Origin: an uncultured bacterium
Lineage (GTDB): Bacteria > Patescibacteriota > Microgenomatia > UBA1400 > PJMF01
Length of the DNA: 33,098 nucleotides
NCBI GenBank assembly: GCA_903891335.1
Contig: CAITDX010000044.1
Coordinates: 1 to 33,098 of the forward strand
Direction: 5' to 3'
Positions within the stretch are counted from its first letter, which is position 1. Every line of letters begins with the position of its first letter. The translations under genes were made by a program, and so were the position numbers. Under the pieces are notes generated by a model. The model worked only from the letters and a program-made list of their open reading frames with translations. It made no database searches and was not told the origin of the DNA. This document shows positions 1 to 33,098 of this stretch, piece after piece.

Positions 1-861
1 AATAAACAAAATCAAAACAACTGAACTAAAAAGCAAGTAAGGAATGTCAAATTGCACCAGCGAACGATCGATCTCCCACCCACTAATGCTCGCTCCAAGG
101 CCCATCGCTACCGCAATGTTAACAACCGTCCCCCCAATTACATTACCGAGTGACAAAGCACTGGCACCGCGCAAAGCAGCACTAATTGCTACCACAATCT
201 CAGGTAAACTTGCCCCCAAACCGATTAAAAGTACGCCCACCGTCGCCTCACTCAAGCCAAGCTGACTCGCCAAGACTACGCCTTTGGCCAACACCACTTC
301 TGAGGATTTGGCAATAATCAGCAAACCTAATAAAAGTTGGGTCACATCTACGAAGCGAAGGCGGCGGCGCAATAATTTCCGCTTAAGCTTGTGCGCCGCC
401 GCCTCCAAAATATTCCGTCGACTAAGAAATGCCAAATACACAATGTACGCCAACACAAAAACAACACCTTCAGCTCGTGAAATCATCCCATCTCGACTGA
501 GAACATAAAAGGCTAAAATCGTTGCAATTGTCAGTGTTGAATCAAAGAATACTGTTTGCTTGCGAAAAATCACTGCCTTAAACAAGCCAGAAACTGCCAC
601 AATTAAAACCAACTGATTCATTGAGGCTCCAATTGCATTACCTACCACAATATTCGAATTATCTTGACCACCTAGCTTCTGCAGCGCCCCCATGACTGAA
701 ACCGTTATCTCGGGAAAACTTGTCCCTAAGGCCAAAATCGTCATCCCAATAAACCCCTCCGACATCGCCATCGAACGAGCAATGCGCAGAGCAGCCTTGG
801 TAATCAAATTTGCCCCCAGCCACAGACACACTAGGCTTAAAAAGAAAATGGACAGAGTCAT
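1..861 (-). CDS. Calcium/sodium antiporter (CaCA/YrbG family), 3' end outside the window
   Basis: Not in the ORF track. Manual translation from ATG 861: MTLSIFFLSLVCLWLGANLITKAALRIARSMAMSEGFIGMTILALGTSFPE..., with the alpha-repeat GTSxPE motif and GNAIGAS; very hydrophobic. Confidence 0.9.
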   Translation of the reverse strand, partial: MTLSIFFLSLVCLWLGANLITKAALRIARSMAMSEGFIGMTILALGTSFPEITVSVMGALQKLGGQDNSNIVVGNAIGASMNQLVLIVAVSGLFKAVIFRKQTVFFDSTLTIATILAFYVLSRDGMISRAEGVVFVLAYIVYLAFLSRRNILEAAAHKLKRKLLRRRLRFVDVTQLLLGLLIIAKSSEVVLAKGVVLASQLGLSEATVGVLLIGLGASLPEIVVAISAALRGASALSLGNVIGGTVVNIAVAMGLGASISGWEIDRSLVQFDIPYLLFSSVVLILFI

Positions 862-939
862 CAACTATTAATTAAAACAGAAATAAACCGGAAAACATAG
901 CAACAAGACTATGTTTTGGCGACACCTACTGACTTGCCA

Positions 940-968
940 TTGACTTATTGCAACTAAGTTGCAATAAT
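940..968 (+). promoter_or_regulatory. Promoter with overlapping Zur/Fur-type operator
   Basis: TTGACT (940-945), 17 bp, AATAAT (963-968); perfect inverted repeat TTATTGCAAC-TAA-GTTGCAATAA (945-967) directly before the regulator ATG. Confidence 0.8.
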
Positions 969-974
969 ATCCAC

Positions 975-1382
975 ATGTCAGCGAATCTACAGCAACAACT
1001 GCAGCATCGAGGCCACCGTCTAACCAAACAACGCCAGGCGATTCTAGCGATCCTCAGTCATACCCCACAAAGCGTAGCAATGATTCGCCACACTCTTCAT
1101 GAACAAGGTTTTCATTTCGATAAAACTACCATTTATCGCAACCTCCATAGCCTAGTTCAGCATGGTTTGGTTCTCGCCACGAAACTGCAAGATGACGGCC
1201 TGTATTATGAATTAGCTAGCCACCATCACCACCATCACGTCCAGTGTCAAAACTGCGGCAGAATCGAAGATATTGAGCTAGACGAGCACGCTCTCCTACA
1301 AAATGCAGCCGCTCACAGCACATTCGCTATTAAACAACATCAATTAGAATTTTTTGGGATTTGTCCTCAGTGTCAATCGTAG
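975..1382 (+). CDS. zur: Fur-family repressor, probably Zur
   Basis: RLTKQRQAIL, TTIYRNL, HHHHHHVQCQNCG and GICPQC motifs; first gene of a znuACB operon. Confidence 0.88.
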   Translation: MSANLQQQLQHRGHRLTKQRQAILAILSHTPQSVAMIRHTLHEQGFHFDKTTIYRNLHSLVQHGLVLATKLQDDGLYYELASHHHHHHVQCQNCGRIEDIELDEHALLQNAAAHSTFAIKQHQLEFFGICPQCQS

Positions 1383-1401
1383 CCTTACGAAATTAGTAAC
1401 T

Positions 1402-2373
1402 ATGCAAAAGAAAATTAGCATTATCATCTTACTTGCTCTCAGTGTCATCGGAGCTTGGTTTTTTGGCCGCATGCTCACAAGCACATCACAAATAGCACAG
1501 CCAACACCCTCAGCAACAAGCGACCAGCTCCAAATATACACAAGTTTTTATCCACTTTATTTCTTCACTACTGAAATTGTTGGTGACAAAGCGCAGGTAC
1601 ATAACCTGACTCAAGCAGGCGTTGAACCCCATGATTTCGAACCCGGCACGCAAGATTTAAGGCAGCTGAGTCAAGCCGACTTAGTCATTGGTAATGGACT
1701 TGGTTTCGAGCCATGGCTCGAGAAATTTGCCGAAAACATTCCTCAAGAAAAACTGATTCTTGCTAGTGATGAGATAACAGACACCCTCATTACGTCGGCA
1801 GACTTAGAAGGAGAACACAAAATAGACGAAGATCACGCCAAAGTCGGAACTGACCCTCACGTCTGGCTCGACCCAACTCTCGCCAGTAAACAAGTCGCAC
1901 TGATTAGCACCAAACTCCAAACACTTGATCCAAAGAATGCTTCACTCTATCAAGAAAACACCATGGTTTTACAACAAAAACTACAAACACTTGACCAACA
2001 GTTTCAACAAGGCTTGGCAAGTTGCCAATTGGACCACATTATTACCGCACATCAGGCGTTTGCCTATCTAGCTGCTCGCTATGGATTTAAACAACTCAGC
2101 ATCCTTGGCCTTAATCCAGAGGAAGAACCCAGTCCCAAGGCACTCGCTGAGCTCACACAACTAGCCAAAGACTATGCAATAACCCATGTTTTCTTCGAAA
2201 CTGCTTTGAGTTCAAGGTTAGCTGAGACTCTAGCGCAAGAAGTTGGTGCAAAGACACTTGTTTTCAACCCTCTCGAAAACTTAAGCATGGAAGAGCTACA
2301 AACAGGCACTAACTACTTCAGTGTGCAAGAAAAAAATCTGGCACATCTGCGCCAAGCTCTCAACTGCCAATAA
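1402..2373 (+). CDS. znuA: Zinc ABC transporter substrate-binding protein
   Basis: N-terminal membrane anchor; EPHDFEP, DPHVWLDP, AHQAFAYLA motifs. Confidence 0.92.
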   Translation: MQKKISIIILLALSVIGAWFFGRMLTSTSQIAQPTPSATSDQLQIYTSFYPLYFFTTEIVGDKAQVHNLTQAGVEPHDFEPGTQDLRQLSQADLVIGNGLGFEPWLEKFAENIPQEKLILASDEITDTLITSADLEGEHKIDEDHAKVGTDPHVWLDPTLASKQVALISTKLQTLDPKNASLYQENTMVLQQKLQTLDQQFQQGLASCQLDHIITAHQAFAYLAARYGFKQLSILGLNPEEEPSPKALAELTQLAKDYAITHVFFETALSSRLAETLAQEVGAKTLVFNPLENLSMEELQTGTNYFSVQEKNLAHLRQALNCQ

Positions 2374-2383
2374 CACACTATAT

Positions 2384-3094
2384 ATGTCTACACCCATTAT
2401 TGAACTCAAGCACGTTAGTTATCGCTACCAACAAGAACTCGTTTTGCGTGATGTTTCTCTCCAAGTTAAAAGTGGAGATTTTCTAGGATTAGTGGGACCA
2501 AATGGAGGAGGCAAGAGCACGTTGCTGAAACTCATCCTTGGTTTACTACCATTACAAACCGGCGCGTTGCAACTCTTCGGACAGAAGCAGCAACAGTTTC
2601 GTGATTGGCATAAAATTGGTTATGTTGCACAACGAAGCTTCATCAAGCACGCACAACCAGTCACTGTCACAGAAGTTCTAGAAATGACTGGCGCTTCTGC
2701 AAGTGAAATCATGCGCGCCCTAGAACTAGTCGATTTGCTCAATCAAAAGCACAAAAACATCGCTGAGCTCTCTGGTGGTCAAGAACAACGAGTATTTATC
2801 GCTCGCGCGCTACTAAATCAACCACAACTTCTCATCCTTGATGAGCCAACCGTAGGCGTTGATCAGAAATCACAAAACTCCTTTTACGAATTACTCAACC
2901 ACCTCAATCAAGCCCATCAACTCAGCATTATCTTGGTTTCTCATGAAGTTGACCTAATCAGTTCCAGTGTCAAAAACCTTGCTTGCATCAATCAATCTTT
3001 GCTCTATCATGGCCATCCTGATGCGCTTCGTGACGAGCAGCTGATTAGCAAAGTCTATGGCAGCAAACAGCAATTAATCACCCATCACCACTAA
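2384..3094 (+). CDS. znuC: Zinc ABC transporter ATP-binding protein
   Basis: Walker A GPNGGGKST, signature LSGGQ, Walker B LILDEPT. Confidence 0.92.
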   Translation: MSTPIIELKHVSYRYQQELVLRDVSLQVKSGDFLGLVGPNGGGKSTLLKLILGLLPLQTGALQLFGQKQQQFRDWHKIGYVAQRSFIKHAQPVTVTEVLEMTGASASEIMRALELVDLLNQKHKNIAELSGGQEQRVFIARALLNQPQLLILDEPTVGVDQKSQNSFYELLNHLNQAHQLSIILVSHEVDLISSSVKNLACINQSLLYHGHPDALRDEQLISKVYGSKQQLITHHH

Positions 3095-3097
3095 ACT

Positions 3098-3898
3098 ATG
3101 TTAGAAATTTTTACCTATGGCTTTATGAATCGCGCTCTGATTGCAGGCTTAATTGTGGCTTGCATTGCTCCGGCGATTGGCAATTTTCTGATGATGAAAA
3201 AATTATCACTGGTAGCCGACACGCTTTCACACATGGCACTCATTGGAGTGGCCATCGGCCTACTCACTAATCAAGAACCGATGTTTACCACGTTGCTTGT
3301 CACCATCGTTACTGCTTGGATTATCAATCAATTACAAGTCAATCGTCGTCTTGATGCACCTGCCATTCTCGCCATGCTCAATCCAACCGGCCTGGCGATT
3401 GCATTGATTTTGATTAGTCTAGCCAAAGGTTTTAATAGCAATCTTTTCAGTTATCTCTTTGGCAGCATTAGCACTGTCAGTCAGACTGAAATTTGGCCAA
3501 TTGCCGCGCTTGGACTCATCGTATTTGGCAGTATTACTTGGTTTTATCAAAAATTAGTGTTTACTGTTTTTGATCAAGAAGGAGCTCGGGTTAAGGGAAT
3601 TGCAGTTGACCACCTCAATTTACTACTAATGACGCTCACTGCCATCACTGTTGCCCTCAGCATGAAAGTGGTGGGAGCACTCCTAGTAAGTGCGCTCATG
3701 GTTATTCCCAGTATGACTGGGGCGTTGCTTGGAACGAGTTTCCGCCAGAGTTTTATCTATAGCCTAGTAGTATCAATGCTGGCTGTTTTTTTGGGATTGG
3801 TGCTGGCTTTTTATCTCAATTTACCTGCTGGCGCAACCATTGTTTTAGTTGCCCTTGGACTCTTTGCCGTCGCCTTTTTAGTCAAGCGCCGAAACTAG
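3098..3898 (+). CDS. znuB: Zinc ABC transporter permease
   Basis: ABC-3 motifs DTLSH, YLFGSI, VVGALLV; multi-pass membrane protein. Confidence 0.92.
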   Translation: MLEIFTYGFMNRALIAGLIVACIAPAIGNFLMMKKLSLVADTLSHMALIGVAIGLLTNQEPMFTTLLVTIVTAWIINQLQVNRRLDAPAILAMLNPTGLAIALILISLAKGFNSNLFSYLFGSISTVSQTEIWPIAALGLIVFGSITWFYQKLVFTVFDQEGARVKGIAVDHLNLLLMTLTAITVALSMKVVGALLVSALMVIPSMTGALLGTSFRQSFIYSLVVSMLAVFLGLVLAFYLNLPAGATIVLVALGLFAVAFLVKRRN

Positions 3899-4266
3899 TT
3901 TTGGTTTTTCTTTTGCATTTCCCGTTTAATTTCTTGGAGGCGAAAATCCAGGATTTTTTTCAATAATTCCTGAGGCACTGGCTTATCCAAGGGTAATTGA
4001 ATCGTTCCCTTAGAAGTTTTGTATATTTGTAATTCTTGCTGAAAATGAGCAATCGCAGCAGATCCAGGAAAAATTCCTAAGTGATTTTTAAATACCGCCA
4101 CATGCACCAAATGCTTGCCTGTCACATCAAAGGTGGGGATGCCATAACTCATGACTTCCTGAGCTGTTGGGGCAAGCTCATAAACCAGATTCTTAATAGT
4201 GTGCAATAACTTTTGAATGGTCGGCGAAAATGTTGCACTATATTCATCGAAAAGTGTTTGTGACAT
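3895..4266 (-). CDS. DUF1801/YdhG-like protein
   Basis: MSYGIPTF, FKNHLGIFP, TSKGTIQLPLDKP motifs; ATG 4266 lies 7 nt after TATAAT. Confidence 0.85.
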   Translation of the reverse strand: MSQTLFDEYSATFSPTIQKLLHTIKNLVYELAPTAQEVMSYGIPTFDVTGKHLVHVAVFKNHLGIFPGSAAIAHFQQELQIYKTSKGTIQLPLDKPVPQELLKKILDFRLQEIKREMQKKNQN

Positions 4267-4331
4267 AAATCCCATTATAAAGCCCTTTTTACCAGAAAAA
4301 TTCTCAAAATTTTAGATATAATGCGCAGGCA

Positions 4332-4778
4332 GTGGAAAGAAAAAAAATATACATCGATATAGAAGTATCTAAAATGCTTACCTTACTTCTAAGAGATTCG
4401 AATATCCCTGAGAAGGAAGTCGTTGATAGGCTTGGCGCAGAAATAGATGCCGAATTACATCCAGACGAAGATTCTCCTCGCTTATCAGCCAGTCAAATTG
4501 AAAAAAATATGAAAGATGGTGGAAAGCGGTATGATGAATTTTTCTTTGGCACACTCACTCGATTGGAAGATGGAACAACTGTCGATCTAGGAGTCAGTAA
4601 AATCATTGTCGCAGATTTGCTCGCTCAAGGTTTCTCTGAAGGAGAAGTGAGAGAACAAGTGGGAGAAACCATTTGGCTCTTAGTACAACCACCAAAGAAG
4701 GAAGAGGAAAAGAAAGAGAAGAAAAAAACAGTTGGAAAAAGAATTTGGGACCTCGGGAAAAAATTAATAAAAAAATAA
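4332..4778 (+). CDS. Hypothetical protein
   Basis: 148-aa ORF with Lys-rich tail; TATAAT 9 nt before the GTG; no recognised motif. Confidence 0.6.
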   Translation: MERKKIYIDIEVSKMLTLLLRDSNIPEKEVVDRLGAEIDAELHPDEDSPRLSASQIEKNMKDGGKRYDEFFFGTLTRLEDGTTVDLGVSKIIVADLLAQGFSEGEVREQVGETIWLLVQPPKKEEEKKEKKKTVGKRIWDLGKKLIKK

Positions 4779-4787
4779 GTTAGATGA

Positions 4788-4807
4788 TGGAGTGGGTGAC
4801 CAGAATC
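4788..4807 (-). repeat. Duplicated 3' end of tRNA-Gly (att-like direct repeat)
   Basis: 4790-4807 GAGTGGGTGACCAGAATC vs 5017-5034 GAGCGGGTGACCAGAATC (17/18); the copy reads ...CACCCACTCCA on the minus strand. Confidence 0.85.
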
Positions 4808-4882
4808 TGAGCTTGCTCACTTCGCCAGCATAATTTTCGTTTCACTACAATTATCGCGCTGGCTCTGGTTCCGCTTCCTCAT

Positions 4883-4938
4883 ATAACTAAGTATAGTGCA
4901 CCTCGCTTGTGCTCGTCTTGCACTATGTACTTAGTTAT
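4883..4938. repeat. Long imperfect inverted repeat
   Basis: ATAACTAAGTA-TAGTGCA ... TGCACTA-TG-TACTTAGTTAT: 18-bp stem with a 2-nt bulge. Confidence 0.8.
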
Positions 4939-4980
4939 CGAACTTAATAAAGCCCTCACTTTGCTTCATCACATTCAAAT

Positions 4981-5012
4981 AAAAAAAACGACTCTTTCGA
5001 GTCGTCTTTTTT
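4981..5012 (-). terminator. Intrinsic terminator after tRNA-Gly
   Basis: ACGACTC-TTTC-GAGTCGT hairpin flanked by A and T runs. Confidence 0.85.
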
Positions 5013-5017
5013 ATTTG

Positions 5018-5088
5018 AGCGGGTGACCAGAATCGAACTGGCTTCTTCTCCTTGGAAGGGAGACATACTACCGGTGTACTACACCCGC
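5018..5088 (-). tRNA. tRNA-Gly(TCC)
   Basis: GCGGGTG acceptor stem, anticodon arm TCTCC-CTTCCAA-GGAGA, T-loop TTCGATT; CCA not encoded. Confidence 0.96.
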
Positions 5089-5141
5089 GGTGGTCTACTA
5101 TACCAAAAAAGTAAACCAAAACAAACAGCCACATTTTACCT

Positions 5142-6182
5142 TCAAAAGGTGACTGCGTCAAAAGCACGTAATGCTTTTTGGACTGCAAACAGCTGAATAG
5201 TAGGGTTGCTACTAGCATCAAAAAAACTAAATGAAGCAAAGGGGCCAGGGCTACCTTTCATAATAAATGGCGTCACGGCTTTGACCCGAGAATCGATCCA
5301 AATATATCGAAGCGCATATAAATAATACTCAGACAAATAATAGTTGGTCAGATACGAAGATGCCCAGCCAGTTTCGGTAATAAAAACTTTGAAGTCATAG
5401 CCGGTTTTATTTTTAAGCCAAGTCAGTTCATGTAAAAATCCCCGCAATGAGTTTTGGCCAGTACGCTTGGGTGAGGCAGCAAAATCTGGATTGGGATATG
5501 AGTGTGAGTTCCAATAGTCAATCGTGTCAAAGATATCAGGATCGAAATGTACCATACTCTCCAAATAGGCGAAAGCTTCCCGAGTATCTGCAGTATTACT
5601 CGCTGCCAAATCCATCGCTGCTGGCAAAATTCTAAAGTTTCGCTCCTCAGAACGGAACCAATCGCTGGTAAAACGCAAAATTGACGCATAGAGGAGAGGA
5701 TCGAGTCTATTACCCCATTCTTTGGCATGATTAACTTCATTGAAAACAATCACAAATTTCTCATCCTGACGCCAATCCAAACTCGATAAAAAACGAGCTA
5801 AGTCAGTAATATCGCGTCGCGTCGGAATTTCCCAGGCTCCAATTTCAGGGTTGAAGCGCGTGCTTAAGCGTACAATAGGGATGAGCTTGAGTCGGTAAGC
5901 CTCGTCAAAGAATTGTTGCCACTCAGTCCGCTTACTCAAATCATCTAAAGTTACGGGAATAGTCACATAGCGCCATTCCTCATCTGTATATACTCGACGA
6001 ACATCAGCAATTTCACCCGGATGCAAAATATGCATGCCTAAGACATTACCTGTGTTAGCATTTGCTGCAGAAGGCCAAAACAAAGTTGCGCTCAAAAACC
6101 ATAAGGATAAGCCCACTCCAACACTCATGTAAGTGCGAAAAATCCCGGCTATATGAGTCAATTTTGATTGATAATTAGGCAT
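5142..6182 (-). CDS. Exported glycoside hydrolase, clan GH-A-like
   Basis: Signal/TM segment; FNEVNH (acid/base), HSYP and ITETGW (nucleophile) motifs. Confidence 0.75.
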   Translation of the reverse strand: MPNYQSKLTHIAGIFRTYMSVGVGLSLWFLSATLFWPSAANANTGNVLGMHILHPGEIADVRRVYTDEEWRYVTIPVTLDDLSKRTEWQQFFDEAYRLKLIPIVRLSTRFNPEIGAWEIPTRRDITDLARFLSSLDWRQDEKFVIVFNEVNHAKEWGNRLDPLLYASILRFTSDWFRSEERNFRILPAAMDLAASNTADTREAFAYLESMVHFDPDIFDTIDYWNSHSYPNPDFAASPKRTGQNSLRGFLHELTWLKNKTGYDFKVFITETGWASSYLTNYYLSEYYLYALRYIWIDSRVKAVTPFIMKGSPGPFASFSFFDASSNPTIQLFAVQKALRAFDAVTF

Positions 6183-6226
6183 TTTTATTCACTTATTTTA
6201 GCATAAATGGTATACTAAAAAAAGAG

Positions 6227-6898
6227 ATGCAAAAGTTCTTCTTTGTTTTTAGTTGGTTTTTAGTATCAGCTGCAGCAGTACTTGTTGGTGCTTCAGCATA
6301 TAGTTTTTATTTCCTAGCCCAAGCCAATGGCGCACCCTCTCGCTTCGAAGGAACACAGCTGCAAAAAATTGCTGCTGCCAACCCAGCCAACCAAGGTGAT
6401 AGCCTACTGGTCACCACGATCATCGAGAGTGAAGATGCTCGAGCGGAACTCGTAGCTAAGTTTCTCGAACGTCACAACTCACCCATGCAACCTTATGATT
6501 ACTATGGTCGCAAACTAGTTGAAATTGCTGATCGCTATCATATTGACTTCCGCCTCCTGCCAGCCATTGCCATGCAGGAATCCAATCTCTGCCGCAATAC
6601 CAACCCCGGAGCTCCCAACAATTGTCTTGGCTTTGGGATTCATAAACGCGGCACCCTCGACTTTGATAGCTATGAGGCAGGTTTCGAGCGAGCCGGGAGA
6701 GAATTGAAAGCCTATTACATTGACCGTGGCTTGACTACTGTCGAGCTCATCGAGAGCAAATACACTCCTAGCAGCAATGGCTCCTGGGCCAGTTCAGTCA
6801 ATCAATGGATGGCGGAAATGCGCTATGACGATCGCCAGTTGGGGAGAGAACTCAAAGACAACACCAGCGTCACTGAATTTGCCAAACCAAGTCCTTAG
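6227..6898 (+). CDS. Exported lysozyme-fold (glucosaminidase/lytic transglycosylase-like) protein
   Basis: N-terminal TM; DFRLLPAIAMQES, NNCLGFG, KYTP..W motifs. Confidence 0.7.
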   Translation: MQKFFFVFSWFLVSAAAVLVGASAYSFYFLAQANGAPSRFEGTQLQKIAAANPANQGDSLLVTTIIESEDARAELVAKFLERHNSPMQPYDYYGRKLVEIADRYHIDFRLLPAIAMQESNLCRNTNPGAPNNCLGFGIHKRGTLDFDSYEAGFERAGRELKAYYIDRGLTTVELIESKYTPSSNGSWASSVNQWMAEMRYDDRQLGRELKDNTSVTEFAKPSP

Positions 6899-6953
6899 GG
6901 CCGTGTCTTAGACAACCATCTACTTGAGTTGTTTTGATCTATTTTATTTACTA

Positions 6954-6981
6954 TTGATTATCTTATAATATTTGATATAAT
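6954..6981 (+). promoter_or_regulatory. Sigma70 promoter with no downstream ORF
   Basis: TTGATT (6954-6959), 16 bp, extended -10 TGaTATAAT (6973-6981). Confidence 0.55.
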
Positions 6982-6987
6982 ACCCAT

Positions 6988-7064
6988 TAACTCAGAAGGT
7001 TATTCCTCACCGGGATTTACGTTCTGAGATCAAAACATCCCACTAAAAAATGGTGGGATTTTTT
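6988..7064 (+). ncRNA. Candidate small RNA
   Basis: Promoter, then hairpin CTCAGAA...TTCTGAG, then terminator-like hairpin; no ORF. Confidence 0.4.
7037..7064 (+). terminator. Intrinsic terminator (possibly bidirectional)
   Basis: ATCCCAC-N9-GTGGGAT followed by TTTTT. Confidence 0.65.
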
Positions 7065-7091
7065 GTGAAAGGTCAAAAAATGTCAGAAAGA

Positions 7092-7346
7092 CTAGGAAAA
7101 TTGCAGTTTTTCAGTAACTCTCCTCAAAAGATCATTGAGAAAAGCATCATTTTTTAAACCAATTCGCTTGACATATTCTTCCCAAACAGCTCTGTGCTTT
7201 TTTGCTTCAGCTACAATTGCATTAAAACACTCACCTTGATCCTGTCTCTCCATCAACACCGAAACTCGATAGTGACCAATTTTCTGGTTAACCAAGTTGG
7301 TGCATAGATCAAGAGGTGATAAAAGCTCTAATGGTTCTTCCGTCAT
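7092..7346 (-). CDS. Hypothetical protein (84 aa)
   Basis: ORF MTEEPLELL... starting just after tRNA-Leu; the longer track start overlaps the tRNA. Confidence 0.55.
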   Translation of the reverse strand: MTEEPLELLSPLDLCTNLVNQKIGHYRVSVLMERQDQGECFNAIVAEAKKHRAVWEEYVKRIGLKNDAFLNDLLRRVTEKLQFS

Positions 7347-7374
7347 AATAAAAAACAATCGTAATAATCGATTG

Positions 7375-7455
7375 TGCCGAAGAGAGGACTTGAACCTCCA
7401 TGGATTACTCCACACGCTCCTAAGACGTGCGCGTCTACCATTCCGCCACTTCGGC
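7375..7455 (-). tRNA. tRNA-Leu(TAG)
   Basis: GCCGAAG acceptor stem, anticodon loop CTTAGGA, long variable arm, GGTTCAAGTCC; CCA not encoded. Confidence 0.96.
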
Positions 7456-7501
7456 TCACATTGTTAAAAAACAGAAATACAATGCTATTATAAACGCTAG
7501 C

Positions 7502-8161
7502 ATGCTAGATTACCAAATCAAACGCTCGAGTCGTTCGCTCAATCTACGCATTAGCATCAACAGCCAAGCACAGGTGATTGTCACCGCCCCTTCATTCGTG
7601 CCCGAGTTTCTGATCAAACAATTTGTTCACAGTCAGCAAGCTTGGATCGAAAGCAATCTACAAAAGACTAAATCCAGACAACCTCAGCTTTCAACTGATC
7701 AAGTATATATTTTCCAAAACCGCTATCAACTAGTCTACGATCACCACGCCTCACACATGGGTATTCGCGTCGATGGTGACACCATCCAGATCAATAATTT
7801 AAGCCCTAAGTCTAAAAACACACTCAAACAACAGCTTGAAGCATTTCTCAAAAAAACTGCCCACAAATATATTGCTACTCGCACCAAAATACTGGCAGAC
7901 AAGATGAATATCACGTATCAAAAAATTACCCTCCGCGAGCAGGGAAGTCGCTGGGGGAGTTGCAGCTCGCTGGGGAATCTCAATTTCAATTGGCGACTCG
8001 TCCACTATCCACCAGAAGTAATTGACTATGTCATTATTCACGAGCTTGCTCATCGGGTCGAAATGAATCATAGTGCTGCCTTTTGGCGACTCGTTAAGCG
8101 CTATGATCCAGACTATTTGATTCATAAAGGACAATTGCGTCATAAACGCTATAATCAGTAG
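7502..8161 (+). CDS. YgjP/DUF45 family zinc-dependent metallopeptidase-like protein
   Basis: SRWGSCS, LNFNWRL, YVIIHELAH, NHSAAFW motifs. Confidence 0.9.
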   Translation: MLDYQIKRSSRSLNLRISINSQAQVIVTAPSFVPEFLIKQFVHSQQAWIESNLQKTKSRQPQLSTDQVYIFQNRYQLVYDHHASHMGIRVDGDTIQINNLSPKSKNTLKQQLEAFLKKTAHKYIATRTKILADKMNITYQKITLREQGSRWGSCSSLGNLNFNWRLVHYPPEVIDYVIIHELAHRVEMNHSAAFWRLVKRYDPDYLIHKGQLRHKRYNQ

Positions 8162-8172
8162 CGAAAACACTC

Positions 8173-8862
8173 ATGCTTACTCTTATCCATGGTGACAACC
8201 AGGTCGCCTCTCGCCAACAACTGCTTACCCTCGTAGAACGCGCCAAGCAGGTGGGGCGAACCGTGACAACTTTGGTTGCTGACAAGCTTGAGCGCAGCAC
8301 TCTAGAAACCGCTCTCTTAAGTACAAGTTTATTTGGGGAAGAGAAAACGATTGTGATTGAGGGTATATTTTCTTTACCCAAATCAAAGAAAAAAGATGAA
8401 CTCATCGAACTCATAACTACTGCAGATATTGATATTATTTTATGGGAGAAAAAAAGCCTCGGCAAACTCGATCAAAAAAAACTCCCAAACACCTGCGAAG
8501 TTTTTGAATACAAAGTCACGGTCAAATTATGGACTTTCCTCGACCAGCTCCAACCCAAAGCCTCGCATCAGCAGCAACTTCTCGAACTACTGCATGAAAG
8601 CATTGCGCATGAATCAGCTGAGTTTGTCTTGCTGATGCTCGCTCGCCAAATTCGTCTCCTTATCCAAGTCAAGGAAAATGCACCCAGTCTCAAACTTGCG
8701 CCATTTATGCTCACAAAACTGCGTAAACAAGCCCAAGCTTTTTCGCTCCCAGAATTACTCAATCTGCATCAGCAACTCTATCGCATCGATCAACACCAAA
8801 AACAATCAACCAGCCTTCTGAGCCTGGAGGCACAACTTGACCTTTTGGTAATTAATCTGTAG
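8173..8862 (+). CDS. holA: DNA polymerase III delta subunit (short, divergent)
   Basis: LIHGD, SLFGEEKTIVIE, MLARQIRLL and C-terminal LYRIDQHQK..LDLLV resemble HolA. Confidence 0.7.
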   Translation: MLTLIHGDNQVASRQQLLTLVERAKQVGRTVTTLVADKLERSTLETALLSTSLFGEEKTIVIEGIFSLPKSKKKDELIELITTADIDIILWEKKSLGKLDQKKLPNTCEVFEYKVTVKLWTFLDQLQPKASHQQQLLELLHESIAHESAEFVLLMLARQIRLLIQVKENAPSLKLAPFMLTKLRKQAQAFSLPELLNLHQQLYRIDQHQKQSTSLLSLEAQLDLLVINL

Positions 8863-8887
8863 ATTAGAGGCACAAAAGGAGGTACGC

Positions 8888-10252
8888 ATGTCAACTGATC
8901 CATCAATTTTCAAAGCCTATGATATTCGCGGAATTTATCCAAGCCAAATGGATGACATGACGGCCTATGAAGTTGGTCTTGCATTTGCCAATCTCATTCA
9001 GAAAGAAAAAAATCGCACCGATGTCAATTTGGTTGTTGGACGTGACATGCGTTTGTCTGGTCCAAGTCTTAAGACTGAGCTCATTCGCGGCATCACTGAA
9101 GCTGGAGCCAATGTCATTGATGTTGATTTAGCCTCTACACCAACCTTTTATTTCGCAGTGGCCTACTATGGTTATGATGGGGGAGTACAAATCTCAGCTT
9201 CTCATAACCCTGGTGAATACAATGGCTTCAAGATGGTACGAGCAAGTGCAGTCCCCGTGAGTGGTGACTCAGGCATTATGGATATCAAAGCCGCAGTGGT
9301 GGAGAAAAACTTCACTAAAGCAGCTGCTCCTGGTGCTATCACTACGAAAGAAGGCGTTTTAACAGAGCTTATTCAGATTGAAACAAAGGATATTGATGTG
9401 AGTACCATCAAGCCTTTTACGATTGTTGTTGATCCCTCCAATGCGATGGGAAGTCTAGACATCGAAGCTATTTTTGCCAAATTACCATGCAAAATTATCA
9501 AAATGAATTGGGAGTTAGACGGCAGCTTCCCCAATCACGAGGCTGATCCACTCAAAGAAGAAAATCTTGATCAATTGCGTGAACGCGTTGTACATGAAAA
9601 AGCAGATTTTGGCATCAGTCCAGATGGCGATGCTGATCGTGTTTTCTTTGTCGATGGCAATGGTAAAACATTTTCACAAGCACTGCTGCGCGGCATCATG
9701 GCGCAAATTGCAGTCAAAGAAAACCCTGGTGCGACCATTTGTTATGACATTAGACCAGGCAAAATTACTCGAGATTTAATCGATGAAGTTGGTGGCAAGG
9801 CCTCAGTTACCAAGGTTGGTCACTCACTCATTAAAGAGCAAATGATTAGAGAAAACGCCGTTTTTGGAGGAGAATCTTCTGGTCACTACTTCTATCAATT
9901 CCCTTACGGTACTTTTGAGGCACCTGCAGTGTTGATTTTGAAATTCTTGCAATTCCTATCCACAGGTGGCATGACGCTGGCAGAGTTAGCTGCCAAGTAT
10001 GATCGCTATGTCCACTCTGGAGAGATCAACTCTAAGGTTGCAGATAAGGATGAGAAAATCAAAGCCCTAGCAGAAAAGTATCAGGATGCAGAAATATCAT
10101 ATCTAGATGGCATCACCGTTACCTATCCCACCTGGTGGTTCAATGTCAGAGGTTCCAACACTGAACCAGCTCTTCGCCTCAATTTGGAGGCGGTAGATGC
10201 AGCCACTATGCAAGAGAAGCGAGATGAAGTGCTCGCGTTGATTCGCAGCTAA
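8888..10252 (+). CDS. manB: Phosphomannomutase/phosphoglucomutase
   Basis: FKAYDIRG, SASHNP phosphoserine loop, DGDADR, GESSGH, RGSNTEP; SD AAAGGAGG. Confidence 0.93.
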   Translation: MSTDPSIFKAYDIRGIYPSQMDDMTAYEVGLAFANLIQKEKNRTDVNLVVGRDMRLSGPSLKTELIRGITEAGANVIDVDLASTPTFYFAVAYYGYDGGVQISASHNPGEYNGFKMVRASAVPVSGDSGIMDIKAAVVEKNFTKAAAPGAITTKEGVLTELIQIETKDIDVSTIKPFTIVVDPSNAMGSLDIEAIFAKLPCKIIKMNWELDGSFPNHEADPLKEENLDQLRERVVHEKADFGISPDGDADRVFFVDGNGKTFSQALLRGIMAQIAVKENPGATICYDIRPGKITRDLIDEVGGKASVTKVGHSLIKEQMIRENAVFGGESSGHYFYQFPYGTFEAPAVLILKFLQFLSTGGMTLAELAAKYDRYVHSGEINSKVADKDEKIKALAEKYQDAEISYLDGITVTYPTWWFNVRGSNTEPALRLNLEAVDAATMQEKRDEVLALIRS

Positions 10253-10282
10253 AGTAATACACATAACTAAACGAAAGGCCCT

Positions 10283-11371
10283 ATGTCTTTGACTGCAATT
10301 TTGGAGAGTCGCGAACTGATTAAAGAAATTGATCCTGATGGTGCACTTGCCTCGGCAGAGAGCATTGCTGATCAGGTCAAACAAGTCTGGGAAGAGCAAG
10401 AGAGCATTCAAATTGAAGGCTACAAAGACAAACCCATTTCGCAAGTAGTTGTGGCCGGCATGGGTGGATCAGCCCTTGGTGCAGACTTAGTGAAACATCT
10501 CTATCGAGATCAACTCACCGTCCCCATGGAAATTGTCAAAGACTATGATTTACCAGCCTTCGTCGGTCCAGAAACCCTGGTGATTCTGAGCAGCTATTCA
10601 GGTAACACTGAGGAGACCTTAGCTGCGGCAGCCACTGCTAAAGAAAGGGGAGCACTGATTGCGGTATTGGCTGCTGGCGGCAAACTTGCCGAGCTCGCCA
10701 AAGCCAAAAACTACCCAAGCTACCTCATCAATCCCAAGGCGAATCCTTCCAACCAACCGCGCATGGCCACTGCCTACAACATCACTGCTATGTTGCTCAT
10801 GCTGAGCAAGCTTGAACTGCTTAGTTTCAGTGAAGAGGACTATCATCAAGTCTTGGATGCCATCAATCAAACCATGGAGCGCTGTCTCGTCGAAGTACCT
10901 CAGGACAAAAATCAAGCCAAACTCCTAGCCTACATGCTACTTGAGCGACGACCCATCTTGGTTGGAGCCAGTTTCCTAGAGGGAGCACTCCACATCGCTG
11001 CCAATCAATTCAATGAAAATGCCAAGAGCTTCGCTGATTACAAGATCATTCCTGAGATCAATCATCACCTGATGGAAGGACTAACTTTTCCCAAGAGTAA
11101 TGGCCTTAACCATTTCTTCGTCTTCTTCCAATCTAAGCTCTATCGAGAAGCCATTCAAAAACGCATTACTCTGACCCAACAAGCAGTTAATCAGGCAGGT
11201 ATTGAGAGCTTCGAAGTTACTCTTGAGTCAGAAAACAAACTAATGCAAGTTTTTGAGCTAGTGACACTGAGTACTTTCACCAACTTATATCTAGCATACT
11301 TAGAAAAAACCAACCCCTGTCCAATTCCAGTAGTCGACTGGTTTAAACATGAACTAGAAAAGTTGGCATAG
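10283..11371 (+). CDS. Bifunctional phosphoglucose/phosphomannose isomerase (SIS)
   Basis: GMGGS, SYSGNTEET, QPR, NENAK, PEINHH motifs. Confidence 0.9.
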   Translation: MSLTAILESRELIKEIDPDGALASAESIADQVKQVWEEQESIQIEGYKDKPISQVVVAGMGGSALGADLVKHLYRDQLTVPMEIVKDYDLPAFVGPETLVILSSYSGNTEETLAAAATAKERGALIAVLAAGGKLAELAKAKNYPSYLINPKANPSNQPRMATAYNITAMLLMLSKLELLSFSEEDYHQVLDAINQTMERCLVEVPQDKNQAKLLAYMLLERRPILVGASFLEGALHIAANQFNENAKSFADYKIIPEINHHLMEGLTFPKSNGLNHFFVFFQSKLYREAIQKRITLTQQAVNQAGIESFEVTLESENKLMQVFELVTLSTFTNLYLAYLEKTNPCPIPVVDWFKHELEKLA

Positions 11372-11394
11372 AGTGCCTATACTAGAGCTACCCT

Positions 11395-12654
11395 ATGGCT
11401 TTGATTTACGCCTTGCAAGCCCGCGAGATTTTGGATGGTCGAGGATGGCCAACCATTGAACTCGTGCTGTGGCTTGATAACGGTTTTTCCGTGATCACTA
11501 GCGTTCCTACTGCTGTTAGTGGTGGTGATTATGATGCGGTCGAGCTGCGTGACAATGACAAACGCATGGGGGGATTGGGGGTCCAAAAAGCTATCGACAA
11601 CATCAATCAAATCATTGCCCCTCAACTTATCGGCAAAGATGTCCTCAAACAGCGCGATATCGATCACCTCCTGATTAAACTTGATGGTACCAGCCAAAAA
11701 AGCAAGCTCGGTGGCAATGCCATCCTGGCAGTTTCTCAAGCAGTCCTCAAGGCTGGCGCACTCAGTGTCGGCTTACCACTGTACCAGTACATCCAGAAAA
11801 AATATCGTCTCACCACTGATCTCACCATGCCCAGTTGCATTTTTACTATTCTCGATGGGGGTGTGCATGGTGGCAAAAACTTGGATTTTCGCGAATTTTT
11901 ACTGCTGCCCGCTAGTCACTTTTCTCTAGAGAAAGCCATTGAAATGGCTGTCGTAGTCAAACAAAAACTCGAAGATTTGCTGATCAGTAAAGGAGCCATT
12001 CACTCGATTGGTGTCACTGGTGGTTTTAGCCCCAATCTGTACAAAAATACCGATGCATTTGAGCTGATCATCGAAGTAATTCGCCAAACTGGCTATAACT
12101 TCGCTCAAGACTTATTTTTTGGCCTCAATGCTGCTGCCTACGATATTTACGAAGCAGGCAAATATCGCGTCCGGGACAATAGTCAAGGCATGAGCACTAC
12201 TGAATTGATTACTTTTTATAAAAAATTGCGCGAAAGCTATAAACTCATCTATCTAGAAGATGCTTTCGCCAAAAACGAAGCTACGGCCTGGCAAGAGTTG
12301 AGCAGAGAAATTGGTCGAACTACAACTATTGCTGGATGCAACAATGTTTCTTCTAAATCATCACTAATTCAAAAAGGCCTGCAAAACCAAGAGTTTAATG
12401 CAGTGGTCGTCAAGCCCAAACACCTGGGGACAATTAGTGAAACCATGGAAAGTATTAAGCTGGTCAAAGATTCTAAACTTGATCTCATCCTTTCCCACAG
12501 CAGTGGCGAAACGAATGAAACGCTGATTGCTGACCTGGCAGTAGCCGTAGGAGCTAACTACGTCAAATTTGGTCCGCTCAATCGTGGTGAACGCATCAGT
12601 AAATACAACCGCCTCTTAGAAATTTCTCGAGAGCTGAGTCAAGCCATCAATTAA
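11395..12654 (+). CDS. Enolase paralog with degenerate active site
   Basis: Full-length enolase (AREILD, ELRD, KLGGNAIL, GERISKYNRLLEI), but GDEGG>GVTGG, LDVA>LNAA, GDD>GCN, SHRS>SHSS. Confidence 0.88.
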   Translation: MALIYALQAREILDGRGWPTIELVLWLDNGFSVITSVPTAVSGGDYDAVELRDNDKRMGGLGVQKAIDNINQIIAPQLIGKDVLKQRDIDHLLIKLDGTSQKSKLGGNAILAVSQAVLKAGALSVGLPLYQYIQKKYRLTTDLTMPSCIFTILDGGVHGGKNLDFREFLLLPASHFSLEKAIEMAVVVKQKLEDLLISKGAIHSIGVTGGFSPNLYKNTDAFELIIEVIRQTGYNFAQDLFFGLNAAAYDIYEAGKYRVRDNSQGMSTTELITFYKKLRESYKLIYLEDAFAKNEATAWQELSREIGRTTTIAGCNNVSSKSSLIQKGLQNQEFNAVVVKPKHLGTISETMESIKLVKDSKLDLILSHSSGETNETLIADLAVAVGANYVKFGPLNRGERISKYNRLLEISRELSQAIN

Positions 12655-12789
12655 ATCCCTAGGTTTTTCCAATTTCCCGTAAATTACCCGTTGACCTTTG
12701 CCTTTTTTTCGTTTATTTTATGGTTAATCTTCGTTATAGTTAATCACCGCTTCATGCCTTCAACTTGGCTTGAAGCAGAAAGCAACCCT

Positions 12790-13410
12790 ATGGCAGTTAC
12801 CCTCTACAAGCGCCAGCGCCAAATTGTGGACTACATCGCTCAATATGTCCAAAAGAATGGGTATTCTCCCACCCTCAAGGAAATTGCCGACTCGATCAAT
12901 GTGTCTTCTCTAGCTACTGTCCATGAGCATCTCCAAGCGCTCGAACGCAAGAAAGTAATCCGCAAACATGAAGGAGCAGTGCGTGGTATCGAGCTGGTTG
13001 ACCGCACCTTTATCAATATCACCGACAGTGTGGATTTGCCATTTTTAGGCTTCATCGCAGCTGGCTCACCAATTGAACCACATCAAGATCCCAATGCTAG
13101 TTTCAAGGTTTCTCCAGAGATGATTACTGGCAAGAAGCGCGCCTATGTCCTACAAGTGCGTGGTAAATCTATGATTGAGGATCACATCGATGATGGTGAC
13201 TATGTCGTCATCGAAGAAACTCCAGAGGTGAGTAATGGCGACATCGTCGTCGCACTCCTCGACAATGGCCTGGCCACTCTCAAACGTTTCTATAAAGAAG
13301 TGACTCGCATTCGCCTCGAACCAGCCAACTCCAGCATGAGTCCAATCTATGCCACCAATGTCCAGATCCAGGGTAGAGTGGTGGGACTGATTCGGAAGTT
13401 TCGATATTGA
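12790..13410 (+). CDS. lexA: SOS repressor LexA
   Basis: GYSPTLKEIA HTH, Ala-Gly cleavage site IAAG, catalytic Ser (GKSM) and Lys (TLKR). Confidence 0.95.
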   Translation: MAVTLYKRQRQIVDYIAQYVQKNGYSPTLKEIADSINVSSLATVHEHLQALERKKVIRKHEGAVRGIELVDRTFINITDSVDLPFLGFIAAGSPIEPHQDPNASFKVSPEMITGKKRAYVLQVRGKSMIEDHIDDGDYVVIEETPEVSNGDIVVALLDNGLATLKRFYKEVTRIRLEPANSSMSPIYATNVQIQGRVVGLIRKFRY

Positions 13411-13437
13411 GAGTAAGACTCGCTTCGAGACCCTTGG

Positions 13438-14031
13438 CTACTTCGTAGCGTCAAATTCCACTTCTTCTATCTGTAATTGCTCATTGATCCAAGTGCGTAA
13501 GGTAAACAGATAATCAGAGATGCGATTGCTACATTGCAATACCACCTGCCTGACATCGCGCTCATTGTCTAGAGATACAAGTCGACGCTCTAAACGCCGA
13601 CAGATGGTGCGCGACAGATCTAAGAAAGCGCTTAGTTCTGAGCCTCCTGGCAAGACAAATTTATAGCGCCAATTGGCGCCCAAATCATCCTGGAGAAAAT
13701 CAATTTCTTGTTCTAAGCGTGTTACAAAAGCATCGGCTAGCTTCACTCGCGGTGAAGCAGCAATTTCTGCCCCAAGCTTGAATAACTCATTTTGCAAATC
13801 AAGCAGCAACTGTTTTTCGCGCTGAAAAATCTCCTGAGATTGCAATTCCTGTGGAGCTCGCCCACATGCCAGAACCACCACCCCCAAACTAGCATTAAAT
13901 TCGTCAAGAGTACCAAGTACTTCAAAGACCAAGCTATTTTTTGGCAAACGCTCGCCGCTGATTAAAGCAGTTTTACCTTGATCACCGGTTTTGGTGTAGA
14001 CTTTTTTGAGTGGAGTTTTAGTTTTTGACAT
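13438..14031 (-). CDS. pduO: Cob(I)alamin adenosyltransferase, PduO type
   Basis: YTKTGDQG.T, GTLDE.N, FVLPGG, RTICRR.ER, NRISDYLF. Confidence 0.92.
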   Translation of the reverse strand: MSKTKTPLKKVYTKTGDQGKTALISGERLPKNSLVFEVLGTLDEFNASLGVVVLACGRAPQELQSQEIFQREKQLLLDLQNELFKLGAEIAASPRVKLADAFVTRLEQEIDFLQDDLGANWRYKFVLPGGSELSAFLDLSRTICRRLERRLVSLDNERDVRQVVLQCSNRISDYLFTLRTWINEQLQIEEVEFDATK

Positions 14032-14059
14032 AATAAGTGTCTGGTTGGTAAGTCATAAT

Positions 14060-17000
14060 TTATTTTTTGACAGAAAAAATTTCTGAAAGAGATTTGAGTT
14101 CAAGCTCACTGTTTTGATTAACTTCACGCATGAGTCTGTTAGTCCAATAGTCTAAAGTTGGGAGTATTGCATCAATAAGCGAACTAGAATTCATCAACAC
14201 TCTGCCTTTTGGCCCATCTACAAAAAAATTTGTTCTATGCAAATAGCTACCTCCAACTTTTCTCGATACTATTTTTGGACAAAAAATCGAACGCAACTCC
14301 ACTGAGCCATCTTTATTATTTTTAACTTTCCAAGACAAATGAGCATAATGTTCCATGACTGCCTGTACTTTTTCAACTGAGGGAACAAAACCAATAGATC
14401 TAAATTTACTATCACTTCCCAATCTAGCTTCAAGGTCCTTAGCCCATGACAAGCTCTTTGCCGTTTCCCCAAGTTTTTCTGTCTTTTTCAATCGTTTACT
14501 TTTTATATCAGCAATAAAAAGCTTTACCGCCTCCAACTCAGCTTTTCTTGGCTGAGAATTTCTTTTGCCGAAATGCTGTATCACCTCTAAATTATTGTTT
14601 AGTTCAACAGTCGAACTGCTGATCCATTTTTTTTCCACTCCATCAAATACTTTAATCGAAAGAATATGAGCTCTCCCTTGCGCGCATTTAACATCATATC
14701 CACCTCGACCAACACAGTGATCGAGACTACCACTTTCCTGCGCTAATAAATCTGAATCTGTTAAAACAGAAACCCCAATTTTTTGTGAATCAACTGAATA
14801 TTCAAAAAAAGAAGGTGCCACAGAATCACTATCATCATTTCCGACCAAAGATTTCCACTCTTTCCAGTCAAGCAAGTCAACAATCTCCCTTGGCATAACA
14901 CTGTGGTTTAAATGCCATTGTTTGGAAAGATCAAGTAATTCTTTAACTGAAAGTGGAATGCTTGAATTATTACTTATTTCAAAATTACCAGCCAAGATCA
15001 TTTTCTGCGCCATACTCACTGACTTTGAAATTATTTCTCTTAATTTCTCGACGGACACACCCCTGCCAATCTTGAGAATAGCTAACGGAACCAAGAGTCT
15101 AATTCCAATCTCTCGAATCACATCATTGACGTTAACGGCTTCTTCCTCGCTGTATTTAGATAATTCGTTGCCTGTTTTGACATAGGATGCCAGCATTGTT
15201 TCATCAGAAATAGCATCTGGCATAGTTATTTCCCTATTAAAAGTGGCTCTGGTAATTAAATCAAAATCTTCAGCACTATGCATTGGTAAAGCTAGGGCAT
15301 CCCATAGCTTTAAAGCAACTGTGTGCCCTTTCCAAATAGCACTCTTTTGCTCTAGAGTAAATTCAGAAAAAGTTGTTTTCTCAACTGAAACAGCCCTGCT
15401 GAGAGCATTTACCACCGGCAGCTGCAATAGAATATTCCTCGTCTCTTCTCCAAATTCATGAAATTTGCTATCCATGTAATCTAAAACTAGAAAACCCAAC
15501 CTTCCCCAGTCTTTATTTTTGACAGCCCGCTCAATAGGCGAATCATTTGAATCATATGGTTTATGTGAAATAACTTTTAGCCAATTATCTCTACCTATTT
15601 TATTTCTAATCAGCTCCATCTCATCTTGACTATAAAGAAATAAGGGTAATCCATAATTTTTATATAAATGAGTGTTAAGCATCTGAACCAAAACATCATT
15701 TTCGGTATTATCGAGAATGAATTGCAAAACTTCTCTATTATTCCTAGTCTTAGACAGAATATTTTCCCCAACTCGATGACTTTTCATGATGATGTTCCAA
15801 TCGTAGTCATTCATCTTCTGCCTAAATATTCTGAGAACATCAACATCTAGCTTACCTTCCATTTCGATAAATAAGCCATACATTGATTGGCCAAGCAAGC
15901 TACTTCTAATAGTTTCTGAATCAACTCCCTCAACTATTAGTTCTAAAATTGCTATTCTTTTATCTGCTGAAATTTCCTCAGTCAAACCCCTACTTTCCCT
16001 TGCAATTAACACTGCTTTTAATGTGGAGGGGTATATTAGCCTAGACCAAGTTGCAGAAATGGGTTGTCTTTGACCCTCAACTTCTTCTCTCGCGGAGAGC
16101 TTTGACTTAATTTGTTGTAATAAAATTAAATTCCCCTCCCTGATTATTTCAACCAACTTATCTACATCCATGGTTTCGCGCCAATCTTCCTCAGATACTC
16201 CCTCCATGATCAAATCAACTGTTTCTGTGGATTGCGACTGTTCTGTAGCAGGAATTCTCGATATGCGGAAACTTCTTCCTATTAAATGAGACCATTGTGG
16301 ATAAAATTCTTCAGTCACTCCACTTTTCAGTATTTTCAATAAATCAGGTCTTAAACTCATCGTCACTGAATCTAAACAGTCTGGAGACATTCGATACCCA
16401 CTCTGTCCCTCAAGAAACTTGAGCCACATCTCTGTTGGGATTCCATCCCTAATTTCAGCAAGTGTCTTAACCCAAGCGTATTGAGCTGCAGCCATTGCCA
16501 TCTCAATTTTACGATTATCTTTATTCCTATAAAACAATTTCGGTGTAAAAACTTTTGAACTCTTTAGCCAAGCCAAATAATTCGCAACGCCATCTCCATT
16601 TAAGTCGTCTACCTGATCTAATTCAAATTGTTTTTTTATTTCTTTAACTAGAATTGCCATTTTTTCATCAGCTTGTCTTACTGATAATTCTGCATAATAA
16701 TCACAGTTCTTGACCAAACTGGTTAATTCTTCCTGATTCATTCCTACGATGAATTGAGAGAACTGTTCTAAACTCATCTTTAATAAAATTTTATTGAGAA
16801 AATCTTTCGTAAAAGGTTCTAGAAATTTCACTTTTGCTTTTGAGCCTAAATTTCCCAAGATTGCATCAATCTTTTCCTGACTCAAATCTAGAATCATTAT
16901 GTCAATTTCCTTATACCAAGATGATGATTCTTTGTTTAACTTTAATAAAAAATCAACCCATTCTTCATCAGAAAAATGAGACCGAGCATCTTTAATTTCA

Positions 17001-17071
17001 TCAACAGACCATTCTTTTTTTTGAACAGATAGTGTTTCTGCTGGGGCTCCCAATGTTTCTTCTCTATTCAT
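14060..17071 (-). CDS. Large helical-repeat protein with C-terminal PcfJ-like domain
   Basis: ~1003 aa; ESGSLDHCVG..GY, STVEL, VIQHFGKRN near the C-terminus; visibly AT-richer than flanking genes. Confidence 0.7.
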   Translation of the reverse strand: MNREETLGAPAETLSVQKKEWSVDEIKDARSHFSDEEWVDFLLKLNKESSSWYKEIDIMILDLSQEKIDAILGNLGSKAKVKFLEPFTKDFLNKILLKMSLEQFSQFIVGMNQEELTSLVKNCDYYAELSVRQADEKMAILVKEIKKQFELDQVDDLNGDGVANYLAWLKSSKVFTPKLFYRNKDNRKIEMAMAAAQYAWVKTLAEIRDGIPTEMWLKFLEGQSGYRMSPDCLDSVTMSLRPDLLKILKSGVTEEFYPQWSHLIGRSFRISRIPATEQSQSTETVDLIMEGVSEEDWRETMDVDKLVEIIREGNLILLQQIKSKLSAREEVEGQRQPISATWSRLIYPSTLKAVLIARESRGLTEEISADKRIAILELIVEGVDSETIRSSLLGQSMYGLFIEMEGKLDVDVLRIFRQKMNDYDWNIIMKSHRVGENILSKTRNNREVLQFILDNTENDVLVQMLNTHLYKNYGLPLFLYSQDEMELIRNKIGRDNWLKVISHKPYDSNDSPIERAVKNKDWGRLGFLVLDYMDSKFHEFGEETRNILLQLPVVNALSRAVSVEKTTFSEFTLEQKSAIWKGHTVALKLWDALALPMHSAEDFDLITRATFNREITMPDAISDETMLASYVKTGNELSKYSEEEAVNVNDVIREIGIRLLVPLAILKIGRGVSVEKLREIISKSVSMAQKMILAGNFEISNNSSIPLSVKELLDLSKQWHLNHSVMPREIVDLLDWKEWKSLVGNDDSDSVAPSFFEYSVDSQKIGVSVLTDSDLLAQESGSLDHCVGRGGYDVKCAQGRAHILSIKVFDGVEKKWISSSTVELNNNLEVIQHFGKRNSQPRKAELEAVKLFIADIKSKRLKKTEKLGETAKSLSWAKDLEARLGSDSKFRSIGFVPSVEKVQAVMEHYAHLSWKVKNNKDGSVELRSIFCPKIVSRKVGGSYLHRTNFFVDGPKGRVLMNSSSLIDAILPTLDYWTNRLMREVNQNSELELKSLSEIFSVKK

Positions 17072-17170
17072 ACACAAAAATACACAGTTCTATAGTATTC
17101 TTCATTAAGGATCAAAGACTTAAAAATTACTACTATCAAAATAGTCATCTCTCACCTACAATAAAATCCC

Positions 17171-18889
17171 GTGATGATAGACATTCGCGGCTTCCTCAAA
17201 CCCAAAAACGGCTCTCGAGCCACCAAGTACATTTTCGTCTCCGGCGGCGTTCTTTCTGGCTTAGGCAAAGGCGTTACCGCTGCCTCGCTCGGTGTTTTGC
17301 TCAAAGAACAGGGCTACAGCGTCACCAACATCAAGTGTGAGAACTACCTCAATCTTGATTCTGGCAACATCAATCCAGTTGAGCACGGTGATGTCTTTTT
17401 GTGTGAAGATGGCCTCGAAGCTGATCTCGATCTTGGCTCCTATGAGCGTTTCCTTGGCAAGGAAGTTGGCTACAAAAACTTCACCACCATGGGTCAGATC
17501 TACACTTCCGTCATCGAACGCACCAAAAACCTCGAGTATGGCGGCGCCACGGTCGACGCCATTCCCTACGTACCAGAGGAAGTCATTCGCCGCATCCGTG
17601 AGGCCGCTGAAGGCCACGACATCATCCTAATTGAGTTAGGTGGTACCGCTGGCGAGTATCAAAACATCATCTACTACGAGGCATACCGGATCATGAAAAT
17701 GACCTTACCTCAGGATGTGATTTTGCTCCACGTCACCTATTTCCCAGCTCCATCACACATCAATGAATTGAAATCCAAACCCACCCAACTTTCAGTTAAA
17801 GCCCTAAACTCCATGGGTATTCAGCCTGACTTCATCGTCGGACGGGGCGAGCTGGAAATTGACGAAAAACGCAAAGAAAAAACTGCCTATTTCTGCAACA
17901 TGGACAAAGAAGACATTATTTCCAATCCTGATTGCAAATCGATCTACGAAATTCCCTTGATTTTCAATCGCCAAGATTTTAGTCAGAAAGTCCTGGCTAA
18001 ACTCGGTCTAACTGCTAAGAAAATCAATCTCACTGCCTGGCAGCAAATGGTTGATAATATCTATGCAGACAAGACCAAAAAGGTCAAAATCGGCATTATT
18101 GCTAAATATATTGCTACAGGCGACTACGAGCTCAAAGACTCTTACACCTCACTGCTTGAATCAATTAGTCACTCATCTTGGCATGAAAAAATTGACGCCG
18201 AAATTGTCTTTATCAATGCCGAGAGTCTTGAGAAAAAAGACGCCAGTGCTCTCAAAAATCTCCAAGAAGTCGATGGCATTATTGTGCCCATTGGTTGGGG
18301 CGGCCGGGGAGTGGAAGGCAAAATTGAAGCCATTCGCTATGCTCGGGAACACAAGATCCCTTACTTAGGACTCTGCTACGGCATGCAATTAGCCTCAATC
18401 GAATTTGCCCGCCACGTCGTCGGCTTGACCGATGCCAACACTGAAGAAGTCGATCCAACTGCCGCTCACCAGATTATCCACTCAATTCCTTTTGAGGAGC
18501 GTTACCAAAAAATCAAAGGTACTGGTGCCAGTATGCGCCTTGGCGCCTACGATTGCATTCTCAAACCGGGCACCCTCGCCCATAGCATCTACAAGAAGCA
18601 TCAAGCCTTCAAAGATCCCAAAAACAACCTGATTTCCGAGCGTCACCGCCACCGCTTCGAGTTCAACAATGACTATCGTCAAGCACTTGAAGAAAAAGGC
18701 TTTGTGATTTCAGGCACCAGCCCAGATGATTTCTTCGTCGAGATGATTGAACTCTCGCCCAAAGAGCATCCCTTCTTTTTAGCGACTCAAGCGCACCCAG
18801 AGTACAAGTCTGCACCGCTGGCACCACACCCAATTTTTATCGAATATTTGCGCAGTATCTGGGAAGAAAAGAATAAACGCTCGAGCTAA
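17171..18889 (+). CDS. pyrG: CTP synthase
   Basis: [44 protein letters not shown]. Confidence 0.97.
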
Positions 18890-18963
18890 TCAAACTCAGA
18901 TCGAAGCGATTCATAACTTCTGCTAGTTTTTTCTTGATCTATTTGCTACAATACCCGTTTGTT

Positions 18964-19317
18964 ATGGCACAGACTTTTATCTATCAACAAGAAACAGTTA
19001 ACGTTGGTGACACCATTCGCGTCCACCAAGAAATCTCTGAAGGCAAAAAAACCAGAGTTCAGGTTTTTGAAGGCTTGGTTATTGCCATCAAAAACCGTGA
19101 AACTGGCAAAAGCTTCACTGTCCGCAAAATCGCCAGCAATGGCGTTGGCGTAGAGAAGATTTTCCCCATGCTCATGCCCAGCATCAAGAAAATTGAAGTA
19201 AAACGCCGTGGTGAAATCAAGCGCAGTAAGCTATATTACCTGCGTGAGAAGATCGGTAAAGCCGCCAGCAGAGTTAAAGAAAAAAGTCTTTTCAAAAACA
19301 CAGCGAAAGCTGCCTAA
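18964..19317 (+). CDS. rplS: 50S ribosomal protein L19
   Basis: [34 protein letters not shown]. Confidence 0.97.
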
Positions 19318-19669
19318 TTTCGCTCATGGGTTAGCTGCTGAAGATTTAGCCCTCCACTTTCTCCTTCTGAAGAACTATCGTTTGCTCGACCGCAATGTGC
19401 GGCTTGGCAATTTCGAAATTGATCTCATTATGCTTGATCTGACTTTTGATGAAATTGTTTTTGTCGAAGTCAAATATCGCCGTTCTATGCAAGCTGGAGA
19501 GGGGAGTATCAGTGTCGATGCGCGCAAAATCAATCGCATGAACCAGGTTGCTCACGCCTTTTTACGCAAACACGACTACCAAAAAGCGTATCGATTTGAT
19601 ATCATATCCATCGTTGGTAATTTGCAGAGTCCAGAGATACTTCATTTCGAGAATATCACTTGGCTCTAA
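19310..19669 (+). CDS. yraN: YraN (UPF0102) PD-(D/E)xK nuclease family; start uncertain
   Basis: [25 protein letters not shown]; nearest possible start is CTG 19310, otherwise GTGs inside rplS. Confidence 0.85.
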
Positions 19670-19701
19670 ATCAAATGAACAAACCAGCGCACAATCTAGA
19701 C

Positions 19702-19773
19702 GGCCCCATCGTCTAGCGGTTAGGACTTCGGGTTTTCATCCCGGCAACTGGGGTTCGATTCCCCATGGGGTCA
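19702..19773 (+). tRNA. tRNA-Glu(TTC)
   Basis: GGCCCCA acceptor stem, anticodon loop TTTTCAT, GGTTCGATTCC; CCA not encoded. Confidence 0.96.
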
Positions 19774-19779
19774 CAAGAT

Positions 19780-19807
19780 AAAAAGAGCGGTTTATCCGCT
19801 CTTTTTT
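19780..19807 (+). terminator. Intrinsic terminator after tRNA-Glu
   Basis: AAAAGAGCGG-TTTAT-CCGCTCTTTT followed by T run. Confidence 0.88.
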
Positions 19808-19958
19808 GTTATTTTATCCTCGCTGGAGAATTTGTAGCAAGCAATCTCGTATTCCCCATGATGAATAAACACAACTAACCCACAAGAAACTACCTCGCTT
19901 GCACAAATGAAGCGCAATGGACTACAATATACTCAGTACCAATTTTACGGGATATACA

Positions 19959-20903
19959 ATGCCAAACATCGCCAATGACCAAGCAACGGCAACAGCAAGT
20001 GAGCAAGCACAACAAGCTTCCATCATGCAAGCGCCAACAGAAACAAAGAGTCAAGATCAAAAACCAGCTAAAAAACCCATGATGGTTGTAGCTGGAGTAG
20101 CTGCGGTCGCTATTATTGCCGCAGGCATTTACTTCATTGCTAGTTCATTGGCCGCTCCTGCCAAAATTCGTGAGCAAGCTCTCCTAACTCAAGATGTTGT
20201 CACCGACTATAACAAAACCCTCAGTGATATCATGACTGCAGTAGTTGAAGATGAACCTGAAACTTCTGCGGGAATGGAGCGCAGTCTTGAGGAAGCTGAA
20301 AACTCATTGAGAAATGCAGAAGAACAGCAAAAGAATCTTAATGAATTGAGTGAAAAAATCACCATGCGCCAACTTAAAGAATACCGAACTGCACTTGATG
20401 AATACATCCAAGTAGCCAATGAAGTCGTTGCCGTTCAAAAAGACTACGTCGCTATTGGCGAGAAATATATTGCTCCCTTCAAAGCATATGAAGAATTTAA
20501 CGTCGCCATCGCTGGCGTCAGCAATTACATGTACTCAGATCCAGGTAAATATGTATCTGAACTAGAAAAATATATCGGTCAACATGATGACATCTACCAG
20601 CAATTCAAAGGCATGCAGCCAGCTGGCTGGTTTGTTGAAGGCCATGATGTCCTCCTGAAATCAATTGATGCGACCACTGGTCTGCTTAAATCAATGAAGG
20701 ACGCTGTCGGCAAACGCTCACAACAAGACATCATTGCTGCTACTCAAAAATTTGAAGAAGTCATGCAAAGCATCAACACTGATTCAGAAAAAGCTGAAGA
20801 TGGCTTCGATAAGAAAGCCAAAGAGCTATCTGATCGTCTTGAGGACGCCTACAATGATGTCGAGGATGAGTACAACAGTATTAAAGTCCAATACAAACTC
20901 TAA
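19959..20903 (+). CDS. Membrane-anchored coiled-coil hypothetical protein
   Basis: Single TM followed by a long acidic helical region; promoter-like TTGCAC (19899) / TACAAT (19923) favours ATG 19959. Confidence 0.75.
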   Translation: MPNIANDQATATASEQAQQASIMQAPTETKSQDQKPAKKPMMVVAGVAAVAIIAAGIYFIASSLAAPAKIREQALLTQDVVTDYNKTLSDIMTAVVEDEPETSAGMERSLEEAENSLRNAEEQQKNLNELSEKITMRQLKEYRTALDEYIQVANEVVAVQKDYVAIGEKYIAPFKAYEEFNVAIAGVSNYMYSDPGKYVSELEKYIGQHDDIYQQFKGMQPAGWFVEGHDVLLKSIDATTGLLKSMKDAVGKRSQQDIIAATQKFEEVMQSINTDSEKAEDGFDKKAKELSDRLEDAYNDVEDEYNSIKVQYKL

Positions 20904-20904
20904 A

Positions 20905-21969
20905 TTACTCTGATAACGGAATCCAACCAATTTCAGCAGCGGTGTGCCGGTTAATCACCAGTTCACCCTGCTGAAATTCGGCTCGGTGAAACTCACCTTC
21001 TCTTTGTTCAATCAATCCACACATAATATCGCCAGTTTTCTGAGGAAAAGTCGGCTGCTGATCGGGATTACCGCGACCAGTTGCCTCACAACCATATTCA
21101 TTTTCTAGATATTTATCCTTGGCTCCAAAGAGGTGAAGGGTCTCATGAGCTGCAATCTCAACGAGGGTGGAGGCAAATGCCACTGAGAAATCATAGGCGT
21201 TGACATACGCTTGTCGCTGTCCTTCATCGCTAAAGGAACGAAAAGCTTTCTGATCATAGAATGAATCAGCAGTCTCATCGCCTAAAAAACTATCATCAAA
21301 ATAAATAAAAAGCGCAGATTTTCCTTCGCCAAGGACAATCTTGTGCTTGGCAAGAATAGTTGCAAATTGATCCTGTAACTTCTGGACTGCATAGACATCT
21401 CGATCCCAAAACTCCATCACATCACCAACTCGATTAACTGCAAGCTCTTCAATGGTGGGAGCCAGATGGAGGACAAGCGTAAATGGCTTGGCTCGATAGT
21501 TACGCGCTTGCTCTGCAAAAAAGGTGTGCATCGCAAAAAGAGAATCGTAGCGAGTGCTAGAAAATTGTTGTAATTGTTTAATGAGAGGCATGATTTGTGC
21601 ATCGCTTGTGTCTGGCGGACGCACAAAAAAGACATAGAGGTTTTGAATCCCAACCAGCTGTGGACGCTCGAGTGGTGCCTGCTGTCGCAATTGCGCACGC
21701 TCTGCCTGCTCTTGGGTTTGTTGCTCAAGCAACGCCTGATAAGCTACATCGGCTGCCTCTCTTGCAGCTTGCTTGTCCTGCTGCCGTTGGTGCAGGCTCA
21801 CCCGCAATCGCAGATTTGCCACTACCACCTGCAGAAGTGCTAGTGAAACCACTACAACTCCCAGCCAAATTAACAAGCGTTTCTTTGACTGAGCTTTGAG
21901 CCACTTTGAAAGAGTAATCATTAAGTGGTAGATGCGTTCTTGAAGGTGATTGAAATGAGCCGACAACAT
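20905..21969 (-). CDS. Membrane-anchored putative zinc metallopeptidase
   Basis: TM and coiled coil, then HETLHLFGAKD (HExxHxxGxxD) and a DIM Met-turn-like motif. Confidence 0.7.
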   Translation of the reverse strand: MLSAHFNHLQERIYHLMITLSKWLKAQSKKRLLIWLGVVVVSLALLQVVVANLRLRVSLHQRQQDKQAAREAADVAYQALLEQQTQEQAERAQLRQQAPLERPQLVGIQNLYVFFVRPPDTSDAQIMPLIKQLQQFSSTRYDSLFAMHTFFAEQARNYRAKPFTLVLHLAPTIEELAVNRVGDVMEFWDRDVYAVQKLQDQFATILAKHKIVLGEGKSALFIYFDDSFLGDETADSFYDQKAFRSFSDEGQRQAYVNAYDFSVAFASTLVEIAAHETLHLFGAKDKYLENEYGCEATGRGNPDQQPTFPQKTGDIMCGLIEQREGEFHRAEFQQGELVINRHTAAEIGWIPLSE

Positions 21970-21995
21970 ACTGCTATTAGTATACGCGCAGAGAA

Positions 21996-22550
21996 CTACT
22001 CAGTCGCTGGCTGTTGTATCAGTAACCCCAACTTCTTGGTCGTATTCCAATTTCTGATGGTCATTTCCTGATAAATTGGCAACTGCACGATACGACTGAG
22101 GTGACTTTGGCTGAGTTTAGCGATCTGACGAGTGAAGTAGAGCACTCCTGGACCAGCGGTAACCTTATCAACTCCTTGTTTGAGTGTCAGTTGCGAAAGC
22201 GCTGTTTCTACTAACTCTGGGGCACTGAGAAAAAGCACGTCATAGCGATACTGATCAGGATTTTGACCAAATGCAGGCGGTTTCTGTTTGATAATCTGCT
22301 CAACTGCCGCCTGCGTTAGCACCCAAACTCGAATGGCAATACCAAAACGCTCTTGTATAACTGCCTGCACTTGTTGTTGTAATGCTTTTTCAGATAAGTG
22401 GCTGCAAAGTAAGACATTGCCGCTCTGGATATAGGTCTGAACTTGAGTGAAACCAGCTGCTGTTAGAGAATCCCTCAAGGCACTCATTGCAATGATGTTT
22501 TTGCCACCGACATTGATGCCACGTAGAAGAATGAGAAAAGGCTGAGACAT
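21996..22550 (-). CDS. DUF1697 family protein
   Basis: LLRGINVGG, VQTYIQSGN, TIRNWNT. Confidence 0.9.
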   Translation of the reverse strand: MSQPFLILLRGINVGGKNIIAMSALRDSLTAAGFTQVQTYIQSGNVLLCSHLSEKALQQQVQAVIQERFGIAIRVWVLTQAAVEQIIKQKPPAFGQNPDQYRYDVLFLSAPELVETALSQLTLKQGVDKVTAGPGVLYFTRQIAKLSQSHLSRIVQLPIYQEMTIRNWNTTKKLGLLIQQPATE

Positions 22551-22712
22551 TAGTGGAAATTATAGACAAAAATATGCGAATCTGGCAAGAAAGCTAAAAA
22601 TGTGCTCTATCGCTACTGTTACTATTTGATATATTTTGATATAATACATTATATTATTATATTGATAGATATAGATATGTAGTTTCTATCTATCCAAATA
22701 AATAAAATCTAT

Positions 22713-23609
22713 ATGAAGACCACCTTCAAAATCAGCACTAACTTCTGCATGGCTCTTACTGTATTTAGTATGATGCTTTTTTCAGCTACAAATGCGGAAA
22801 AAATTAATAGCATCGTTCGACCAGTCGAAGCAGCTAGACCAGAAAAAATTGATATTTGTCATGCTACTGACTCTCACACTAATCCTTATGATAACGGCAA
22901 AAAAGAAGTTAGCTATGACTCAATCGTCACCGTGCCAAATGGTCATGACACTCACAATGGCCCAGTTTGGTATGCTGGCATTGCCGATCATAGTTGGGGA
23001 GATATCATCCCTCCATTTAGCTGGACAGAGTGTCCTGAGGATGAGGCTGCATATACTAGTGATGACTCAACTAAGGCATGCAAAATTAATTTACCAGGAG
23101 GTGTAAAAAAATACACTGATGAAGTTGCAAAAAACTACGCCGGTAAAAACTGGACTACTGAAGGTCAGGCCGTTTTCAACAACAACTGTGAAATCCCAGG
23201 AGACACCTGTGAAGAAACCGTCGCTTGTCCCACTCAATGTGACTACGAAGGCGGAGAAATTGAAGGTGAATGTGGCCCAATTGAATGTGATGCGACAGAA
23301 TCTTGTGAAGAGGTTGATCCTTGCGAAGAAAACCCTGAATTAGAGGAATGCCAGGAACCAACTCCTACTCCCACCGCAACTCCTACTCCAAGTGTGACTC
23401 CAACCGCAACTCCCACTCCAGAAGATCCCAACAATGAGTCTTCCAAGCTGTGGGTAGAGCACTTGGCTTGTGACCAATATGATTTCCGTGCTGAGATGGA
23501 TCTGAAAACTGATGACAAACCAGTCCAAGATGTGCTCGTCACCTTCACTTACAATGGTTTAAGCAAGAATGCCTACACCAACAAAGATGGCCGTGCTTCA
23601 ACTTTGTGA
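22713..23609 (+). CDS. Secreted surface protein, N-terminal part (signal peptide, CHAT..NPY domain, Cys-rich region, PT linker)
   Basis: Signal peptide, ICHATDSHTNPY, WGDIIPPF; stops mid-domain at TNKDGRASTL* inside a hairpin. Confidence 0.8.
   Translation: MKTTFKISTNFCMALTVFSMMLFSATNAEKINSIVRPVEAARPEKIDICHATDSHTNPYDNGKKEVSYDSIVTVPNGHDTHNGPVWYAGIADHSWGDIIPPFSWTECPEDEAAYTSDDSTKACKINLPGGVKKYTDEVAKNYAGKNWTTEGQAVFNNNCEIPGDTCEETVACPTQCDYEGGEIEGECGPIECDATESCEEVDPCEENPELEECQEPTPTPTATPTPSVTPTATPTPEDPNNESSKLWVEHLACDQYDFRAEMDLKTDDKPVQDVLVTFTYNGLSKNAYTNKDGRASTL
23358..23420 (+). repeat. Pro-Thr linker repeat
   Basis: Encodes PTPTPTATPTPSVTPTATPTP. Confidence 0.8.
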
Positions 23610-23625
23610 ACAAACAATTCACAAC
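23603..23625. other. Apparent 23-nt frame-disrupting hairpin insert
   Basis: TTGTGAA-CAAACAA-TTCACAA (23604-23624); CAAC repeated at 23599-23602 and 23622-23625; removing it fuses the two ORFs. Confidence 0.65.
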
Positions 23626-23899
23626 CTCTTTCACCTTCACTGGTGAAGCAGTCGTCAAGGCTACTCCAAACAATGGTTTTGCTACTCAAGAAACCAAAGC
23701 AACTGCCGAAACTAACTGTCAGGAAATGGGTGCCATCAGTACTCCAGTCAGCACTCCAGCTAGTTCTGGTCAAGTCCTTGGTGCGAATACCTACGCCGAA
23801 ACTGGTGTCTTCGAAGACGTGCTTATGAGCATTGTCGGTCTCAGTGGTGCTACAATGACTTCTGTCGGAGCCATGTTGCATGCCAAGAAGAAGAACTAA
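23606..23899 (+). CDS. C-terminal part of the surface protein, carrying the sortase sorting signal
   Basis: GQVLGA, YAETG (LPxTG-like), hydrophobic segment and basic tail KKKN; no signal peptide of its own; -1 frame relative to the upstream ORF. Confidence 0.75.
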   Translation: MNKQFTTSFTFTGEAVVKATPNNGFATQETKATAETNCQEMGAISTPVSTPASSGQVLGANTYAETGVFEDVLMSIVGLSGATMTSVGAMLHAKKKN

Positions 23900-24485
23900 A
23901 CAGATTCAAAAGCCAGCAAAACGCAAACAGCGCTTTGCTTCACTATCACAACTGAATATCCCTATCGCCTTAATGGTGGTAGGGATATTTTTGATGGCTC
24001 TCTCAGGTCTACACTGGTATTTCCGCTATCAAGCGCTTACCATCAGTGAGACAATACTCGGTCAATATGCTTCCTATGAAGTTGAAGGGGCAGAGCGTCG
24101 ACCAGTCCACATCAAGATTCCTTGGTTTGTCGATGTCGACATTAGCCAACAAACCTTAGTGGCAAATCAGTGGACAATCGCTGAGAAAGAAGCTTCGCAT
24201 CTAGCCAGCTCGGCCCGACCTGGCGAGCAAGGCAACATCATCATTTATGGCCACAACACGCGGCAAATCATGGGCAATATTCGCGCACTCAAAGGTAATG
24301 AAATCATCACCCTGACTACCGCTGACGGCCAAGAACATCGCTATCGCATCACCAAGATTGCCGAAGTTCAACCAGATGAAACTGAGTTTCTCCTGCCAAC
24401 ACAAACGGAAACCCTGACGCTCTATACTTGCTCAGGATTCATGGACCGCCTCAGATTTGTGGTGAGGGGGGAGAGGGTGGAGTAA
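23880..24485 (+). CDS. Sortase
   Basis: N-terminal TM; catalytic His (YGHN), Cys (TLYTC) and Arg (RFVV). Confidence 0.92.
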   Translation: MPRRRTKQIQKPAKRKQRFASLSQLNIPIALMVVGIFLMALSGLHWYFRYQALTISETILGQYASYEVEGAERRPVHIKIPWFVDVDISQQTLVANQWTIAEKEASHLASSARPGEQGNIIIYGHNTRQIMGNIRALKGNEIITLTTADGQEHRYRITKIAEVQPDETEFLLPTQTETLTLYTCSGFMDRLRFVVRGERVE

Positions 24486-24488
24486 AGT

Positions 24489-25028
24489 CTAAATTTGCTT
24501 CCAAACAAAGAAAGTTTTTTTGTCTTTTTGGACTTCAATATATCCACTAGGATTAAAATCTCTTTCAGAGAGATTTACGGATCCTTCGTGTTTTTTGTAC
24601 TCTGTCTTTAATCCTGGATAACTTGGAGAATCAATCGTTTCGTCTTCTCGGCCAATATATTCAATGTCAGTGCTATGCGTGACTCCTAATTCCTCTCTAA
24701 GAGCTCGAGTAATGGCATTCATAACATTCTCATTCGGAGACATTTTTTCACTCACTCCAGACAAACCTCGTCGGCGAGTCCGTCCATCACTAAATTCTTG
24801 CCTATCTTCAATTAGTTGAAAAGTGACTCCATCCTTGCTAAAGTACACTTCGACGTGCACAAATTCAACTCTTCTCAATAGTTCATTCCCTGACTCAACT
24901 AAGTGTGTTTCACCTGCAAGCACTTCTTTGACGAGGTGTTCAAGAGTTTTAGCTTTTCCAACACCCCAATTTTCAGTACTAATGCCATGTTTTTCTAACT
25001 TTTGTTTTATCTGATGTTCAATTGACAT
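24489..25028 (-). CDS. Nudix-fold protein
   Basis: Degenerate Nudix box E..NAITRALREELGV; SPSYPGL. Confidence 0.65.
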   Translation of the reverse strand: MSIEHQIKQKLEKHGISTENWGVGKAKTLEHLVKEVLAGETHLVESGNELLRRVEFVHVEVYFSKDGVTFQLIEDRQEFSDGRTRRRGLSGVSEKMSPNENVMNAITRALREELGVTHSTDIEYIGREDETIDSPSYPGLKTEYKKHEGSVNLSERDFNPSGYIEVQKDKKTFFVWKQI

Positions 25029-25093
25029 AAAAAATCTTTCATTATAATTAGTTAATTATACACCTCATCTAAAAGAAACCCATAAAAATCTTA

Positions 25094-25924
25094 CTACTTT
25101 ATCTCCTCTAACATTCCCTTCTTCTCATCGGGAGTCAAACCCTTCAAATCATCACCTTTGCCCTTATCTTTACCTTGGTTGTCCTCGCCGTTGCCGTTCT
25201 TACCATTTCCACCCTTATTTTCACTCTCATCTTCCTCTTCGCCTTCAAACTCCATGTCTTCTAATTCTTGGATAATTTGCTCGATGTTTGATTGGGTTTG
25301 CTCAATTTGCTGGGCTACTTGCTCAGAAGTAGTTGGAACAAGCGGAACAGCGGGAGCAGTAGTTGTATTGGCAGAAGGCATATTATTTCCGGTGGCATTC
25401 GTTGGTGGAAGCTGAGCATCCTGCTGGGTAGTCGTTGGCTGAGTAGTTCCAACCACACCTGATTGACCCATCTTACCTTGCGGCGCGGCTGCTTGGTGAG
25501 TCGTCGTCTGACTCGTTTCTTGCACAACCACTCGTTTCTGTTCTTCCAAATCAGCGTTCATTTTCTTGAGCGTAGCTACATAGGTATTACGCGCCTCTGT
25601 TTTGACCGTCGCACTTTTAATTTGCTTGATATCAGTAGTTGTCGCTGACAACTGTTGGTTGAGCTGGACGATACCAGTGGCAGCATATTCGCTGGTCGCA
25701 ACTTTTTGAAATTCATTGAATCGGCGCTCGGCGATCTTAACCTGCGTCGCAGATTGCAAGGCATCGGAGGGACTTAGTAAGGCAAGTGCAACTTTCTCTA
25801 GCGACAACTTCCATGAATAGGTTGCGTCTCCTGGTACAGCATTCCAAGAAGCCAGTGCCATTCCACTGGGAGTAATGAGGAAAAGAAGCAAAGCCCACAC
25901 CGCGATATCGAGGTATTTTTTCAT
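25094..25924 (-). CDS. DUF5667 domain exported protein
   Basis: AVPGDATYSWKLSLEK, AERRFNE; low-complexity T/Q and G/N/K tail; SD AAGGAG. Confidence 0.78.
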   Translation of the reverse strand: MKKYLDIAVWALLLFLITPSGMALASWNAVPGDATYSWKLSLEKVALALLSPSDALQSATQVKIAERRFNEFQKVATSEYAATGIVQLNQQLSATTTDIKQIKSATVKTEARNTYVATLKKMNADLEEQKRVVVQETSQTTTHQAAAPQGKMGQSGVVGTTQPTTTQQDAQLPPTNATGNNMPSANTTTAPAVPLVPTTSEQVAQQIEQTQSNIEQIIQELEDMEFEGEEEDESENKGGNGKNGNGEDNQGKDKGKGDDLKGLTPDEKKGMLEEIK

Positions 25925-25969
25925 ACAAGAAAAACTCCTTCTCTTCCATGGTATCATATCTACCATCTC

Positions 25970-26551
25970 ATGAATCTATCTTCTTATTCTCACCTCATCT
26001 TCGACTTCGACGAAACCATCGCCACACTACAGATTCGCTGGCCAGAGTGGCATAGGCAAATCGCATCAGTCGTCCAAAACTATGAGGCAGATTTCAACGC
26101 TGAGGACGCTGCCAAGCTGACCATGTACGACATTCACGGCTACATCGATCGTTATGGCAAGGCTTTTCGCGATGATTTTGTGGCTTTTGAGCAGCGAATT
26201 GAGACGCAAAATTATCAGGGTTTTGACATTGTCCCGGCTGGTTTCGCCTTACTTAAACAGGCACAGCAAGAGCAGAAGCAACTTTACCTACTAACCTCCA
26301 ATTGCCGAGCGGTAGTGGGACCAGTCCTGATTGAACTCAGTATCAAAGATTATTTTCAGCGCATTATCACCGTTGATGATGTCGACAATCTCAAACCGAG
26401 TGCTGCACCATGGCAACTCATTGCTACAACTAAAGCGGAACAGCAAATTCCTAAAGCCAAGTGGTTGATGGTGGGAGATAGTGCTTCGGATAGTGGCTTC
26501 GCAGCAGCAGTTGGGATTGATTTTGTTAATGTCAATCAACTTACTCACTAA
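25970..26551 (+). CDS. HAD-IA family hydrolase
   Basis: IFDFDETI, LTSN, KP, MVGDS.SD. Confidence 0.88.
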   Translation: MNLSSYSHLIFDFDETIATLQIRWPEWHRQIASVVQNYEADFNAEDAAKLTMYDIHGYIDRYGKAFRDDFVAFEQRIETQNYQGFDIVPAGFALLKQAQQEQKQLYLLTSNCRAVVGPVLIELSIKDYFQRIITVDDVDNLKPSAAPWQLIATTKAEQQIPKAKWLMVGDSASDSGFAAAVGIDFVNVNQLTH

Positions 26552-26854
26552 GTGCAACCCAAACTGAATGTACGTCTAACTTAAGGTTTCTGATCCCTAA
26601 TTCTGGAATAAATAGCTCAAACTGAATGTTCTTTCCATCTCTGGTAATTTCCCTTCCACTCTGATAATGGTCTTCCATGAGTGCCTTGAGTAATGGAGAG
26701 TAATCATCGATTTCTATGATGTGAGACCAATCCTTCGATATTTAATTTGACCCTCGAAAGTCTTGTTGGTCTTCTTACATGTAGCAGAAGCCTCTACAAC
26801 CTGATATTCTCTACTGAACTGACCTTCTGGCGGTGTTGATGGAACTTCAATCAT
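26541..26854 (-). pseudogene. Frameshifted hypothetical gene (~104 aa)
   Basis: MIEVPSTPPE...FEGQIK continues in another frame as ISKDWSHIIEIDD...VWVALSE*; one extra A near 26741 restores the ORF. Confidence 0.55.
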
Positions 26855-26896
26855 AGGTGGTTAATTTATAAAATAGATTGCGCCACAAATAAACCT

Positions 26897-27649
26897 TCAA
26901 ATCATCAGGTTTCCAAAAATTACTGCTGAACAATCCTCAAAAATCCCCACTCCCACATGACTCCAATCGCCAAGTTGGTTACCATCATGATCAGGGTCGG
27001 CAGCATACATCCACTCAATCAGATGAGTGCCACTCAAGCGCATGTGCGTGCTCATGTTTTCCCCCAACCAATAAAAACCCAAGGTTTTATAGCCTTCTTC
27101 TTCACTCACATACCGCTTGAAACCCTCATGACTGTCTGAGCCATGCTGACAGATGAACGTTGCTCGCTCGAGCGCATAGCGAGCCAAGCGATCATCCCAG
27201 GTCAAATTTGACTTACCTTTGGTATAGCGATAGTGGTTGAGGGCCTGGAAGGTTTCCTGAGGGGTGCCCATTTGCTCATCGAAGCCCACTTTCATCCGCC
27301 AACCTGTTTCACTGACTTGCACTGCTTGTCCCCAGGGTACATCACGCAAATCGGGATCATGAGCATAGGGGTCGACTGGAGCTGGCGTGGGAGTTGCAGT
27401 CAGAGAGGGAATTGAAGATGATGAAGGTGCCTCAGCCGTAGCACTGCCTGTGGCCTCGCGAGTAGCTGCTGTCCTTGTTGACTGCTGACGCTGATCAAAA
27501 GTAAGCAAAGTTCGCCAGAGATTAGGTAGGCTCCAGGCTTGCAATTTACCCTGATTATAGAAGTTCAGCGCAAAAGCCACTCCAGCGAACAATGCGATTG
27601 CCACAACCAATACAAGAATAATTCGCTGCCAATGACTAAAGAGCTTCAT
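26897..27649 (-). CDS. CAP (SCP) domain protein
   Basis: ALNHYR, LTWDDRLA..A, SH, LGEN, H..N, HVGVG; N-terminal TM and S/T/P linker. Confidence 0.85.
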   Translation of the reverse strand: MKLFSHWQRIILVLVVAIALFAGVAFALNFYNQGKLQAWSLPNLWRTLLTFDQRQQSTRTAATREATGSATAEAPSSSSIPSLTATPTPAPVDPYAHDPDLRDVPWGQAVQVSETGWRMKVGFDEQMGTPQETFQALNHYRYTKGKSNLTWDDRLARYALERATFICQHGSDSHEGFKRYVSEEEGYKTLGFYWLGENMSTHMRLSGTHLIEWMYAADPDHDGNQLGDWSHVGVGIFEDCSAVIFGNLMI

Positions 27650-28124
27650 GATTCAATAGAGTTTGGGCGTCAGCCAACACTTCACTAGCGTGTGAGGCGG
27701 GCTTGACCGCTGGATAAATTTTAGCAATTTTTCCCTCTGAATCAATTAAAAATGACATGCGCTTAATGCCAATAAATTTCTTACCGAACATGCTTTTTTC
27801 GGCCAAAACGCCATATGCTTGCAGCATGGTTTTGTCAGTGTCAGCCAGCAAGGGGAAGGGCAGCTTGAATTTATCAGCAAACTTGGCGTGGCTCTGTACC
27901 GAATCAGCACTAATACCCAAGACCGCCACTCCCAGCTCAGTTAGCTCTGACCAGGCATCACGCAATCCACAAGCTTCAGTGGTACAACCAGGCGTATCGT
28001 CTTTGGGATAGAAATAGAGCAGCAACAAGCGCCCCACATAGTCACGAAGCTGGTGTAACTGACCATTTTGATCTAATAAAGAAAATTCTGGAGCTTTAAC
28101 CCCAGTCGAGAGGGTTGTTGTCAT
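27636..28124 (-). CDS. bcp: Peroxiredoxin BCP
   Basis: YFYPKDDTPGCTTEAC, GISAD, R.SFLID. Confidence 0.95.
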   Translation of the reverse strand: MTTTLSTGVKAPEFSLLDQNGQLHQLRDYVGRLLLLYFYPKDDTPGCTTEACGLRDAWSELTELGVAVLGISADSVQSHAKFADKFKLPFPLLADTDKTMLQAYGVLAEKSMFGKKFIGIKRMSFLIDSEGKIAKIYPAVKPASHASEVLADAQTLLNHEAL

Positions 28125-28128
28125 ACTT

Positions 28129-28142
28129 CTATTGTACAATAG
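28129..28142. promoter_or_regulatory. Palindromic bidirectional -10 element
   Basis: Perfect palindrome CTATTGTACAATAG gives TACAAT on both strands, 6 and 8 nt from the two divergent ATGs. Confidence 0.65.
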
Positions 28143-28148
28143 CTTTCT

Positions 28149-28958
28149 ATGATCAAAGCACTTATCTCTGATTACGACGGTACCCTGACTGACCACACTC
28201 ATCAACTCACCGAAGCAGTGGTGGAAGCAGTGCGCGCCTTTCAAAAGCAAGGCTTCATTTTCTCAATCGCCACTGGTCGAATGTATCAAGGTATCGTCGC
28301 TGCTTCGGCAGCGGAGTTAGGAGTCAGCACTCCACTGATTGTTCGTGGTGGCTCAGAAATTATTAATCCAAATACCAAAGCAGTGCTCTGGAGTAAATAT
28401 ATCGATTCAGAAACGGTGACCGCACTGATTCCATATCTACACACCTTCGCTGATCAATTTCACTTCGCTGCTGAGAGCGGCGATTTTGCTTATACCAAAG
28501 ACGGCATCATCGTCAAAGAATTTGGTACCGGCGCACAATTTGCCGATCTCGCCACTATTCCCCATGATCGCGTCCCCAAAATAGTCATCGAGCCAGCCTC
28601 TCCAGAGCCAATGGTTGATGAACTAATCAGTGACCTTGCTGCTAAATTTCCTTTACTTCACCTGGCAAAAATCACCAGTCGTCGCGGCTATGGCATCGAC
28701 ATCAATAGTCACGAAGCCGGCAAGGAAAACGCGCTCAAAGCCTGGGCGAGCCTGATGAATCTAGAACTCACCGAAATCGCTGGCATCGGCGATGGTCACA
28801 ACGACTATCCACTCCTTATTAACTGCGGCTATAAGATCGCCATGGGCAATGCCCCAGACTCACTCAAAGCAATTGCTGATCTGGTGGTTAGCACTCAAGC
28901 AGAGGATGGAGTGGCAGAGGCGGTAGAAACTTTGGAAAATTTGACAAAGAGAGACTAG
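28149..28958 (+). CDS. Cof-type HAD-IIB hydrolase
   Basis: SDYDGTL, IATGR, GDGHND, AMGNA. Confidence 0.92.
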   Translation: MIKALISDYDGTLTDHTHQLTEAVVEAVRAFQKQGFIFSIATGRMYQGIVAASAAELGVSTPLIVRGGSEIINPNTKAVLWSKYIDSETVTALIPYLHTFADQFHFAAESGDFAYTKDGIIVKEFGTGAQFADLATIPHDRVPKIVIEPASPEPMVDELISDLAAKFPLLHLAKITSRRGYGIDINSHEAGKENALKAWASLMNLELTEIAGIGDGHNDYPLLINCGYKIAMGNAPDSLKAIADLVVSTQAEDGVAEAVETLENLTKRD

Positions 28959-28978
28959 GGAGTAGAATTTGCCTTTAT

Positions 28979-29275
28979 ATGGCAGAAAAACAAAAAATAG
29001 AGGTTTTCGTACTCCCTGATTTACCTCAAACTGTATTTGAATTCATGCGCACTACAGTCCAAGAGAACTATGCTGGTCCAGAAGCTTTTCCCATGGGACG
29101 AGCAGACTGGGATGCAAATCGACAAAAATACTTAGAAAATAAAGGCTGGTCCTTTACTTTTGGTGTTGATGGATCTTTGACTAGAATCCCAGCCCCCTTC
29201 ACCGTCATTGCCGAAAAAAATGGCAAAAGATTCAAATTTGCGCAGGGATGGGCAGAGCCAATCCAACTGGGCTAG
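28979..29275 (+). CDS. Hypothetical protein
   Basis: 98-aa ORF with its own promoter, TTGACA (28941)-16 bp-TAGAAT (28963). Confidence 0.65.
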   Translation: MAEKQKIEVFVLPDLPQTVFEFMRTTVQENYAGPEAFPMGRADWDANRQKYLENKGWSFTFGVDGSLTRIPAPFTVIAEKNGKRFKFAQGWAEPIQLG

Positions 29276-29314
29276 CCCGAGTTGCTTCATTTCTACAATT
29301 TTCTCTCGCTTTAC

Positions 29315-29343
29315 TTGACTTTTGGTGTCGTTTATGACACAAT
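29315..29343 (+). promoter_or_regulatory. TA operon promoter with operator palindrome
   Basis: TTGACT-17 bp-CACAAT with GTGTC-N6-GACAC (29325-29340) overlapping it. Confidence 0.6.
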
Positions 29344-29345
29344 AA

Positions 29346-29441
29346 TATTTCAGCGGATTTATCAAAAAACAACAAAAAACTCCTCATAAAGAGATCATCA
29401 AAGCCACCAACAGACTGCAAGAATATAAAAACAAACTATGA
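29346..29441 (+). pseudogene. C-terminal remnant of a RelE/HigB (Gp49-like) toxin
   Basis: Start-less frame YFSGFIKKQQKTPHKEIIKATNRLQEYKNKL*; ATGA overlap with the antitoxin start. Confidence 0.8.
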
Positions 29442-29746
29442 AAGCACATAAACTCAATCCTCAAAAAATCAAAAAGCTTAGCATTCCCCTCGAGGAATTT
29501 GATAAAAGATTCTCAGAGGAAGAAAAAAGAGCCATCGCAGAGGAGGTTTCGTACCTCGAAATTCTCATGGGACTCAAGCAAAATCGCCAGGAACTCGGAC
29601 TAAGTCAAGAAGAATTAGCAAAACGTTCGCAAGTGCCTCGAGCCACCATCACCAAAATTGAAAATGGCCAACGCAATGTTACCCTCAAAACAATGCTTGC
29701 CCTTGCTAACGCTATGGGCAAACGCTTGAAGATTTCTTGGATTTAA
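29438..29746 (+). CDS. Xre-family HTH antitoxin (HigA-like)
   Basis: RQELGLSQEELAKRSQVPRATITKIENGQRNVTLKTM. Confidence 0.88.
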   Translation: MKAHKLNPQKIKKLSIPLEEFDKRFSEEEKRAIAEEVSYLEILMGLKQNRQELGLSQEELAKRSQVPRATITKIENGQRNVTLKTMLALANAMGKRLKISWI

Positions 29747-29762
29747 AAACATTCAACCAAAA

Positions 29763-30503
29763 CTACTTCTTCTTCGTCTGATTCTTGATACTTTCAATCA
29801 CGCGCTGCACTTCCTCATCGGGAGCCAAGTAGTAGTGACGAATCGGTCGAGCCTGATCATCAAATTCGTAGACCAGTGGAATGCAGTAGGGCACGGTCAA
29901 ATCGACCACCGCTTCATCAGAAAGATTATCAAGATATTTGATAATCGAACGCAGGGAATTATGATGACCTGAGAGAATGATTTGCTTGCCTTGCTTGATC
30001 AATGGCTCAATTTCAGCTTGCCAATAGGGCACACTACGCGCATAAGTATCCTTAAGACACTCTGTCGAAGGCAAAAGGGCCGGATCGATATCTTTGTACT
30101 TAGGATCGTGACTGGGGTGACCAGGATCAGTGATGTCGAGTGTTGGTGGTGGCACATCATAGCTGCGACGCCACAGCGCCACTTGCTCCGCACCGTGTTT
30201 CTCGACGGTTTCTGGTTTATTGAGTCCCTGCAGTGCGCCATAGTGGCGCTCATTGAGCTTCCAACTGTTGACGATGGGAATATACATTTGCTCAGTTGCA
30301 TCAAGCACTGTCCAGAGCGTGCGAATCGCCCGCTTCAGATAAGAAGTAAAGGCAATATCAAAGGTAAAGCCAGCCTCTTTGAGCTTCAAACCATACTGAT
30401 AGGTTTCCTTGATGCCTTCTGGAGTGACATCAATGTCAATCCAACCAGTGAAGCGATCGCTCCAGATAGAGGTACCATGGCGAATAATGACGACTTTAGT
30501 CAT
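29763..30503 (-). CDS. gpmA: 2,3-BPG-dependent phosphoglycerate mutase
   Basis: RHG, RFTGW.D, LNERHYGALQGLNK, WRRSYD, H.NSLR. Confidence 0.95.
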   Translation of the reverse strand: MTKVVIIRHGTSIWSDRFTGWIDIDVTPEGIKETYQYGLKLKEAGFTFDIAFTSYLKRAIRTLWTVLDATEQMYIPIVNSWKLNERHYGALQGLNKPETVEKHGAEQVALWRRSYDVPPPTLDITDPGHPSHDPKYKDIDPALLPSTECLKDTYARSVPYWQAEIEPLIKQGKQIILSGHHNSLRSIIKYLDNLSDEAVVDLTVPYCIPLVYEFDDQARPIRHYYLAPDEEVQRVIESIKNQTKKK

Positions 30504-31771
30504 TAGGAAGCTCCTTTCGTAATGCGCTCGATTTCCATCAAGCGATTATATTTCGAGACACGTTCACCTCTAGTCGGACCGACCTTGACGAAAGCAGAAC
30601 CCACTGCCACTGCCACATCCACCATGGTCGCATCATTGGTTTCACCGCCACCTCGATGTGAAGTGGTGGTCATCAAACCATGACGATTGGCCAGCATACA
30701 GCAATCAACAGTCTCAGTAAGCGTGCCAATTTGGTTCAACTTGATCAAAATGGCTGAAATTGCCTTAGTGTCGATCGCTTTTTGCAGACGCTCTACGTTG
30801 GTGACCGTTAAGTCATCGCCAATTAAAGCAACTTTGTGCTGATCAGCGACTACTTTTAGTTTCGTCCAATTTTCCCAATCATCTTCATGCAACATATCTT
30901 CGATGGTGACAATGGGATATTTAGCCAGCCAGGTCTCATAATAGGCAATCAGCTCAGCAGCGTTGAGTTGGCGTTTCTCGACTTTGAGATCATACTTGCC
31001 ATCGACAAAAAACTCACTCGCAGCCGCATCGATCGAGAAGCCAATCTCTGAGCCGGCACTATAACCCGCTCGCTTAATTGCCTCGAGCATGTATGCAAAA
31101 GGAGCTTCGTTGCTCGGTATGCCATTGGGAGCAAAAGCACCCTCATTACCCACATTGGTAGAGAGTTTATTTTCTTTAAGCACTTTGCCGAGTTGATGAT
31201 AGGTTTCCATGATCATGCGGACGTTTTCAGCTACACTGGCATTACTGCGCACCGCCGAAAAACAAAATTCCTGTAGATCGGTGGTTTCATCGGCATGCTT
31301 GCCGCCTTCAATTGCAACCACCATTGGCTGAGGCAGTTTACTCAGGTCAACTCCTGTCTGATAGGTTTCAATAATATGTTGGAAAAGTTCAATTTTTTTA
31401 CTCACTGCCGCAGCATTGGCTACTGCTACTGACACTGCCAAAATGGCATTGCCGCCAAGCTTAGCTTTGTTGGGTGTACCATCAAGCGCAATCATTTTTT
31501 CATCTAGGCTACGCTGATCATAGGCGTCCATGCCGATGACTGCAGGTGCAATAATTTGCTCGATGTTGGCGATTGCTTGCAGCATACCCTTGCCATGCCA
31601 GCGCTTCGCATCGCCATCCATGAGGACAGTGGCTTCGTGAGAACCAGCTGAAGCACCATAGGGCACTGAAGCTCGACCTCGAGAACCATCCTCAAGCGTA
31701 GCAATCACCTCAATGGTGGGGTAGCCACCAGATGCCAAAATTTCTTGGGCCTTAATATTTGAAATTGTCAT
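30503..31771 (-). CDS. eno: Enolase (probably the active copy)
   Basis: GAS, DLQEF, GNEGAF, IDAAASE, IED, GDDL, IKLNQIG and SHR retained; coupled to gpmA. Confidence 0.92.
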   Translation of the reverse strand: MTISNIKAQEILASGGYPTIEVIATLEDGSRGRASVPYGASAGSHEATVLMDGDAKRWHGKGMLQAIANIEQIIAPAVIGMDAYDQRSLDEKMIALDGTPNKAKLGGNAILAVSVAVANAAAVSKKIELFQHIIETYQTGVDLSKLPQPMVVAIEGGKHADETTDLQEFCFSAVRSNASVAENVRMIMETYHQLGKVLKENKLSTNVGNEGAFAPNGIPSNEAPFAYMLEAIKRAGYSAGSEIGFSIDAAASEFFVDGKYDLKVEKRQLNAAELIAYYETWLAKYPIVTIEDMLHEDDWENWTKLKVVADQHKVALIGDDLTVTNVERLQKAIDTKAISAILIKLNQIGTLTETVDCCMLANRHGLMTTTSHRGGGETNDATMVDVAVAVGSAFVKVGPTRGERVSKYNRLMEIERITKGAS

Positions 31772-31833
31772 TGCTGACCTTTCTAAATAATACTGATTTG
31801 CTAAATAAGCAAGCTATTTATATACTACTCTTG

Positions 31834-32172
31834 ATGTTAATTCTACTAGATCAACGCGCAACCAACCAACAAATCCAACAAGCAGCTGAAGATTTGGACG
31901 GCTATATTAAGTTTGTAGTTGATGTCGAATCTGGAAAACTAACCATTGGTGGCGCTCGCCATGTCGATGGAGAACAGCTGTTATTACAACAAGGTAGTCA
32001 ACAAAAAAATCTCTGGGGAGGTGGCTTTGACAGTGACGACGAAAGCTTAGATTTTGATTCAATGATCAATATTCGCCCTCATGACAATAATCCGAGTCGA
32101 GAAGTCATTAGCCTAGAAACTCGTGGTCAAATTATTGTCAAACTTAAGGAAAAATTACCATGGAACATCTGA
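31834..32172 (+). CDS. DUF5674 family protein
   Basis: IKFVVDV, GG..H.D.E..LL..GS.Q.NLWG, FDSMINIRP..N.S; promoter TTGCTA-17 bp-TATACT ends 7 nt before the ATG. Confidence 0.8.
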   Translation: MLILLDQRATNQQIQQAAEDLDGYIKFVVDVESGKLTIGGARHVDGEQLLLQQGSQQKNLWGGGFDSDDESLDFDSMINIRPHDNNPSREVISLETRGQIIVKLKEKLPWNI

Positions 32173-32462
32173 GTACTAAAGCCATTTTGCTTGATATGAC
32201 CACTGATTTGTCAAGAGTTGGGAATTTTACTTTACAAGGAAAAGAAAAGAGAATGCTACAATTCCTCGAAAAACTAAAAACAGCAAAAACCGTGCTGAGC
32301 AACAGAGCTATACCAACAAAAATTAGCTTTTTTGTAGATAGAATCGGTGACTTAATCCAAGCACTTCAGCAAGAAGAAATTCAAGATAAAAGGTTGTTGG
32401 CAGAAGATGCGTTTACGTACGGTAATATTTTGAGTCGGCGAGCAAGTAAACTAATTTCTTAA
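32160..32462 (+). CDS. Small helical hypothetical protein coupled to DUF5674
   Basis: 13-nt overlap with the upstream gene; DLSRVGN and AEDAFTYGNIL segments. Confidence 0.7.
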   Translation: MEHLSTKAILLDMTTDLSRVGNFTLQGKEKRMLQFLEKLKTAKTVLSNRAIPTKISFFVDRIGDLIQALQQEEIQDKRLLAEDAFTYGNILSRRASKLIS

Positions 32463-32478
32463 AAACCAAAACAACCAC

Positions 32479-33057
32479 CTAAAGGGTAATTTTACTTCCA
32501 AATAAAGATTTTATTCTACTTTCAGCTGTAAAAAAATATTCTTCTGCTCCTTGCAAAGCGTGTGTAATTAGATTTTGATACATAACTAACTTGCCTTGCT
32601 CTATATTAAATTCCTTAAAAATTTCTTCAATTGCTGCCCGATAAAGATCCGCGAATCTTTGTCGCACCATACTCACCGACTCTTCAAAATCATTAAGAAT
32701 CAAACTCTCTGAAACATAACCTACTTTTTGACTCATTAACTCTTCCATTCTATCGAGAAGCATAATCAAAGGATCAGTAAATTTCATTTTTCTCATCTCA
32801 ATATCAAAATACTTCCAAATCAAAAAAGCATAGCTATACTTTGCACCTTTGAGTTTTGGATCCCAGAAACCAATACTTTTTAGTTCGTTAAATAAAACCT
32901 TCCCTTCTTCTTCGAGCAACAACATTTTTGGATCAACTCTATCGAAATACGCATAAGGAATGCCTTCGAGCACTTCTGGCAAAATACTCATTATTCTTAG
33001 ATGAGGCCACCTTTTAAAAGCCATTAAGTGCCATCTTTCATGTCGTTCATGCTCCAT
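32479..33057 (-). CDS. Hypothetical protein
   Basis: 192-aa AT-rich ORF with GAAGGA upstream; no recognised motif. Confidence 0.6.
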   Translation of the reverse strand: MEHERHERWHLMAFKRWPHLRIMSILPEVLEGIPYAYFDRVDPKMLLLEEEGKVLFNELKSIGFWDPKLKGAKYSYAFLIWKYFDIEMRKMKFTDPLIMLLDRMEELMSQKVGYVSESLILNDFEESVSMVRQRFADLYRAAIEEIFKEFNIEQGKLVMYQNLITHALQGAEEYFFTAESRIKSLFGSKITL

Positions 33058-33098
33058 TCTTCCTTCAGGTGTATTTGCATATTTCAGTGCACCAGTAG

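Follow-up and report, generated by a model that had tools for sequence, protein, structure and literature searches.

A 23-nt hairpin insertion probably inactivated a sortase-anchored surface-protein gene in a lake Patescibacteria genome

Here we describe a gene, present in a single copy and encoding a sortase-anchored surface protein, that was probably broken by a recent, lineage-specific insertion of 23 nt, a reading to which we assign a probability of roughly 0.7. We infer that the function of the surface protein was lost with it. Pseudogenes and split genes produced by small insertions are a known kind of event in bacteria, and the present case is most likely an ordinary example. The inserted block has the formal layout of a ribosomal bypass element, and it had been proposed as one in an initial annotation made from the sequence alone; much of what follows therefore weighs the two readings against each other, together with several others that would leave the gene in use.

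The window, by which we mean the whole stretch of 33,098 nt that was analysed, is one contig (C44) of an 843-kb genome in 85 contigs that is 98% complete and belongs to the Patescibacteria/CPR group, an assignment based on the source names of the homologues and on the genome table. The features that matter for the argument are these:

22713 to 23609, + strand: ORF1, 298 aa, cut short by a TGA
23599 to 23602, + strand: left copy of the direct repeat CAAC
23603 to 23625, + strand: insertion of 23 nt relative to all orthologues, a 23-column gap in the DNA alignment against the sister genomes G011 and G014
23604 to 23624, + strand: perfect hairpin, stems TTGTGAA/TTCACAA (7 bp), loop CAAACAA (7 nt)
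23606 to 23899, + strand: ORF2, counted from a GTG, 97 aa, in the −1 frame relative to ORF1
23607 to 23609, + strand: TGA stop of ORF1, within the 5′ arm of the hairpin, overlapping the GTG at 23606-23608 (GTGA)
23622 to 23625, + strand: right copy of CAAC, overlapping both the 3′ arm of the hairpin and ACC, the Thr codon at 23624-23626
23792 to 23896, + strand: C-terminal sorting signal, made of YAETG (23792-23806), a hydrophobic stretch and a KKKN tail, conserved in the orthologues
23880 to 24485, + strand: intact sortase gene (Pfam PF04203, E = 7.6e-21), overlapping the end of ORF2

The two reading frames divide one protein between them. ORF1 begins with a signal-peptide-like N-terminus (MKTTFKISTNFCMALTVFSMMLFSATNA, read by eye) and continues through a conserved N-terminal domain, a Cys-rich stretch and a Thr/Pro linker into an Ig-like domain, of which it has the first four and a half strands. 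The N-terminal domain belongs to no Pfam family, and a search of the ESM Atlas with it returned no usable match; the databases place the start of ORF1 at residue 13. ORF2, whose frame has been open since 23516, encodes the last two and a half Ig-like strands, a linker and the sorting signal, which has an LPXTG-like layout of YAETG, the hydrophobic stretch VFEDVLMSIVGLSGATMTSVGAMLHA and the basic KKKN; among the homologues the motif takes the form [YFLM]A[EN]TG. The same arrangement of gene and sortase is found in G011, and the genome of the window has four sortase matches, including the gene at 23880-24485. ORF2 has no signal peptide of its own, no Shine-Dalgarno (SD)-like motif lies in the 20 nt preceding its GTG, no promoter-like site was found before it, and the number of terminator-like sites was 0. 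The export signal belongs to ORF1 and the sorting signal to ORF2, in a different frame, so that the two are not on the same polypeptide; the intact orthologues carry both on one chain.

A protein search with ORF1 gave 141 homologues at E <= 0.001 among 5553 candidates, the closest being P0001, of 375 aa and 72% identical, and P0002, of 373 aa and 56% identical, both of them single proteins that read ...TNQDGRASTSFT[YF]... and run on into the same sorting signal. Residues 1-297 of ORF1 correspond to residues 1-287 of P0001, and ORF2, from SFTFTG onwards, corresponds to residues 288-375, so that one piece ends at orthologue residue 287 and the other resumes at 288. When the DNA is aligned with the orthologous genes of the two sister genomes, a single clean gap of 23 columns appears, which rules out a 1-nt indel as the cause of the split and agrees with the initial annotation, where a block insert was preferred; the peptide FVNKQFT, named there as the sign of a simple 1-nt indel if it stood in frame in the orthologues, is not found in them. 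Without the insert the window would read ...DGRASTSFTFTGE, where P0001 has ...DGRASTSFTYTGE and P0002 has ...DGRASTSFTFAGE, and the earlier remark that deleting the block gives a natural-looking peptide is thus borne out, in that the deletion restores exactly the orthologous sequence. Removing 23604-23626 instead gives the identical peptide, the Thr codon then being ACT and not ACC.

The wider sets of relatives agree. In an alignment of 17 proteins (A1), the domain is carried across the site in 13, and extra residues at the site are present in none of the 13; of the remainder, one protein is truncated and three are too divergent at the site. A tblastn search with residues 256-320 of P0001 against the loci of 11 relatives matched nine, all of them continuous over the site. 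The downstream piece shows no decay: ORF2 is 80% identical to P0001, and ORF1 is 72% identical.

The position of the break within the protein was examined on an AlphaFold2 model of P0001, built from a 17-sequence alignment, with a mean pLDDT of 66.6. Residues 232-312 are modelled as a seven-stranded sandwich (block pLDDT of 71-85 for residues 231-310 and 63 for residues 311-320), for which Foldseek ranks Ig-like domains highest, among them the intimin fragment 1f00 (E = 8e-4). The insertion maps between T287 and S288, in the middle of the strand formed by residues 284-290 (RASTSFT). Since the chain is broken halfway along a beta-strand of the Ig-like domain, the product of ORF1 is, on this model, damaged and does not amount to a clean secreted form; it is without the last two and a half Ig-like strands and the whole YAETG sorting signal.

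At the site itself, the DNA reads TCA (23598-23600), ACT (23601-23603), TTGTGAA (23604-23610), CAAACAA (23611-23617), TTCACAA (23618-23624), CC, TCT TTC, and the sequence, the 7-bp stem, the in-frame TGA and the flanking Thr codons are exactly as the initial annotation gave them. Because CAAC flanks the block as a direct repeat, the boundary of the insert can slide and is ambiguous by up to 4 nt: any 23-nt frame, from 23599-23621 to 23603-23625, fits equally well. The hairpin is the minimum-energy fold both as RNA (−4.9 kcal/mol) and as DNA (−4.4 kcal/mol), and its RNA z-score is −3.0 for a 27-mer, −2.0 for a 37-mer and only −1.0 in a 71-nt context. Hairpins of this grade are common in the genome, where 736 perfect hairpins of at least 7 bp were counted in 842,833 bases, so that the hairpin alone proves nothing. 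The feature that rises above chance is that it fills 21 of the 23 bases that are extra relative to the orthologues.

The 21-mer of the insert occurs once in the genome, no other copy being found at up to three mismatches, and the genome contains neither its 12-mers elsewhere nor a longer inverted-repeat element with these termini. No donor template of at least 9 nt was found within about 1.5-2 kb, and none of at least 12 nt in the genome. An exact scan of two public collections gave one match in each, in a coding region of Clostridium puniceum and in an AT-rich metagenome contig; these are unrelated contexts, and both matches are at the level of chance, which we estimate at about 0.3 matches per collection. 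As to the origin of the block, we lean towards an error of replication or repair, through microhomology at CAAC and fold-back synthesis, and away from the footprint of a transposon; in general, events of this kind can come from template switching (PMC7954356, PMC8604942). A footprint left by the excision of a MITE or IS is not supported, for there are no copies at three mismatches or fewer, no parent element and no symmetrical geometry. The likeness consists of a short palindromic remnant beside a short direct repeat; the difference is that CAAC overlaps one arm of the hairpin and does not bracket symmetrical ends. The initial annotation had listed a mobile-element footprint that inactivated the gene among its alternatives: an inactivating insertion is indeed the best-supported reading, and a mobile-element origin, with no copies and no element, is unsupported.

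If the insertion did inactivate the gene, normal translation would read ACU UUG and terminate at the UGA to give a secreted product of 298 aa, and the 97-codon piece downstream would not be expected to yield anything useful, as it lacks both a signal peptide and a ribosome-binding motif. The case shares with ordinary split genes a conserved single ORF that is interrupted, a shifted frame, a stop brought in, a lineage-specific distribution and the company of other, unrelated lesions in the genome. It differs from them in its near-perfect 21-nt palindrome, its 4-nt repeats, the lack of a donor or copies, and the undecayed state of its pieces. Counting against inactivation are the near-perfect palindrome without a donor, the formal bypass-element layout, the undecayed ORF2, the intact sortase and the presence of the allele in two samples; the last three are expected for a very recent lesion, and also for a tolerated one. 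As an ordinary lesion the finding carries little weight: a lake population of Patescibacteria would recently have lost one surface protein anchored to its cell wall. The orthologue of the sister species G011 is broken differently, frameshifted elsewhere by a 1-nt insertion, which fits a rapid replacement of surface proteins in this group.

Slipped-strand deletion classically acts on hairpins flanked by short direct repeats, and for this reason the lesion could revert at a low rate; that such reversion is put to use is unsupported. A stronger version, in which the insert acts as a reversible switch, is unlikely. It would have slipped-strand deletion between the CAAC copies, aided by the hairpin, restore the gene in some cells, with on/off variation of the anchored surface protein as the consequence. 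Surface proteins are typical targets of on/off variation, and palindrome-stimulated deletion between short repeats is well established; here the hairpin sits between two 4-nt direct repeats with a spacing of exactly 23 nt, and the G011 orthologue is also off, if through its own 1-nt insertion. However, there is no mechanism to re-create the same 23 nt, which leaves at most a one-way reversion, and no similar insert exists elsewhere in the genome. Nor was any indel variant at the site found in four sequencing runs, at the level of contigs, which drop rare variants.

Improbable to much the same degree is a translational hop, in which the peptidyl-tRNA-Thr(GGU) would leave ACU at 23601-23603, slide over 20 nt and re-pair with ACC at 23624-23626, the hairpin forming meanwhile in the A site. 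This would restore the ancestral protein exactly and make the insert a tolerated, byp-like element. The peptide upstream of the proposed take-off is ...FTYNGLSKNAYTNKDGRAST, and the expected junction peptide is ASTSFTFTGEAVVK. Short-range hopping and natural bypass elements are documented in the cited passages of PMC7026636, PMC5009743 and bioRxiv 10.1101/2022.08.31.505936, and a good part of the layout suits them here. A single tRNA can read ACU as well as ACC, and the tRNA-Thr(GGU) that the initial annotation had invoked for both codons is indeed among the 45 tRNAs found in the genome. The hairpin starts with the A-site codon and the gap contains a stop; landing on ACC gives the orthologous sequence, and both ORF2 and the sortase are undecayed.

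What tells against the hop is the detail of the take-off. In the documented cases, as the cited passages of the same three sources present them (PMC7026636, PMC5009743, bioRxiv 10.1101/2022.08.31.505936), a stop codon or a rare or unused codon stands directly after the take-off codon. Here, however, ACU is followed by UUG, which is the most frequent Leu codon (25.8 per 1000 in 349 long ORFs) and for which tRNA-Leu(CAA) is present, and the UGA comes one codon further on, not next to the take-off. Once UUG has been read, no UUG or UUA landing codon is available in the frame of ORF2. The gap (23604-23623) has no GAG, GGA, GGAG, GAGG or AGGA, and so nothing like the SD-like motif of the gene 60 type; the hairpin, at −4.9 kcal/mol, is weak, and the take-off codon lies outside the stem, with U23603 facing C23625. 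Finally, the insert is a single instance, with one copy in the genome and none in the 13 proteins or the nine loci of relatives. The proposal that the block is a bypass element or an anchoring switch is thus not upheld, given the UUG after the take-off, the lack of an SD-like motif, the lack of conservation and copies, and a 'secreted form' that ends in mid-strand.

With the bypass cassette of T4 gene 60 and its homologues, as described in the cited passages of PMC7026636 and bioRxiv 10.1101/2022.08.31.505936, the site shares matched codons read by one tRNA, a stem-loop that may form at the take-off, a stop in the gap and coding that resumes in another frame. The gap there is 50 nt and here 20 nt, with take-off and landing codons excluded from both. 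Unlike T4 gene 60, as those passages present it, the present site has a stop that is not beside the take-off, no SD-like motif and no homing-endonuclease cassette nearby; the insert is in no relative, and it sits in a cellular chromosome and not in a phage. The byps of Magnusiomyces capitatus mitochondria, which the cited passages of PMC5009743 and bioRxiv 10.1101/2022.08.31.505936 describe as thought to be miniature mobile inserts, are likewise short frame-breaking blocks in genes with matching flanking codons. We regard it as very improbable that the hairpin is their bacterial counterpart, that is, a miniature insert tolerated by an ACU-to-ACC hop, with ribosomes that terminate at UGA releasing a secreted form. 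In the same descriptions, a single small genome contains 81 byps of 27-55 nt, whereas here there is one copy of 23 nt; and byps have an unused codon in the A site and a mitochondrial translation with relaxed decoding, whereas here the codon is a common one. A bacterial parallel is an adhesion gene of Prevotella loescheii with a reported hop of 29 nt, which is also a surface or adhesion gene with a short frame-breaking block; according to the cited passage of PMC5009743, that claim is unconfirmed and was never followed up.

If the hop were real, it would be the first case of natural bypassing over a short range in a gene of a cellular bacterium, and in a CPR organism, and would offer a compact and easily testable bypass substrate of 20 nt in a cellular bacterium. 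Any insertion with a short flanking duplication, however, mimics the signature of bypassing by a matched take-off and landing codon, and for this reason the matched-codon signature needs conservation or multiple copies before it can be taken as evidence.

An artefact of assembly or sequencing, with the 23 nt absent from the DNA of the organism, was also among the earlier alternatives, and its probability is very low. The insert is real DNA, since independent contigs from two samples carry it without difference: the two Logan contigs over the site have 0 differences and 0 gaps, namely X1 record 2 (975 nt at a depth of 4) and X2 record 10 (388 nt at a depth of 7). No RNA run was listed among those that contain this DNA. 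The exact 97-aa ORF2 was found on seven contigs from three sources (NCBI, Logan and ENA), and a perfect palindrome in a 23-nt block is untypical of short-read error. In favour of an artefact one can point to the low depth (4 and 7), to the origin of both contigs in one study and to the other odd lesions of the assembled genome. X1 and X2 are samples of a single lake-water study and not independent populations; we count them as two samples of one study because one of them may be the source of the assembly. Run X3, from another study, contains a relative, most of whose contigs match at 90-99%; its contigs end at 23590 and resume at 23666.

Least probable of the readings that we scored is that the site yields two products, either by tRNA-Leu slipping −1, from UUG onto UUU, at the UGA or by termination and reinitiation at the GTGA, where the GTG at 23606-23608 overlaps the TGA at 23607-23609. 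The slip would give a full-length protein with eight extra residues and the peptides LVNKQFTTSF and ASTLVNKQFTTSF..., and it is helped by the fact that U UUG keeps two of three pairs and that a stop in the A site favours slippage, as stated in the cited passage of PMC5009743. The extra residues, however, would fall in the middle of a strand of the modelled Ig-like domain, and they are in no homologue. Reinitiation would make an ORF2 product without a signal peptide, in which the sorting signal is useless; the 20 nt before the GTG have no SD-like motif, and all orthologues are single ORFs.

Three further candidates were dropped. Naturally separate, GTGA-coupled genes, which the initial annotation had allowed for, are ruled out by the single ORFs of the orthologues. 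Recoding of TGA (tables 4 and 25) is ruled out because the pieces are in different frames and TGA ends 61 of the 349 long ORFs. Splicing of the block from the RNA, of the BHB type or otherwise, was set aside as the fold is a plain stem-loop without bulges, and to our knowledge no RNA splicing system of the BHB type exists in bacteria.

The recent inactivating insertion that we favour can also be set against the rest of the genome. The whole genome was scanned for hairpins lying over the stop codon of an ORF of at least 100 codons, with an open frame after it. Ten sites were found, of which the other nine look by eye like normal gene ends or junctions; the search for similar hairpin inserts in split genes, which had been suggested as a check, found none in the genome besides 23604-23624. 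A reciprocal BLAST of stop-to-stop ORFs was run between this genome (G000) and the sister genome G011, nearly all of which was covered in 57 stretches, with both pieces required to be at least 35 aa at E <= 1e-6, thresholds that let small or fast-evolving genes escape. Among the hairpin-over-stop sites it flagged only the C25 pair. With subjects of at least 150 aa, eight rows suggested splits in G000, and the surface-protein gene (+23 nt) was recovered and serves as a positive control. A HAD-like hydrolase gene on contig C11 has a deletion of 50 nt relative to G011, and a 499-aa membrane protein on contig C3 has a TAG where G011 has Tyr, both in the assembly consensus and either of which could be a consensus error. 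In G011, two further conserved genes have TAG or TGA replacing Trp or Leu, which, like the 1-nt insertion in the orthologue of the surface-protein gene, could again be consensus errors. This reciprocal comparison of ORFs gave no other frame-breaking block insertion in G000 or G011. The row on contig C19 (−5701..6992, +149 nt) proved to be a 5′ or intergenic region with no split gene, and the four remaining rows consist of short pieces with zero frame difference, which look like shadow frames.

The 5′ piece of the split surface-protein gene (ORF1, 298 aa) carries a conserved domain towards its N-terminus, which is placed as follows.

Window 22830-23250: conserved N-terminal domain, about residues 40-180 of ORF1.

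The domain is characterized by the motif CHATxSxxNPY…NGHDxHNGPVWY…WGDIIPPF…GKNW…C.IP, and it stands at the front of 141 Patescibacteria-type proteins whose ends consist of Ig-like domains and sortase signals. It corresponds to no Pfam family, and neither the Atlas nor the PDB gave a usable match.

The site of the 23-nt hairpin insert was also compared with contigs from X3, a sequencing run of another study in which a relative is present, with matches of 90-99% for most of the relative's contigs. These contigs break off at 23590 and resume at 23666, thereby bracketing the insert site; the break could reflect a branch in the assembly graph, that is, an allele difference, or divergence alone. The orthologous surface-protein gene of G011, a sister genome, is itself frameshifted (L002:2129-2217, on G011:C34, minus strand) by a single extra A near residue 70, reading GTT AACT versus the expected GTT ACT. 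The reading frame of P0001, a database protein nearly identical to this orthologue, is intact.

Within the genome that contains the window (G000), a whole-genome ARAGORN search found tRNA-Thr genes with the anticodons GGU and CGU, and none with UGU in the assembled sequence despite an ACA usage of 8.3 per 1000 codons; the UGU gene may lie within the unassembled 2% of the genome.

Broken genes elsewhere in G000, and nonsense lesions in G011
G000:C11:8818-9484: split HAD-like hydrolase gene, compared with an intact 234-aa orthologue in G011 (L059).
G000:C3:22708-22710: in-frame TAG replacing a conserved Tyr in a 499-aa membrane protein gene.
L042 (G011:C23) 2896-2898, minus strand: TAG replacing Trp in an 886-aa penicillin-binding-protein-like gene.
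L032 (G011:C13) 6475-6477, minus strand: TGA replacing Leu in a 382-aa gene.

Judging from the alignment with G011, the hydrolase gene is split by a putative 50-nt deletion, the two ends of which have a short GGA/GAGC-like microhomology in common. The membrane protein reads …PQVVAY*VIIFAVYW… around its stop, with 75% and 86% identity to the G011 orthologue on the two sides. Several single-base nonsense lesions occur in conserved genes among the metagenome-assembled genomes of the genus; these could be genuine or arise from errors in the consensus.

G000:C25 6356-7425, minus strand, outside the window: ABC-ATPase-like ORF and the next ORF.

This pair has an ATGA overlap located at a 7-bp hairpin, and both ORFs match a single 357-aa open frame in G011 (L050 2013-3083). 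The two genomes differ here either because the ORFs were fused in one or because the frame was split in the other.
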